53,120 nt of DNA from a virus. Lineage: Duplodnaviria; Caudoviricetes. Location: IMG/VR virus record IMGVR_UViG_3300037485_001022, positions 1 through 53,120 of that record; one strand, 5' to 3'. Numbering within the stretch: position 1 is the stretch's first letter; the number at the start of each line of letters is the position of its first letter. This document shows, one piece after another, positions 1 through 53,120 of the stretch. The translations under genes were made by a program, and so were the position numbers. The notes below the pieces were generated by a model, which ran no database searches, was not told the DNA's origin, and was given only the letters and a program-made list of their open reading frames with translations.

Positions 1-479
1 TGGTTTAGCAGGTTGGTTACTGAGTGAAAGGGTGAGGTAGTTATGAATGATGTGACTTTCTTTTATCTGAAGGATGGAAAATTGGTAAGGCAGATAAGCA
101 AGGATGGGGTACAGGCTGAATTAGGGACTTGGAATAGGAGCCATGCTCATTATTTTGCATCTCCTTTCCCTTTCCGCTGTATGGGGCATACTGATTTATG
201 GGTGATTACTTCGAATGATTCAATAATAGTGGAGTCGTAGTATGAAGTATTTACTGCAGGTCAAAGGTTCTAATGGGGTATGGTTAACTGCCGTTGAACG
301 GGGTAGTTACGGTGAGTGCTGTAACTGGTGGGAGGTATACCAGACTGACTATGTAGGGTATGCTGTCCGCATTGTTGGTGTTGTGGTTATTAGTGAATTG
401 TTCCAATAGGTGGGATGCTCCCTGAAAAGTGGTAGGTGTCCCCTGAAAATGCAGGATAGCCCCTGTGAAAGGATGGTTT

Positions 480-680
480 ATGGATAAGCAGAAACAGTTG
501 GATGAGATACGGCGTGCCCTGATAACTGCTGGATTGAATTGGGAACATGCTGCGGTGGCTGTTGGTTTCATGGCTGACTATGCCATGACTGCCTATAAGG
601 AGGGCTATACTTCCGGTTTCAGTGATGGTGATGCGTGGGGAAGCAGGAAAGCCCCTGTGAAAAGGGGGGGAGTGAGGTAA
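480..680 (+). CDS. hypothetical phage protein
   Basis: ORF in the dominant + orientation; ATG at 480 follows a purine-rich AAAGGA. Confidence 0.6.
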   Translation: MDKQKQLDEIRRALITAGLNWEHAAVAVGFMADYAMTAYKEGYTSGFSDGDAWGSRKAPVKRGGVR

Positions 681-928
681 GTATGAAACGTGGAAAAGAC
701 AGTGACGGTGTGGTTTGGGAAGAGTGTACCCTTGAACAATGGGATAACTGTTCCGACTCTCAGCGGGGGTTTATCAATTTTGGGGATGGTTTTGTCCCTG
801 CGCGTAAAGTGAAGGAGTAGGTTATGAATAAACTGACTGGTATCTGTTATCTGATTGGTGGTTTCTGTAAGTGGGTATTCAGTGGAATGCCCCTGATTGA
901 CGATGATGAGCACTTGAAAGGGTGAGTT

Positions 929-1213
929 ATGAAAACGTGGACTGCATCCGATATTAGCAAGGGTGAATCCCTGCTCCCTATTGAGTTTCAGGATAACCTT
1001 GGGGAATGGCATTACTTTGAACTCATAGTAACCCCTGAACGGGTGGTCTTTGGTGGTTGCTGCAATGTCGGTTTCATTGAGTCAGGGTATATCATCCGGG
1101 AAGAGGACGAGACCTTAGATGAAACCCTGCAGGAATTGGTAGAGGACCTGGAAGTCTGCTACAATCAGGGTAAAGGTTGGTGTTGTCGAATTGTCTGCAA
1201 TGAAAGGATGTAA
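929..1213 (+). CDS. hypothetical acidic phage protein
   Basis: 94-aa ORF; GGTGAG-TT-ATG start context. Confidence 0.7.
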   Translation: MKTWTASDISKGESLLPIEFQDNLGEWHYFELIVTPERVVFGGCCNVGFIESGYIIREEDETLDETLQELVEDLEVCYNQGKGWCCRIVCNERM

Positions 1214-1217
1214 AGTT

Positions 1218-1523
1218 ATGATTTACACGCCGTTTACTGAAACTGTGTTTAGTCCGTGGAAACCGTGGCCTAATATCCCTGTTCAGCATTATCACCCTAA
1301 TAACACTGTATGGGATGATGGTGAGTATGGTATAAGCGAGTTACCTGATGGCAGTTACCTGTACTTTAAACGGTGCAATGGTAAATGCTGCGCCTTCACA
1401 AACAGGGTAGGATTTAGTGTTGTGATTATTGATGATGTGAAAGCTATGCTGGCAGGTGGTAAAGCTGCGAATAGCCTGATTGAACGAGCATTTGAAACTA
1501 TACGTAACTGGGAGGAAGGATGA
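1218..1523 (+). CDS. hypothetical protein
   Basis: ORF 1191-1523; ATG at 1218 lies just after the preceding stop. Confidence 0.55.
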   Translation: MIYTPFTETVFSPWKPWPNIPVQHYHPNNTVWDDGEYGISELPDGSYLYFKRCNGKCCAFTNRVGFSVVIIDDVKAMLAGGKAANSLIERAFETIRNWEEG

Positions 1524-1689
1524 ATAATCAACAGAACCGTGTAGGCCGGATGTTTACAGCCACAATCTGGAATAATCGTGATGATTGGACGGTCTGCGAA
1601 TACCTTGGAAATGGGATTTACCTGCTGAGCGGCAGGTGGAACGGATTGAGAACCTGTAGGTGGAGTGAAATCAGTAAGTGAGGTTTGAT

Positions 1690-2484
1690 ATGATTGGTTA
1701 CAAAGCTACAAACGCAGATATGCAGTGCCGTGGGTTTCAGTTTGAACTCGGTAAATGGTATGAGGCTGAAGGTGAATTGAAACTCTGTCACAATGGGTTT
1801 CACTTCTGCGAGCAGCCTTCCGGTGTGTGGGCGCACTATAGTAACACTGGTACTCGTGTGTTCACAGTTGAATGTGAGGATGTGTCCCCTGAAAAGGATG
1901 AAACTGTAGGTGCAACAATTAAGCGTGTCTGTCGTAAGATACGTTTCATTGAAGAGATTAAAATAGGCGGGGACAGGAATACCGGGTACAGTAATACCGG
2001 GGACAGTAATACCGGGGACAGGAATACCGGGGACAGGAATACCGGGGACAGTAATACTGGGAACTGGAATACAGGGTACAGTAATACCGGGTACAGTAAT
2101 ACCGGGTACAGTAATACCGGGGACAGTAATACCGGGAACTGGAATACAGGGTACAGTAATACCGGGGACAGGAATACCGGGAACAGTAATACCGGGGACA
2201 GGAATACCGGGGACAGTAATACCGGGGACAGTAACGCAACCAACAGATCAGCCGGTATGTTCTGCCAAGTAGAGCCAAAAGTTATATCCTTTGATGTAAG
2301 GACTAAACTCACATATGATGAGTTTATGGATAAGTATAGCTCTATTTGTAATTCACTTGCAGAAGCGTTAGCAGGTGATGCCCCTATTGCGTTTGAGCGG
2401 TACACAACTATTCCCGGAATTACAAAAGCCAAACTGACGTCCCTGCATGACAAGTTTATTGCTGCACGAAAGGCTAAAGCATGA
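1690..2484 (+). CDS. phage pentapeptide-repeat protein (N-terminal CRGFQF..LCHNGFHFC domain + NTGxx repeats)
   Basis: 17 NTG(D/Y/N)(S/R/W) units; N-terminal GYKAT..CRGFQFE..GFHFC domain typical of this phage family; GAGGT before ATG 1690. Confidence 0.85.
   Translation: MIGYKATNADMQCRGFQFELGKWYEAEGELKLCHNGFHFCEQPSGVWAHYSNTGTRVFTVECEDVSPEKDETVGATIKRVCRKIRFIEEIKIGGDRNTGYSNTGDSNTGDRNTGDRNTGDSNTGNWNTGYSNTGYSNTGYSNTGDSNTGNWNTGYSNTGDRNTGNSNTGDRNTGDSNTGDSNATNRSAGMFCQVEPKVISFDVRTKLTYDEFMDKYSSICNSLAEALAGDAPIAFERYTTIPGITKAKLTSLHDKFIAARKAKA
1978..2232 (+). repeat. coding 15-bp tandem repeat, 17 copies (AATACCGGG-NAC-AGT/AGG/TGG)
   Basis: Directly visible tandem units. Confidence 0.95.
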
Positions 2485-2611
2485 ACCGCAGTGACATTGG
2501 TGGTTTCAGTGTAAGGCTGTTTGGATACAGCCTTGAGGTTGTTACAGTACATGGGTGGCCCTGTGTACTGGCTTGTAGCAAGTCTAATAAAAACCTGTGG
2601 AGGATTGAGGC

Positions 2612-2821
2612 ATGAAGTCTATAAAAGAATGGTTTGAGGGTGTGCAGAATGATGAAATGCGTAAGAGGCTGCTTGAACTTATGCAACAGGACACTTGGGG
2701 TGATCTTAATGTGACTAGACTTACTACAGCTATCTGTAATGGATTTAACTGGGGTAGGTCAAAAGAGGGATTCGATTACTGGGACAATATGGTTTCCGTA
2801 TTGGAGGAGTTTGGGCTATGA
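2612..2821 (+). CDS. paralogue family A member (FxWxx[ST]xEGxxYW)
   Basis: GFNWGRSKEGFDYW; shared with 15410, 15853, 27215, 27591. Confidence 0.75.
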   Translation: MKSIKEWFEGVQNDEMRKRLLELMQQDTWGDLNVTRLTTAICNGFNWGRSKEGFDYWDNMVSVLEEFGL

Positions 2822-3095
2822 GACGTACACTAATCAAAAAGATTCATGGGGAGTACAGGGTGCGCCTGTACATTGATGGGGTAGGAATGCCAGATCAGGA
2901 CTACTTTACTGATGATGAACGGGATGCAGAAATTACAGCTTCCCTGATGATGAGAGGTGGGCAGTGAAGTTTGTGGATGAAATTGCACCTATCATGAACA
3001 GTGATAGTGTCTGGTTTGTGGTTGTAGGTATATTGGCAGTAGTCTGTATACTGGCACTAATAGGTTCTTTAGTCTCGTTTTTCACGTGAGGTATT

Positions 3096-3311
3096 ATGTT
3101 TAATGAATATCAATGGAAGCAAGCTGTGTTCAATGCTTACTGTGGTACTGGCAAAGCAGTACGTGATGCAGCTATCTGGTGGACAGGTGAGCAGTTGATT
3201 GTGAGTAGCAGGTATGACACTTACGGGTGGACGTTACTGCATATCGCAAACAAGACGTATAGTGCAGCCCCTAATTACAAAACAGCACTTAAACTGGCGG
3301 GTGTTAAATGA
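3096..3311 (+). CDS. hypothetical protein
   Basis: GAGGT RBS; ATGA overlap with next gene. Confidence 0.65.
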   Translation: MFNEYQWKQAVFNAYCGTGKAVRDAAIWWTGEQLIVSSRYDTYGWTLLHIANKTYSAAPNYKTALKLAGVK

Positions 3312-3514
3312 CGATCAAGGTAAGCGAGGACGGCAATACCGTTTGCTGCGGCAGAAACGGGCCAAGGTTAGCGTTTCAGGCGGGTGGGGTATGTGGTGAC
3401 TGCGTGGCAAACAAGAGGCATCGTCTATGCCGTAAATTGCCCTGTGTAACCATAAAGAGTAAAACTAACGGTGTCTACAGTTACAGGAACGGCAATTATC
3501 AGGAGGTAAAATGA
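3308..3514 (+). CDS. small Cys-rich protein, similar to 14906-15100
   Basis: CGDCVAN...LC...C...EVK. Confidence 0.65.
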   Translation: MTIKVSEDGNTVCCGRNGPRLAFQAGGVCGDCVANKRHRLCRKLPCVTIKSKTNGVYSYRNGNYQEVK

Positions 3515-3711
3515 AAACCTATATGGCAGTTGGGAGTTATGGCAATACCCTGCACAATCTACAGTATCCGCGTAGAGACATCCTGCAACGGATGTACAGA
3601 AAACACGCTGAGAAGATTTACAGGGATACGCCTACAGGTAGAGTGCATGTAGGGTACATTGTAGCAGGTGAGTGGTTTACAGTTTATGAGGTTACTGAAT
3701 GGCACGGATAA
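3511..3711 (+). CDS. hypothetical phage protein
   Basis: GGAGGT RBS; 66 aa. Confidence 0.7.
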   Translation: MKTYMAVGSYGNTLHNLQYPRRDILQRMYRKHAEKIYRDTPTGRVHVGYIVAGEWFTVYEVTEWHG

Positions 3712-4028
3712 GAAACAGGTATACAGGTGATGTTACTGAATCTGCTAAACCGCCTGTAACTGCCCTAGCAGAAGCAGCTATGGCTGAGGATGGGGTGGTG
3801 CTGACTGAACGCTGGCTCAGCTACTACAAGTCATTAGTGCTAAAACAGGGTTCAGGTTATAAACTCGGGAACTGGGAGACCGTCAATGAATAGGAAGTTG
3901 AGAAACTGGCTGCTAGAGTATAAAGAGGTAATTGCTGTTATTGTGATTGTAACAGTACCTATCTGGGCAATACCCGCTGCATTTATCATTCTGTACAATG
4001 CTGTAGTAGAAGAAGTGGAGCGTAGACT

Positions 4029-4949
4029 GTGAAAACTAAAGAGATTTATGAGACTATAGGATGTGGGGAGTTCGACACTCTCCGCAGACGTGTAACCAAT
4101 ACCTCAAGTGATACTGTAAACATCACCGCTGAGGAACTGGAAAAAGGTGTAAGCCTTGAGAAACTAGAAACAGTCAACACACCGGTTTACAGATATCAGA
4201 CACAGATTACTATTCACGGTATTGTGCCTGACTTTAACCCGCACAGTAGACCGGGTGGGTATAAATCACTGATAGCCAATAAGAACGGCACGTTAGGAGT
4301 ACGATATTCAGCTATTGACGCTGAAAAGAAACGGCTGATTGCTAAGGTACTGCGTGAAAGTAAGGATTTCTTTGTACAGCAATCCTCTACCGAGTTTGTT
4401 ATACTGAAAACCTTTAGTGAAAAGGCTGATGCGCTTGCTGCTATCAACAAGCTCCGTACCCTGCAGCCCCTGTTTTATGGTGAGATTACCGCAGGTTGCA
4501 TGATGTATGGTGGCTACTTTGTTGGGATTGAGTTGTTTGCTGTCAGGCAGGAGAACATCTGGCCTTTACTTGCTGAACTTGGTGCGCCTGCTACACAAGC
4601 GGAGTATGACAAGGTGCTGGAAGAGAAACGGCTGGCTGAGCAAGCACAAGAGCAGGCTAGACAAGCAGAACATGATGAAAGAATGAAGGTGCAGACAGCT
4701 ACCCATGAGCAAGACAAACTGAATTATAGTAATACGCACAAACGTGTTACTGAACTCACATACCCTCTGAACTGCCTCCGCTTGAGTTTAACTACTGTGT
4801 ATGGTGCTAGAGTCCGGCACTATAAACTTATCCAAAAAGGAGGACGTACCTATAACACTGAATCAGGTGAACCTGTGCTAGTTAAACCGTGTGTGCTTGC
4901 CGTATTTACAGATGCGATTGAGAAAGGATTGCTGTTTTATGAAAACTGA
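4029..4949 (+). CDS. hypothetical protein with central coiled coil
   Basis: 306-aa ORF, GTG start, GGAG upstream. Confidence 0.75.
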   Translation: MKTKEIYETIGCGEFDTLRRRVTNTSSDTVNITAEELEKGVSLEKLETVNTPVYRYQTQITIHGIVPDFNPHSRPGGYKSLIANKNGTLGVRYSAIDAEKKRLIAKVLRESKDFFVQQSSTEFVILKTFSEKADALAAINKLRTLQPLFYGEITAGCMMYGGYFVGIELFAVRQENIWPLLAELGAPATQAEYDKVLEEKRLAEQAQEQARQAEHDERMKVQTATHEQDKLNYSNTHKRVTELTYPLNCLRLSLTTVYGARVRHYKLIQKGGRTYNTESGEPVLVKPCVLAVFTDAIEKGLLFYEN

Positions 4950-5122
4950 ATACGTCTTGCGGTACAAGTGGAACAGGAAATGGAAGGATACAGCATGGAG
5001 TGGCAGGAACAAAATTGAAGCACAAAGAGAACGTGATCTGCTCAATAAGGCAAATGGTGACTTTACAGTCTACCGAGTGGTTAAAACAACGGAAACAGTG
5101 ATTACGTAAACAGGAGAATAGT

Positions 5123-5971
5123 ATGAACGATCTGATGAGTAAATTGGTTGAGGACTGCGTGGTTATGAACGTGAAGCTCAAGAAGTGGGGTGGTAGTAAG
5201 GCTGACAAGGCCAGTTCTACCCTGCTGGCTGAAACGTATAATGGGCAGGAGGCTGGTTTTGGCAATGCCAGCATGAAACTTCTGCCTCCGGAGTTCCGCA
5301 AGCGGCTGCAGACCGCTGGTGTTAAGGTTGGGGCTGCACTCAAGGAAGTTGGGATTCCCTATAACGGTGGGTATCTCATTCGTGCGTCGGAATATCAGGC
5401 AGTTAAAGGCAAAACTGACAAGGAAATCGAAGCAGTTATGCTGGTGGTGGACGAGATTGTCCAGCACCGCATTAACATTGAGTCATGGGCAAAGTCGAAT
5501 CTGGGAGACAAGTATACAGATGGGATGATTCCCTCTGATGCTGACATTCGGGCTTCATTTAAGCCTGTGGTTAATGTAGTCAGCCTTGGTGCACCGCCTA
5601 TGTCTATGAGTAGTAGTGACCGTGCTGAAATTCAGCAGCAGCTTGAAACCGAGTACAAGGATGGTATTAATGCTGCACTTGATACGGTGAAGGAGATGCT
5701 TGCAGAAACCAAGTCTATCATTGATGCAGTGAACAACGGCGATAAAAAGGTTATGCGTGCAGAACGCTGGCAGCATATCAAGAAGGAACTGGCGCGTATT
5801 AAGTCTATGAATCTGAGCATGGAAGGGTTTAATGCTGCCGCTGATAGTGTGGAGGTTATTATCAACGGGATTGAGAAGTATAAGAGCAGCGATATGAAGG
5901 ATTCCCCTTCCGTCGCAGCTATCGTGAACCAGAGTGTTTCTGCTGCCGAGTCTGTCTTGGCGCAGTTCTAA
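5123..5971 (+). CDS. DUF3150-like protein
   Basis: KLLPPE..GIPYNGGYLI pattern, helical; lies upstream of AAA+ and VWA genes as DUF3150 usually does. Confidence 0.55.
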   Translation: MNDLMSKLVEDCVVMNVKLKKWGGSKADKASSTLLAETYNGQEAGFGNASMKLLPPEFRKRLQTAGVKVGAALKEVGIPYNGGYLIRASEYQAVKGKTDKEIEAVMLVVDEIVQHRINIESWAKSNLGDKYTDGMIPSDADIRASFKPVVNVVSLGAPPMSMSSSDRAEIQQQLETEYKDGINAALDTVKEMLAETKSIIDAVNNGDKKVMRAERWQHIKKELARIKSMNLSMEGFNAAADSVEVIINGIEKYKSSDMKDSPSVAAIVNQSVSAAESVLAQF

Positions 5972-5982
5972 AGGAGGTAGTT

Positions 5983-6483
5983 ATGTTTGACCTGAATCAA
6001 TGTAAACCTGACGATCAGTTAGTAAACCGTGAGGGTACTGTATGTACCTATGTAGGAAGGGATATTGAACATCAAACTACTGTGACCTATCCACACGCAG
6101 TAACCTATCCACACGCAGTAAGTGATAGAGCAGGCACCTTTTGTTTCACGGACAATGGCCGATTTATGCACAATGAGCATGAGAATAAATGGGACATTGT
6201 AGGATTCTATAAGAAGGAACCTGCAAAGCGTGTGCGCAAGCCTAAACCAGTAAACAAACTGCTTGGGCTATGTGAATATGTACAAGAGCAGATAGACGTA
6301 GAAATGTATCACACAGCCGGTTACCTCTATGGTAATTTTTATCTGGATGGAAAGCGGTTTATCTACGGCTATACCTTTAAAACAGCACCTTATGCTGCTA
6401 GTATAGGACTTGTAAACAGTACCCGGCAGATTGTTCACACGCTCAACAACTTCAAAGGCGCAGTAACTAAACTGCGCAAGTAG
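5983..6483 (+). CDS. paralogue family B member (MFDxxxCKxGDxL..[WF]DIVG)
   Basis: N-terminus shared with 7606 and 9593; AAGGAGGT RBS. Confidence 0.75.
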   Translation: MFDLNQCKPDDQLVNREGTVCTYVGRDIEHQTTVTYPHAVTYPHAVSDRAGTFCFTDNGRFMHNEHENKWDIVGFYKKEPAKRVRKPKPVNKLLGLCEYVQEQIDVEMYHTAGYLYGNFYLDGKRFIYGYTFKTAPYAASIGLVNSTRQIVHTLNNFKGAVTKLRK

Positions 6484-6505
6484 CATAACTCCACTAGGAG
6501 AACAC

Positions 6506-7603
6506 ATGAACATTCAGTTTCTATCACCGGAACAGTCGCAGCGTGCGCTTGTTCTGAACTGGACGGCAACACTGATTGCTAAGTCCATGAACCTCACCCT
6601 GCGTATCCCTACTGCATTGGTAGGTGATACGGGGTGTGGCAAGACAGATGCAGTACGCGCCTTCTATAAGGACTTGTCAGGTAAGGCCAAGTCTTTAAAC
6701 AAAGTCACTAAGCTGTGGTCTGTGCGTATGTCCCATATCCTGCCGGAGGATTTGGGCGGTTATGCAGCTAAAGATGAGACTACTAAGAAGTTAGTTCATT
6801 ATATGCTGGATTGCCTGCCCTTTGACTGTGAGGATATGGGGGTTATCTTCTTAGACGAGTTTGATAGAGCACCGACTGACAACCAGAACGCCTCTATGCC
6901 GCTTGTCTATGGGGATGATTTTCATGGACACAGTTTAAGTAGTAATGCCTATGTAGTGCTGGCACTTAACGGTTCAGCAGATACCTATACTACTCCGCTT
7001 AGTCAGGCTATCCGTACCCGTGTTTGTAGTCTGTTTGTATCCCGCAATTCAGGTGATGGATATGCGTCATACGAGAAGTGGGCTACTGCTAACGGTATTC
7101 CTGAAGTGGTTAAGATGTTTCACCGTGTCAGTGGAAACCTGATTGCTAGTACCAATGAGTTTACGGAGTTGGCTGTCTGCACGCCCCGTACATTGGACAT
7201 GGCAGGAATGATTACACTGGCGCGTGATCAGATTAATAAGAAGGGAACGCTAGAAATCAATGATGTATACCCTGCCTGCATTGCTGGTGTGATTGGTGCA
7301 CAGGCAGCAGCGCAGTACATTGTCAATGAGCAGATGCTCAAAGACACAAACCCTGAAGATGTAGTTGCACACCCCGATACAGCTAAGATTCCTAGTTACA
7401 CTATTATCAACTATCTTGTGCAGGCGGTTTGTAACATCCTGCAGAATGATGCTGATAGGAATAATAAGGCAATCGGAGTACTGCGGTACATTAAACGGAT
7501 TGAGAATCAGGAATGGGCTAGAATGTTTATGGATAGGATTGGTGATACAGTTCCGTCTATCGTTACTAACCCTGAATTTCAACGGCATATTGCAAGGAGA
7601 TAG
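6506..7603 (+). CDS. MoxR-like AAA+ ATPase
   Basis: Walker A GDTGCGKT, Walker B FLDEFD, sensor TPRT. Confidence 0.85.
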   Translation: MNIQFLSPEQSQRALVLNWTATLIAKSMNLTLRIPTALVGDTGCGKTDAVRAFYKDLSGKAKSLNKVTKLWSVRMSHILPEDLGGYAAKDETTKKLVHYMLDCLPFDCEDMGVIFLDEFDRAPTDNQNASMPLVYGDDFHGHSLSSNAYVVLALNGSADTYTTPLSQAIRTRVCSLFVSRNSGDGYASYEKWATANGIPEVVKMFHRVSGNLIASTNEFTELAVCTPRTLDMAGMITLARDQINKKGTLEINDVYPACIAGVIGAQAAAQYIVNEQMLKDTNPEDVVAHPDTAKIPSYTIINYLVQAVCNILQNDADRNNKAIGVLRYIKRIENQEWARMFMDRIGDTVPSIVTNPEFQRHIARR

Positions 7604-7605
7604 TT

Positions 7606-7971
7606 ATGTTTGACATGAGACAATGTAAGGCTGGCGATAAACTGCTTAGCCGTGATGGGAAAGTATATCTGTTTCAAGGGAAAAGTACTGATCCTGATTA
7701 CCAATATTATGTTATTATACCTAACGTATGGGTGCATACAAGCCGCACAGAACAGGGTAGGTTCTATGTAGGAAAAGAAATGAGTGAGTTTGACATTGTG
7801 GGATTTGCAGAAAAACAATGGAAAGAACTAGTATTGCATATACCCCCGCCCATTAGAGGTGTGTGCAATCTGCTTTGCCCACTAGTTGCACATAAGAACG
7901 AGACCGCATACTGTAAGTTCAGTACAGATTGTATTCGTCCCGGCCCTAGTTGCCCACAGTATCAGGGATAA
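7606..7971 (+). CDS. paralogue family B member with Cys-rich C-terminus
   Basis: MFDMRQCKAGDKLLSRDG..FDIVGF; C-terminal CNLLC..C..C..C. Confidence 0.75.
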   Translation: MFDMRQCKAGDKLLSRDGKVYLFQGKSTDPDYQYYVIIPNVWVHTSRTEQGRFYVGKEMSEFDIVGFAEKQWKELVLHIPPPIRGVCNLLCPLVAHKNETAYCKFSTDCIRPGPSCPQYQG

Positions 7972-7973
7972 GT

Positions 7974-9107
7974 ATGAAACAAGGTTATCAAAGACTGTGC
8001 CAAGCTATTGATAATATCCGTAAGACCCGCCCTGTTTATGCAACTGCGTTGTTTAACATGGAGCGGGTTGAGGATAATAAGGTACATACAATGGCAACAG
8101 ACGGTGTTAAACTGTTCTACTGCGATAAGTTCTGTATTGATACAGGATTAGCAGACCTACAGTTTATTGTAATGCACGAAGTCCTGCATAAGTGGATGCT
8201 GCATTGCAAGCGTATTAAGGAACTGTCTAAGCATGGTGAGACACAGCAGAAACGCGCTAACGTAGCTGCTGACCTTGCAGTAAACAGTATCCTGATGGAA
8301 CAGGGGGAAGTCCTTAAAAACAGGAATGGCTGTATACCGGGTGAGGGGGACTACTTTGATTTCCCTCATGGTAAAACAATGGAGTGGTACTATAACAAGT
8401 TAGAAGCAGATAATACTGATGTTTCCGGTGCTGAAACTGACTTGATACCGTCTACCGAAGGTTCAGAAATTGACCAACTGCAAGAAGTGTCAGTATCAAT
8501 AGCATCAGCAGGACAGCAGGTTATTGGTAAACGGTCTACGAATGTTATTAAAGGGCTGCTAGAACAGTTAGTAGCACCACCTACAGTTGATTGGCGTACA
8601 GTACTTAAACAGTATTTAACCGCTAATGTGAGTAAACGGAAGCGGAGTTTCTCACGGGAAAGCAGACGTGATTCAGAATTCATCCTGCCTAGTCACATTA
8701 AGGATAAAGGATTGTGCAGAACAACCATTATACTTGATACGTCGGGTAGTATGACTGAATTGAAGTACAAGGTACTGGCTGAAACGTTCGGTATCATCCG
8801 CTGTTATAGTGGTGCATCCCTGCAAGTTATCATGGCTGATACCGATGTACAGTATGTTAAGGAGGTTAAGAACGAAAGCGATATTGCTGAAATAGAAAAA
8901 GCAGGGTTTGTTGGCGGCGGTGGTACATGTATGCGGACTGCCTTTAGTCGCGCAGTTGCTGATGGTGCGCGGTTGATTGTATGCGTGACTGATATGTGTA
9001 TGTGCTTCCCACCTAGACCTGCTATCCCTGTTGTATGGTGTGATACATACGGCAGTTGTTTGAAACCTGATTATGGTGACGTGATTAAAGTGAAGGAGAA
9101 GGTATGA
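7974..9107 (+). CDS. metallopeptidase-like + VWA domain protein (DUF2201-like)
   Basis: TMATDG, HEVLH (HExxH), MIDAS DTSGS, GGGGT, VTD. Confidence 0.85.
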   Translation: MKQGYQRLCQAIDNIRKTRPVYATALFNMERVEDNKVHTMATDGVKLFYCDKFCIDTGLADLQFIVMHEVLHKWMLHCKRIKELSKHGETQQKRANVAADLAVNSILMEQGEVLKNRNGCIPGEGDYFDFPHGKTMEWYYNKLEADNTDVSGAETDLIPSTEGSEIDQLQEVSVSIASAGQQVIGKRSTNVIKGLLEQLVAPPTVDWRTVLKQYLTANVSKRKRSFSRESRRDSEFILPSHIKDKGLCRTTIILDTSGSMTELKYKVLAETFGIIRCYSGASLQVIMADTDVQYVKEVKNESDIAEIEKAGFVGGGGTCMRTAFSRAVADGARLIVCVTDMCMCFPPRPAIPVVWCDTYGSCLKPDYGDVIKVKEKV

Positions 9108-9364
9108 GAAAGATCAGTAGTAACCAAAATACTATTTCTGAAGTAAGCAACAGTTACAAGTGAGGCATTATGAAAAATCCACAGTTAATAAAGTTCAGTG
9201 AGCATACTGGACTATCGTTCTCCGAATTGGGCAGGATAGGTGCCTATAAACGGAAGCTGAAAAAGGCACAACAAATGCCTAAACCTGAACCACGCTGGCC
9301 TAAATGCCAATGTGGTACGTTTCTAGCAATGGGCTGTTGCCCTAATTGCAGTTAAGGAGTAGTT

Positions 9365-9571
9365 ATGAAACTGACACGAAATATGATGGAAATGCTGCGA
9401 CAACGATATGCACTTGCTGCAGATGATTCTAGTATGGACGTAGAAATCCTGAAAATGAGTCCAGTTGATATTGTGCGTGATTGTACAGCATGGAAAATTG
9501 GCGACCCTAGTTGGGCAAACGAGATAGCTGCATGGATGGTTCATGCGGGCGCAAAACCACAAGACTTCTAA
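9365..9571 (+). CDS. hypothetical protein
   Basis: AAGGAG RBS, 68 aa. Confidence 0.65.
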   Translation: MKLTRNMMEMLRQRYALAADDSSMDVEILKMSPVDIVRDCTAWKIGDPSWANEIAAWMVHAGAKPQDF

Positions 9572-9592
9572 CTATTACATTATGGAGTAATT

Positions 9593-10072
9593 ATGTTTGA
9601 CATGAGTAAGTGTAAGATTGGGGATAAACTGATAACTCGCGGGGGTACGGGTGCTGTATTTAAAGGGGTTTCTAAATATTGGAGTGAGAAATATCCGTAT
9701 GCAGTACAATTTAATGGGGATGCTTCAATTTACAGTTGTGGGGCAACTGGTATATTTTGGGAAGCAGATATGCTAAGCCAATGGGACATCGTAGGTGCTG
9801 CTGTTGCAGATATTATTAAGTTTAAGCGTGTACGTAAGCCGAAACCTATAGACGATGGCACTAGAATAGCAGCACCCCCTTCTGCATTTGATACGGCACT
9901 CGAACGTGCTATGATGATTTATGTCATTCATAATAGTAAGACTACTACACCCGCCTATATTTGGGTAGCCTATATTAAAGACTGTATTCAGACATTTAAT
10001 AAGGCGATGAAAAGCAGGGATACCTACAAAGGGTTAGACTCTAAACTAATGCGTACAGCGCGGAGGACATAG
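9593..10072 (+). CDS. paralogue family B member
   Basis: MFDMSKCKIGDKLITRGG..WDIVG..KRVRKPKP. Confidence 0.75.
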   Translation: MFDMSKCKIGDKLITRGGTGAVFKGVSKYWSEKYPYAVQFNGDASIYSCGATGIFWEADMLSQWDIVGAAVADIIKFKRVRKPKPIDDGTRIAAPPSAFDTALERAMMIYVIHNSKTTTPAYIWVAYIKDCIQTFNKAMKSRDTYKGLDSKLMRTARRT

Positions 10073-10074
10073 TT

Positions 10075-10677
10075 ATGTCACTAATCAAAACTAAAATTGA
10101 CAGGACTTTTATGCTTGAACTGCCGTTCAGTACTAGACATATTGATGAGTTTCTTGGCCTCAAGTGTATGCCTGAAATCATCAAGTTCTACCCCAACAGC
10201 AAAGAAATCACAGAAGCAATGGCTGTGTTTGCTGGTATCAGAAAGGTGCATGACGTTTACCCTTCCATCATGGGTGACCCTAATGTGCTGTGTATTGTAC
10301 CCGGTGATGGTGTCAGTCCGCGTGTAGGTGCGTTGGCTGCATACCGTACACGCTGGACGGTACACTCCGTTGACCCTGCTATGCGGCAGCGTGAGCATGG
10401 CATTGAACGACTGACACTGCATACTAAGAAGATTGAGGAATGTGAGTTTGAGTATGCCCCTACAGTTGTTATCATGTCCTGTCATTCACATGTGGCATTG
10501 GACGAGGTGCTAGTAACTGTCAAGGGCGGGTACGAAGAACACATACGGTTTATCGTGATTGCCTTGCAGTGTTGCGTGCCTATGAAGATTACTGATAAAC
10601 TTCCGCTACATGAGTACAGGGATGTCGGTATCTTTAGTCCTGAAAACCTTATTAGAATATGGAGTTGGAATGAATAA
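10075..10677 (+). CDS. putative class I SAM-dependent methyltransferase-like protein
   Basis: CIVPGDGVSPRVG glycine loop followed by VHSVDP acidic strand end. Confidence 0.45.
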   Translation: MSLIKTKIDRTFMLELPFSTRHIDEFLGLKCMPEIIKFYPNSKEITEAMAVFAGIRKVHDVYPSIMGDPNVLCIVPGDGVSPRVGALAAYRTRWTVHSVDPAMRQREHGIERLTLHTKKIEECEFEYAPTVVIMSCHSHVALDEVLVTVKGGYEEHIRFIVIALQCCVPMKITDKLPLHEYRDVGIFSPENLIRIWSWNE

Positions 10678-10839
10678 ACCTAAAGTAGATAATCTACGAT
10701 GCTGTGTATTATCGGTAAGTATACGCCCTATCAAAATGGGTAACAGTAAGAAGAGTGAGAAACCCTTAGCGCAGTGTATAATTCCGCTTGGATGGATAGA
10801 CCCGAAAGAAGCATACTACATACTACAGGATTATATGCA

Positions 10840-11280
10840 ATGAAAACACTACTAGCTCCCGCGATGAACGGTAAAACCTTACTAGCAATCGCCCTATTAT
10901 GCCCTACAATCGCGTTTAGTGCGAACATTGATAAGGTGATAGGGGTACTGATTAAAGTTGAATCTAGGGGTATCGCAAGCGCAGTAAACGGCAATGCGGT
11001 CGGTATCCTTCAAATTAAACCAATCCAAGTTAAGGAAATAAATCGTATACTTACACTTCAAAAGTCAGATAAACGCTATACTTTGCAGGATAGGCTATCA
11101 CCTGTAAAGTCAAAAGAAATGGCGCATATCTTTTATGCCTTTTGGATTAAACGCTGGCCAGTAATGAGTGGGGTTGAACTGTGTGGGCGTTGGATGATGC
11201 CTAATGGTAAAGCCCCTGAATGGTACAAAGAACGGTGTAGGAAGGTGATAAATGAAACCAGAACTGAGGAAGGCGGTTGA
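10840..11280 (+). CDS. lysozyme/transglycosylase-fold protein with signal-peptide-like N-terminus
   Basis: Catalytic-type VES motif and AVGILQI; hydrophobic LLAIALLCPTIAFSA. Confidence 0.7.
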   Translation: MKTLLAPAMNGKTLLAIALLCPTIAFSANIDKVIGVLIKVESRGIASAVNGNAVGILQIKPIQVKEINRILTLQKSDKRYTLQDRLSPVKSKEMAHIFYAFWIKRWPVMSGVELCGRWMMPNGKAPEWYKERCRKVINETRTEEGG

Positions 11281-11506
11281 TTCAGTAGCACTACTGAACA
11301 ATCTTACAGACCATCACATAGAAAACCTAGCAGCTATACTATTCCTTATCCATTACAAGTGTGCAATACCCGACTTTGAGGAAAAGGATGAGTATATGGA
11401 TGAACTTAGTAAGCAGGGTAAGTTATCTGTATCCTTGTATAAGCGCAGGTTGTCTAAACAAAAAGAAGAAGTAAGTAAGTTTATGAAGGAGCACATAATT
11501 GTATGA
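11252..11506 (+). CDS. hypothetical protein
   Basis: 84-aa ORF overlapping both neighbours. Confidence 0.6.
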   Translation: MKPELRKAVDSVALLNNLTDHHIENLAAILFLIHYKCAIPDFEEKDEYMDELSKQGKLSVSLYKRRLSKQKEEVSKFMKEHIIV

Positions 11507-11739
11507 AACTTAATCCAGCATGGAAAGCAGAACGGGAAGCAGAAATTCAAACCTACTTACGGGATGGGTTTCAGAAAATTGATGTAACAAGTTCTTGCAA
11601 TATGGCGATTCAGTGGTTGATATGTCAGTTAGTTGCGCATAATATCCCGTTTAAGGTTATTCAACTAGGCGCAGGTGTTAAGCGAGTGACTACCGATACA
11701 ACAGTTTGCCCTAAATGTAATGGCACAGGAAAATGTTAA
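11503..11739 (+). CDS. hypothetical protein with C-terminal CPKCNGTG zinc knuckle
   Basis: AAGGAG RBS; CxxCxGxG. Confidence 0.7.
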   Translation: MKLNPAWKAEREAEIQTYLRDGFQKIDVTSSCNMAIQWLICQLVAHNIPFKVIQLGAGVKRVTTDTTVCPKCNGTGKC

Positions 11740-11977
11740 ATGAATAAACTAACTGTAGACTTGTTTGGAAATTGGCGACTGTACTGGCCGTCGAGGATAT
11801 TCCCTTATGGTTCAGTAATTGAAGGCACAGTTGACAGGGGGTAACGGCAGTGTTGGGGTACTATTCAAGATGCCTACTGGAACCTATATGCAGGGTAATG
11901 CGGGGGCATTGCGAAGTTTACCGCAACGCGCAGTTAGTGCCGCGTATGTAACTGCCTTTTACAAGGATGATAAATGA
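11740..11977 (+). pseudogene. small phage gene interrupted by a frameshift in a G5 run
   Basis: Frame stops at TAA 11842; removing one G from 11837-11841 gives an open frame to TGA 11975-11977 overlapping the next ATG. Confidence 0.6.
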
Positions 11978-12498
11978 AACTAACACAAAAAGAATTACAA
12001 TCTATAGCGATGCGTGTAGCAGGGATATTGGCTAGGCATCATCAATTTCACAGTGACCCTACAATGATTGCTGATGCGGTAGCAGATAGCTATACTACCG
12101 TTTCAGACCGTGACTTCCCTACTGATGATGATAAGCATAGAATGTGGGTACATTGTGCATTAAACAGGTTTCGTGACTTGCGAAAGCATAGAAACCATAA
12201 ACCTGACCAGATTCCTAGTTACTTTGGGCATGATGAAACGGTATTTGATAACTTTATGACTACTACACCTGTATATTGTGAAATTGGGTTCATTACTGAA
12301 TTGGAAGACCTGCCTAAGAAGGCACGGGAGGTTGTTCAATTCATTATTGATAACAAGATGGGTGTTACAGGCGGTGAGCATAAGCATGTACTGATTAAGA
12401 AAACTAAGGATGCCCTGCAGAAGCAGAATGTACTGAAAAACAACAATGAGTGGCGCAAGATTTCTGGTGTGATTCGTGATTGGGTAAGTAAACTGTAA
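11974..12498 (+). CDS. putative sigma-70/ECF-like transcription factor
   Basis: Region-2-like WVHCALNRFRDLRK and region-4-like LEDLPKKAREVV. Confidence 0.55.
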   Translation: MKLTQKELQSIAMRVAGILARHHQFHSDPTMIADAVADSYTTVSDRDFPTDDDKHRMWVHCALNRFRDLRKHRNHKPDQIPSYFGHDETVFDNFMTTTPVYCEIGFITELEDLPKKAREVVQFIIDNKMGVTGGEHKHVLIKKTKDALQKQNVLKNNNEWRKISGVIRDWVSKL

Positions 12499-12506
12499 AG
12501 GAGTAT

Positions 12507-12752
12507 ATGGCAACTGATCATATTGATAAAGATGCGGTAGACGAGATGGAGTCCCTCAGAGGTAGTCTTGCTGCTGCGGGACTTGATGATATTTGCGAGT
12601 CTTTCCTTGAAGATGCCCTATCAGAAGCATCTGAAACAGCGTACAAAACTGGTGCGGGTTCAACATATAGGGAAGAACTTATTACTTTAATTGAAGATGC
12701 GAGGAGCGAATTAAACCGCGCATTATCAGTTATCAAGGGGGGTAAGGTATAA
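12507..12752 (+). CDS. hypothetical acidic protein
   Basis: AAGGAG RBS; very acidic 81 aa. Confidence 0.65.
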   Translation: MATDHIDKDAVDEMESLRGSLAAAGLDDICESFLEDALSEASETAYKTGAGSTYREELITLIEDARSELNRALSVIKGGKV

Positions 12753-12753
12753 T

Positions 12754-12996
12754 ATGACATTCCAAGAAGCAAGAGCAAAGCTGACGGAAATCAGCGGCGG
12801 TAAGTACCGATCCATGTACTATCAGTTCACGGAGAGATTTGACGGAAAAACGGAGGCGGCGTGTCGCGTGTACGTTGAAGGGACTGTTCACGTTTTGAAG
12901 GAATACAAGACGTGGCAGGAAGCGATTGACGCGCACATCAAAGCACAGATCACGGTGGACAATACGGACGCTGACGTCTCGGAAATGCCGGAGTAA
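12754..12996 (+). CDS. hypothetical protein
   Basis: 80-aa ORF, visibly more GC-rich than neighbours. Confidence 0.65.
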   Translation: MTFQEARAKLTEISGGKYRSMYYQFTERFDGKTEAACRVYVEGTVHVLKEYKTWQEAIDAHIKAQITVDNTDADVSEMPE

Positions 12997-13224
12997 AGGA
13001 GTTAGTATGGCAGACCAAACAAAGCAGATGAAACATATTAATGCAGTTGCTAGACTGCAGAAGCATTTGGCATCTTATGTTAGTGACCCAAATCATGTTA
13101 CAGTGAAGGAAGATATATTCATTGATGACATGCTATATTTACTGGGTATTTCATACGACGAGGATAAGTTTTCACAGGGTATTGGTTACGGGGACTTTAA
13201 AGAACTAGTAAGGACGGTGATCGG

Positions 13225-13440
13225 ATGAAAGTATGGACATGTAATAGGTTTACCGGGCATTACCCGGTAGGTTGTGCAGCCGTTGTATATGCGGAAACAC
13301 AGCAGGAAGCAGTTGACATACTTAATGCTTCCCTAAAGGAGCAGGGACTAGAAGGTGACGCTGCAATAGAAGATATGGAGTTGTTTCCATGTCATCCGCA
13401 GTGGGTGGAAGTGCGTATACTGTGTGATGGACAATACTAA
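13225..13440 (+). CDS. hypothetical phage protein
   Basis: FTGHYPVG..ILCDGQY; ATGA overlap. Confidence 0.7.
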   Translation: MKVWTCNRFTGHYPVGCAAVVYAETQQEAVDILNASLKEQGLEGDAAIEDMELFPCHPQWVEVRILCDGQY

Positions 13441-13678
13441 AAGGGGTATATGATTATTTATCGAACTAGCGATTCCGCTTTTACCGATAAGGTGCAGAAG
13501 CAGGATATTGAAACACACATTAAGGCTAATGACGAGCTAGCAGATGAGGCCATTATCCTGCGTGATTGGATTGCCTTTGATGGTGTTCCCTATGACGCTA
13601 CATTTATTGGTGTAGATAGTATTCTTGACGCTGATGTTTATACTTGGGGTGGGTTAGATACACAAAAGTGAGGTAATT

Positions 13679-14548
13679 ATGATTAAGAAACCTATGTTGG
13701 CTGTTGATTGTGGCGATACTGCAACTTTGCAATATCCGTTGTATGCTACCCCTAAACTGGATGGTATTCGCTGCATGAAGGTTGACGGTTGCATTGTCAG
13801 CCGTAACTTTAAACCTATTCCTAATACGCATATCCGCAATATCCTTGAACAGGAATTGCCGGAAGGTGCAGATGGTGAAGTCTGTTTGCGCGGTACTATG
13901 GCCTTTAACGAGGTGTCATCCGCTGTAATGCGTGAAACTGGTGTGCCTGACTTTGTTTACTATATGTTTGATTTGTATAGTAACGAGGGTTATAATACAC
14001 GCATGAATCTTATGCGGAGTTGTGTTGGTAGTGGTAACGACATTATCATTCCATTGTATCCGGTTACTATCCGTAATGAAGAGGAGCTACTGGCATACGA
14101 GACTGATATGCTTGGCCTTGGCTATGAGGGGGTAATGGTACGTACAGGCAATAGCCCCTATAAGTTTGGGCGGTCAACTGTTAAAGAAGGGTACTTGCTT
14201 AAAGTTAAACGGTTTACAGATTCCGAGGCTATTGTCCTTGGGTTTGTAGAACGTATGCACAATGGCAATGAGGCTACTAAGGATGCGTTCGGGCGTACTG
14301 AACGGTCTAGCCATAAGGAAAATATGGTTCCTATGAATACGCTAGGGGCGTTACAGGTACGGGATGTTAAGTCTGGCGTTGAATTTGAAGTTGGTACGGG
14401 GTTCAGTGCCGCACTAAGAAAAGAAATATGGGATAACAAGATGGACTGGCGAGATTCGTTAATTAAGTACAAGAGTCAGAAGTCAGGGGAAAAGGACAAG
14501 CCCCGCTTCCCTGTGTTCCTTGGTAAACGTAGTCCGAATGATATGTAA
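13679..14548 (+). CDS. lig: ATP-dependent DNA ligase
   Basis: Motif I KLDGIR, DGE, EGVMVR, LLKVK, OB-fold VGTGF and RFPVF. Confidence 0.93.
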   Translation: MIKKPMLAVDCGDTATLQYPLYATPKLDGIRCMKVDGCIVSRNFKPIPNTHIRNILEQELPEGADGEVCLRGTMAFNEVSSAVMRETGVPDFVYYMFDLYSNEGYNTRMNLMRSCVGSGNDIIIPLYPVTIRNEEELLAYETDMLGLGYEGVMVRTGNSPYKFGRSTVKEGYLLKVKRFTDSEAIVLGFVERMHNGNEATKDAFGRTERSSHKENMVPMNTLGALQVRDVKSGVEFEVGTGFSAALRKEIWDNKMDWRDSLIKYKSQKSGEKDKPRFPVFLGKRSPNDM

Positions 14549-14560
14549 AAGGAGGTAGTT

Positions 14561-14899
14561 ATGGGTGATCGTGCAAATATTGTTGTGACGTGTCGTGATG
14601 AACAGGTTTGTCTATACACGCATTGGAACGGTAGTGAGTTGGTTGAAACACTTAATGCCGCAATGATTCGTGGTGAGGATAGGTGGGATGACTTCCCGTA
14701 TCTGACTAGAATCATTTTCTGTGAAATGGTTAAGGATTATGTATTGACAGAAACCGGTTGGGGTATTAGTCAGAAACCGCATGACGGTGAATACAGGATT
14801 ATCACCGTTAATGTAGACAAGCAAACGGTACAAATTAAGGATACCCCACCGATGTCCTTTAAAGAGTTTATCAATACAACTACAACTTGGGGGCGATGA
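14561..14899 (+). CDS. conserved-looking phage hypothetical protein (MGDRANI..LYTHWNG)
   Basis: AAGGAGGT RBS; 112 aa. Confidence 0.75.
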   Translation: MGDRANIVVTCRDEQVCLYTHWNGSELVETLNAAMIRGEDRWDDFPYLTRIIFCEMVKDYVLTETGWGISQKPHDGEYRIITVNVDKQTVQIKDTPPMSFKEFINTTTTWGR

Positions 14900-14905
14900 G
14901 TAACT

Positions 14906-15100
14906 ATGAAAATTACTTGGACAGATAACGATAACGCAGTAGTATTGCAAAATCCTATGCGTATTGTGTTTATGGAAGGTTCGACATGTAATACCTGTGT
15001 AGCGAATGGAAATGCCCTGTGCTCCTTACTTGTACGTAACTGTATGGCAAAAACTAGGGATGATGGTAGAGAGGGCTGCTTTAGGGAAGTAAAGGATTAA
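14906..15100 (+). CDS. small Cys-rich protein, similar to 3308-3514
   Basis: CNTCVAN..LC..C..FREVK. Confidence 0.65.
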   Translation: MKITWTDNDNAVVLQNPMRIVFMEGSTCNTCVANGNALCSLLVRNCMAKTRDDGREGCFREVKD

Positions 15101-15102
15101 CT

Positions 15103-15405
15103 ATGAAAGTCCTCCCATATACACCGGGTAAACCCCGTAAGATTCCGAAGGGTACACCATTTGCAGTATACGGCTGTAAACTGGAAAACCCTAACCGTTC
15201 AGTACGGGTTGCCATGATTGGCAAGGGCGATGACCCTAGTGAGGTAGGGCTAGAGTTTAGGATGGAAACACCGAAAGGTGAAACTCAACTAAAGTTTAGT
15301 CTTACTTATGCAGCATTTTGCGCTATGTGGCAATGTGCTAATGCGGCAGGTGCTGAATGGCATAAGCAATCAGTGTTAAGCAAGGTTAATGAAAAGAAGG
15401 ATTAA
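15103..15405 (+). CDS. hypothetical protein
   Basis: AAGGA..TAACTATG start. Confidence 0.65.
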   Translation: MKVLPYTPGKPRKIPKGTPFAVYGCKLENPNRSVRVAMIGKGDDPSEVGLEFRMETPKGETQLKFSLTYAAFCAMWQCANAAGAEWHKQSVLSKVNEKKD

Positions 15406-15409
15406 CGTT

Positions 15410-15841
15410 ATGACTATACTTGAAAGATTTGGGGCAGTTAAGAATAAGGAACTGCGCGGGAAGCTGCGAAAGAACTATAATGAGTGTTTCGCTCGTTCGT
15501 ATGGTATTGCGTTTGATGAGTACCATACAGATAGGGACGCTTTAACTTATGGTTTTTCATGGGCACAAAGTAGTGAGGGAGGTGAGTACTGGCGCGGGTT
15601 GTCTGAGTTATTGCTTACCGACGGTACATTTGACAGAGCGTTTACTGTAATGATGCGTGGTGTACCTGATATGCCTAGCATCCCACCGCCACCACCTAAA
15701 GGCCCACCTAAAGGCAAGGAGTACAGGTATTGCACTAGTAAGAACAATATTATAGTGCAACAGTTTGTTGATAACAAGATGGTATGGAAAGCTACATTCA
15801 CCATTCCTAATTTTATTGCTTGGGCTAAGGAAAACACGTAA
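15410..15841 (+). CDS. paralogue family A member
   Basis: MTILERF..GFSWAQSSEGGEYW; Pro linker; C-terminal GKEY..VWKATF..FIAWA. Confidence 0.8.
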   Translation: MTILERFGAVKNKELRGKLRKNYNECFARSYGIAFDEYHTDRDALTYGFSWAQSSEGGEYWRGLSELLLTDGTFDRAFTVMMRGVPDMPSIPPPPPKGPPKGKEYRYCTSKNNIIVQQFVDNKMVWKATFTIPNFIAWAKENT

Positions 15842-15852
15842 AGGAGGTTGAT

Positions 15853-16308
15853 ATGACATACAGGGAACGGTTTGAAAAGATTAAGACTAAAGAACTGCGG
15901 AATAAGTTACTTGCAGCTACACCCGCAGATGTATTAGAAAATGCCGTAGACGGTAGGAGTGATAGTAACCTTTTGCGGGGTGCCTTTATATGGGGTTGCA
16001 CAAAAGAGGGGTATACTTACTGGGATAAACTTAACGACGCAGTATCTAGTGCAGGCTCGTTTGATGCTGGATGGAATAAGTTGCCCCCACCTAAAACTAG
16101 CACTATGGTAATGGAACGTGCGGGATTCAAGTTTCCCGCAGTACATGCACGTAAAGATGACCCGCGTGGAAAAGAGTATGGTTACTTTATAGTTTGTATG
16201 GATACAGATAAGTATACGGTAACTAAGTTTGATTATGTTAATACTATAGTGTGGTCAGCTACTTTCAGTGAAGATAGTTTCCTAGCATGGGCGCGGGATT
16301 ATACATGA
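15853..16308 (+). CDS. paralogue family A member
   Basis: MTYRERF..AFIWGCTKEGYTYW; C-terminal GKEY..VWSATF..FLAWA. Confidence 0.8.
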   Translation: MTYRERFEKIKTKELRNKLLAATPADVLENAVDGRSDSNLLRGAFIWGCTKEGYTYWDKLNDAVSSAGSFDAGWNKLPPPKTSTMVMERAGFKFPAVHARKDDPRGKEYGYFIVCMDTDKYTVTKFDYVNTIVWSATFSEDSFLAWARDYT

Positions 16309-17885
16309 GTAAATTAGCATCAGACGTTTATCTGAATGGGAAGTGGTATATTGAGTATCCACTGGAGGAGACTTGTACGTTTCCAAATATCCCTAAAAAG
16401 ACTGCAATATCGAATCTAGTGCCGATTACACTCATTAATCTTGGCATATTGCATACTAATGGATATTCCTTTTCAGATAGTCTGATGGCTAAGAAGGTAC
16501 AGATGCAGGACAAATCCAGTCCTGTATCTGTTACCTTGCCCGATGTCCTTATGCCGTTTCAAAAAGAAGGTGTTACTAAAGGGCTGGCTAAGACTAAGGG
16601 GTTTCTACTTGCGGATGAGCAGGGACTAGGTAAGACATTACAGTTAATTACTTATGTTGCCTACAAACCTGAACTGCGTCCGGCAGTAGTGGTTTGCCCC
16701 TCACACCTTAAATGGAACTGGTTTAATGAGTTTAACAAGTGGCAACCACTAATTAATGTAGACGTGTTAGAAACTAATACACCGTATGAAACAAGCGGCG
16801 AGGTACTGATAGTCAACTACGAAATTGTTAAATCATGGGTATCTTACTTTAATAACTTAGGTGTTAAACTAGTTATCTGTGACGAAGCGCAGAAAATCAA
16901 GAACCGTAAGGCTATCAGTACGCAAGCGGTATTGAGTATTGGTGAAAACCCTGTGCGTATCATGGCAACAGGTACACCATTAATCAATAACCCAGAAAAT
17001 GTCTGGGCGTTGGTAGACGCTATTGATAAAAGGTTACTAGGAGGCTGGACTAACTTTATCAACTACTTCTGTGTAGTAACTAAACGACCCTTGTTTAAGA
17101 ACGGTAAGCAGGTGCGCATTAACGGGCATCCTATTATGATTAATCAGATAGGCTCTGCTAAGAACATGGAAGTGCTGAACAAGGTACTGGCATCGTCCGT
17201 TATGATTAGGCGCACTAAAGCGGAAGTGTTGCCACAGTTACCTAAGAAGATTAAGACGGTGCTGCCTGTAACCGTAAACATAGATGCTAAACTGCAAAAG
17301 GATACTACCAATCTTGTTCTAGCCGCTGAAAACGAACGGGAGGTTAAAGAAGCGTATGGCAAAATGTATCAGGAGTTGGGAACTGCAAAGATAGACGCCG
17401 CTATAGAATGGATTGAGGACTTTCTTGAATCAAGTACTGAACCATTAGTTGTAATGGGTTGGCATCGTGACGTAACTACCGCTATCTATGAGAAGTTTAA
17501 GAAGGTATCGGTACTGGTTATTGGGGGAGTGAAGAATAAAGAAGAGTTGAAAACCTTATTCCAAAAAGGGGAAAAGCGGATATTCATAGGTAACATTATA
17601 ACGGCAGGCACAGGGTTCACACTTACTGCTGCAAACAATATGTTATTTGTTGAACTACCCATGACTTCTGCTGACCTAGCACAAGCAATGGATAGAATAC
17701 ATCGAATAGGGCAGGAAAAACCTTGCTACTACTACTACCTTGTTGGTCGTGGTACACTTGAGGAAAAGATTATTAAGTTGCTAGACGATAAAGCGGATAT
17801 AGCCTCACAAGTCATTGATGGGGTACACGCTACAGGTTCACTAGGGGAACTGCTTAAACTTGCTATAAGTGAAAGTAAACAATGA
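16305..17885 (+). CDS. SNF2/HARP-like SF2 helicase
   Basis: LADEQGLGKT, CDEAQ, TGTPLINN, QAMDRIHRIGQ. Confidence 0.92.
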   Translation: MSKLASDVYLNGKWYIEYPLEETCTFPNIPKKTAISNLVPITLINLGILHTNGYSFSDSLMAKKVQMQDKSSPVSVTLPDVLMPFQKEGVTKGLAKTKGFLLADEQGLGKTLQLITYVAYKPELRPAVVVCPSHLKWNWFNEFNKWQPLINVDVLETNTPYETSGEVLIVNYEIVKSWVSYFNNLGVKLVICDEAQKIKNRKAISTQAVLSIGENPVRIMATGTPLINNPENVWALVDAIDKRLLGGWTNFINYFCVVTKRPLFKNGKQVRINGHPIMINQIGSAKNMEVLNKVLASSVMIRRTKAEVLPQLPKKIKTVLPVTVNIDAKLQKDTTNLVLAAENEREVKEAYGKMYQELGTAKIDAAIEWIEDFLESSTEPLVVMGWHRDVTTAIYEKFKKVSVLVIGGVKNKEELKTLFQKGEKRIFIGNIITAGTGFTLTAANNMLFVELPMTSADLAQAMDRIHRIGQEKPCYYYYLVGRGTLEEKIIKLLDDKADIASQVIDGVHATGSLGELLKLAISESKQ

Positions 17886-18799
17886 ATGACAGGATAGACT
17901 TGGACATAGAACGATTATGTTCTAACGAGGGTATCCACGTCGCACAATCAGGGGAAAGACACCATAGACCTAATTGGGTATCTATGGTGTGTCCTTTTTG
18001 TACGGGTGATGCAGGGCACCATTTGGGCTATTCCAAAAAGGCTAAATGCTTCACCTGTTTCCGATGTGGTAAGCATACGATTGGCACGGTTCTTGCAGCA
18101 CTACTTAACCGTACTAAGCGTGATGCAGTACAATATGCGCTTGAACACTATTCACTAGACCCATTTCAAAAACCAACACTGTTCAAAACAGTTGAACGTC
18201 CACTAAATCTGGACATACCGGGAAATAAAGCGATACCTGAATTACATAGGGCGTACTTAGAGGGGCGAAGGTTTGATCCTGATAAGTTAGTAGCTGAATG
18301 GGATGTACGGTTTACTACCTATCATGTTACCCATGCTTGGCGCGTTATAGCACCTATCTGGAACGGTGGGCGGTATGTTAGTTACGTTGGCCGTGACGTT
18401 ACAGGACACGATAAGAACCGCTACTTAACATGTATGCCGGACAAGGAAGTGTTTGATAACAAGAAGTGTGTCTATGGTATGCAACGGGCTACTAAGGGCA
18501 CTGTGATAGTTGTGGAGGGGGTGTTTGATGCTTGGCGTATTGGTGGCGGTTGTATTGCAACACTTGGTACTGGATGGAAACCGGAACAAGCGGAGTTGAT
18601 TGGGCGTAACTACAAGACAAGTTATATCCTGTATGACCCCGAAGTTATTGCACAGCAAAGGGCTAGAAGTTTGGCTGAAACCTGTTCAATGATTAAAGGG
18701 CATAAATCTTATGTATTGTCTTGTGCTGATTCTACCGCAGAAGACCCCGGCGATATGACAGAAGAGGAAGCGAATGAATTAAGGAAACTGATTAAGTAA
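17882..18799 (+). CDS. DNA primase (zinc-binding + TOPRIM)
   Basis: CPFC..CFRC zinc finger; VVEGVFD and DPGD TOPRIM motifs. Confidence 0.85.
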   Translation: MNDRIDLDIERLCSNEGIHVAQSGERHHRPNWVSMVCPFCTGDAGHHLGYSKKAKCFTCFRCGKHTIGTVLAALLNRTKRDAVQYALEHYSLDPFQKPTLFKTVERPLNLDIPGNKAIPELHRAYLEGRRFDPDKLVAEWDVRFTTYHVTHAWRVIAPIWNGGRYVSYVGRDVTGHDKNRYLTCMPDKEVFDNKKCVYGMQRATKGTVIVVEGVFDAWRIGGGCIATLGTGWKPEQAELIGRNYKTSYILYDPEVIAQQRARSLAETCSMIKGHKSYVLSCADSTAEDPGDMTEEEANELRKLIK

Positions 18800-18804
18800 T
18801 TTAA

Positions 18805-18881
18805 GGGCTTGTAGCTCAGTTGGTTAGAGCGTGGGACTCATAATCCCTTGGTCGCAGGTTCGAGCCCTGCCAAGCCCACCA
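18805..18881 (+). tRNA. tRNA with CAT anticodon, Ile2 (lysidine)-type; encoded CCA
   Basis: GGGCTTG/CAAGCCC acceptor stem, TAGCTCAGTTGGTTAGAGC D arm, CTCATAA loop, GCAGG-TTCGAGC-CCTGC T arm, ACCA end; body resembles bacterial Ile2 rather than Met. Confidence 0.92.
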
Positions 18882-18896
18882 TTTGAAAGGATAACT

Positions 18897-19343
18897 ATGC
18901 CTAGTCGGAAAACACACTACACGTTTACCAATACGACAAAACTGTTAATGTATGATAAATTCAACAAACAGCACTTATTGTCTATTATACCGCAAGTTGC
19001 ATTTGATACTTTGCTGAGTATGCCACCTGAAACTGTAGGCAGATTAGTAAAGAACCAGATATTGTTTATAGTTTCGGATGGAGATCATAAACCTGACATT
19101 CCAGTTGAGGCTGAATCTGTATGGGAAGTCATTATTGCAGCTACCAAACAGTACATGATGTCATTCAGGACACACAGGAAACGTACTGCTGCAATTACTA
19201 AACGGTATCTTACAGGTAAATATGCAGATACAGAAGAGCAGATGCAGGAACTAGCAGAACTAACTAAAAATAATAGTGATGCCCCACAAGCACACTTGAA
19301 GAAACCAGAAGATATGCCAACTTTTGACGTGGAAAACCTTTAA
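18897..19343 (+). CDS. hypothetical protein
   Basis: AAAGGA-TAACT-ATG just after the tRNA. Confidence 0.7.
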   Translation: MPSRKTHYTFTNTTKLLMYDKFNKQHLLSIIPQVAFDTLLSMPPETVGRLVKNQILFIVSDGDHKPDIPVEAESVWEVIIAATKQYMMSFRTHRKRTAAITKRYLTGKYADTEEQMQELAELTKNNSDAPQAHLKKPEDMPTFDVENL

Positions 19344-19355
19344 CTGGAAATAATT

Positions 19356-19649
19356 ATGTACTGTTTGCATTGCGGTGATTGTTGCAAGCGAATGTCACCA
19401 TTGTCTGCACCTGACCCATGTCCGCACCTGATCGAGCGGGGAACATTCGTTTTCTGCGGTATCTACAACAGACGGCCAGAAGCGTGTTGTAGACATGATT
19501 TTCCTGCACGGGTGTGTCCTGTAGGCGCATCCGTGATTGACCTTCCAACATCAGATGCACTGCGGAAAAGAATAGATGATGGGTTTGCAATGATTACCAA
19601 CACGGAAGGGTTAGTGTTGGATGAAGGCGGAAGTAGTGGTTCATGGTGA
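19356..19649 (+). CDS. YkgJ-like cysteine-cluster (CxxCxxCC) protein
   Basis: CLHCGDCC..CPHL..CGIYNRRPEAC. Confidence 0.8.
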   Translation: MYCLHCGDCCKRMSPLSAPDPCPHLIERGTFVFCGIYNRRPEACCRHDFPARVCPVGASVIDLPTSDALRKRIDDGFAMITNTEGLVLDEGGSSGSW

Positions 19650-20170
19650 TTTTGTTTCAAACCGCCGGAAACGGCCATTGTTGCGCGTTTTGAGGCTAGA
19701 CCCTTGAAAGGATAAGGGGTATACCTTGAAACGCCGATTTTGGCCTATCTCCGTGCGGCTGTTGGGCATCGAGCAAACAAAATGCCACGCTTCAAACCGG
19801 AAACTACAATATACCATGTTTTATCATCCAATCACAAAATGCCATATATCCATACGCGCCTATACGTGCGCGGTATTGAAATACCTTACCGGTCTGGTAA
19901 AAGAGGATCATATTAAACTATGCTAGGATGGGGGGGATAATAAAGAGTTCTTTTGTTCTTTTGTTCTTATAGGGGGATGCAAGGGGGACTTTTCTTATTT
20001 TCTTATTTTCTTACGGGGGGGAAACCTATACTTTTTGTTATGTTTTGGGTAAATCAATCTCCGCAATGGGATAATCCGTAAATCCGCAACAAACGAAAGG
20101 ATGTGCCAACCGCATTTAATTTGCAAGATCACGCCGCGAAAAACGTTAAGCAAGTGTCGCAAACAAAGGA
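19650..20170. other. largest non-coding interval; candidate replication origin/control region
   Basis: No convincing ORF; 8-bp tandem repeats, G tracts, ATCCG repeats and a promoter-like motif. Confidence 0.4.
20123..20148 (+). promoter_or_regulatory. degenerate copy of phage promoter-like motif GCAAGATC-N6-CGAAAAWCGTTA
   Basis: Same two boxes and spacing as 27994 and 38071; 30 bp upstream of ATG 20178. Confidence 0.55.
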
Positions 20171-20177
20171 TGACATT

Positions 20178-20534
20178 ATGACGAAAGTTAAAATTCAAAG
20201 CAAATCCAATAGATTCTCTGAGGAATACTGCCGCATTGTTCCGTTTAATAACTTCTATGAACTCCGGTTACAGATAGCTGATTCAGTATTCCGCATTTAT
20301 GGACAGTACAGCAAACATCAGGCCGTAATTGCAGCCCGGTATGTTGGCCGCGCCCTCAACAAGTTCCTGAAAAAGGAAACTGAGGCACAGCAAGCAGAAC
20401 TTACTGTACTGCGTGATCGTATCTCCGAACTTGAGAAACACATCATTGCAGTACATGAAGCAGTAATTACTGGTAAACTTACTAATTATAATGATATTCT
20501 TGCCGTTTTTAACACACCGGGGGTTGCGCCATGA
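20178..20534 (+). CDS. hypothetical protein
   Basis: AAAGGA RBS before ATG 20178. Confidence 0.65.
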   Translation: MTKVKIQSKSNRFSEEYCRIVPFNNFYELRLQIADSVFRIYGQYSKHQAVIAARYVGRALNKFLKKETEAQQAELTVLRDRISELEKHIIAVHEAVITGKLTNYNDILAVFNTPGVAP

Positions 20535-20728
20535 GTATGAATGATAGCGATGGGACATTCATCACGCTTGTAATTGTGTTCGTAATCGGGTTTGTGTTTG
20601 GGGGTATTACTATCGGGGGCAAAGTAAGAAATAACATTCGACAAGATGCAGTAGTTACTGGGCATGCACACTATACTAACGATGTAAATGGTGCTTCCGT
20701 TTGGGCTTGGAAAACAGTTAAGGATTAA
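20531..20728 (+). CDS. small membrane protein
   Basis: Hydrophobic FITLVIVFVIGFVFGGITI. Confidence 0.65.
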   Translation: MSMNDSDGTFITLVIVFVIGFVFGGITIGGKVRNNIRQDAVVTGHAHYTNDVNGASVWAWKTVKD

Positions 20729-20916
20729 CATGATACTTGAAATACCCAAGGACGTAGTTTTTTGGGATGAAACTACTGGTGATAAACTCTGTTTCACTTG
20801 TGCTGTTAGACGTGTTATGACAACGGATACACAAGTTACCTTGATTGGCGATAACCATAATCGGCTATGTTCGTGTTGTTTTAAGACAATTCGGGATACA
20901 GTGAAGGAGGATTAAC

Positions 20917-21198
20917 ATGAAAACTAAGATTGGTATGGTTGATGTAGATTCGGGTATGCTCATGGTGGGCGACCCTTGCTATTTTATTGGCAAGGATGCA
21001 AGTATTAATGACCGCTGCACTAGTTGGAGTCAGGCTTGTGATGAAGTCTTTTGTAAGGACGGTCCTAGGCGTGATACGCCATTGGATGTATACAAGTTAG
21101 GTATAGCCATTGGTACTACAAACGGTGATGGCAGCTATCCGGTTTATCTCGAAACTACTGCTGCAGGGCGTAGGCGTTTGATTGTCAACTTGGATTAA
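20917..21198 (+). CDS. hypothetical protein (VDSG..GDPCY..GDGSYPV)
   Basis: AGGAGG RBS; motif set resembles DUF4241-like proteins. Confidence 0.65.
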   Translation: MKTKIGMVDVDSGMLMVGDPCYFIGKDASINDRCTSWSQACDEVFCKDGPRRDTPLDVYKLGIAIGTTNGDGSYPVYLETTAAGRRRLIVNLD

Positions 21199-21712
21199 AC
21201 TATGAAATACTGTACCGATTGTGCATATTCAGATTTATACCGATGCCGTGCGCCACAACACATGACTACAAACCCAGTTGACGGTAGTTTAATTCCGCGA
21301 TTCTTTACTACCTGCAATGGGCATAGGTTTGGTGAGTTTACCGGTTGGTTTTGGTGCAGGGTATTGCGTATCTGTGGTAAAGAGGGTAGATGGTTTAAGC
21401 AGTACAAGGAAACTACATGAAAGAATGTATTACACACCATTATGCTTGTGATTGCAGGGAAGAAGCAATCCGCAAGTTTATTGTAGAACTATTAGCGTAC
21501 CTGCAACAGGATATGCCGTTAGCTAAGCATACTGAACTATGGGAAACCGCTGTAACCCTTGGTTATGTTAAACCTTTTGCTAGGTACTAGGTACTAACTA
21601 TGAACTTTACCACGATTAAAGTAGCGACTGTAACTAACTTTTATAAGTGGTGCAATACCATTTATGATTGTTGTGTCTTGGCTTACTGTGCTCACATAGT
21701 TTAACACTTTAT

Positions 21713-21775
21713 GGGCGTGGACTGTGCTGGCTAAGGGATGTAATGTCATGCGCTGGTGTAGTCCACTGCCCTCCA
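21713..21775 (+). ncRNA. candidate structured RNA: 19-bp stem with TCCA 3' end, upstream of rtcB
   Basis: GGGC/GCCC plus a 15-bp stem with five G-U pairs. Confidence 0.55.
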
Positions 21776-21790
21776 TTTTAGGAGTTAATC

Positions 21791-22903
21791 ATGCAGATCA
21801 ATACCGATAAACCATATAAAATCTTTGCGGAAGTGCTTGAACAGGAAGCGTTAAACCAGTTTGAAAGCGCGATGCAACAGCCATTCGTAGTACGTGGCGC
21901 ATTGATGCCGGATGCACATGCAGGCTACTCACTGCCTATTGGTGCGGTTGTAGCGACTGATGGTGTTGTTATTCCCGCTTGGGTAGGCTATGACATTGGC
22001 TGCGGAATGTGTGCGTTGCCTACAACCTATAATGTGGACTCAATCCGGAGCAAAGGCAAAGAGATTTTCGATGGTATCTACAAGGCTGTGCCTGTTGGCT
22101 TCACGCATAACGCAACAGACTCCGTGTGGCCAGATAGCCGGTATATTCCGCGAACGGCTGTAATGCAGGAGATTTTTGATAAGAACGGATTGAAGCAACT
22201 GGGAACACTTGGGGGTGGAAACCACTTTATCGAAGTAGGGGCAGACGATACTGGCAAAGTTTGGATTGTTATACATTCCGGTAGTCGTGGGCTAGGGCAT
22301 ACTACTGCAACTCACTATATGCGGCTTGCTAGTGGCGATGGAAAGGCGCGTGAGGGACATTTTGGCTTTAGGGTTGACAGTACAGACGGCCAGAACTATA
22401 TTAAGGATTTGAATTTCTGCTTGGCGTTTGCGCTTGAGAACCGATTTGAAATCATGCGTAGAGTTGTTGGTGTTCTTGATTCTGTTGTTACCGGTGAACC
22501 ATATTGGTTTGAACTTATAAATCGAAACCACAACCATGCTGAAATTAAAGATGGGATGTGGATTCACCGTAAGGGTGCTACTCATGCTGAAGTTGGAATG
22601 AAGGGTGTGATACCGGGTAACATGCGTGATGGTAGTTTCATTGTTTGTGGGAAAGGAAATCCTAACGCCCTTTGGTCTAGTTCACATGGGGCAGGGCGTG
22701 TACTTGGCCGCAAGGAGGCTAAGCGTACTTTGAGTATGGATAGCTTTACGGAAACGATGTCTGGTGTTGTTGCGCTTGTGACTGATGACACACTGGACGA
22801 ATCGCCATTTGCTTATAAGGATATTTATAGTGTGATGGCACAGCAAAGCGATATGGTAGAAACGATTGCACATGTGCATCCGATAGTCAATATCAAGGGT
22901 TAA
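21791..22903 (+). CDS. rtcB: RtcB RNA 3'-phosphate/5'-OH ligase
   Basis: MPDAH, GYDIGCG, GTLGGGNHFIE, HSGSRG, HNH, HRKGA, SHGAGR, ESPFAYK, C-terminal IKG. Confidence 0.96.
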   Translation: MQINTDKPYKIFAEVLEQEALNQFESAMQQPFVVRGALMPDAHAGYSLPIGAVVATDGVVIPAWVGYDIGCGMCALPTTYNVDSIRSKGKEIFDGIYKAVPVGFTHNATDSVWPDSRYIPRTAVMQEIFDKNGLKQLGTLGGGNHFIEVGADDTGKVWIVIHSGSRGLGHTTATHYMRLASGDGKAREGHFGFRVDSTDGQNYIKDLNFCLAFALENRFEIMRRVVGVLDSVVTGEPYWFELINRNHNHAEIKDGMWIHRKGATHAEVGMKGVIPGNMRDGSFIVCGKGNPNALWSSSHGAGRVLGRKEAKRTLSMDSFTETMSGVVALVTDDTLDESPFAYKDIYSVMAQQSDMVETIAHVHPIVNIKG

Positions 22904-23088
22904 CTATATGCCGTACTACGGAGTAACATTTATTCATACTTCCTGTATAGAAGCGGACAATGAGGATGACGCTAAGAAACAGTTAGTTGAATCCGTCTGT
23001 GACAACGCAGTTGCTGATGAATGTGATGCTGCTGAAATATCTGAAGCAGATTATAACGAATACTGGTATCGGCACTACCTAGATTAAT

Positions 23089-23937
23089 ATGAAAAAAGAA
23101 TATCCATTAGACTTCATGCGTTTCTATCAGGTATATCCTAAGTCACGTCATGCAGGATATGTACTGCCTTTCCGGTCTTGGGAATCACTGCGGAAAAAGA
23201 ATGAACTACCTGATATTGATACAATCATTAGTGCAGTAGAAGCACAGAAGAAAACAAAGCAGTGGATTGGTGGTTATGTCCAGATGATGTCCACTTGGCT
23301 TAATCAGCACATGTGGGAAGCTAACATTATTGATAACGACCTTAAAGAAGAACACGAAACCAACACAAAGCAGCAGGTACAGGACGAGTTTGTAAACCAG
23401 CAACAAACACTTAACCGTGAGATACTTGCTAACAAGGTAACTGAACGGGATAGACTAGTATATAACATTACTAAGTTTATTAAACATTCTGATACTAAAC
23501 TAGTTGGTGATATAGCTAACTATTTTGGTGATATTATATCGTATGACGATGTAACATTCTATGCTAATTCTGAATCATCCGTATTACAGACACCTGCACT
23601 AATCCATGACTGTTTAGTTGACGTATGCGGGTTACGAAACAAGGAAAACAGTTTAGAACGCCTACAATACGTATTTGATAATTATCGTAATGTACTTTTA
23701 ATTACACTATTTGTACGGTATTGTGACGGTGCTGCCTGTGACATACTACCAAAAATAGTTAAGTTCAGTTTGCTTGAAATTGCTAATGCGCGTAAACTAG
23801 TCCATGTGTTATGTACACCTGAAAAGTGTAATGACTTTAGAACTAGATTTAACCTTAAACCTTATTTCAATACGGACTCATGGTTACTGTCGGTTGCACC
23901 CGAAGTAGCATTGAGGCCATTTCCAGAGTTACTATGA
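23089..23937 (+). CDS. protein with phage replication-initiator-like N-terminal domain
   Basis: FMRFYQVYPK...STWLNQHMWE resembles the FxxFWxxYP..TWLNxxRW domain of phage replication proteins. Confidence 0.5.
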   Translation: MKKEYPLDFMRFYQVYPKSRHAGYVLPFRSWESLRKKNELPDIDTIISAVEAQKKTKQWIGGYVQMMSTWLNQHMWEANIIDNDLKEEHETNTKQQVQDEFVNQQQTLNREILANKVTERDRLVYNITKFIKHSDTKLVGDIANYFGDIISYDDVTFYANSESSVLQTPALIHDCLVDVCGLRNKENSLERLQYVFDNYRNVLLITLFVRYCDGAACDILPKIVKFSLLEIANARKLVHVLCTPEKCNDFRTRFNLKPYFNTDSWLLSVAPEVALRPFPELL

Positions 23938-24887
23938 TTACTTTGCTTACAGGTGATTGCCGAGAAGTACTGAAAACCCGTCCTAGTGCTAGTGTTCATT
24001 GTTGTATTACTAGCCCACCTTATTGGGGTTTACGTTCGTATGGTATGGGTGCAGATAGCGGGGAACTAGGACTTGAAGCAACACCGCAAGAGTATGTAAA
24101 TAACATGGTTGCCGTATGCAAAGAAGTGAAACGTGTACTGCGTGCTGATGGCACACTATGGCTTAACTTAGGAGATAGTTACGCAGGAGGGGGACGCGGA
24201 AGCGGATATAGTGATAAACAAGACAGTAATGGTGGTACAGTTGGTATGCCCCCGAGTATCATACCGACTGGTTGTAAACCTAAAGACCTAGTTGGTATTC
24301 CGTGGATGGTAGCGGTTGCCTTACGTGCTGATGGGTGGTATCTGCGGCAGGATATTATATGGGCAAAACCTAATCCAATGCCAGAATCTGTGACTGATAG
24401 GTGTACAAAGTCGCATGAGCATGTTTTCCTTCTAAGTATATCTAGTAAATATTACTATGACGCTGCCGCAATTCAAGAACCTGCAGCTTATGATGGGCGT
24501 AAAGATACGGTTATGCACGGTGGCAAGAAAGACCCCGCTGGTTATACTGGTGTTGGGGCTGAACAATCCATGCAGACAAACGGGCATGAACGCTGGCAAC
24601 TAGATAAGGATGGTAACAGGGTTCGTAATAAACGTGACGTATGGACAGTACCTACATTCCCATATAAGGGTAGTCACTTTGCTACATTTCCACCTGCACT
24701 AATACGTCCTATGGTTCTAGCAGGATGCCCGCAAGGAGGTACTATCCTGGACCCGTTTGGCGGTAGTGGTACAACAGGGGAAGTGGCTGAATCAGAAGGG
24801 CGTAACGCAATACTTATTGACTTAAATCCTGCAAATCTTGAACTGCAAAAGGCACGTACAGCCCAACGCGGATTATTTACGCTATGA
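23934..24887 (+). CDS. beta-class N4-C/N6-A DNA methyltransferase
   Basis: TSPPY catalytic motif, HFATFP, DPFGGSGTT SAM-binding motif. Confidence 0.93.
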   Translation: MITLLTGDCREVLKTRPSASVHCCITSPPYWGLRSYGMGADSGELGLEATPQEYVNNMVAVCKEVKRVLRADGTLWLNLGDSYAGGGRGSGYSDKQDSNGGTVGMPPSIIPTGCKPKDLVGIPWMVAVALRADGWYLRQDIIWAKPNPMPESVTDRCTKSHEHVFLLSISSKYYYDAAAIQEPAAYDGRKDTVMHGGKKDPAGYTGVGAEQSMQTNGHERWQLDKDGNRVRNKRDVWTVPTFPYKGSHFATFPPALIRPMVLAGCPQGGTILDPFGGSGTTGEVAESEGRNAILIDLNPANLELQKARTAQRGLFTL

Positions 24888-25210
24888 TCTCTAAACAGAT
24901 AGTTAGTATGTTGTGCCGGAAGGCTAAGCAAGCACAATCTACCTATAAAATATCGGCAATGGCCTTTAATCATAAGGGCGAGTTGCTTGGATGCGCTACC
25001 AATGGGTTTCGTACAGAGAACCTTAAACCCGCTAGGGGTACTGGGTGTCATGCTGAACGTAAACTTATGGCAAGGTACGCGCATAACATAAGAACAATCA
25101 TTATATGTCGCATAGGTAAAACTGGTGATTTACTGCCTATTGAACCTTGTGCGGTATGCCAGAAGATTGCTGATAAGATGGGTATTAAGATTATCTCTGT
25201 AAAGGCGTAA
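24884..25210 (+). CDS. zinc-dependent cytidine/dCMP deaminase-fold protein
   Basis: HAE ... PCAVC. Confidence 0.8.
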   Translation: MISKQIVSMLCRKAKQAQSTYKISAMAFNHKGELLGCATNGFRTENLKPARGTGCHAERKLMARYAHNIRTIIICRIGKTGDLLPIEPCAVCQKIADKMGIKIISVKA

Positions 25211-25212
25211 TT

Positions 25213-25452
25213 ATGACAAACCCGTTTGAACATCTGACCGATGACGAAATTATTAATCTGCTTAAAGTTGAGTACCATAGACTAGCGGAAGCGTTAGGGG
25301 CATATTCCTTAGCGGAGAGTAACATTAGGTACTTACGTCAACAGTGTCCACATAATGAAAAACAGTCATGGACTGATTCAGACGGCTTTAGTGGTTCCTT
25401 CAAAGTAGAGAAGTGCCTTATCTGTGGGTTGCAAAAGGATTATGGACTATGA
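25213..25452 (+). CDS. hypothetical protein
   Basis: 79-aa ORF with CPH..CLICG. Confidence 0.65.
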   Translation: MTNPFEHLTDDEIINLLKVEYHRLAEALGAYSLAESNIRYLRQQCPHNEKQSWTDSDGFSGSFKVEKCLICGLQKDYGL

Positions 25453-25641
25453 GTAGAGATATTATACTATCAGCGTTAGAAGGGTATCGTTGTAATCACA
25501 TTACTGATAGAAAGTTGCTTATAGCCGTGTTAGCACAAGGCAACACTAGTGAAGAGGTTGGGCGGGAACTTAACGATCTTGCTGATTATATAGATGGAAT
25601 TCTTACTGACCTTGACCGTTTCCGTGAATAGGATACCCATT

Positions 25642-27213
25642 ATGGAGTTAATCATTAAAGATACGGGCATTGATTCCGTAATTGAACGTGATATTATTGA
25701 GAACGCAATCGCTAATGACGAATACCTAAAGCGGTTTGTGCAGGTTCCCCATTGGAAGGGGCTACTCACTACGCAATGGGCTGACGTTGTACTAGCCGCT
25801 TGTGTGGCGTTCTATAAGAATCATAAGGCAGCACCTAAGAAACAGTATATCATTGAGTACCTTAATCAGAATCAAAAGACGTTCCGGTTAAGCGATGATG
25901 TATTGCCTGCAATGGTAGAGTTTATCACTGCCATTGACGAAACCAAGCCTATCAATCCTAGTTTTGAGATTGATAACACGGTAAACTTTCTAAAGAAACG
26001 GGCACTACGCAAGGCTAAAGATAATATTGAAACTGCGCTAGACGCAGATAACCTTGAACTAGCTGAAAAGGCATTTACTTCTATGCCGTCTAAGGTTACG
26101 GCTGTAGACGAACTAGACGTGCTAGATATGGCTTCTACCTTGCAGGAAGCTACTAGCTTAAATGAAGACCCTATCCTGCAGATGGGTGGCCCGTTTGGTG
26201 ATTTAGTTGCCCCACATATTAAATCAGGCAAGTTTGTGTTTTTCCTTGCTACAGCGAAAGCGGGTAAAACATGGTGTCTTTATACACTAGCTGCTGCATG
26301 TTATAATTCAGCAAAAAACGTACTAGTCTTTGCTGCTGGCGATATGGATAAGAATGACAACTCTATCCGTATCGGGCATATCATGTCTAATCAGGATACA
26401 GCATCAGACCCAACACATACAGGTATCTATGCTTTTCCTACTACAGATTGCCTGCTAAACCAGAATCAAACATGTAAACTATCTACTAATAAATGTAAGT
26501 TACAAGCACCTGTTGAAGATTCCATGAAGGAGTGTGATAGTGCAGAGGCACTCATGGCTACCATACCGCCCGGTTACGCCGCTTGTGCCAACTGTCGGCA
26601 TTGCGTGGACTGGGTGCCTACTTTCACCTACGAACCGCATGATGTCCAATATAAGGGTTGGCAGGGGTTAAACGCACACAAGGAGATTAGTAAACGGCGA
26701 AACGGTAAAACTAAGTTTCGTGTAAAAATCTACCCCAACAATACGCTAACTACACAGGAGATTGAACGGCAGTTAATTCACTGTCGGGATAACGAGGGAT
26801 GGATGCCTGACGTTGTAGTTATTGACTATGCCGATATTATGGGTAAAGAAGAAGGTGATAATAGCGTAGAGCAAAGACATAAGGAAAATGCACGATGGAT
26901 GAATTTACGTAAGCTAAGTAATGTTTACCCAATCTGTTTACTTACAGTTACCCAATCCAATAGGTCGGGGTTTGAAGTATCTAGTATTGGCGCAGTACAG
27001 GTAGGTGAAGATAAACGTAAACTTGATCACGCAACTGCCGTATTTAGTCTATCGCAAACACCGCTAGAAAAGCGGTTTAGGATTGCCCGTACTGCCTGTA
27101 TCATGGCACGGGGTAAAAGCCCTGATATTCATAAAGAGGTAGTGTTGTTGCAAGGGTATGAAGCAGGTAGGTTTGTAAGGGGTTCATTTTGGCGTAGGGT
27201 AAAGGAGAAATGA
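25642..27213 (+). CDS. DnaB/gp41-like replicative helicase with Cys-rich insertion
   Basis: Walker A ATAKAGKT, VIDYAD, TQSNR. Confidence 0.8.
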   Translation: MELIIKDTGIDSVIERDIIENAIANDEYLKRFVQVPHWKGLLTTQWADVVLAACVAFYKNHKAAPKKQYIIEYLNQNQKTFRLSDDVLPAMVEFITAIDETKPINPSFEIDNTVNFLKKRALRKAKDNIETALDADNLELAEKAFTSMPSKVTAVDELDVLDMASTLQEATSLNEDPILQMGGPFGDLVAPHIKSGKFVFFLATAKAGKTWCLYTLAAACYNSAKNVLVFAAGDMDKNDNSIRIGHIMSNQDTASDPTHTGIYAFPTTDCLLNQNQTCKLSTNKCKLQAPVEDSMKECDSAEALMATIPPGYAACANCRHCVDWVPTFTYEPHDVQYKGWQGLNAHKEISKRRNGKTKFRVKIYPNNTLTTQEIERQLIHCRDNEGWMPDVVVIDYADIMGKEEGDNSVEQRHKENARWMNLRKLSNVYPICLLTVTQSNRSGFEVSSIGAVQVGEDKRKLDHATAVFSLSQTPLEKRFRIARTACIMARGKSPDIHKEVVLLQGYEAGRFVRGSFWRRVKEK

Positions 27214-27214
27214 G

Positions 27215-27589
27215 ATGACTATACTACAAAGGTTCAAGGCGGTTAAGAATACGACATTGCGGTCTAAACTAGTTAAGAACTATAATAGGGCATACGCAAC
27301 TAGGACAGCTAACACGTATAAGGGTACTGACGGAAGCGCATTACTAAACGGGTTTATCTGGTCTAAGTCGCCGGAAGGATATCCGTACTGGGCTGATTTG
27401 TTCTTTGCTGATGTAGACGAAGGTGCTTCACTAGACCAGATATGGATTAAACTGTATGGTGGGGATTTGAATGCCCGTATTAAGCAACTAGAATCCGCTA
27501 TCCGTAAGACGATTAGGGAAAACAAGTGGTTAGCAGATGGGGAGAACTGCACACTGATTCACCTAAAGAATGTTTTGAAAAGGAAATAA
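27215..27589 (+). CDS. paralogue family A member
   Basis: MTILQRF..GFIWSKSPEGYPYW; C-terminal RIKQLE..CTLIHLKN. Confidence 0.8.
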   Translation: MTILQRFKAVKNTTLRSKLVKNYNRAYATRTANTYKGTDGSALLNGFIWSKSPEGYPYWADLFFADVDEGASLDQIWIKLYGGDLNARIKQLESAIRKTIRENKWLADGENCTLIHLKNVLKRK

Positions 27590-27590
27590 T

Positions 27591-27989
27591 ATGACTATAC
27601 TAGAATGTTTCAAGGGCATTAAGAGTCGTAGACTTCGGCGCAAGTTGCTTAGGAATTATAGCCCGACTTGGTGCGGGATTCCTGAAGCAAAACAAGTAGT
27701 AGCTTCTGATAAATGGGCATTGGAAAATGCTTTCTTTTGGGCAAAATCCTCAGAGGGGCATAACCACTGGTGCGCATTCCGTGATATGTTTATAGAAGGT
27801 GATACATTTGATACTGTATGGAATAGGATTAACTTTACTCATTTAGCTATCCCATCATCGAAACTTAAGCAGAGGATTAAGGTACTAGAGACCGCTATAT
27901 GTACTACACTAAAGGAAAGCAAACATTTAGCGGTTGGAGATGAGTGTACCCTTATTCACCTAAAGAACGCACTTGTAGATAAAACCTAA
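27591..27989 (+). CDS. paralogue family A member
   Basis: MTILECF..AFFWAKSSEGHNHW; C-terminal RIKVLE..CTLIHLKN. Confidence 0.8.
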   Translation: MTILECFKGIKSRRLRRKLLRNYSPTWCGIPEAKQVVASDKWALENAFFWAKSSEGHNHWCAFRDMFIEGDTFDTVWNRINFTHLAIPSSKLKQRIKVLETAICTTLKESKHLAVGDECTLIHLKNALVDKT

Positions 27990-27993
27990 ATCA

Positions 27994-28044
27994 AACAAAT
28001 AAACACGCAAGATCGGCAAGCGAAAATCGTTATCTTATGTAAGG
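27994..28044 (+). promoter_or_regulatory. 51-bp intergenic repeat, putative phage promoter
   Basis: 47/51 identical to 38071-38121; both lie directly upstream of replication genes. Confidence 0.75.
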
Positions 28045-28058
28045 GGAAAAGGGACACA

Positions 28059-28430
28059 ATGAACGCACAAACTATTAAAAACAAGTTGGACGCACTAAGC
28101 AAGTTACAGGAACAAGTTAAAAACGCAAATGACAATTTGACTGAAAGACTTGTTGCGGAATACGGTACTGGTGTACTGTCGGTAATTGTTGATTGGCGTG
28201 CAAACACCACAGCACTATCACAGGTTGTCGCTACACTCGATGCGGAAGTCAAGGAGGCTGTACTTGAACTAAATGAAACGGTATCCGGTACTGACCTACA
28301 GGCTATTCCATGCAAAGGCAAAACATCATGGGATGGTAAGGGACTTACAGGTTATGCAGTAGCACATCCTGAAATTAACGCATTTAAGAAAACTGGCAAT
28401 CCATACGTAATGATTAAGGCTAAGGAATAA
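28059..28430 (+). CDS. hypothetical phage protein, helical
   Basis: 123-aa ORF directly behind the promoter-like repeat. Confidence 0.75.
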   Translation: MNAQTIKNKLDALSKLQEQVKNANDNLTERLVAEYGTGVLSVIVDWRANTTALSQVVATLDAEVKEAVLELNETVSGTDLQAIPCKGKTSWDGKGLTGYAVAHPEINAFKKTGNPYVMIKAKE

Positions 28431-28432
28431 CT

Positions 28433-29437
28433 ATGACTATCAATCGTTTGACTTTACTGACTGCACTCAACACTGTTGCACCTGTTATCGGCCCGTCTAC
28501 TATGGCTATGCTGTCCTGTGTAGAGTTTACGGGCGAACGGATTGTGGCAACAGACCTAGACCGCTTTATCTCTGTGCCATTCGTTACAGATTTCAAGGGG
28601 CTAGTGCCTGCTAAGAAGGTTATTGCTTTCCTAAAGAGCATGACCTCCGAAACCGTAGACATGGCGATTACTGATAACTGTCTAGTAATCAAGTTTGGTA
28701 AGGCGCGTGGTCGCTTTGCTATGATTGAGGGGGAACTGCCTTGGGCTAAGATGGATGATAGCAAGTTAGCACCCTTCCCGTTCGATAGTGATCGGTTTAT
28801 GGATTGCTATGGTGTTACTGCACCCTATATCAGCAATGACGCTACCCGTATGGTTCTGCAAGGTATCTTCCTGTCTGATAAGGATATGGTTGCTACTGAT
28901 GGTCGGCGGTTGTCGCTGGTTACGGTTGGGGAAACTGGTATTGGTAAGGATGTTATCCTGTTGCCCGCCTTCCTTTCACTGGTAAAGGGCGAAACCATTA
29001 CCGAGTATGTTATTGACAATAACTACATTGCCTTCAAAACGGCTACGGGTGTACTGCTTGCTGGCCGTATGATTGATGCTGTGTATCCTAACTACAAGCA
29101 GGTTATTCCTACTATTGATGATACGTACATTGAGGTTGGCTTCCCAGATAACATTAGCGAGTACCTGAAACGGGCGATGCTCATTAATAGTGGTGCTATT
29201 AAGATGGAAGTTAAGGATACTGAATGTACTATTACTGCTAGTAATGAAGAGGGTGCAGACTATACCGAGACTATTCCGGTATCCGCTACAGGTGTAGTTA
29301 CCGTAACTGTTAATCCTACCTTTATGGTGTATGCCTTTAATGTGAATAGCACCCTGCATATATCTAATGCACTTGGGCCTATTGTGTCTAATCGGGATGA
29401 CGGCAAGATTGTTATTATGCCTATGCGTATCTCGTAA
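28433..29437 (+). CDS. dnaN: DNA polymerase III beta-type sliding clamp
   Basis: ATDLD, RMVLQGI, VATDGRRL, YPNYKQVIP, C-terminal IMPMR. Confidence 0.9.
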   Translation: MTINRLTLLTALNTVAPVIGPSTMAMLSCVEFTGERIVATDLDRFISVPFVTDFKGLVPAKKVIAFLKSMTSETVDMAITDNCLVIKFGKARGRFAMIEGELPWAKMDDSKLAPFPFDSDRFMDCYGVTAPYISNDATRMVLQGIFLSDKDMVATDGRRLSLVTVGETGIGKDVILLPAFLSLVKGETITEYVIDNNYIAFKTATGVLLAGRMIDAVYPNYKQVIPTIDDTYIEVGFPDNISEYLKRAMLINSGAIKMEVKDTECTITASNEEGADYTETIPVSATGVVTVTVNPTFMVYAFNVNSTLHISNALGPIVSNRDDGKIVIMPMRIS

Positions 29438-29442
29438 GTTGT

Positions 29443-29536
29443 TGCCCCCGCGCCTCTACCTGCGCAGAGTAGAATACGTGTAATCCGGGTTACACCGCTA
29501 TCTACGTCCGGCAGATGTACGCGTAATTCGGGGGCA
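29443..29536 (+). ncRNA. candidate four-way-junction structured RNA
   Basis: TGCCCCCG/CGGGGGCA closing stem enclosing three hairpins. Confidence 0.6.
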
Positions 29537-29546
29537 CTTTATCTTT

Positions 29547-29659
29547 GACCGCGAGCCCCTAGTCAGCAATGATTATGCTCATAATGGCGACTGGCATGTC
29601 TACCAGTATCGCCCTGTAGACGTACAGGGAATGGTCTATTGACGCCCGTATAGCCGGGC
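29547..29659 (+). ncRNA. candidate multi-hairpin structured RNA
   Basis: Four consecutive inverted repeats within 113 nt of intergenic DNA. Confidence 0.5.
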
Positions 29660-29673
29660 ACTTTGAGGTAATT

Positions 29674-29877
29674 ATGACTACGGAGTTTATTAATAAGGCT
29701 GTTTCGGAAGCTAAGCGATTTATCGCAGCAGCAAAAGCACGGGAAGAAGCGCAAAAAGAAACATGGGGTTCAGGTGATAATGTCTATCACGTTACCGCAC
29801 CCCGCGAGTGTGGGGCATTACGCAGAACGTCTATGGACTTAACACGGGCACTGGCAGTTATGCGCCGGTCTTCTTGA
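29674..29877 (+). CDS. hypothetical phage protein
   Basis: GAGGT RBS; LRRTSMDLTRAL. Confidence 0.7.
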   Translation: MTTEFINKAVSEAKRFIAAAKAREEAQKETWGSGDNVYHVTAPRECGALRRTSMDLTRALAVMRRSS

Positions 29878-29887
29878 AAGGGTGACT

Positions 29888-30061
29888 ATGAGTAACATGT
29901 CTTATTGTAGGTTTCAGAATACGGTACTTGATATGGAGGACTGTATTTCTGTGTTGAATGATTCAGAAGAGTTGTCAGATGATGAGGCTAATGCTAAGGA
30001 TAGGTTGATTCAGTTGTGTATTGATGTTGCTTGTGAACATGGAAAGTGTACGGTACTATGA
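29888..30061 (+). CDS. small phage protein (MSNMSYCRFQNT), 57 aa, below ORF-track cutoff
   Basis: Translated by hand; ATGA overlap with next gene. Confidence 0.7.
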   Translation: MSNMSYCRFQNTVLDMEDCISVLNDSEELSDDEANAKDRLIQLCIDVACEHGKCTVL

Positions 30062-30279
30062 AAGTTATTACAGGTCTAAGTGTGTTGGTTGGTGGTTTGG
30101 TGCTTATCGCTGCGGTTTCACTACTTACTGGTTGGATTGTAGCACTACTGTGGAATTGGCTAGTTCCGGTTCTAATTAAGTCAGCAGTTATTACACCGCA
30201 TATCACATATCTACAGGGTTGGGGCATTGCCTTCCTGTCGGGTATGCTGTTCAAAAGTTCTAATTATAAGACTACGTAA
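30058..30279 (+). CDS. small membrane protein
   Basis: Hydrophobic; LLWNWLVP..ITYLQGWG. Confidence 0.75.
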   Translation: MKVITGLSVLVGGLVLIAAVSLLTGWIVALLWNWLVPVLIKSAVITPHITYLQGWGIAFLSGMLFKSSNYKTT

Positions 30280-30287
30280 GAGTTTAT

Positions 30288-30405
30288 GGGACGATGACGG
30301 TCAGACGATGGGTAAGTGAGACGGCGCAAGAAGTCACCCGTTAATAGTCTTGTCTGTGGTAGTCGGTAAGCGACAGGCCTGAGCAACCGCCGCCGTCATT
30401 GTCCC
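30288..30405 (+). ncRNA. candidate 118-nt structured RNA with 13-bp closing helix
   Basis: GGGACGATGACGG/CCGTCATTGTCCC plus nested internal helices. Confidence 0.62.
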
Positions 30406-30422
30406 CCCTATTTAGGTAATTT

Positions 30423-30749
30423 ATGTTCTCATTAACACCACCCGGTAAGCATATTGTTGGTCGTTACATAACCACATGTAGACTTGCAGAGGCATCTAAA
30501 AACACTACATCATTCAGGTATGAGGTAGCAAGTGCGTTATGTAAGGATACTGCGGAGGTACTTGTAACCGGTAACTTTGTGACTGTTACTAGAGACGAAG
30601 CTAAGTATAACGAGATACATACTATTGACTTCTATGCCATGAGTAAAGATGATTTTGATGCGTGCATTGAAGCCGCTTATACAGCCGGTAGACGCGCAGA
30701 AGCTAATATGAATAGTTGGGCTAGTTTAGCTTCAACAAAGAGTAGGTAA
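30423..30749 (+). CDS. hypothetical protein
   Basis: 108-aa ORF filling the gap before the polymerase. Confidence 0.6.
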   Translation: MFSLTPPGKHIVGRYITTCRLAEASKNTTSFRYEVASALCKDTAEVLVTGNFVTVTRDEAKYNEIHTIDFYAMSKDDFDACIEAAYTAGRRAEANMNSWASLASTKSR

Positions 30750-30755
30750 CTTCCC

Positions 30756-33287
30756 ATGTCTGATTTCCTTTTTGATATTGCGGCAATACAAACTAGTGTC
30801 CCTTCAAAACCACATTGCGGTAAGTGTCCCTTGAGCAATGTTGGTACGAAGTACGACCAGCCGTATAAAATTCAGGAGGGGAATCAGACAGTTTTACTTA
30901 TTGGTGGGGCAGTATCCGATTATGCCCACATGATGAAGGTTCCGGTTACTACCGAGTTTATTAAGCCGATTCTGGATTTGCTAGAAGGTTATACGGTTTA
31001 TTACATTCCGGTAGCGCATTGTGCGGTTGCTAAAGAGCCTATTAGTTACAGTAACCTAGTACATGCTGCAGAATGTTGCTCTTATAACCTGTACCAAACT
31101 ATTAAGCAGCTAAAACCTGACTTTACTGTACTGTTTGGTTCGCCTGCTATTACCGCTATCTATTCTAACCGTTGTGATAAGGGTTGTACGGTTGAGGTGT
31201 GGCGTGGTACCGTAACACCAGATCAGACACTGCATACTAATGTTATCTGCACGTACCCATTAATGGCACCCTGTACTGGTACTGAATCAGGTGTACTGTG
31301 GCGTTACATCCAACAAGACCTTGCACAGATTAAGACAGTAAAGCAGTGGCGCGATTATTCAGATTTGCCTTCTCGTGTCAAGATTATTGCTGATAAGCAG
31401 GTACTGTTTTACCTAGACCGCCTGCATGATGGTAGTGTCATAACATTTGACTATGAAACCACAGGGCTAAAGCCTGATAATAAGGGACATGAGATCGTAT
31501 GTGTATCTGTACGTACTGATATTGATAACTATGCGGTAGTCTTTGAATTAACTGATACCGTACTTCCGAAGTGGAAGCAGGTACTAGCCGACGAAACCAT
31601 TAAGAAGATCGCCCATAACATTAAGATGGAGGATCGGTGGACACGGAAGCGGCTTAAAACACCAGTAAAGGGTTGGATTTGGGATACTTGTATTGGGGCG
31701 CATTGCGTTAATCCGAATAGTGCCAGTGGCCTAAAGTTTCAGGCATTGCTTCAATTTGGTGTGGACGATTATAGCAGGGCAGTACATCATTATCTAGAGG
31801 CTGAAACATCTAACGACTTCAACCGTATCCATAAATGTGATAAGAAACAATTACATGTTTATTGCGGTATTGATTCGTACCTAGAATATGATTTGTACCT
31901 TTACCAGAAGGATACCCTTTGCTCGCGCAGAAACACACTAGGACGGGGCTTTGACTATGGGGTTGAGTTCTTTACCAAGGTAGCGCGTGCCTTTAGCGTG
32001 ATGGAAGGCAACGGCATTGCCATTGACAAGGCGTTAATGGGTGTGTATCTACCGGAAATAGAAGCTAAGCGGCAAGAAGCAATCACACAGTTTAAAACCA
32101 CACCTATCTATAAGGAATGGTATAACATATTCCTGCATACTACCGATTTAGGGTCGGACGTTCAACTCCGTCATATCCTATTCGATGTACTAGGTAATAC
32201 TCCGACAAAGTTTACAAGTAAGGATAAGGAAACAGTTGACGAAGAGGCACTTACTGATTTAGGTATTGAGGGACTAGACTCATATATCCGTGTTAAGAAG
32301 TTCAACAAGATCATAGGTACATACTATGCACAGATTAACAGGGAGATGGATGAGAATGGGTTACTGCATTGCGAGATGCAGTTAAATGCAGCACGGACGT
32401 TCAGGACATCCTGCACTAAGCCTAATCTGCAAAACATCAGTAAGACTGATAAAGAATACGCTAAGTACATCCGTGATTTGTTTATCCCGCAGAATCCTGA
32501 ATGGTGTATTGTAGAAGCGGACTTGAAGGGGTGTGAAGTAGCTGGTGCTGCCTGTCATACGCAAGACCCTAACCTGATAGCATACGTATCTAATCCTAAG
32601 TTGGACATGCACAAGGATTTAGGGGAACACCTCTACAATGTAGACCTAGCACTAATCAGTAAGGATTTGCGGAGTATTACTAAGGGCTATACCTTTGGTT
32701 CTTTCTATGGTAGTTATTGGAAGTTGACAGGGCCGTTTATCTGGAAACAACTACAACTACAAGAGCCTAAGTTGCTAGACGGTAAACCAGTACTTACACA
32801 CTTATCTGACATAGGGATTACAACGGTAGAGGACTTTACTAGGTTGGCGCAGGAAACTGATGATTTCATGTGGAATACACAGTTTCCCGGTTATCAACGA
32901 TGGAAGGAGCGGCAATGGGACAGTTACTTACAACTTGGGTTCGTAGACTTGTATACTGGATTCAGAAGGCCGGGGCCTTTGTCAAGGAATCAGGCGATAA
33001 ATACACCTATTCAGGGGGACAGTGGACACATTAACCTATGGCTCTGCTGTTACATACTATCTAAACTAAAGGACACCGGCATCCGTGCTAAGTTGTTCCT
33101 GCAGATTCACGATAGTGTGGTGGCTATAGTCCACCCTGACGATATAGCGGCATACCGGCAACTGTACATTGATGGTGTTGCTAGACTCCGTGAAATATGG
33201 AAATGGATTATTGTGCCTATTGAAATTGAGTTTGAAGTGTCACCACCCGGTAAATCATGGTTTGAAAAGAAGGAGTATAAAGGATGA
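30756..33287 (+). CDS. polA: family A DNA polymerase with N-terminal UDG-like domain and 3'-5' exonuclease
   Basis: ExoI FDYETTG, AHNIKME, YCGID; RTSCTKPNLQN, motif A EADLKGCE, motif B RSITKGYTFGSFYG, motif C LQIHDS. Confidence 0.92.
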   Translation: MSDFLFDIAAIQTSVPSKPHCGKCPLSNVGTKYDQPYKIQEGNQTVLLIGGAVSDYAHMMKVPVTTEFIKPILDLLEGYTVYYIPVAHCAVAKEPISYSNLVHAAECCSYNLYQTIKQLKPDFTVLFGSPAITAIYSNRCDKGCTVEVWRGTVTPDQTLHTNVICTYPLMAPCTGTESGVLWRYIQQDLAQIKTVKQWRDYSDLPSRVKIIADKQVLFYLDRLHDGSVITFDYETTGLKPDNKGHEIVCVSVRTDIDNYAVVFELTDTVLPKWKQVLADETIKKIAHNIKMEDRWTRKRLKTPVKGWIWDTCIGAHCVNPNSASGLKFQALLQFGVDDYSRAVHHYLEAETSNDFNRIHKCDKKQLHVYCGIDSYLEYDLYLYQKDTLCSRRNTLGRGFDYGVEFFTKVARAFSVMEGNGIAIDKALMGVYLPEIEAKRQEAITQFKTTPIYKEWYNIFLHTTDLGSDVQLRHILFDVLGNTPTKFTSKDKETVDEEALTDLGIEGLDSYIRVKKFNKIIGTYYAQINREMDENGLLHCEMQLNAARTFRTSCTKPNLQNISKTDKEYAKYIRDLFIPQNPEWCIVEADLKGCEVAGAACHTQDPNLIAYVSNPKLDMHKDLGEHLYNVDLALISKDLRSITKGYTFGSFYGSYWKLTGPFIWKQLQLQEPKLLDGKPVLTHLSDIGITTVEDFTRLAQETDDFMWNTQFPGYQRWKERQWDSYLQLGFVDLYTGFRRPGPLSRNQAINTPIQGDSGHINLWLCCYILSKLKDTGIRAKLFLQIHDSVVAIVHPDDIAAYRQLYIDGVARLREIWKWIIVPIEIEFEVSPPGKSWFEKKEYKG

Positions 33288-33663
33288 CTATTGAACAACA
33301 CAAGGCTCTTACATCCACAGGTGGTACTAGTATTTACCTAACTGGTGGTGAAGTCGCTACCGCGATTATAGCATACTTAGCAGCACACTCTATCACTGTT
33401 CGTGGGCCGCGTACTATTACAGTTAATCATGAACTGTGTGATATTGGTAAGGTATACGTTGACCCGTCAGGGGCTGTATACGATAACAGGGGGCAGGAAT
33501 GAAAAAGTTTTGGAATAATGTAGGTTTGTGGTTTGCCTATATTGCAGTTGTGGCTTTGGTTGTAGGTTTGATTGGTGGTTGTGTGGCAATCAAATGGAAT
33601 GTTTATCATCAGCGGTTTCCTAATGCGTCACCGTGGACGTTCTTGTTTAAGTAAAGGATAATT

Positions 33664-33957
33664 ATGGATACAACTATTAACAATGAGATGTTTAATTCGT
33701 TGCTGGATCGTGTTGAACGGTTAGCTAACCCGCTTAACGCACCTGCACCAGTACCAGAACCTAAGTACAAGATTACTGAAATTCCCATCATTCCACAACC
33801 TATTAAAGATAAGTTGCGGCGTATTAATGACTACAGTAAAACAGCCGGTGTAGTTGATAATGACACTTGGTACATGCTTTTTGGGCGCGAACCCGAAGAT
33901 AATGTATCCCTTACCGAGTTTCGCCAAATCCTATCCGCACTAGGTATTGAGGGATAA
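33664..33957 (+). CDS. hypothetical protein
   Basis: AAAGGA RBS; 97 aa. Confidence 0.6.
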   Translation: MDTTINNEMFNSLLDRVERLANPLNAPAPVPEPKYKITEIPIIPQPIKDKLRRINDYSKTAGVVDNDTWYMLFGREPEDNVSLTEFRQILSALGIEG

Positions 33958-34119
33958 GTATGCACGAAATCTACGAAATCAATAGGCTTATCCGCGCCAT
34001 TAATGCAGAACGGGAATGGGCATCCCGCACCAAGGATAGTGATCTTATCACGCCACTAGAGACTAAACTATGGCGTGACTTGTGTAAAGAAGTAGAGAAC
34101 CTAGACGAACTGCTTGACG

Positions 34120-34881
34120 ATGAAACCACGCACTAAACTCTATCTTAGAACACCTATGCCTATCATCAGTGTTGATACACTGGCTAAGGTGGTGTTTCCT
34201 ACTTTAGCGTTTGCGTATCATGGGGGTACACGCTGTTTCAGTAATGGGGGTAAGTTACTTACTGAAAAGCGTGTACCTTTCAACACCGAGCATACCGACT
34301 ACCTAGAAGAATACTTACCTATAGGCGCAGACGGTATACTAAGTAATGGTATCTTTTATGCCTATGACTTGGTAAACCCGTTCACCTTTAACAATAACCT
34401 GCTATCCCGTATCTTTACACTAAGCAAGGAAATAGCAGGACTACATAACATACAGTTACCTACTATCACGGTACTAAACAGTGAGTCAGACCTAAGTCTG
34501 GTAGCGAAACATAACAAATTTGTATACTTTCGCTGCCCAACTTCATTCTATTCACAGAAGTATGCCGCACTATCACAACAGGCATGGCTAGAATATGAAT
34601 TGCGGGTAGTGTGTACCGGAGTTGTCAAAGAGGTACTTGTTAAGAAGGTTGAAGGTACAGATGACTGGCTTGGTGGTTTGATAGTAAGTACACCTGACAA
34701 GGGCGATATTTGTGTTAAAGGGTTTAAGTTAGACGCTAAAGCGATATGGGATAGACGGGAATACCTGTTAGGTGGTACGATTGAATACCTAACAGCTAAA
34801 GAAGCAAGTAGATTAACTGGGTATGAGTATGTCCGGTTTGTAGATAGAGATTTGGTTAGCAACGATATAATGAGGTTATGA
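34120..34881 (+). CDS. degenerate ATP-dependent DNA ligase paralogue lacking the catalytic Lys
   Basis: Collinear similarity to 13679-14548; KLDG replaced by YHGG. Confidence 0.7.
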   Translation: MKPRTKLYLRTPMPIISVDTLAKVVFPTLAFAYHGGTRCFSNGGKLLTEKRVPFNTEHTDYLEEYLPIGADGILSNGIFYAYDLVNPFTFNNNLLSRIFTLSKEIAGLHNIQLPTITVLNSESDLSLVAKHNKFVYFRCPTSFYSQKYAALSQQAWLEYELRVVCTGVVKEVLVKKVEGTDDWLGGLIVSTPDKGDICVKGFKLDAKAIWDRREYLLGGTIEYLTAKEASRLTGYEYVRFVDRDLVSNDIMRL

Positions 34882-35065
34882 TGGGCGCACAGGAGCCAAT
34901 TAAATGCTGTAAAACCTGTGATTATTGGGTATCGTGGCGTGCATATATGGGTGATGACGACCCTGATGAACCAACTGATGAGGGCAAGTGTTTTGCTGAT
35001 AGGGACATAGCAACCGCAGATGATTTTGTGTGCGCATTGTGGGTAAAACTAAGTGAGGTTATGAT

Positions 35066-35605
35066 ATGACAGAGTTTGTTGCTTTTCAAAAAATACCAAG
35101 ACTCTCCCGTGACTGTTGCATTACTGAAAAACTCGACGGCACCTCAGGTTGTATTTTCATTGGCGAGGACGGTGAGTTTCTAACAGGTAGTCGTAACCGT
35201 TGGATTACACCGGAAGATGATAACTATGGTTTCAGCCGTTGGGCACACGCGCATAAGGACGAGTTAATGCAACTTGGCCCCGGTAGGCACTTTGGTGAAT
35301 GGTGGGGTCTAGGTATTCAGCGTGGATACGGCGCACCTGATAAGCGGTTTAGCCTGTTTAATACCGCAAGATGGAATGCTGAAACACCACCGCCTGCTTG
35401 TTGTTCAGTAGTGCCCGTGTTGTATACAGGGTTATTTTCCTCTTATGTAGTTGAAATGCAACTAGATTACTTAAAAGCTAATGGCAGTAAGGCAATTCCG
35501 TTTATGAATCCTGAAGGTGTTGTTGTATACCATTGTGCTGCACGTACTTATTTCAAAAAGACCATAGTCGGGGATGAATCACCAAAGGGGAAACGGGATG
35601 AGTAA
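35066..35605 (+). CDS. Rnl2-type ATP-dependent RNA ligase (nucleotidyltransferase core only)
   Basis: ITEKLDGT, GSRNR, FGEWWG, EGVV, YFKK. Confidence 0.82.
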   Translation: MTEFVAFQKIPRLSRDCCITEKLDGTSGCIFIGEDGEFLTGSRNRWITPEDDNYGFSRWAHAHKDELMQLGPGRHFGEWWGLGIQRGYGAPDKRFSLFNTARWNAETPPPACCSVVPVLYTGLFSSYVVEMQLDYLKANGSKAIPFMNPEGVVVYHCAARTYFKKTIVGDESPKGKRDE

Positions 35606-35776
35606 CCAACTAAACGCAGGTAAGTTTCGTGGAGGCGCGGTATGGCATAGTGAGGATAACGGTAAGACATGGTGGACACCATTTCAATTCAGCCATTCTG
35701 TTGCGATTACTAAGAAAGAACTAGAGAAAATGGCACTAAGTATTTTACGTGATTTGTGTGATGAGGGGCAAGACTA

Positions 35777-35947
35777 ATGAGTAAGAAGTCAGATAGGCGG
35801 TTGTATAAGGATTATCTACTGTATAAGGAACATCTACCAAAGTTGTATCCGCAGAAACGTGGGTATGACAAGGTTGGGCGTAATGAAGTCTGCCCTTGTG
35901 GTAGTGGTAAGAAGTGGAAGAAGTGCTGCCTTAATGGGAAGGAATAA
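35777..35947 (+). CDS. 56-aa SEC-C (SecA zinc-binding motif) mini-protein
   Basis: Hand translation: [20 protein letters not shown]; TAATG overlap with upstream stop. Confidence 0.85.
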
Positions 35948-35949
35948 CT

Positions 35950-36225
35950 ATGTGGTGGGCATATAAACGGATACCAAAAGTACAAACAACTAAAGTAGAC
36001 TGGAAACTTGACCAGATTAATAAGTTGATTGCCTTTCGTAATCAGGGTGAGACATTCCGGTATCTTGGCTTAAAGATGTTAGTAACTGGGCACTCCGATA
36101 TTTCCGCTACCGGACGTGTTATACCGGAGTTGCAGTGTGACTATGTAGATAATAATGGTGTTCTTAGGACCTGTGCATTTGCATTTCACGAACTGCCAAC
36201 ACTAGAAAAAGAAAGTGGGTCTTAA
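35950..36225 (+). CDS. hypothetical protein
   Basis: TAACTATG start context. Confidence 0.65.
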   Translation: MWWAYKRIPKVQTTKVDWKLDQINKLIAFRNQGETFRYLGLKMLVTGHSDISATGRVIPELQCDYVDNNGVLRTCAFAFHELPTLEKESGS

Positions 36226-36227
36226 CT

Positions 36228-36482
36228 ATGGAAGTTACCATTAACGACCCTAGTGTCAGTCGCCCTTTAGCATTCGACTCTATGGCAGCGTGTGCGGAAT
36301 ACCTGTTGCGTGGGGATAGATGTTTTGACAATATAGGGGCTGTAGAAACGGTGGAACAGCGTGCAGAGCATAATAGCCGTGCTATTGGACGGCTCATGGC
36401 TGTTCTGGTTAAGAAAAACATCCTAACCACAGCAGAGTGTGTAGATGTGCTTCAAACCTACATGTATAATGATAAGGAATAA
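36228..36482 (+). CDS. hypothetical protein
   Basis: TAACTATG start context. Confidence 0.65.
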   Translation: MEVTINDPSVSRPLAFDSMAACAEYLLRGDRCFDNIGAVETVEQRAEHNSRAIGRLMAVLVKKNILTTAECVDVLQTYMYNDKE

Positions 36483-36484
36483 CT

Positions 36485-36754
36485 ATGGAACTCACCTACC
36501 GAGTACGCCACATAGACGGCAGATACCTTTGGTGGGAAGGTGATGACCAAAGTTTTACGTGCGAGTTATCAAAAGACCCATATAAGTATAAACACACTAA
36601 GAAAATTAGTGTATGTGCTTCGTTTGGTACCGCACTGCACGCACTATGTTCTACCCCTTATGGTACTATGAACTTACGGCTTGTTGCGTATGCGGATGGG
36701 GTAGAAGTATCTGCTAGGGCATATTCAAGGTTTTTTGAACGCTTCATGGACTAG
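36485..36754 (+). CDS. hypothetical protein
   Basis: TAACTATG start context. Confidence 0.65.
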   Translation: MELTYRVRHIDGRYLWWEGDDQSFTCELSKDPYKYKHTKKISVCASFGTALHALCSTPYGTMNLRLVAYADGVEVSARAYSRFFERFMD

Positions 36755-36762
36755 GAATAACT

Positions 36763-37674
36763 ATGGAACTATATCGTAAATATCGGGAAACAACACTTGA
36801 CGGGATTCTAGGCAATCATAATAGCAAGGAAACCCTCAAGAGCATTATCGCTAAGCCTGTAGAATCACGTCCGCATACATTCTTGTTTGTAGGGCCAGCA
36901 GGGTGCGGTAAGACTACTCTAGCCTATATCATGGCTGCGGAGGTTAAGGTTCAGAACATCATTGAACAGAATAGTGCTGATTATCGTGGTATTGATTCTG
37001 TGCGTGATTTTGCAGCAGCACTACAGTATGTGCCACTACAGGGTTCACAGGCATACATCTTTGAAGAGGCCCACCGTCTCACGCAAGATGCACAGGAGGC
37101 ACTACTCAAACCAGTAGAGAACTGTCCCGAACATACTTACCTGTTCTTTACAACTACAGATGCCAGTAAGATCAATGCAGCACTTAAAACGCGCATGATT
37201 ATCATTCCGGTAGAACCACTAGATGAAACAACACTTGAATCACTGGTAAAGTCTGTTTGTGTTAAGGAACAGATTACAATTACTGATGCTGTCATTAAGC
37301 ATATTGCCAAGTCTGCTTACAATTCACCTAGACGCGCACTAACCATGCTTGAAAAGGTGATTGGGTTGTCGGAAGAGGAACAGCTTAAAGTAGCAGGTTA
37401 TTCTAATGACGTAGAAACGGTTGCTATTGACTTGTGCCGTCTACTAATTAAGAAGTCTGAATGGATGCCTATTGCTAATGTACTTTCAACTTTAAGTGTT
37501 GAACCAGAAGCAGTTAGGCGTGCGGTACTAGGGTATATGCGTGCCGTATTGCTTAAAAAGGATAGTGCTGCAGCCGTTGTAGTTGCCACACACTTTGAAC
37601 GTAACTACTATGATACTGGCAACGCAGGGCTTACGTTGTCTTGCTATCGCGCATGGGTTGACTTGAAAGGATAA
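36763..37674 (+). CDS. clamp loader, DnaX (gamma/tau)-like AAA+
   Basis: LYRKYR, GPAGCGKTT, IFEEAHRLT, AQEALLK, SPRRAL. Confidence 0.9.
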   Translation: MELYRKYRETTLDGILGNHNSKETLKSIIAKPVESRPHTFLFVGPAGCGKTTLAYIMAAEVKVQNIIEQNSADYRGIDSVRDFAAALQYVPLQGSQAYIFEEAHRLTQDAQEALLKPVENCPEHTYLFFTTTDASKINAALKTRMIIIPVEPLDETTLESLVKSVCVKEQITITDAVIKHIAKSAYNSPRRALTMLEKVIGLSEEEQLKVAGYSNDVETVAIDLCRLLIKKSEWMPIANVLSTLSVEPEAVRRAVLGYMRAVLLKKDSAAAVVVATHFERNYYDTGNAGLTLSCYRAWVDLKG

Positions 37675-38070
37675 GTATGAAAGACGAGAAAATTAAGTGT
37701 GATAACTGTAAGAAGGAAATTACCTTTCCTGCTATCATTGGACTAACAGCTACATTCAGAACCCGTACTGGCGTAAATAGGCCAATGGGATATACGCAAT
37801 TTGAGGTAGAGAATAGGGACTTCTGCGACCTGCGGTGTCTAGAAGTGTGGGTAGAACAAAAACATAAAGAAAGTTCGCGTGGTTACTCTAAAGTGGACCC
37901 TTGGGATAGGACGGATTTGTGATATGACGTTATTCCTAGCAATCTGGTTTACATTTGGTTTGTTTACTGTAGGACTGGCACTAAACCCCACAAAGAACAC
38001 GTTTGTAGAGTGTCTAGTGACTTTCCTATTTTGGCCTTTAATTTTGGGGGGATTTTTACAAGACCAATCT

Positions 38071-38121
38071 AACAAATAAAAGCGCAAGATCGACAATCGA
38101 AAATCGTTATCTTATGTAAGG
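38071..38121 (+). promoter_or_regulatory. 51-bp intergenic repeat, putative phage promoter
   Basis: 47/51 identical to 27994-28044. Confidence 0.75.
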
Positions 38122-38154
38122 TATTCACTTACGACACGAAAAAGGTTATAAATT

Positions 38155-38697
38155 ATGTCACTTGTATCAACAATGCCCACCATTTCAGAAATTGAATCAC
38201 TAAACAAGTATACGGAAGTAGCTGATCCTGACTTTATGGCACTTGAGGCAGAGATTAAGCGGGACTTGCAGATTTCTGGCGATATTGTGAATCAGTGTAT
38301 TAAGTTGCCGGAAGTGTCCGCTAAGTATGCTGCACTTATCGCACGTCTTGAACATCTTGAACTACGTGCTGATGAACGGGCTAAGGCAATCCGCAGCAAG
38401 ATCGTTATTGCCTTTGAGGATAACCCCAAGGCGTTCCTAGAAAACTGCCGTCACCGTAATATGCAGATTGTTGAATCGGTTTACCGTTCACATCCGCAGT
38501 ACAAGGCAGCAATTAGGGATCAACTTGCTATTGCTGCTATGCGTAAGATGGTAGCACAAACCACATACGCTATTGACCAGAAACGGTCTATGCTAGAATC
38601 ACTTATGAAGGCGCGTATGTCTGGTGTGGCTGACTTTAACATTCCTAATGCACCTAATACTGAACACGCAAACAAGGTACAAGAAGATAAACTGTAA
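38155..38697 (+). CDS. helical protein, possibly UvsY-like recombination mediator
   Basis: Helical, AIDQKRSMLESL; upstream of ssb and in a RecA-encoding genome (positional inference). Confidence 0.4.
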   Translation: MSLVSTMPTISEIESLNKYTEVADPDFMALEAEIKRDLQISGDIVNQCIKLPEVSAKYAALIARLEHLELRADERAKAIRSKIVIAFEDNPKAFLENCRHRNMQIVESVYRSHPQYKAAIRDQLAIAAMRKMVAQTTYAIDQKRSMLESLMKARMSGVADFNIPNAPNTEHANKVQEDKL

Positions 38698-38860
38698 GGG
38701 ATAAATATGACTAAACTACAAAAAGCTAAAATCAAGTATGCAGACGCTGCTCTACGTTATAATGAAGCGACACAAGTTACTAAGGAGGCTGAACAGGAGC
38801 TAGACTCTGCAGCCGCCGATCTGTTTGCAATACTTGAATCTACCGACGAACTGTAATCTC

Positions 38861-38888
38861 ACATAACAACTAAAACATAACAACTAAA
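38861..38888 (+). repeat. 14-bp tandem repeat (ACATAACAACTAAA x2) in G-free ssb leader
   Basis: Directly visible. Confidence 0.9.
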
Positions 38889-38907
38889 CACTAAAGGCTA
38901 AACTATT

Positions 38908-39789
38908 ATGACTATCATGGAAAGAATGCGTGCATCAGCTAAGACACAGATGGAAGGTGGCGGTGGCAATCAGTTTAACAAGGCGTGGAAAGCTAAGAAG
39001 GGAACACCGAATCTAAAGATTGTACTGACACCACCTGACGGGCAGCGTACAAATATCCGCATTGTGCCGTATGTTGTAACGAATCCCCGTAATAATCCCG
39101 ATTGTGAAGAGATTGGTTCACAGTGGTACAAGCGGCGTTATTGGGCGCACCGTATCGGCCCTACTGGTCAGGAAGTCCGTGTTCCTTGTCTTATGCGTAA
39201 CTTTGGTAAGCCTTGCCCTGCTTGTAGCCTTGTCGCTAAACTGAAAGCGGAAGGTGTTGACAAGAAGGTTTATGAGAACCTCTGGGCTAGGGAGCGTGAG
39301 TTGTTTAATGTTTACGACCACAATGACAAGACACTCAAACTGATGGATGTCAGTACGCATCTGTTTGGTAAGAAGTTGCTCCAAGAGGCTAACGATCCAG
39401 AAAACATTAAGGAAGGGTCTGAGAACTTCGTCAACCCGTGTGCTGGTGGTGTGATGCTATCATGCCGGTTTGATGCAGGTACGTTTGCCAAGAGCGTGCA
39501 GCTTGGTTCAGTGAAGTTTGTTAAGGCTAATGCTATTCCTAAAGAAATTATGGATAAGGCGGAAGACCTTGACGCTATCCTTATTGAACTTAGTGCGGAA
39601 GAGATTGAGCGCATTATGGATGGGGCTATCACCACAAAGGCAGAGGATACAGTGTCACCTGACTTTGATGCACCACCTGTAACTGCAACGACACCTCCTG
39701 CTAAGACGGCAGTTGTGCCAAAGGCAACACCATCCGTTGAACCAGAGGGTGCAGTTGCAAATGCCCATGCTGATGACCTAGACTTCTAA
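38908..39789 (+). CDS. gp32-like single-stranded DNA-binding protein
   Basis: RIVP, H..C..CPAC zinc ligands, low-complexity linker, acidic tail DDLDF. Confidence 0.8.
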   Translation: MTIMERMRASAKTQMEGGGGNQFNKAWKAKKGTPNLKIVLTPPDGQRTNIRIVPYVVTNPRNNPDCEEIGSQWYKRRYWAHRIGPTGQEVRVPCLMRNFGKPCPACSLVAKLKAEGVDKKVYENLWARERELFNVYDHNDKTLKLMDVSTHLFGKKLLQEANDPENIKEGSENFVNPCAGGVMLSCRFDAGTFAKSVQLGSVKFVKANAIPKEIMDKAEDLDAILIELSAEEIERIMDGAITTKAEDTVSPDFDAPPVTATTPPAKTAVVPKATPSVEPEGAVANAHADDLDF

Positions 39790-39796
39790 CATCTCC

Positions 39797-39846
39797 GGTG
39801 CAACCGTATGGTTCCTCCCCCACCTCCTTCCCCATACGGTTGCACC
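39797..39846. other. perfect 15-bp hairpin with C-rich anti-Shine-Dalgarno loop
   Basis: GGTGCAACCGTATGG / CCATACGGTTGCACC; loop TTCCTCCCCCACCTCCTTCC. Confidence 0.85.
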
Positions 39847-40095
39847 CTCTTACTCTTGAAAGATTTTAATGACTAAAAACACTAAGACTGGTTGGGTTTC
39901 AGGTTGGCATCGTCTAAGTTCTACGAATAAGCGTGTACGTTGTATTAAGTTTTATGGTGCGGATAAGCAGTTAGAAATTGCTATCTACCGTAATACCGAT
40001 ATGGATGTTACCGTATGCGTCTATCATGGGCAGACATTGTTTAGCCTTAATATGTCGGTAGACGATATGTTTAACCTTGTATGCGTAGGGAGTTA

Positions 40096-41292
40096 ATGAG
40101 TACACTTAATACACAAGTAACAGCCGCTTATATGAAGTGTGGTAGTATCCGCAAGGTTGCTAAGCAGTTTGGTCTTAGTCGGTTTGCGGTAGACCGTATT
40201 GTTAGTTGCCGTGACACCTTTGTGGATATTCCTGTAACGGGTAAGACAACACCTGTAACGACTTCACCTATTATTCCTGTCACTGGTAACTACCGTAGGC
40301 AGTACGAAGCGGAAAAGGAACTGCGAACTGGTATTCAGGCAGCGTTTGAAGAGTACAAGGCTAACCATGAGTTCATTTCAGTACTTGAAACCCAGTTTAC
40401 TGCCCCTTCTATTATTGAACCAACAACTGCACACTCCAAGTCTGAATCACTGGCTGCAATGTTCTATGCAGACTGGCACGCATACGAGCAGGTACGTCCG
40501 CAGGAAGTCAATGGTCTCAATGCCTACAATCCTGTTATTTGCCGTGACAGTATAGAAACTGCTACTAAGGCATTTGTTAAGTTGACTAATGAGAGGCGCA
40601 CACTTACTACAATTAATGTAGCAATGGTGAACTTCTTAGGCGACCTAATGAGTGGGCATCTATGGCCTGATCAGATTGAAGGTAATGCAGGTTCCCCCCT
40701 AGAAGAAGCCTTGTTTGTTACTGACTTGATTATCTCTAGTCTTGACTACATTCTGAAATACGGTGAGTTTAGTAAGGTTTATGTCAATTCAGTAGACGGT
40801 AATCATAGCCGTATTACAGGTAAAGAAAAGCGGAAATCTAACCGTGCTAAGCATAGTCTTGAATGGCTGATTTTCAAGTATGTAGAACGGTACTATAAAC
40901 ACCTTGGGGAAACACGGCTAGTCTTTAACATCTCCGAAAGTATCCATAGCTACATTGACCTTGCGTTTGGCATGGATAAGAGGCATCCTAATGGCCTTAC
41001 ATGGCGGTTGACGCATGGTGATGAAGGTATCAGGTACAAAGGCGGTGTAGGGGGTATTGCGGTTCCTGCTAATCGGCAAATCAAAATCTGGAATGAAGCT
41101 AGACATGCCGATATGACCGCGTTTGGGCACTTGCATACATCCGAGTACCTAAAGCGTTATCTGGCAGTTGGTTCTACACTAGGTATGAGTCCTAACGGGC
41201 TTAACCATGAGTTTGAACCACCACAACAGGCAATGCTTACGGTTGAGAAAACTAAGGGCATTACAGCGTATTACCCTATCTTTGTGCGATAA
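40096..41292 (+). CDS. calcineurin-like metallophosphoesterase with N-terminal HTH-like segment
   Basis: ADWH, GDL, GNH, THG, GHLH; N-terminal GSIRKVAKQFGLSR. Confidence 0.82.
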   Translation: MSTLNTQVTAAYMKCGSIRKVAKQFGLSRFAVDRIVSCRDTFVDIPVTGKTTPVTTSPIIPVTGNYRRQYEAEKELRTGIQAAFEEYKANHEFISVLETQFTAPSIIEPTTAHSKSESLAAMFYADWHAYEQVRPQEVNGLNAYNPVICRDSIETATKAFVKLTNERRTLTTINVAMVNFLGDLMSGHLWPDQIEGNAGSPLEEALFVTDLIISSLDYILKYGEFSKVYVNSVDGNHSRITGKEKRKSNRAKHSLEWLIFKYVERYYKHLGETRLVFNISESIHSYIDLAFGMDKRHPNGLTWRLTHGDEGIRYKGGVGGIAVPANRQIKIWNEARHADMTAFGHLHTSEYLKRYLAVGSTLGMSPNGLNHEFEPPQQAMLTVEKTKGITAYYPIFVR

Positions 41293-41309
41293 TAGTGAGG
41301 GGATAGATT

Positions 41310-41370
41310 GGGGCTGGTATTCCCTTTGCTGATACAGGTTGCCTAGCTGTTCTAAGGTAGGCGCAGCCCC
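41310..41370 (+). ncRNA. candidate small three-way-junction RNA
   Basis: GGGGCTG/CAGCCCC closing stem with two internal hairpins. Confidence 0.4.
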
Positions 41371-41379
41371 TTTTATTAT

Positions 41380-41452
41380 TGCGGGATATTGTAATGGCAG
41401 CATGACTGGCTTATAACCAGAGTCAGTGAAGGTTCAATTCCTTCCCCCCGCA
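41380..41452 (+). tRNA. atypical or degenerate tRNA with TAT anticodon (Ile-UAU)
   Basis: TGCGGG/CCCGCA acceptor, CTGG-CTTATAA-CCAG anticodon arm, GAAGG-TTCAATT-CCTTC T arm; imperfect acceptor base and no CCA. Confidence 0.62.
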
Positions 41453-41501
41453 TAATCCATGTTTCGGTTAAGATTAGTAATGATAACATGTAGGAGATAG
41501 T

Positions 41502-41825
41502 ATGAGACAAGTAAGAATGTCGGTGTTTGAAACCAATAGCAGTTCTACACATAGTTTGACTATTGTAACCGCAGAAGAGTACGCTAAGTTTAAGGCAGGT
41601 ACGTTAGCATACAATCGGGGTAGTAAAGAACTTGTAGAACTTACTAAACCTGCTACTGTAGTTGAGGATGCGGATGCGGATGACGATGATGATGACGATG
41701 ATGAAGTCCAATCGTATAAACAGTATAATAACGGGGATGATTGCCTAGAAACCTTTGAACAGTCATTCACTACACCTTCCGGTGATAAGATGGTCGCATT
41801 TGGCAAGTACGGAAACGATTGGTAA
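41502..41825 (+). CDS. FETNSSSTHS-motif phage protein, acidic
   Basis: MRQVRMSVFETNSSSTHS N-terminus, poly-Asp tract, C-terminal VAFGKYG. Confidence 0.8.
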   Translation: MRQVRMSVFETNSSSTHSLTIVTAEEYAKFKAGTLAYNRGSKELVELTKPATVVEDADADDDDDDDDEVQSYKQYNNGDDCLETFEQSFTTPSGDKMVAFGKYGNDW

Positions 41826-41830
41826 TAATT

Positions 41831-42715
41831 ATGAAACTACTTAGTTCCTATCAGAATGGAAATTACACAGTCTCTATCTATGATGATGGGACTAAGGTAC
41901 GTGAGGGGGATGTGGAGGTGTTCAAACCCGCATTCCCTGAATGTATAGACATGAAGATTACAAACTACTGTGATCTTGGGTGTCCGTACTGCCATGAGGA
42001 CTCTACCATTAAAGGTAAACATGCGGTACTAGATACTGATGTTGTTACGTTCTTGAATAGTCTTGCTCCTTATACCGAGTTGGCTATTGGGGGTGGTAAT
42101 CCTTTATCACACCCTGATTTACGCGACCTACTTGAACTGTGTAAGTCACGTAGCATTATCTGTAATCTAACCGTAAACCAACATCACTTTGAATTGTATC
42201 GTCTATATCTACATGACCTTACTCATCAGAAGTTGATTTACGGACTAGGCATATCTGTTACCGTCCCAACAGATGCGTTTCTTGCGAAAATTAAGCATTT
42301 CCCTAATGCAGTTATTCACACGATTGCCGGTATCACGCCTACTATTGACTATGAACGTCTGATGGGGCATGGCCTTAAAGTATTGGTGCTAGGGTATAAG
42401 CAATTCCGGCGTGGAGAGGTTTACTATACTGACCACAGTATTGATGCAAACATTGGCATCCTAAAGCAAGAACTGATGACACTTGCTAAGGGGTTCCGTG
42501 TTATTAGCTTTGATAACCTAGCCCTAAAGCAACTAGACGTACAGGGTATGCTACCTAAAGCAGTATGGAATGAGTTTTACATGGGTGATGATGGCGGGTT
42601 TACCATGTATATTGACTTGGTAGAACGTAAGTTTGCACGTAACTCAACTTCTACTACACGCCATGAGTTGTTATCCGACATCCGCGATATGTTTGCAGTA
42701 GTTAATAAGGAATAA
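41831..42715 (+). CDS. radical SAM enzyme
   Basis: CDLGCPYC (CxxxCxxC), GGGNPL, YMGDDG. Confidence 0.92.
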   Translation: MKLLSSYQNGNYTVSIYDDGTKVREGDVEVFKPAFPECIDMKITNYCDLGCPYCHEDSTIKGKHAVLDTDVVTFLNSLAPYTELAIGGGNPLSHPDLRDLLELCKSRSIICNLTVNQHHFELYRLYLHDLTHQKLIYGLGISVTVPTDAFLAKIKHFPNAVIHTIAGITPTIDYERLMGHGLKVLVLGYKQFRRGEVYYTDHSIDANIGILKQELMTLAKGFRVISFDNLALKQLDVQGMLPKAVWNEFYMGDDGGFTMYIDLVERKFARNSTSTTRHELLSDIRDMFAVVNKE

Positions 42716-42716
42716 T

Positions 42717-43727
42717 ATGGATTTGATACCTTCTGGCATTACATTAATTAATCTAGCATGTACTGGCAATCCTGATGGGTTTGTGGAAGAGGGTATGCTT
42801 ACCCGTGTTGTAGGCGATTCTGATACGGGTAAGTCGTTTCTAGGGCGTACCATACTGGCAGAGTGCTTCTATAAGTATGGTGATGCTAAGTTCTACATCC
42901 ATGACGATATTGAACACGGTATCTTCTATGATGACGTTAAGATGTTTGGTAAAGAGTTTGCTGAGAAGGCACTAGAACCACCATTTGACTATTCTAATGG
43001 CAAGTCTACTGAACAGTTCTTCCGGCATTTCAATAACTGTGTGGTTAAATCACGGAAAGAAAAGCGTCCGTTTATCTATGTAGTAGACAGCTTTACTGGA
43101 CTACGGCCTGAAAGTGATCTTGCTTTCATTAAGTCTATCGTAGATGATAAAGATAAGAAGTCTATGGGTATGGCGTCTGCTAAGGCAAGCAGTTTGCTTA
43201 TGCAGTCTATTGTAGACGGATTGGCTGAGACTAATAGTAACCTGTTCCTTATTCAGCAGACACGGGATAACATTGATCCTATGTCGTTTGAGAAGAAAAC
43301 TGTATCTGGTGGTTCTGCAGTACGGTTCCAGAGTTCGCTTGAGGTATGGTTATCGTCTGGTGGTCAAATCAAGGTAGATAAAGACCTGCATCCGGTAGGT
43401 GTACAGGTTAAGTTCCTGCAACGGCGTTCACGGTTGGTAGGTGCGCGGTGTACTGTTACGTTCCCAATCAACTATATCTATGGCATTGACAACACACAGG
43501 CTAATATTGACTTCCTGCTAGAACAAGGTGTGATTAAGACGGAAGGGCATAGTCTAGTTTATGAGCCTTGGGGCATTAAGGTTGCTACCCGTAAGTTTGC
43601 TGCTGAAATTGAAAAGCAAGGTAAGCAGAAAGACCTTGCACAATTAGTTGCTACTACATGGGGCGAAATTGAAACATCTATTGTAGACAAGGTTTTACAG
43701 GGTCGGAGTCCTAAGTACGGGGGTTGA
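42717..43727 (+). CDS. recA: RecA/UvsX-family recombinase
   Basis: Walker A GDSDTGKS, VVDS, QTR, SGGSAVRF. Confidence 0.85.
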   Translation: MDLIPSGITLINLACTGNPDGFVEEGMLTRVVGDSDTGKSFLGRTILAECFYKYGDAKFYIHDDIEHGIFYDDVKMFGKEFAEKALEPPFDYSNGKSTEQFFRHFNNCVVKSRKEKRPFIYVVDSFTGLRPESDLAFIKSIVDDKDKKSMGMASAKASSLLMQSIVDGLAETNSNLFLIQQTRDNIDPMSFEKKTVSGGSAVRFQSSLEVWLSSGGQIKVDKDLHPVGVQVKFLQRRSRLVGARCTVTFPINYIYGIDNTQANIDFLLEQGVIKTEGHSLVYEPWGIKVATRKFAAEIEKQGKQKDLAQLVATTWGEIETSIVDKVLQGRSPKYGG

Positions 43728-43887
43728 TATGTTTCGTCTTTTGTTATGGCCGATTATGGCTCTGCTAGAACTTGTACTCTATGTACTTGCTTGTATTTTC
43801 ATCTTTATTTCACCAAGTATAACGGAGTTCATTATTAACCTAGCAGCTAAACTTCCTGATCCTACATGGTATAGTAGAAAGTAACTC

Positions 43888-44250
43888 ATGCTAGATATAG
43901 AACTACCAGAGGAAGAAGAAACTGAAACTGTACTAGATCGCGGACGGCAAGGTATAGCATTTGACTATATTGGTGCCGTCCCGCTTATTGAGTATGATGC
44001 TTGTAGACAAGGTATAGCAGAAATGAAGCAAAGGTTTCTGCGTAAGGGTGTATGTCCACATGACACTAAACCTTGTAAACATGCTAATAATTGTGCGTTA
44101 CTGAAAGCGGAAACCTGTTTTAACTTTAAGGCATTGCGTAAACGGTCTAATTCTAACATGCTATGTGAGTTTTGTCTTAAATTGCCTGTAGACGTTAAGT
44201 GTGCTGACTGCCCTAACTTCCGGTGTATGGTAGCTTATAAAGGACGCTAA
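43888..44250 (+). CDS. Cys-rich hypothetical protein
   Basis: Multiple Cys including CEFC and CADC; TAATG overlap. Confidence 0.65.
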   Translation: MLDIELPEEEETETVLDRGRQGIAFDYIGAVPLIEYDACRQGIAEMKQRFLRKGVCPHDTKPCKHANNCALLKAETCFNFKALRKRSNSNMLCEFCLKLPVDVKCADCPNFRCMVAYKGR

Positions 44251-45011
44251 TGACCCCGACTTGGCAAAGTGAAGATGGCAATATCAAACTATATAACTGT
44301 AGTTGCTTTGACTATGGTAAGTTTGATTGTGACGTAGTAATAAGCGACCCACCATTCAGTAGCCGTACTCATGATGGGCATGATGAAGGTGCTAGACCGG
44401 GTTATGATGAAACATACCGTAACGTACTAAGTTATACTGCATGGGGTAAACCGGAAGTCAATGCCCTATGTAAACTGCTGCCGCCTAAAGGTTGGGTATG
44501 TATCCTAACCGATCATACATTGGCTAGAGAGTGGGAAGCAGAATTACAAGCAATCAAACGGTATGTATTTGCACCTTTACCCTGTGTTATGAAGGGGCGT
44601 TCAGTAAGGCTATGTGGTGATGGCCCTAGTAGTTGGACAGACTGGCTAATAGTAAGCCGGACGGCTAAAGAACATAAATGGGGTACACTACCGGGCAGTT
44701 ATGAAGGTAAACCATCCGAAATAGTACATGGTGGTGGTAAGCCTGTTGGGATGATGTGCAATATAGTTACTGATTATAGTAACGAAGGCGATATCGTTTT
44801 AGACTTCTGCATGGGCGGCGGCACCACAGGGATTGCCTGCCTAGCCAATAACCGTAAGTTCATAGGCATTGAGCAGGATTCTGTTACATTTGAAAAAGCT
44901 AAGAAACGTATAATTACTGAACTATCACAACAAAGGTTGCCTATCTATGTTTCAAACAATCGTAATAGACCCACCGTGGAAAGTCAAAGCGGGGCCAGCC
45001 TCTTTACATAA
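44250..45011 (+). CDS. beta-class N6/N4 DNA methyltransferase
   Basis: SDPPF, HGGGKP, DFCMGGGTTG, FIGIE. Confidence 0.85.
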   Translation: MTPTWQSEDGNIKLYNCSCFDYGKFDCDVVISDPPFSSRTHDGHDEGARPGYDETYRNVLSYTAWGKPEVNALCKLLPPKGWVCILTDHTLAREWEAELQAIKRYVFAPLPCVMKGRSVRLCGDGPSSWTDWLIVSRTAKEHKWGTLPGSYEGKPSEIVHGGGKPVGMMCNIVTDYSNEGDIVLDFCMGGGTTGIACLANNRKFIGIEQDSVTFEKAKKRIITELSQQRLPIYVSNNRNRPTVESQSGASLFT

Positions 45012-45489
45012 ACCTAATCAACCGTCCCGTGATTTAGTATATCCTACAATGTCGCTAGACGAGATTAGCAAGTTACAGTTACCTTCTGCGGATAACAGCC
45101 ACATTTACCTATGGACTATTAACAAGTACCTAGAGGATAGTTTCGGTATCATGCGCGGTTGGGGATTTACACCATCTACTACCTTAGTATGGGCAAAGAG
45201 TCCTATTGGTAGGGGTTTAGGTGGGGCATACGGTATATGTACAGAATACCTAATCTTTGGACGTAAGGGCACACTAAAGGCTAAGACAAGATCATTTAGG
45301 AATTGGTGGAATATTCCTCGTAAGGGTGGGCACTCTGTTAAGCCTGAATTTTTCTATGACTTGGTAGAAAGTATTAGTCCTCCTGCCTATTTGGAAGTAT
45401 TTGCACGTAAAGGCAGACTAGGGTGGACAAGCGTAGGAAATGAGTTGACAGGTAATGACATCAACACTGATTTAGCAAAGTTGAGGTAA
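44947..45489 (+). CDS. MT-A70-family adenine methyltransferase
   Basis: IDPPW, YPTM, YLW, HSVKP, LEVFAR, GNE. Confidence 0.9.
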   Translation: MFQTIVIDPPWKVKAGPASLHKPNQPSRDLVYPTMSLDEISKLQLPSADNSHIYLWTINKYLEDSFGIMRGWGFTPSTTLVWAKSPIGRGLGGAYGICTEYLIFGRKGTLKAKTRSFRNWWNIPRKGGHSVKPEFFYDLVESISPPAYLEVFARKGRLGWTSVGNELTGNDINTDLAKLR

Positions 45490-45491
45490 AT

Positions 45492-46085
45492 ATGAGAATA
45501 GTATGTATGGGTACACACTGTACCGGCAAAAGCACTTTCATTAAAGATTTTATTGCTAAGCACCCATCCTATACCACACCGTCTAAAACTTACAGGGACA
45601 TGGTGAAGGAAAAGGGATTAAAAATCAACCAAGATGGAACGATCAACAACCAGTTAGAGATTTTCAACTTTGTAAAGCAGCAGCAACTAAAACTAACTGA
45701 ACCTAATGTAATCATGGATCGGTGCGTATTTGATGCAATGGTTTACACTAAAGCCTTGCTAGTCAAGAACATGGCTACCAATACGCCGATGGAACTTGCA
45801 CTATTTAAGTCCATGCGGGAGCAAGCATACGAGTTACTAAGTCACTTTGACCTAATCTTTCACTTCCCGCTTAAAGGTAACGAGCATATCGCTATTGAGA
45901 AGGATGGGTTACGTGATACCGATAAGCAGTATCAAAGTGACGTTGATTACCACTTTTGGGTAGAGACTGGTAACTGGTTAGGGCAAGCAAGGACAAGACT
46001 TACTAACTTCTACTGGATTACAGGTACACGAGACGAACGGCTTAACTACATAGAACCACTACGGAATTATGATAGCATCTCTTAA
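45492..46085 (+). CDS. P-loop nucleotide kinase (AAA_28/dNMP kinase-like)
   Basis: GTHCTGKST, MDR, EKDGLR. Confidence 0.75.
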   Translation: MRIVCMGTHCTGKSTFIKDFIAKHPSYTTPSKTYRDMVKEKGLKINQDGTINNQLEIFNFVKQQQLKLTEPNVIMDRCVFDAMVYTKALLVKNMATNTPMELALFKSMREQAYELLSHFDLIFHFPLKGNEHIAIEKDGLRDTDKQYQSDVDYHFWVETGNWLGQARTRLTNFYWITGTRDERLNYIEPLRNYDSIS

Positions 46086-47190
46086 ATTATCTAACTTTCA
46101 GTCCCATGCTGATACTACTTTAGCCTTCCATCCATGTGTGAACGCTATTATTGGCAAGACTGACTCTGGTAAGTCCAGTATCATTAGGGCACTACGGCTA
46201 GTCATTGAAAACAAACCCAGTGGTACTGAATTTATTAAGCAGGGCACAAGTCAGACTGAGGTTACAGTGCAGTTTGATGACTGTACTGTAAGTAGAGCAA
46301 AAGGCACTAAGAACAACTATAAACTTAATGGTGAAGTACTTAAAGCCTTTGGACAGTCTGTACCTGATGAGGTTAAGGATGCTGTACGCATAGATGCAGA
46401 ATTAAGTATACAGAAACAAGCAAGTCCATATTTCCTACTAGGTATTAGTGAATCCGAACGGTCTAAACTAATCAATAGTTTGTGCAATATGGCGTTATCG
46501 TCGGAGTCGGTCGCAACCGCCCGTAGAAACGCATTAAGGGCTACCCGTGACGCGGACACACTACGGGAGCAATTAACGCCGCTACGGGCGCGGCAAGTGG
46601 CTTTAAACGCATTCCGGCAAAATGAATCCCTTGTGCTTGCCATTGATACGCTAGAAACAAGTTTAAGCACACTAAAAGCTAGATACGAAAGACTGGTTAC
46701 TTATGCTACAACATATAATAAACTCAATAGTGCGTTGGTATCGGTGGCGTCGTTTGATTCGAGAAGTACGGTATGCACTACATATATACAAGACGCAGTT
46801 ACACGGTTGTCAGGTAGTCAAAGTAACCTTACACAACTAACTGGTATAGCAGGTAAACTAAAGAAGGGTATACCAAATGTACTCCATTATGATGATTTTG
46901 ATTATACTGGTATTGTTCTGGGGTATGAACGGACCAGACAACTTGAAGCCTGCTTAATTAAGTTGAACAAACCTGTACCTAAGTCTATAACTATAGATAC
47001 AAGTATAGTGGATAAGTTACAGGAACTGGTAGTAAGGCATAGTGCTTTAACTGCTAAGTGTACTGAACTTGCTACTACTGCTGAACGTATTGCTAAGGGG
47101 CAAGCACTACTAAGTACGGAACTCACTATACTTACTCAATGGAAAGTATGTCCGCTTTGTGGGAATGATATGGGGAAAGTATGCGAATAG
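46069..47190 (+). CDS. SbcC/Rad50 N-terminal half (Walker A, coiled coil, zinc hook)
   Basis: NFQSH, GKTDSGKS, Q-loop, C-terminal CPLCG; no Walker B. Confidence 0.85.
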   Translation: MIASLKLSNFQSHADTTLAFHPCVNAIIGKTDSGKSSIIRALRLVIENKPSGTEFIKQGTSQTEVTVQFDDCTVSRAKGTKNNYKLNGEVLKAFGQSVPDEVKDAVRIDAELSIQKQASPYFLLGISESERSKLINSLCNMALSSESVATARRNALRATRDADTLREQLTPLRARQVALNAFRQNESLVLAIDTLETSLSTLKARYERLVTYATTYNKLNSALVSVASFDSRSTVCTTYIQDAVTRLSGSQSNLTQLTGIAGKLKKGIPNVLHYDDFDYTGIVLGYERTRQLEACLIKLNKPVPKSITIDTSIVDKLQELVVRHSALTAKCTELATTAERIAKGQALLSTELTILTQWKVCPLCGNDMGKVCE

Positions 47191-48053
47191 TAGCCATAGG
47201 GGATGTTCACCTTTGCGAGAAACCACCTGTATGCCGTAAGGATAAAGACTTTATGGCAACACAGTTGGATAAACTGCGCCAAATTGTCACAGTTGCTAAA
47301 GAACGTGACGCTATCCTAGTTATTGCAGGTGACCTGTATGATGAGTGGGATATTGGGTTTAAGTTAATCCATGAAGTAAACGCTATCTTAGGTGGTCTGG
47401 ATATTTGGTTTGTTGCGGGAAACCATGACTTACCTTATCATTCTATGGATAGGTTTACCGCTAGTCCCCTAGTACTGACTGAGGGGAATTTACTTAATAC
47501 TCCTTGGGGCTTAAGCGTAAGAGGGTATAGTTACGGTGAAGTGATTGAACCCGCCACACATACCCTACTTGTTCAGCACCGGATGGTTTATCTAACCGAT
47601 CCTGTAAAGGGTTATGAGGCAAACACCTATGATGTAAAATGGCTATTCACACAACCGGAGTATAAGGATGTAAATGTAGTCATTACGGGGGATAACCATA
47701 AGGCATTTGAGTACTGGCGAGATGATAGTCATGTATGGATTAACACTGGCCCTATTGTACGTACAGCCGTAACTGAACGTGACTATGAACCTAGTTGCTG
47801 GTTTATTGATACAGATTTGCTGCTAGTGGCAAGAGTTAAACTAAAGGTAGATACGGAAGCAGTTGATCGTACAGAAATGTACATCAAGCAAACTAAAGAC
47901 GCATTTGTCTCTACCTTTGCTGAACAACTAAAACAACAGGTATCATTTCAGTTAGACTTTAAGAAAAGTGTAGATTTACTTTTAGTAGACAAACCTAAAG
48001 AGCTAGTAACAGCAGTAAACAAGGCAATAGAAGAAACAGAAGGGGCACTATGA
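47181..48053 (+). CDS. SbcD/Mre11 nuclease
   Basis: GDVH, AGDLY, GNHD, GDNH, NTG. Confidence 0.88.
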   Translation: MRIVAIGDVHLCEKPPVCRKDKDFMATQLDKLRQIVTVAKERDAILVIAGDLYDEWDIGFKLIHEVNAILGGLDIWFVAGNHDLPYHSMDRFTASPLVLTEGNLLNTPWGLSVRGYSYGEVIEPATHTLLVQHRMVYLTDPVKGYEANTYDVKWLFTQPEYKDVNVVITGDNHKAFEYWRDDSHVWINTGPIVRTAVTERDYEPSCWFIDTDLLLVARVKLKVDTEAVDRTEMYIKQTKDAFVSTFAEQLKQQVSFQLDFKKSVDLLLVDKPKELVTAVNKAIEETEGAL

Positions 48054-48678
48054 GTAAGAAACTCACACCATTAGCTACCGACTTATATACTGCTATGAAA
48101 GCAGGGGTTATATGTCATTATATGCCTTGGCGTGGCAGGTATCGCCCTAATGCTTACTATTTCCGAAACGATACTATGACCCATTGTACAAAGCAAGTAA
48201 CCAGTTTACTAACTAATGGTTTAGTTGAGATGTTTGATGTGCACGGTGACCACCATAAGATACGAGTTAAGGAGATAGCAACATGAGTAAGAAACCTGAA
48301 ATCAGTAATGTATCAGTTACCTTTGTAAAGGATGGCAACACACTAGGCACTACAGAAGAACTAGAAGCCATTACTGTAAACCTTGAGTTTCAGTTGCCGG
48401 GTGATGGCGGATTTACAGTTATTAAAACAGATGGGTGGTCTATGGATGACCCTAAAGAGTTGACTGAACTAGTCAACCGCACTAGAAAGATACTGAAATG
48501 ACAGATCAGGATATATGGGAAACTGCAATCAAACCCTATAAGCAGCGTATAGTTAAAGGTAAACTGACAATAACTGTACGTTCTCTACGTGAGATGATTT
48601 ACAGGGTGATTGATGCAGCAGCAACACAGGAAGTTCTAAATGAGGCAAAATACGCGGATGCTATGAGGAGTAATCGTT

Positions 48679-48927
48679 ATGACTGATATTGAGACATTTG
48701 AAGCACAGAAGAAGAAGGTAGCAGATATTAACCACAAGATTGCAGTACTACAAGGTTCACGGGAAGAGGTACTGCGGCAGTTAAAGACTATGGGGGTTGA
48801 ACCGTCCGAACTAGAAAGCGTGATTACTACGCTACGTACACAGATTACCACTATGGAAACTGAATTGAAAGGTAAGATTGCAGAACTAACTGTTTTGATT
48901 GACACTACTAATGCGGCACTTGCTTAA
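48679..48927 (+). CDS. small coiled-coil protein
   Basis: Heptad-like 82 aa; GAGGAG RBS. Confidence 0.7.
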   Translation: MTDIETFEAQKKKVADINHKIAVLQGSREEVLRQLKTMGVEPSELESVITTLRTQITTMETELKGKIAELTVLIDTTNAALA

Positions 48928-48976
48928 TCACACTGTTTATGCTACACTAACTTTATCTTTTGAAAGGATTATAACT

Positions 48977-49366
48977 ATGAAGAGTTTACTAATCAGTCTC
49001 ATCTTTGCTGCCACTATAGCCTCCGCTGATGTATTCCGCGTTAAGTTGACATCTAGTGCTAATGCCAATGGTGTTAATAACTACGCTACTGCTACACTAG
49101 GCGCACACAATCAGGGTATGCTGGCCTATATGACGCAGTACGATTGCACTACCAATGCGGTTATTGCTTCTACTAATGTCTACTATCATATTAGTGCTGA
49201 TAGTCGGGTTACTAACACCATTACCACAACGGTAACAGCCAACAACGCGGAAACAACCACCGTATTTAATCCTACCATCCCCTTTGCTGCAGGAGATACT
49301 CTTTATGCAATCGGAAACGCTACAAACTGCGCCTTCAAAGCAAGTTGCATTTTCCTCTCGCACTAA
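48977..49366 (+). CDS. secreted Thr/Asn-rich protein
   Basis: Signal peptide MKSLLISLIFAATIASA; AAAGGA..TAACTATG. Confidence 0.75.
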   Translation: MKSLLISLIFAATIASADVFRVKLTSSANANGVNNYATATLGAHNQGMLAYMTQYDCTTNAVIASTNVYYHISADSRVTNTITTTVTANNAETTTVFNPTIPFAAGDTLYAIGNATNCAFKASCIFLSH

Positions 49367-49470
49367 AGATATAGACAAAATCATAGAAGAAGTGATTGTG
49401 TACCTGCGGCGGCGTGATAGAACAGCCGCCGCTAATGTTTTACGCATATTCCGTGAGAATGGATTTTGTA

Positions 49471-50067
49471 ATGAGCGAGATCTGTGATAAGGCCCGTGTC
49501 CTTTTCCTGCACGCAAACCAAGTAGATAAGCAAGTGCAGGAACTAGAAAAGTCTATAGATGCTGCTGACCTTAATAGTATAACTGCAAAAGAAGCAGTAG
49601 TTATCCTGCAACAGGCAGCAGATGGGATGCAGAACCTGATTAAGGACTCATTAACTAGTCTGTGTTCTGCTGCATTAAAGGATGTATTCTATGATAAGAA
49701 CATATCCTTTGGTGTAACCTTTACCCCACAGAAAAACACTACTATCCTTGAGATGTATATTGAAGAGGATGGTATACGGTATGACCCACTGGAATCTAGG
49801 GGGCATGGATTGGCGGACTTAATCTGCTTTGCCTTACGTGTATCTATCCTTTGTCTACAGCCTACACTTCGCAAGGTTATTATCTTAGATGAACCCTTTA
49901 AGCAGATTTCAGAAGAATACCGTGAACGGGCTATTGCTTTCGTTAAGAAGGTAGCGGAGCAAACAGGTATTCAGATTATCTTAGTAACCCATATCACTGA
50001 ACTTGCCCGTAATGCGGATAAGGTGTTTAAAGTAACTAATGTAGACGGTAACTCAATTATAGGATAA
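49471..50067 (+). CDS. SbcC/Rad50 C-terminal half (signature, Walker B, H-loop)
   Basis: ESRGHG at signature position, IILDEP, LVTH. Confidence 0.85.
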   Translation: MSEICDKARVLFLHANQVDKQVQELEKSIDAADLNSITAKEAVVILQQAADGMQNLIKDSLTSLCSAALKDVFYDKNISFGVTFTPQKNTTILEMYIEEDGIRYDPLESRGHGLADLICFALRVSILCLQPTLRKVIILDEPFKQISEEYRERAIAFVKKVAEQTGIQIILVTHITELARNADKVFKVTNVDGNSIIG

Positions 50068-50071
50068 TTTT

Positions 50072-50641
50072 ATGGCGAAAGGCGCAGACTTTGAACGTGA
50101 TATTTCCAGAACCCTTTCACTATGGTGGAGTCATGGTGAACGGGATGATATTTTCTGGCGGACTTCCATGTCGGGAGGAAGGAGTACGGTACGGGCTAAG
50201 GCGGGAAAAGCAACGGCTTACCAATCGGGTGACATCACCGCTACCGACCCAATAGGAGCCCCCCTAATTAAAGCCACGGTGATAGAGCTAAAACGTGGGT
50301 ATAAGAAATATTGCGTACTAGATATGGTCGATTCCAAAAACCCCACTAAGACCGTTTTAGGGGGCTTCCTGACGCAGATTAGCGCGGAGTTAGAACAAGC
50401 CAAGATCAGCAACTTTCTACTTATCTGCAAACGAGATGGTAGGGAACCTTTCGTTATCTTACCATATCCGATAAAGGTACTTATTAATAAGAATAATATC
50501 CTGCCTATGCTATTCCCTAGTAATGAGATAACCTATGGGGGCATACTAATCATTAGTTTGCAAAACTTCCTAAAATGCGAACCAGAGAATTACTTAACCG
50601 CTGCACAGGAATATAACAATGCGTACACGAAAACTACCTAA
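50072..50641 (+). CDS. Hjc-like Holliday junction resolvase (PD-(D/E)xK)
   Basis: KGADFER, SGG, GDI, IELKR. Confidence 0.8.
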   Translation: MAKGADFERDISRTLSLWWSHGERDDIFWRTSMSGGRSTVRAKAGKATAYQSGDITATDPIGAPLIKATVIELKRGYKKYCVLDMVDSKNPTKTVLGGFLTQISAELEQAKISNFLLICKRDGREPFVILPYPIKVLINKNNILPMLFPSNEITYGGILIISLQNFLKCEPENYLTAAQEYNNAYTKTT

Positions 50642-50990
50642 TCCCGGAACTGATGCAGCTATCAAACAGGGGTGCACCTGCCCCATTATGGATAACAAGG
50701 ACTTACCTAAAAACATCTATATGGTAAGTAAAGATTGCCCTGTCCATTGCCCCAAGACTAAAAGGGTATTCGTAGTAAACGAGGAGTAATATGAGTGCTG
50801 TACGTGAAGAAATACTAGTTGAACTTAAAGCTATGGCGCGTAGATGGAAACGTGCCTGTGGTGGTGCCGGTGGTGCTTGTTGTCAGCAACAAGACATGAA
50901 TATACGTGCGGATGCGGCTAGACGAACTTGCGCTAAAGAACTAGAAGCATTTATACTGGCTAATAGTTAATATCTACTAACGTAAACAGA

Positions 50991-51025
50991 AAAGCCCCTT
51001 ACAGTACTTCACTGTAAGGGGCTTT
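50991..51025. terminator. bidirectional intrinsic terminator between convergent blocks
   Basis: AAAGCCCCTTACAGT-acttc-ACTGTAAGGGGCTTT with A-rich and T-rich flanks. Confidence 0.88.
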
Positions 51026-51048
51026 GTTATTGGTCAGCGTGTGAACTT

Positions 51049-51378
51049 TTAGGCTTCGGGTGCGACTTCAGTAACAGGATCGGTTGTAGTGAAACGGACA
51101 GTGAATGTTACGGATGCTGTTTGTGTAGTATCGCTTACGGTTGTAGTACGTGCAATAGTCATCTTAGCAGGTAGGTCAGTAGTTAGTGCCTTGTAATTGC
51201 CATAGATACCGTTTAGTAGTGCGTAGATGATTTTACGGCTATCACCAGTAGTGGGGGCAGCTTCTACGGATGTTAGGTCAGTAAAATCAGCAATAGTAAT
51301 TGTAGCAGTAGTACTATCGGCGGTATAGTGATCGCCTAATAGATGATTGTCTGAGGGGTTTAGGTCAAAAGCGGCCAT
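51049..51378 (-). CDS. Thr-rich hypothetical protein, possibly virion-associated
   Basis: 109-aa ORF; AGAGAG-ATAACCT-ATG start on - strand. Confidence 0.7.
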   Translation of the reverse strand: MAAFDLNPSDNHLLGDHYTADSTTATITIADFTDLTSVEAAPTTGDSRKIIYALLNGIYGNYKALTTDLPAKMTIARTTTVSDTTQTASVTFTVRFTTTDPVTEVAPEA

Positions 51379-51499
51379 AGGTTATCTCTCTTTCTGTTTT
51401 CTTCGTTTAAACTTAGGTAGTTGGAAGATAGAACTTTTCTCTTTTCGTTTCCATTGAAAATCTTTACTTCTACCTTCTTTACCTGACTTACCCATACTA

Positions 51500-51901
51500 T
51501 TACCGTGGAATCACTTGCTTAATCAGTGTGACACTGAATGAGTTAGTTGTGGTAGTACGGTCAGGGGCGATAATTAGTTTATCACCGTATACTAGTGCAG
51601 GATAATCGCTAAGGGATGTGTTGGTTTCAGCCCCGCCAACCATTACAATACTCTGTAGACGGAAAGGTGTAGTCCCGCCTGTTGGAAGGAATGAAAGTGT
51701 GTTTGTGCTGGTTTCCGTACCATTCCCAACGTCAACCGCGATACCAACAGGAATCCATACTTCCTGTGCACGATCAACAGTAATTGTGCTTACGCCTGCA
51801 CATTGTACTGTCTTAAATACATCTGGGCCAGTTACAAGATTTGCGGCCTGACTGACAAGTGCGCATAGCGCGATAGTTGCAACAAGTAGGAGTTTCTTCA
51901 T
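51500..51901 (-). CDS. secreted protein
   Basis: Signal peptide MKKLLLVATIALCALVSQA; AAAGGA RBS. Confidence 0.78.
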   Translation of the reverse strand: MKKLLLVATIALCALVSQAANLVTGPDVFKTVQCAGVSTITVDRAQEVWIPVGIAVDVGNGTETSTNTLSFLPTGGTTPFRLQSIVMVGGAETNTSLSDYPALVYGDKLIIAPDRTTTTNSFSVTLIKQVIPR

Positions 51902-51959
51902 AGTTTGATCCTTTCCGAATTTGTACCAATAACGACAACTTTTCTAGTTGATAAAAATA

Positions 51960-52472
51960 CTATACTACATTTTCAGGGTTATGTAAAGTACCATCTATTA
52001 TAACTAGGAACGGCCTATACTTCGCCTTATATGCCTCATCCTTCTTCCATAGTGCCCATCCTGCTGCCTGAACAGCCTTAGTAGTAGCGTTCCGCTTAAC
52101 CCAACAGGATTTACTAGCTTGTTGGACTTCTAGGAAGAACTCATTAGTAATACGTAACGGCCAAGCAGGGTCATTAATACAAAATAGTATGTCGTGGAAT
52201 AGTGCAGCAATCTGTATATCTAAGGCTAGTGGGTCACCAATTAGACTCCACGCCCATCTAGGTATACTAGCACCGTCAAAGTCAAAACCCTTCTTAACAG
52301 TCATGCGTCGTAGTACACCGTGAAATACACACTCTATTGTGTAGTCCTCACGTATCCACCAGCCCCTACTACCATCTGGGTACGCAAATGCCTTTATATC
52401 AGGCCAGATTAGTACGGGTGACCGTTCATTAGTAACAGGATCAATACACCAGAAGTCTACGTTATATTTCAT
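51960..52472 (-). CDS. DUF1353-family protein
   Basis: KGFDFDGASIPRWAW and AALFHD. Confidence 0.85.
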   Translation of the reverse strand: MKYNVDFWCIDPVTNERSPVLIWPDIKAFAYPDGSRGWWIREDYTIECVFHGVLRRMTVKKGFDFDGASIPRWAWSLIGDPLALDIQIAALFHDILFCINDPAWPLRITNEFFLEVQQASKSCWVKRNATTKAVQAAGWALWKKDEAYKAKYRPFLVIIDGTLHNPENVV

Positions 52473-52729
52473 AACACCAACCCCCCTGTTTTAGCTGCAC
52501 TTACCGCCGCCTTACCTACCTCTTGTAATGCCTTATTTCCCCCATCATTGCGGTATTCAATAGCACCATTAGTACTAATAGTAAGACTGATTTCTTGCCC
52601 TATTGATCGCCTAGTTACCTTAGTACTTTCAACTGTACGATCAGAATATGTAGTTACCGTCTTTTCGTAGGATATGGTCGTACAACCACTAATCAACAAG
52701 GCAATTACCCCTATAACTATAGTTTTCAT
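52469..52729 (-). CDS. lipoprotein (possible lysis/spanin-associated)
   Basis: Lipobox LISGC after hydrophobic signal. Confidence 0.75.
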   Translation of the reverse strand: MKTIVIGVIALLISGCTTISYEKTVTTYSDRTVESTKVTRRSIGQEISLTISTNGAIEYRNDGGNKALQEVGKAAVSAAKTGGLVL

Positions 52730-53097
52730 TTGCTTACCTCTACATGATGTCTATTATCTAGTTCTCGTTCACGTTCCCATAACCGTTCTTTTTCTTTTTC
52801 CCGTTCCCATCGTTCCCTACTTTCATGGCAAGTTTGCATGGCTAATACCGCTGTTTCAACCAGTGTAGTGAATTTACCATCCCGTACTTTTACTAAATAT
52901 ATATTGAGTCCCATAGATGCCATAAGGCCAAATGCCAGTACACCTACTATACTCATCTTTTCTACCTGTTGTGATGCTGATAATGCTTCATCAGTTAAAC
53001 CCGCATACGCAAGCGTAACAGCAAACATTACTGTGCATATCATTGTAGTAAGCGTAAGTCTACGTAAATCTTTAAATTGCATTTTCTTTGGAGACAT
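52726..53097 (-). CDS. two-TM membrane protein with charged tail (holin-like)
   Basis: Two hydrophobic segments and a highly charged C-terminus; next to lipoprotein and DUF1353. Confidence 0.5.
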   Translation of the reverse strand: MSPKKMQFKDLRRLTLTTMICTVMFAVTLAYAGLTDEALSASQQVEKMSIVGVLAFGLMASMGLNIYLVKVRDGKFTTLVETAVLAMQTCHESRERWEREKEKERLWERERELDNRHHVEVSK

Positions 53098-53120
53098 TAT
53101 TTCACTCCCTCTTTATTGAC

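Follow-up and report, generated by a model that had tools for sequence, protein, structure and literature searches.

The interval between the sliding clamp and the DNA polymerase gene of an uncultured phage contains a GC-rich element of 118 nt that, judged from its sequence, belongs to no known RNA family and is single-copy and lineage-restricted. Tentatively, we read this element as a structure that acts in cis within the replication-operon mRNA, as a leader or between cistrons, and not as a separate gene. We infer that it would be transcribed within that mRNA, be processed and affect translation. Support for this reading comes from the predicted fold, which is autonomous and strand-specific, from the position of the element as an island of high GC content, from a conserved block of nucleotides around it, from the structured start of the adjoining polymerase gene, and from structured spacers at the equivalent place in relatives. 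The reading is weakened by the lack of homologues, by a stability that GC content explains, by a closing helix of a length expected by chance, and by the absence of the element from the six closest related loci.

The DNA analysed here (the window) is IMG/VR record IMGVR_UViG_3300037485_001022, taken whole, with 53,120 bases and an estimated completeness of 62%. It carries an uncultured phage's module for replication and nucleotide metabolism, with genes for a helicase, primase, tRNA-Met, RtcB, methyltransferases, a DnaB-like helicase, the sliding clamp, a family A polymerase (PolA), an Rnl2-like RNA ligase, clamp loader, single-stranded DNA-binding protein (SSB), exonucleases, a UvsX-like recombinase, SbcCD and RusA. 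The tRNA-Met gene lies at 18805-18881, RtcB at 21791-22903 (PF01139, 3.4e-88) and the short Rnl2-type RNA ligase domain at 35066-35605 (PF09414, 1.2e-11). Nearly all genes of the window, and all neighbours of the element, are on the + strand (Table 1). The element is preceded by a small open reading frame (p77) that varies between strains and has only a weak match, to a PHROG without known function, and is followed by a second one (p108), for which domain and PHROG scans gave no family match and IMG/VR no relatives. PolA carries a 3′-5′ exonuclease domain (PF01612 at 2.3e-7) and an N-terminal domain that weakly resembles uracil-DNA glycosylase (UDG; PF03167 at 0.0068, below the cutoff). Among cultured phages, tblastn found no polymerase more than 23% identical to PolA, the best identity being 23%.

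Table 1. Coordinates of the element and of neighbouring features in the window
Feature	Coordinates	Strand	Basis or remark
Sliding clamp	28433-29437		
p77, 77-aa ORF upstream of the element	30046-30279	+	phrog_705, E 3.5e-4
Conserved block: 5 nt, the element and CCCTATTTAGG, including Shine-Dalgarno (SD) AGG	30283-30416	+	contigs of runs X2 and X21
Structured element, 118 nt	30288-30405	+	sequence; RNAfold minimum free energy (MFE) structure = centroid
Direct repeat TAGGTAA, left copy	30413-30419	+	bounds the p108 cassette; contains SD
p108, 108-aa ORF between element and PolA	30423-30749	+	dispensable cassette
Direct repeat TAGGTAA, right copy	30743-30749	+	p108 stop codon and SD of PolA
PolA, family A DNA polymerase	30756-33287	+	PF00476, 2.9e-41
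Second closed RNA domain, 134 nt, inside PolA coding sequence	30757-30890	+	predicted fold

RNAfold predicts that the + strand of the element forms a three-way junction, closed by a helix (P1) and bearing a GCAA-capped arm, with a free energy of -47.2 kcal/mol (z -3.37; 1 of 200 dinucleotide shuffles was equally good). The original prediction had described a 13-bp terminal helix with one G-U pair, which is indeed in the sequence: GGGACGATGACGG (30288-30300) pairs with CCGTCATTGTCCC (30393-30405), and an additional U-G pair extends P1 to 14 bp (30288-30301/30392-30405, two G-U). The inner pairings listed there (AGAC/GTCT, GATGGGT/ACCCGTT, GAC/GTC with a C-GCAA-G cap, and GTCG/CGAC or GTCTGT/ACAGGC) are likewise all present. 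In the predicted structure they make up P2 (5 bp, CAGAC/GTCTG, 30302-30306/30352-30356), P3 (7 bp, 30307-30313/30336-30342) and an apical 3-bp stem (30320-30322/30333-30335), below whose GCAA loop (30326-30329) sit two G-A oppositions. The side arm P4 combines 30358-30360/30377-30379 with the GTCG/CGAC pairing at 30362-30365/30371-30374, and GTCTGT/ACAGGC is a competing pairing. Bulges of 6 and 9 nt and a 12-nt joining strand complete the RNAfold structure. The 5′ bases 1-26 are paired without a break, yet to three separate partners (P1, 14 bp; P2, 5 bp; P3, 7 bp), and P1, P2 and P3 could therefore stack into one rod. As modelled, the fold is autonomous and + strand specific: the helices persist in a fold of the longer segment 30270-30900, where the pairs of P1 average a probability of 0.99, and the reverse strand reaches a z of only -1.26. 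With DNA parameters, the z values are -2.48 for the + strand and -1.38 for the - strand.

The statistical weight of this fold was assessed against the window itself. Helices of at least 13 consecutive pairs with a span of 60-160 nt occur twice per window strand, against a mean of 0.9 in 30 dinucleotide shuffles, and a closing helix of such length is expected about once per strand by chance. By MFE, the exact 118-nt window of the element ranks 12th of 5300 in raw terms and 206th of 5300 after regression on GC, so that its stability is largely explained by GC content. A z-scan of the window with RNALfold did not list the element at z < -2, and many coding stretches reached below -5. The GC content of the element is 57.6%, whereas the window averages 43.2%; among 118-nt windows, just 0.2% are equally GC-rich. 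The element occupies 118 of the 143 nt between the end of p77 and the start of p108, which bears out the earlier description of a GC-rich element nearly filling its gap. The energetic evidence is only moderate, and the GC island together with conservation between strains is the stronger evidence.

Searches of RNA families agree with the earlier impression that the element belongs to none of them. At gathering score, Rfam 15 gave only two tRNA matches in the whole window (18805 and 41381) and none at the element; at E ≤ 10, the only match within 30200-30500 was SNORD115 on the - strand, with 15.5 bits against a gathering score of 39. ARAGORN called one tRNA-Met in the window, at 18805, and nothing at the element. 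For the six related loci described below, Rfam gave 0 matches at E ≤ 1 and ARAGORN likewise nothing.

Several specific identities were considered and rejected. No Rfam 15 model for SRP RNA, 6S RNA, Y RNA, known ribozymes or riboswitches matched the element, and a tRNA or tmRNA identity has no support, ARAGORN and the Rfam tRNA model both being silent there. A bacterial Y RNA of the YrlA type is disfavoured by the lack of an Rfam match and of a TROVE gene among the ORFs scanned in this 62%-complete record. A retron ncRNA does not fit neighbours such as p77, p108 and a family A polymerase, with no reverse transcriptase family among the 47 ORFs scanned. Nor is the element an intrinsic terminator: the helix is followed by CCCTATTTAGG instead of a U tract, and the sole terminator-like site within 28000-33500 is at 32679. 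Inspection by eye against consensus features showed no fit to a K-turn, a hammerhead core, an 11-nt tetraloop receptor or attC-like ends. Kinship with the 5′ region of PolA was also considered, because GGTAAGTG and TGAGCAA are common to both, and the local alignment was not significant.

The original prediction had called for a collection of homologues, which yielded no diverged relative. The element has no significant similarity to the rest of the window and contains no ORF. A search with blastn in 'distant' mode for homologues among 50,697 phage records gave no match. PolA as a single query found no relatives in IMG/VR; a PolA alignment led to 182 PolA-relative loci (80 from IMG/VR, 80 from metagenomes and 22 from genomes). 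About nine of these are close (44-62% identity), six of which keep sequence upstream of PolA, and the element is absent from all six. BLAST and nhmmer with the element left no trace in 160 PolA-relative loci, and a covariance model of the element and its fold (R1) found the element alone in 100 + 83 sources. IMG/VR was also scanned for exact matches to three segments of the element, with 0, at least 119 and 9 matches, which amounts to none or to chance level, and R1 gave only noise (17.7 and 14.8 bits) on 89 loci fetched by exact 15-mers. At one locus with a p77 relative (L312), a promoter-like spacer is in place and R1 did not find the element, and pairwise comparison of clamp-to-polymerase spacers revealed nothing that ties the element to relatives. 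Since no diverged homologue is found among the loci reached, the fold is a prediction without support from covariation.

Conservation is apparent at the strain level. Parts of 29400-31000 occur in 24 public runs from 13 studies, and contigs were compared from three DNA runs (X2, X4 and X10) and one metatranscriptome-library run (X21); the evidence is drawn from these four runs and from the positions that their contigs cover. One X2 contig (record 12) has 1 difference in 134 nt over 30283-30416, and one X21 contig (record 15) has 1 difference (C>T) in 130 nt over 30283-30412; to judge from loose-end letters at 30421, the latter is most likely C30406T, just outside the helix. By comparison, coding DNA next to the element differs by 4-17% between strain-level relatives. 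The upstream flank in X2 (30195-30312) is present as two alleles with 10 and 4 differences, and p108 in X2 has 22 differences in 328 nt. The depths of the two alleles, 38 and 18.7, sum to roughly the depth of 59.4 of record 12, so that the two X2 strains apparently have a single copy of the block in common. In X4 and X10 there are 30 differences in 654 nt (29885-30538) and 19 in 536 nt (29877-30412), respectively, over spans that include the element and are not split by part. The flank rates predict 4-20 changes per 118 nt; under a Poisson model, finding no more than one change in 134 nt has a probability between 0.05 and 2e-9, according to the flank rate chosen. Evidently, as far as these contigs indicate, the element is under sequence constraint; recombination that spreads one block among strains could instead account for the high conservation.

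The borders of the conserved block coincide with places where genes are exchanged. Conservation sets in abruptly, 3 nt past the p77 stop codon, with letters unlike the window before 30283 in X21; in X2, yet other letters precede 30743. Contigs of X10 and X21 join 30412 directly to 30743, with 7 letters that fit either side, and thereby drop 330 nt, namely p108, between the two TAGGTAA copies. In these strains the element ends 20 nt before the ATG of PolA. The element and its SD sequence are thus a fixed island between exchangeable cassettes. This pattern bears on the view that the element is a functionless GC-rich remnant, such as acquired DNA or a decayed gene fragment, with a fold that is a by-product of composition and a conservation that reflects a recent sweep or recombination. 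Such a remnant would account for the unremarkable GC-corrected stability (rank 206 of 5300), for the one helix of this kind expected per strand by chance, and for the absence from all more distant relatives. We consider it improbable nonetheless, given near identity in at least two studies against 4-17% divergence of the flanks, the sharp boundary after p77, the lack of an ORF or of similarity to the rest of the window, and the strand asymmetry of the fold.

Fixed stem-loops between shuffled genes have a precedent in phages. Promoter-early stem-loops (PeSLs) are cassettes of T4-type phages (PMC2839356, PMC4122927), and PeSL-like sequences have been reported also in the plastic region of the DNA polymerase gene g43 (PMC2839356). 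By analogy, PeSLs are the nearest described concept for a conserved block of stem-loop and SD sequence between shuffled ORFs. Like them, the element is a conserved intergenic block of about 100 bp with a G/C-rich stem-loop that ends in the SD sequence of the next gene, and it borders small variable ORFs that are gained or lost between close relatives (PMC2839356). In contrast to the element, a PeSL is a simple hairpin with a strong sigma-70-like promoter, and each genome contains many of them (PMC2839356); the element has no promoter-like site within 30200-30450, is found by R1 only as itself in the window, and is predicted to form a 118-nt three-way junction.

The PeSL precedent also lends some plausibility to a role at the DNA level, in which the RNA fold would be incidental and the element would be either a recombination linker for cassettes or a binding or initiation site in replication, for instance a single strand folded into a signal. 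On either side the cassettes vary around a fixed block, a 7-nt direct repeat bounds p108, the block sits in the replication module between clamp and polymerase, the + strand folds with DNA parameters as well (z -2.48), and T4-type PeSL stem-loop cassettes mediate shuffling (PMC2839356). We nevertheless give this explanation little credence. PeSL-type exchange is excluded for the element, because a single copy in 53 kb leaves no second copy to pair with, and the repeat at the p108 joint is a 7-nt ribosome binding site (RBS) motif and not the element. Moreover, the opposite strand has A-C mismatches in place of the four G-U pairs and folds weakly (z -1.26 with RNA and -1.38 with DNA parameters), and an inverted repeat of 13 bp with a 92-nt spacer would be unlikely to extrude in duplex DNA.

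The transcription signals around the element are relevant to whether it is part of an mRNA or a gene of its own. A scan of 28000-33500 found 8 sigma-70-like promoter sites against 11.8 expected, with none at 30200-30450, and no promoter-like or terminator-like site flanks the element. A contig from the X21 metatranscriptome library (188 nt, depth 3) starts 17 nt upstream of the element, spans it and extends over the first 41 nt of PolA; as a contig in an RNA library it shows no RNA ends and does not prove transcription. Of 29400-31000, only the element and short flanks are represented in X21. A cis-acting structure fits better than a separate gene because promoter and terminator signals are lacking on the flanks, the conserved block includes the SD sequence, and the RNA-library contig is continuous with coding sequence.

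A stand-alone, trans-acting ncRNA of a new family is accordingly less likely than a cis-acting part of the mRNA, and on its own terms we regard it as unlikely. Such an RNA would be released by cutting of the operon transcript or arise from an unrecognised phage promoter, and its target would be a protein or RNA of the host or the phage, with RtcB and the Rnl2-like ligase as possible partners. It would suit the compact closed fold with its GNRA loop and three-way junction, the conservation above that of the flanking genes whatever these are, the lack of an Rfam family, the restriction of X21 coverage of this region to the element and its short flanks, and the presence of RtcB and an RNA ligase in the phage. 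It is at odds with flanks that lack promoter-like and terminator-like signals, with a library contig that runs on into PolA, with a conserved block that takes in a downstream SD sequence for which a free RNA has no need, with a scan of 47 window ORFs that revealed no gene for Ro/TROVE or another known RNA partner, and with a single, lineage-restricted copy. In a more far-reaching form, which seems to us quite doubtful, the element would be the founding member of a new class of structured phage small RNAs, a closed three-way junction with a GNRA arm that stays nearly invariant as the surrounding genes are swapped, cut from the operon transcript and acting in trans, for example as a decoy or cofactor linked to the RNA-repair enzymes of the phage (RtcB and the Rnl2-like ligase) or in anti-defence. 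The original prediction of an unassigned phage ncRNA therefore survives in part: the missing family, the strand-specific fold, the conservation and the RNA-library contig are in keeping with it, whereas there is no sign of a separate gene.

The structure of the PolA start adds to the case for a cis-acting element. A helix of 19 bp (30757-30775/30872-30890, four G-U), whose first base is the second of the PolA start codon, encloses a domain with a predicted free energy of -50.6 kcal/mol (z -6.31; 0 of 200 shuffles equally good; pair probability 0.98-0.99), which in these models is far stronger than the 118-nt element. As predicted, the helix should block direct initiation at PolA; the p108 stop codon lies 6 nt upstream, which suggests translational coupling of p108 and PolA. 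In the arrangement without p108, about 20 nt that include the SD sequence and AUG are predicted to remain single-stranded between two closed domains. Five relatives do not preserve the 19-bp helix as such, and in one relative (L082) a helix of 11 bp covers its own SD sequence and AUG.

The clamp-to-polymerase interval is structured in every close relative, by differing sequences. In L003 and L084 it contains a spacer of about 150 nt, two hairpins of which recur in the window at 29560-29676; among the three sequences, 10 of the 19 predicted pairs are doubly changed in a compensatory manner. This two-hairpin leader follows the clamp gene (L003:4862-4998 and L084:418-538; the polymerases of the three phages are about 50% identical) and has loops of the form CATGTCTA/AATGCTTA/AATGATTA and TANAGC. 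It stands directly before PolA in L003 and L084, and before a 67-aa ORF in the window. L083 has a multi-branch element of 150 nt (965-1120) with a 10-bp closing helix and two hairpins with loops like the tRNA T-loop (GGTTCGA); it has no Rfam or ARAGORN match, and its first 24 nt are identical to L111:4025-4048. In the window, a GC-rich hairpin closed by GCCCCCG/CGGGGGC lies directly after the clamp gene (29443-29537). Part of its interior is swapped in X2 for 30 other letters (joint 29457->29521), and X10 contigs meet unlike letters at nearly the same two places.

Following the cis-acting reading, the element would be co-transcribed with the clamp, the small ORFs and PolA, and would fold by itself into a closed three-way junction in which P1, P2 and P3 may form a single stacked rod of about 26 bp. 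The element ends 7-10 nt before the SD AGG of whichever gene fills the slot ahead of PolA, the slot gene being PolA itself in strains without p108. By analogy with the RNase III sites of T7 and the operators of T4 genes 43 and 32, we take its role to be that of an intercistronic insulator and a processing or stability element, which would provide a stable end after an endonucleolytic cut and possibly a double-strand-specific (RNase III-type) site. It may also be one wall of a short single-stranded landing pad for ribosomes, the other wall being the 19-bp helix at the PolA start, and between them the two walls would keep polymerase translation low or under regulation. In a variant of this scheme, the element would be the binding site of a phage replication protein that exerts autogenous control.

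RNase III sites of the T7 type are single irregular hairpins of about 50-60 nt between genes, and an RNase III site should offer about two turns of near-continuous double-stranded RNA. The element resembles them in its intercistronic position directly before the RBS of a gene for replication or transcription, in its presumed transcription within a polycistronic mRNA, and in what may be a long imperfect duplex if P1, P2 and P3 stack. Unlike them, it has the side arm P4 and large bulges, and is at most a candidate cleavage site. For T4 gene 43 the operator takes the form of a small hairpin overlapping the SD region, and the leader of gene 32 contains a pseudoknot. As in these operators, a structured RNA is placed just upstream of the SD sequence of a replication gene, with 20 nt to the PolA start where p108 is missing. 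In contrast to T4 gene 43, the polymerase is of family A and not B, and in the window p108 separates the putative operator from PolA. The autogenous case of T4 gene 32 is also mentioned in a survey of 8,495 intergenic structured-RNA candidates from IMG/VR, the source collection of the element itself (PMC10690425). That survey, which may already list the element, places 879 of all its candidates within 25 nt of a start codon, and the word 'polymerase' has 0 occurrences in its main text (PMC10690425).

If the cis-acting reading is correct, a lineage of uncultured phages from sediments and lakes controls or insulates the expression of its DNA polymerase by two large RNA structures that bracket a ribosome binding site, and a structure of this kind can stay fixed while adjoining genes are swapped. 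At present the value of the element is that of a lead, as one lineage-restricted case. The wider pattern may be more useful, namely a structured clamp-polymerase spacer in every close relative, in one instance with covariation.

Other features of the window were recorded in the course of this analysis. A 56-nt intergenic repeat (27989-28044 and 38066-38121) is 91% identical between its copies and ends in TAAGG just upstream of two genes on the + strand, as a candidate for a phage promoter or a regulatory cassette. Two families of diverged repeats (15397-15481, 27202-27286 and 27578-27662; 5978-6057, 7601-7680 and 9588-9667) both cover the RBS and first codons of small ORFs, which indicates paralogous small genes. 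At 1908-2294, 18 tandem units of 15 nt lie within overlapping ORFs on both strands and would encode a pentapeptide repeat if coding. A weak tRNA-like sequence at 41381-41452 (36.8 bits with the Rfam tRNA model, not called by ARAGORN) follows a branched, GC-rich hairpin located at about 41310-41370. The SSB-like gene (38908-39789) has a long, largely unstructured A/C-rich leader (38698-38907) and is followed at 39797-39846 by a perfect 15-bp hairpin with a C-rich loop of 20 nt and no U tract. Finally, at the junction of + strand and - strand genes, a strong predicted hairpin (AAAGCCCCTTACAGT...ACTGTAAGGGGCTTT, 50956-51054; z -7.5 on one strand and -6.3 on the other) resembles a bidirectional terminator.

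Follow-up and report, generated by a model that had tools for sequence, protein, structure and literature searches.

A perfect hairpin with a large, C-rich loop behind the predicted gp32-type ssb gene of an uncultured freshwater phage may act as a leaky terminator

In an uncultured freshwater phage, the stop codon of a gene for a predicted gp32-type single-strand DNA-binding protein (SSB) is followed after 7 nt by a perfect 15-bp hairpin that holds open a large, G-free and C-rich loop. This hairpin is real, unusual and beyond chance. Our preferred reading, to which we give a probability of roughly one half, is that it serves as a leaky terminator and 3'-end protector of the ssb message and sets ssb output above that of the downstream genes. 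We infer termination, protection and leakiness from the structure of the element, its position, its retention in near relatives and the hairpins found at the same place in distant loci. The loop also resembles the 3' tail of 16S rRNA, and a regulatory role for this likeness has to be weighed against the terminator, together with roles as a protein-binding site and as DNA.

The window, by which we mean the whole stretch of DNA analysed (53,120 nt; IMG/VR virus record IMGVR_UViG_3300037485_001022:1-53120, estimated to be 62% complete), carries nearly all of its genes on the + strand, and these cover early and replication functions. Genes could be read for helicases, RtcB, a methyltransferase, a sliding-clamp-like factor, a family-A DNA polymerase, a clamp loader, a UvsX-like recombinase, and SbcC- and Mre11-like nucleases. 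Neither blastn with 38900-40100 nor tblastn with the SSB returned any match in a search for cultured relatives among 50,697 GenBank phage records. The DNA polymerase is only 21-23% identical to those of cultured phages, and therefore neither a host nor an annotated relative was found. The features around the hairpin are as follows.

38857..38907, + strand: 5' leader of ssb, rich in A and C, with 2 G in its last 50 nt and cataacaactaaa twice, ending in a weak Shine-Dalgarno (SD) site, AAAGG
38908..39789, + strand: ssb, for a predicted gp32-type SSB of 293 aa with an acidic tail ending in DDLDF (PHROG, homologue alignment, fold search); stop codon TAA at 39787-39789
39790..39796, + strand: 7-nt spacer from stop to stem, CATCTCC (sequence)
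39797..39811, + strand: 5' arm of the hairpin, GGTGCAACCGTATGG, 15 nt, 9 of them G or C (sequence, inverted-repeat search, fold)
39812..39831, + strand: loop, TTCCTCCCCCACCTCCTTCC, 20 nt, G-free pyrimidine, holding TTCCTCC and CACCTCCTT (sequence)
39832..39846, + strand: 3' arm of the hairpin, CCATACGGTTGCACC (sequence, inverted-repeat search, fold)
39847..39858, + strand: pyrimidine tail, CTCTTACTCTTG, 6 T in 12 nt, the stem being followed by CTCTTACTCTTGAAAG (sequence)
39859..40096, + strand: weak ribosome-binding site (RBS; GAAAGA) and a 75-aa gene of unknown function, whose ATG at 39869 lies 22 nt past the stem

The preliminary description of this DNA had called the upstream gene ssb, a name that holds at fold level. 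Its product matches PHROG 1192 (SSB) weakly (E = 1.1e-6), a Pfam search with the product gave no match, and a PDB sequence search with a profile of 17 SSB homologues gave nothing. An AlphaFold model built on the homologue alignment (pLDDT 75.9) has the cores of T4 and RB69 gp32 as its six best PDB matches (E = 3.6e-8 to 1e-4), with TM-scores by target length of 0.55-0.61 against gp32 structures and 1gpc, 2a1k and 8gme at the top. Residues H81, C94, C103 and C106 are invariant in the 17 homologues, and we take them to correspond to the His/Cys3 zinc site of T4 gp32; the acidic tail ends in D..F, with D290 and F293 equally invariant. The protein thus has both a His/Cys3 zinc-site pattern and an acidic C-terminal tail, and at the level of the modelled fold the gene at 38908-39789 is a gp32-type ssb.

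The window contains 22 inverted pairs within 60 nt, and only two of these have perfect 15-nt arms: the ssb hairpin, and 50991-51025, a classical terminator between convergent genes. The RNA hairpin has a folding energy of -27.8 kcal/mol (z = -6.4), which 0 of 200 shuffles equalled. Its 15 perfect pairs, 9 of them G-C, make the stable kind of stem that intrinsic terminators have. In the fold of the 1012-nt ssb message, the pairs of the stem have probabilities of 0.98-1.00 and all bases of the loop are unpaired (probability 1.00). The perfect 15-bp stem, its start 7 nt after the stop and the 20-nt loop (39797-39811 / 39832-39846) are just as first described, and the remark that there is no real U-tract is accurate for the window, with 6 T in the first 12 nt. 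A competing helix between 39744-39757 and 39837-39850 (14 pairs, of which 3 are G-U) was considered and set aside: it has negligible weight in the ensemble, and its coding-side partner, 39744-39757, is substituted at many positions in relatives.

The stretch is present, whole or in part, in 19 listed runs; these come from 11 studies and bear the label sediment, lake-water or plain 'metagenome', and 0 of the 19 is on record as RNA. Near relatives were compared as contigs of four runs (X2, X4, X8 and X10) from four studies, all of which cover the hairpin at least in part. The X8 contig covers all 701 nt and has three indels, none of them within the hairpin, whose length is accordingly unchanged there. 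The X4 alignment breaks inside the loop, leaving the loose ends GCATCTCCGGTGCAGCCGTATGGTTCATTT, ATTTCATACCTCCTTCCCC and CCGTATGGTTCATTTCAT. In this allele an A/U-rich block replaces 7 bases of the loop's 5' half, the ACCTCCTTCC half is unchanged and the loop is still 20 nt long; the 5' arm has one A-to-G change (GGTGCAGCC). The two contigs of X2 have a 1-nt insertion or a 1-nt deletion in the C-run, and the loop measures 19-21 nt in all near relatives compared. Conservation had been proposed as a check on the loop, and among near relatives the outcome is divided: the stem and the ACCTCCTTCC half are kept, whereas the other 7 loop nt have been exchanged or contain indels. Positions 39847 and 39855 read T, not C, in X4 (18/18 depth), X8 (17.9/17.9), X10 (5.54/5.54) and one of the two X2 contigs, and the tail is therefore more U-rich in these four runs, with 8 T in 12. 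In IMG/VR, 0 stretches contain the exact loop 20-mer and 0 match a pattern that frees its 7 variable bases.

Distant loci were gathered from IMG/VR and metagenome collections with the SSB and two homologue alignments; a search of GTDB genome contigs with the SSB alignment yielded none that was confirmed. Hairpins were counted in those 48 distinct loci where the homologous gene is followed by at least 100 nt of sequence, as uninterrupted stems of at least 9 bp starting within 40 nt of the stop, and 18 of the 48 have one. Loops of at least 12 nt occur on 8 of these 18, and 2 of the 8 (L036; L037, which is the same as L056) hold CCTCC or CTCCT. With 2 loci in 48, the anti-SD loop is therefore recurrent without being characteristic of the family. 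Given a background density of 0.0011 per nt, the 246 nt of large loops should contain about 0.27 motifs, against 2 loops of 8 observed. Over the first 100 nt after the gene, the + strand of 40 loci has 15 motifs in 4000 nt, compared with 240 in 221,919 nt elsewhere.

The L037 motif lies in a 16-nt open inner loop, CCCUCCUCACUCCCCC, and is followed by the tail CTTTAC. The L036 motif, CACCUCCUCU, sits at the junction of stem and loop and is partly paired in a small inner helix of the predicted fold; its tail is TCTTTAC. The window and L036 share the 7-nt distance from stop to stem, the 8-mer CACCTCCT and a similar tail (CTCTTACT... vs TCTTTACT...GAAAG), while their stems are wholly different and their SSBs about 32% identical. 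The window, L036 and L037 thus each have a 16S-tail-like loop and a CTTTAC-like tail behind homologous gp32-like genes, on stems that are unrelated to one another. Among the relatives of the L036 and L037 SSBs, L059 (the L039 contig) has an ordinary small-loop hairpin and L060 runs off the end of its contig; L059 is the sole comparator with downstream DNA, too few for a covariation test.

The closest relatives among the fetched loci (L002, L052, L049, L050 and L053) have no large-loop element. Those with SSB identities of 47-50%, L002 and L052, have an interrupted ordinary hairpin, for which reason the strict scan missed them, followed by the T-run ATTCTCTTTTGTTTTT or ATTCTCTTTTATTTTT. Those with identities of 53-57%, L049, L050 and L053, have a conserved spacer of about 220 nt with no hairpin next to the stop. 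This spacer (L049:2408-2627, L050:3844-4076, L053:563-791) lies between ssb and a homologue of the small GWV.GW gene, and it holds two hairpins, TTTAGTCTG...CAGACTAAA and GGGGT...ACCCC followed by TTTGCAG. A different arrangement is present in 12 of 12 loci of a subfamily of SSB-like proteins with basic C-terminal tails (L004, L006, L008, L009, L010, L012, L014, L017, L019, L029, L038 and L199). Here the spacer of 75-115 nt behind the stop has three parts in a fixed order: first a hairpin that varies, then an unchanging (C/T)TGGTT(A/G)GG, and last a pair of helices that interleave, after which comes the RBS of the next gene. The helices (A of 5-6 bp, B of 5-8 bp), brought out by an exact-complement search, would form an H-type pseudoknot, and compensatory changes are numerous in both. 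T4 gene 32 has a pseudoknot operator, and by analogy the spacer of this subfamily is a candidate new conserved RNA, possibly an operator of that kind.

How might the hairpin behind ssb work? In the preferred reading, RNA polymerase transcribing the replication module would pause on the pyrimidine- and U-rich tail while the 15-bp stem forms, and a fraction of the transcripts would end there without the help of a factor. The stem would bar 3'-to-5' exonucleases, so that transcripts ended or trimmed at it would be protected and the product of ssb, presumably needed in stoichiometric amounts, would outnumber those of the small gene and of the Mre11-like exonuclease gene behind it. Such a site would have to be leaky, because the next two genes have no promoter room and a consensus scan of the + strand found no promoter-like site in 37611-41527; the gap of just 22 nt to the next ATG agrees with this. 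The stop of the 75-aa gene overlaps the probable ATG (40096) of the exonuclease gene, and both genes therefore need read-through of the hairpin. As the stem begins only 7 nt past the stop, a ribosome that has reached the end of ssb would sit on the first bases of the stem and could influence the frequency with which the hairpin folds. The 20-nt, G-free loop would be a tolerated and unstructured part of a large-loop style of terminator that is found elsewhere in the phage family.

Several observations argue for this leaky terminator and 3' protector. The strong stem directly behind the stop of a gp32-type ssb, presumably a highly expressed gene, forms with a probability of about 1 in the message, hairpins follow the homologous gene in the 18 of 48 distinct loci, and the tail is the more U-rich in the contigs of four other runs. 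Large, G-poor loops that lack the anti-SD motif are carried by post-gene hairpins of relatives (a 22-nt, A-rich loop in the L020 group and a 13-nt loop in L048). At L021:6217-6267 a 13-bp stem with a 25-nt, G-poor loop, which contains ACCUCCC and UUCUCC, is followed by a T-run; this terminator lies about 2 kb downstream of an ssb-like gene and before an SbcC-like gene. T4 gene 32 is followed by a strong terminator that is used as a cloning cassette, and, like that terminator and protective 3' stem-loops, the present element places a strong G/C stem with a pyrimidine- or U-rich tail right after the stop of a gp32-type ssb. It further resembles intrinsic terminators in that hairpins, some of them with clear T-runs, occur at this position in relatives. 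It differs from them in its need to be leaky, in the poor U-tract of the window (6 T in 12) and in its 20-nt loop, which is far beyond the usual 3-8 nt; the terminator consensus scan, limited to loops of 3-8 nt, made no call at the ssb hairpin. A loop of this size costs stability, yet the near relatives compared keep it at 19-21 nt.

Two further elements of the window touch on this subject. Downstream (3') of the sliding-clamp-like gene, at 29443-29536 and within a 235-nt spacer, an 8-bp G/C stem (TGCCCCCG / CGGGGGCA) has 78 nt between its arms and CTTTATCTTTGA behind it, a tail that closely resembles the one after the ssb hairpin. This element may be a second large-loop terminator or a structured RNA; the spacer after the clamp gene shows no homology to the post-ssb spacer of L049, L050 and L053. 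At 41302-41375, a GGGGCTG...CAGCCCC stem around some 50 nt, followed by TTTTATTATT, lies upstream of a second tRNA (41381-41452), which Rfam found with 36.8 bits and ARAGORN did not report. At the gathering threshold, Rfam recognized two tRNAs only in the window, and with E-values up to 10 on 39600-40000 it returned one chance-level match, NEAT1_2 (13.9 bits).

The composition of the loop is where the terminator explains least. The + strand is poor in C (9926 C in 53120, or 18.7%), and the loop is its most C-rich 20-mer: the maximum is 15 C in 20, and all seven 20-mers with at least 13 C overlap the loop. So many C on such a strand would not be expected from drift. The preliminary description held that the loop carries the 16S anti-SD stretch and a second TTCCTCC, and an exact 9-nt match to the 3' end of E. 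coli rrsH, which reads ...GGATCACCTCCTTA, bears this out: the 9-mer CACCTCCTT is the end of 16S rRNA, and its only occurrence in the window is in the ssb loop. CCUCC is present twice in the loop, exposed and unpaired, as is typical of CU-rich loops. When the loop was shuffled 20000 times, 62.9% of the shuffles contained CCTCC and 0.56% matched the core of the 16S tail over at least 9 nt. Because so many shuffles keep CCTCC, the likeness to the 16S tail stems largely from C/U composition, which favours the terminator, while the exact 9-mer counts against it. So do the ACCTCCTTCC half, kept where the other 7 bases of the loop are replaced, and the CCUCC-type large loops with CTTTAC-like tails that L036 and L037 carry after the same gene.

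The likeness was also followed beyond the loop. The stem recalls helix 45 of 16S rRNA (AACCGTATGG vs E. coli AACCGTAGGG, CGGTTG), as does the tail the sequence that corresponds to it (CACCCTCTTA vs CACCTCCTTA), in an order colinear with the 16S end; we rejected this as probably due to chance, with 46 and 298 of 2000 shuffles scoring as well, and it is absent from the stems of L036 and L037. How common mimics of the 16S tail are was gauged with the 14-mer GATCACCTCCTTTC, present in at least 113 stretches of IMG/VR. Among these matches, 0 of the 80 examined stood in a 16S context, and many, judged by eye and uncounted, are the reverse complement of a strong RBS beside a start codon; the scan is therefore uninformative on hairpin loops. 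It brought up one 15-bp, terminator-like hairpin with the motif at the junction of stem and loop (L105:5586-5639), behind a gene that is not ssb but encodes a 90-aa protein of unknown function.

A second reading, which we regard as unlikely but still the first of the alternatives to be weighed, is that the hairpin ends the ssb message and that its open loop is, in addition, an anti-SD module that pairs with purine-rich RBSs and lowers their translation. The module would be displayed on the abundant ssb mRNA or on a 3' fragment of it and would make loop-to-linear contacts with host or phage mRNAs, in trans or within the same polycistronic RNA. Such a role is possible because the terminator leaves the retention of a costly, G-free and C-rich loop unexplained. 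The loop is fully unpaired in the ensemble, its copy of the 16S tail over 9 nt is rare among composition-matched shuffles, and the X4 allele preserves ACCTCCTTCC next to a block of 7 other bases (ATTTCATACCTCCTTCCCC, CCGTATGGTTCATTTCAT). The motif is in excess in large post-ssb loops, and CACCTCCT recurs at the same spacing and before a similar tail in L036, on another stem and behind a distant SSB. However, the C-rich 5' half is lost in the same X4 allele, CCTCC is nearly automatic at the composition of the loop, the L036 motif is partly buried in its predicted inner helix, and 46 of the 48 distant loci have no such loop. A copy of the 16S tail would presumably also compete with the cell's own ribosomes for every SD site.

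The phage clearly uses SD sites, as seen in a listing of its start regions, and the same listing agrees with the preliminary description that AAGGAATAACTATG-type starts are recurrent. Many replication genes share a stereotyped initiation region, AAGGA(A/T)TAA(C/T)TATG (starts 15103, 28433, 33664, 35950, 36485, 36763, 37677 and 42717), which is present also in L049, L050 and L053 and is unlike the GGAGG-type sites that genes in the first 16 kb have. The claimed complementarity of the loop to early-gene RBSs (AAGGAGGT) at 5983, 14561 and 15853 was confirmed over 8 bp, ACCUCCUU pairing perfectly with the AAGGAGGU RBSs at these positions, and this favours an anti-SD module. What is missing is specificity. 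When duplexes with the loop were computed along the + strand (17,697 windows; mean -5.9, sd 4.1 kcal/mol), no outlier or preferred phage target emerged: the best duplex, with a G-run RBS near 661-682, reaches -21.7 kcal/mol, sites other than RBSs follow at -21.2 and -20.9, and the RBSs at 5983, 14561 and 15853 are outside the best 25 duplex windows. The ssb hairpin is single, the window having no other hairpin that combines a strong stem with a CCTCC loop. The further proposal of a 3'-UTR-derived RNA that silences strong-SD mRNAs at the onset of replication is left unsupported by the lack of an outlier target and by the presence of a CCUCC-type large loop in just 2 of 48 distant loci.

Regulatory RNAs of bacteria provide some precedent, the CU-rich loops of LhrC, of the RNAIII type and of cuckoo/CcsR RNAs acting in this manner. 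The LhrC sRNAs of Listeria monocytogenes have a CU-rich motif (CUCCC / UCCC) in the loop of a terminator hairpin, which pairs with a G-rich SD region, as does the CUCCC terminator loop with the SD region of lapB (PMC4132741). The ssb hairpin likewise has a CU-rich motif in its loop, but the phage has just one such hairpin and it closes an mRNA, whereas LhrC is a free-standing, multicopy sRNA with three sites and proven targets (PMC4132741). The cuckoo or CcsR RNAs (RSs0680, ar14) of Alphaproteobacteria are cellular and are composed of 2-4 adjacent hairpin modules (PMC4615179), unlike the one phage module after ssb, which matches no Rfam family. In the icaR mRNA of Staphylococcus aureus, a UCCCCUG motif in the 3'-UTR pairs with the SD site of the same message (PMC3868564). 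The phage element resembles it in having a C-rich, anti-SD-like motif in the 3' untranslated part of an mRNA and differs in the pairing with its own 5' end: because the ssb SD site, AAAGG, forms only about 4 pairs with the loop, self-repression in the style of icaR is unsupported. Our full-text search of the literature yielded no report of a phage ssb message that ends in an anti-SD loop. An anti-SD role is thus possible and recurs in few lineages, but it is too unspecific and too little conserved to count as supported.

The three 16S-tail-like loops on unrelated stems suggest a bolder and somewhat less likely form of the same idea, namely a recurrent and possibly convergent phage device. The end stem of an abundant ssb message would display a copy of the 16S tail, which would mask SD sites of the host or of early phage genes once replication starts, or act as a decoy for a factor that recognizes or cuts the 16S tail. 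We hold this to be a long shot worth stating.

More doubtful is a role of the G-free loop as a landing site for a protein, be it Rho (on C-rich, G-poor and rut-like RNA just behind a stop codon), ribosomal S1 (through a standby site or enhancer that serves the gene with a weak SD site 38-57 nt downstream) or the phage's own gp32-type SSB. The loop, with 0 G, 15 C in 20 nt at its densest and a stem to hold it open, would suit any of these, and the SD site of the next gene is merely GAAAGA. T4 gp32 binds the unstructured leader RNA of its own message. The ssb leader is as G-poor as the loop in the window and in L049 and L050, where it is of the same CTAA/ACAA type with a different sequence (G fraction 0.04), and both ends of the message therefore offer unstructured RNA to a gp32-type protein; the leaders of L002, L052, L036, L037, L030 and L020 have no such character (G fraction 0.18-0.26). 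The almost G-free leader may serve as an enhancer without structure, or as a region that the SSB binds to regulate its own synthesis in the manner of gp32. Against a landing site in the loop stand its sequence and its size. Rut sites are usually ascribed 60-80 nt of C-rich, G-poor and unstructured RNA, far more than the 20 nt that are C-rich here between flanks that are paired or ordinary in composition; the near-relative allele is without C-richness in half of the loop; and we know of no preference of Rho, S1 or SSB for the loop sequence.

Finally, it is very improbable that the element acts as DNA, as a cruciform or single-stranded hairpin in replication or recombination, or through a GGA-rich loop on the minus strand (GGAAGGAGGTGGGGGAGGAA) that decoys CsrA or ribosomes: a perfect inverted repeat does lie within the replication module, and the minus-strand RNA folds equally well (-32.4 kcal/mol, z = -4.3) with several GGA in its loop, but all gene-like open reading frames of at least 90 aa between 929 and 50641 are on the + strand, the minus-strand RNA has no U-tail after its stem, and minus-strand promoter-like matches (31, with 45.5 expected from shuffles) are not in excess. 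The A-to-G change in the 5' arm of X4 (GGTGCAGCC) would give a G-U pair in the + RNA and a C-A mismatch in the minus RNA if its partner (39840) is unchanged, which is a hint only. The minus-strand decoy for CsrA or ribosomes put forward in the preliminary description accordingly finds no support in the direction of the neighbouring genes or in the sequence after the stem.

The element is small, and its loop, stem and tail can be mutated separately. If the loop is a by-product, the hairpin would stand for ordinary differential expression in a phage replication operon, achieved with a terminator whose loop is unusually large. If the loop is used, the most abundant message of the replication phase would be coupled to a general brake on SD-led translation, or to a decoy of the 16S tail; such a device, undescribed for phages according to the full-text search, would be a cheap, RNA-only means of takeover.
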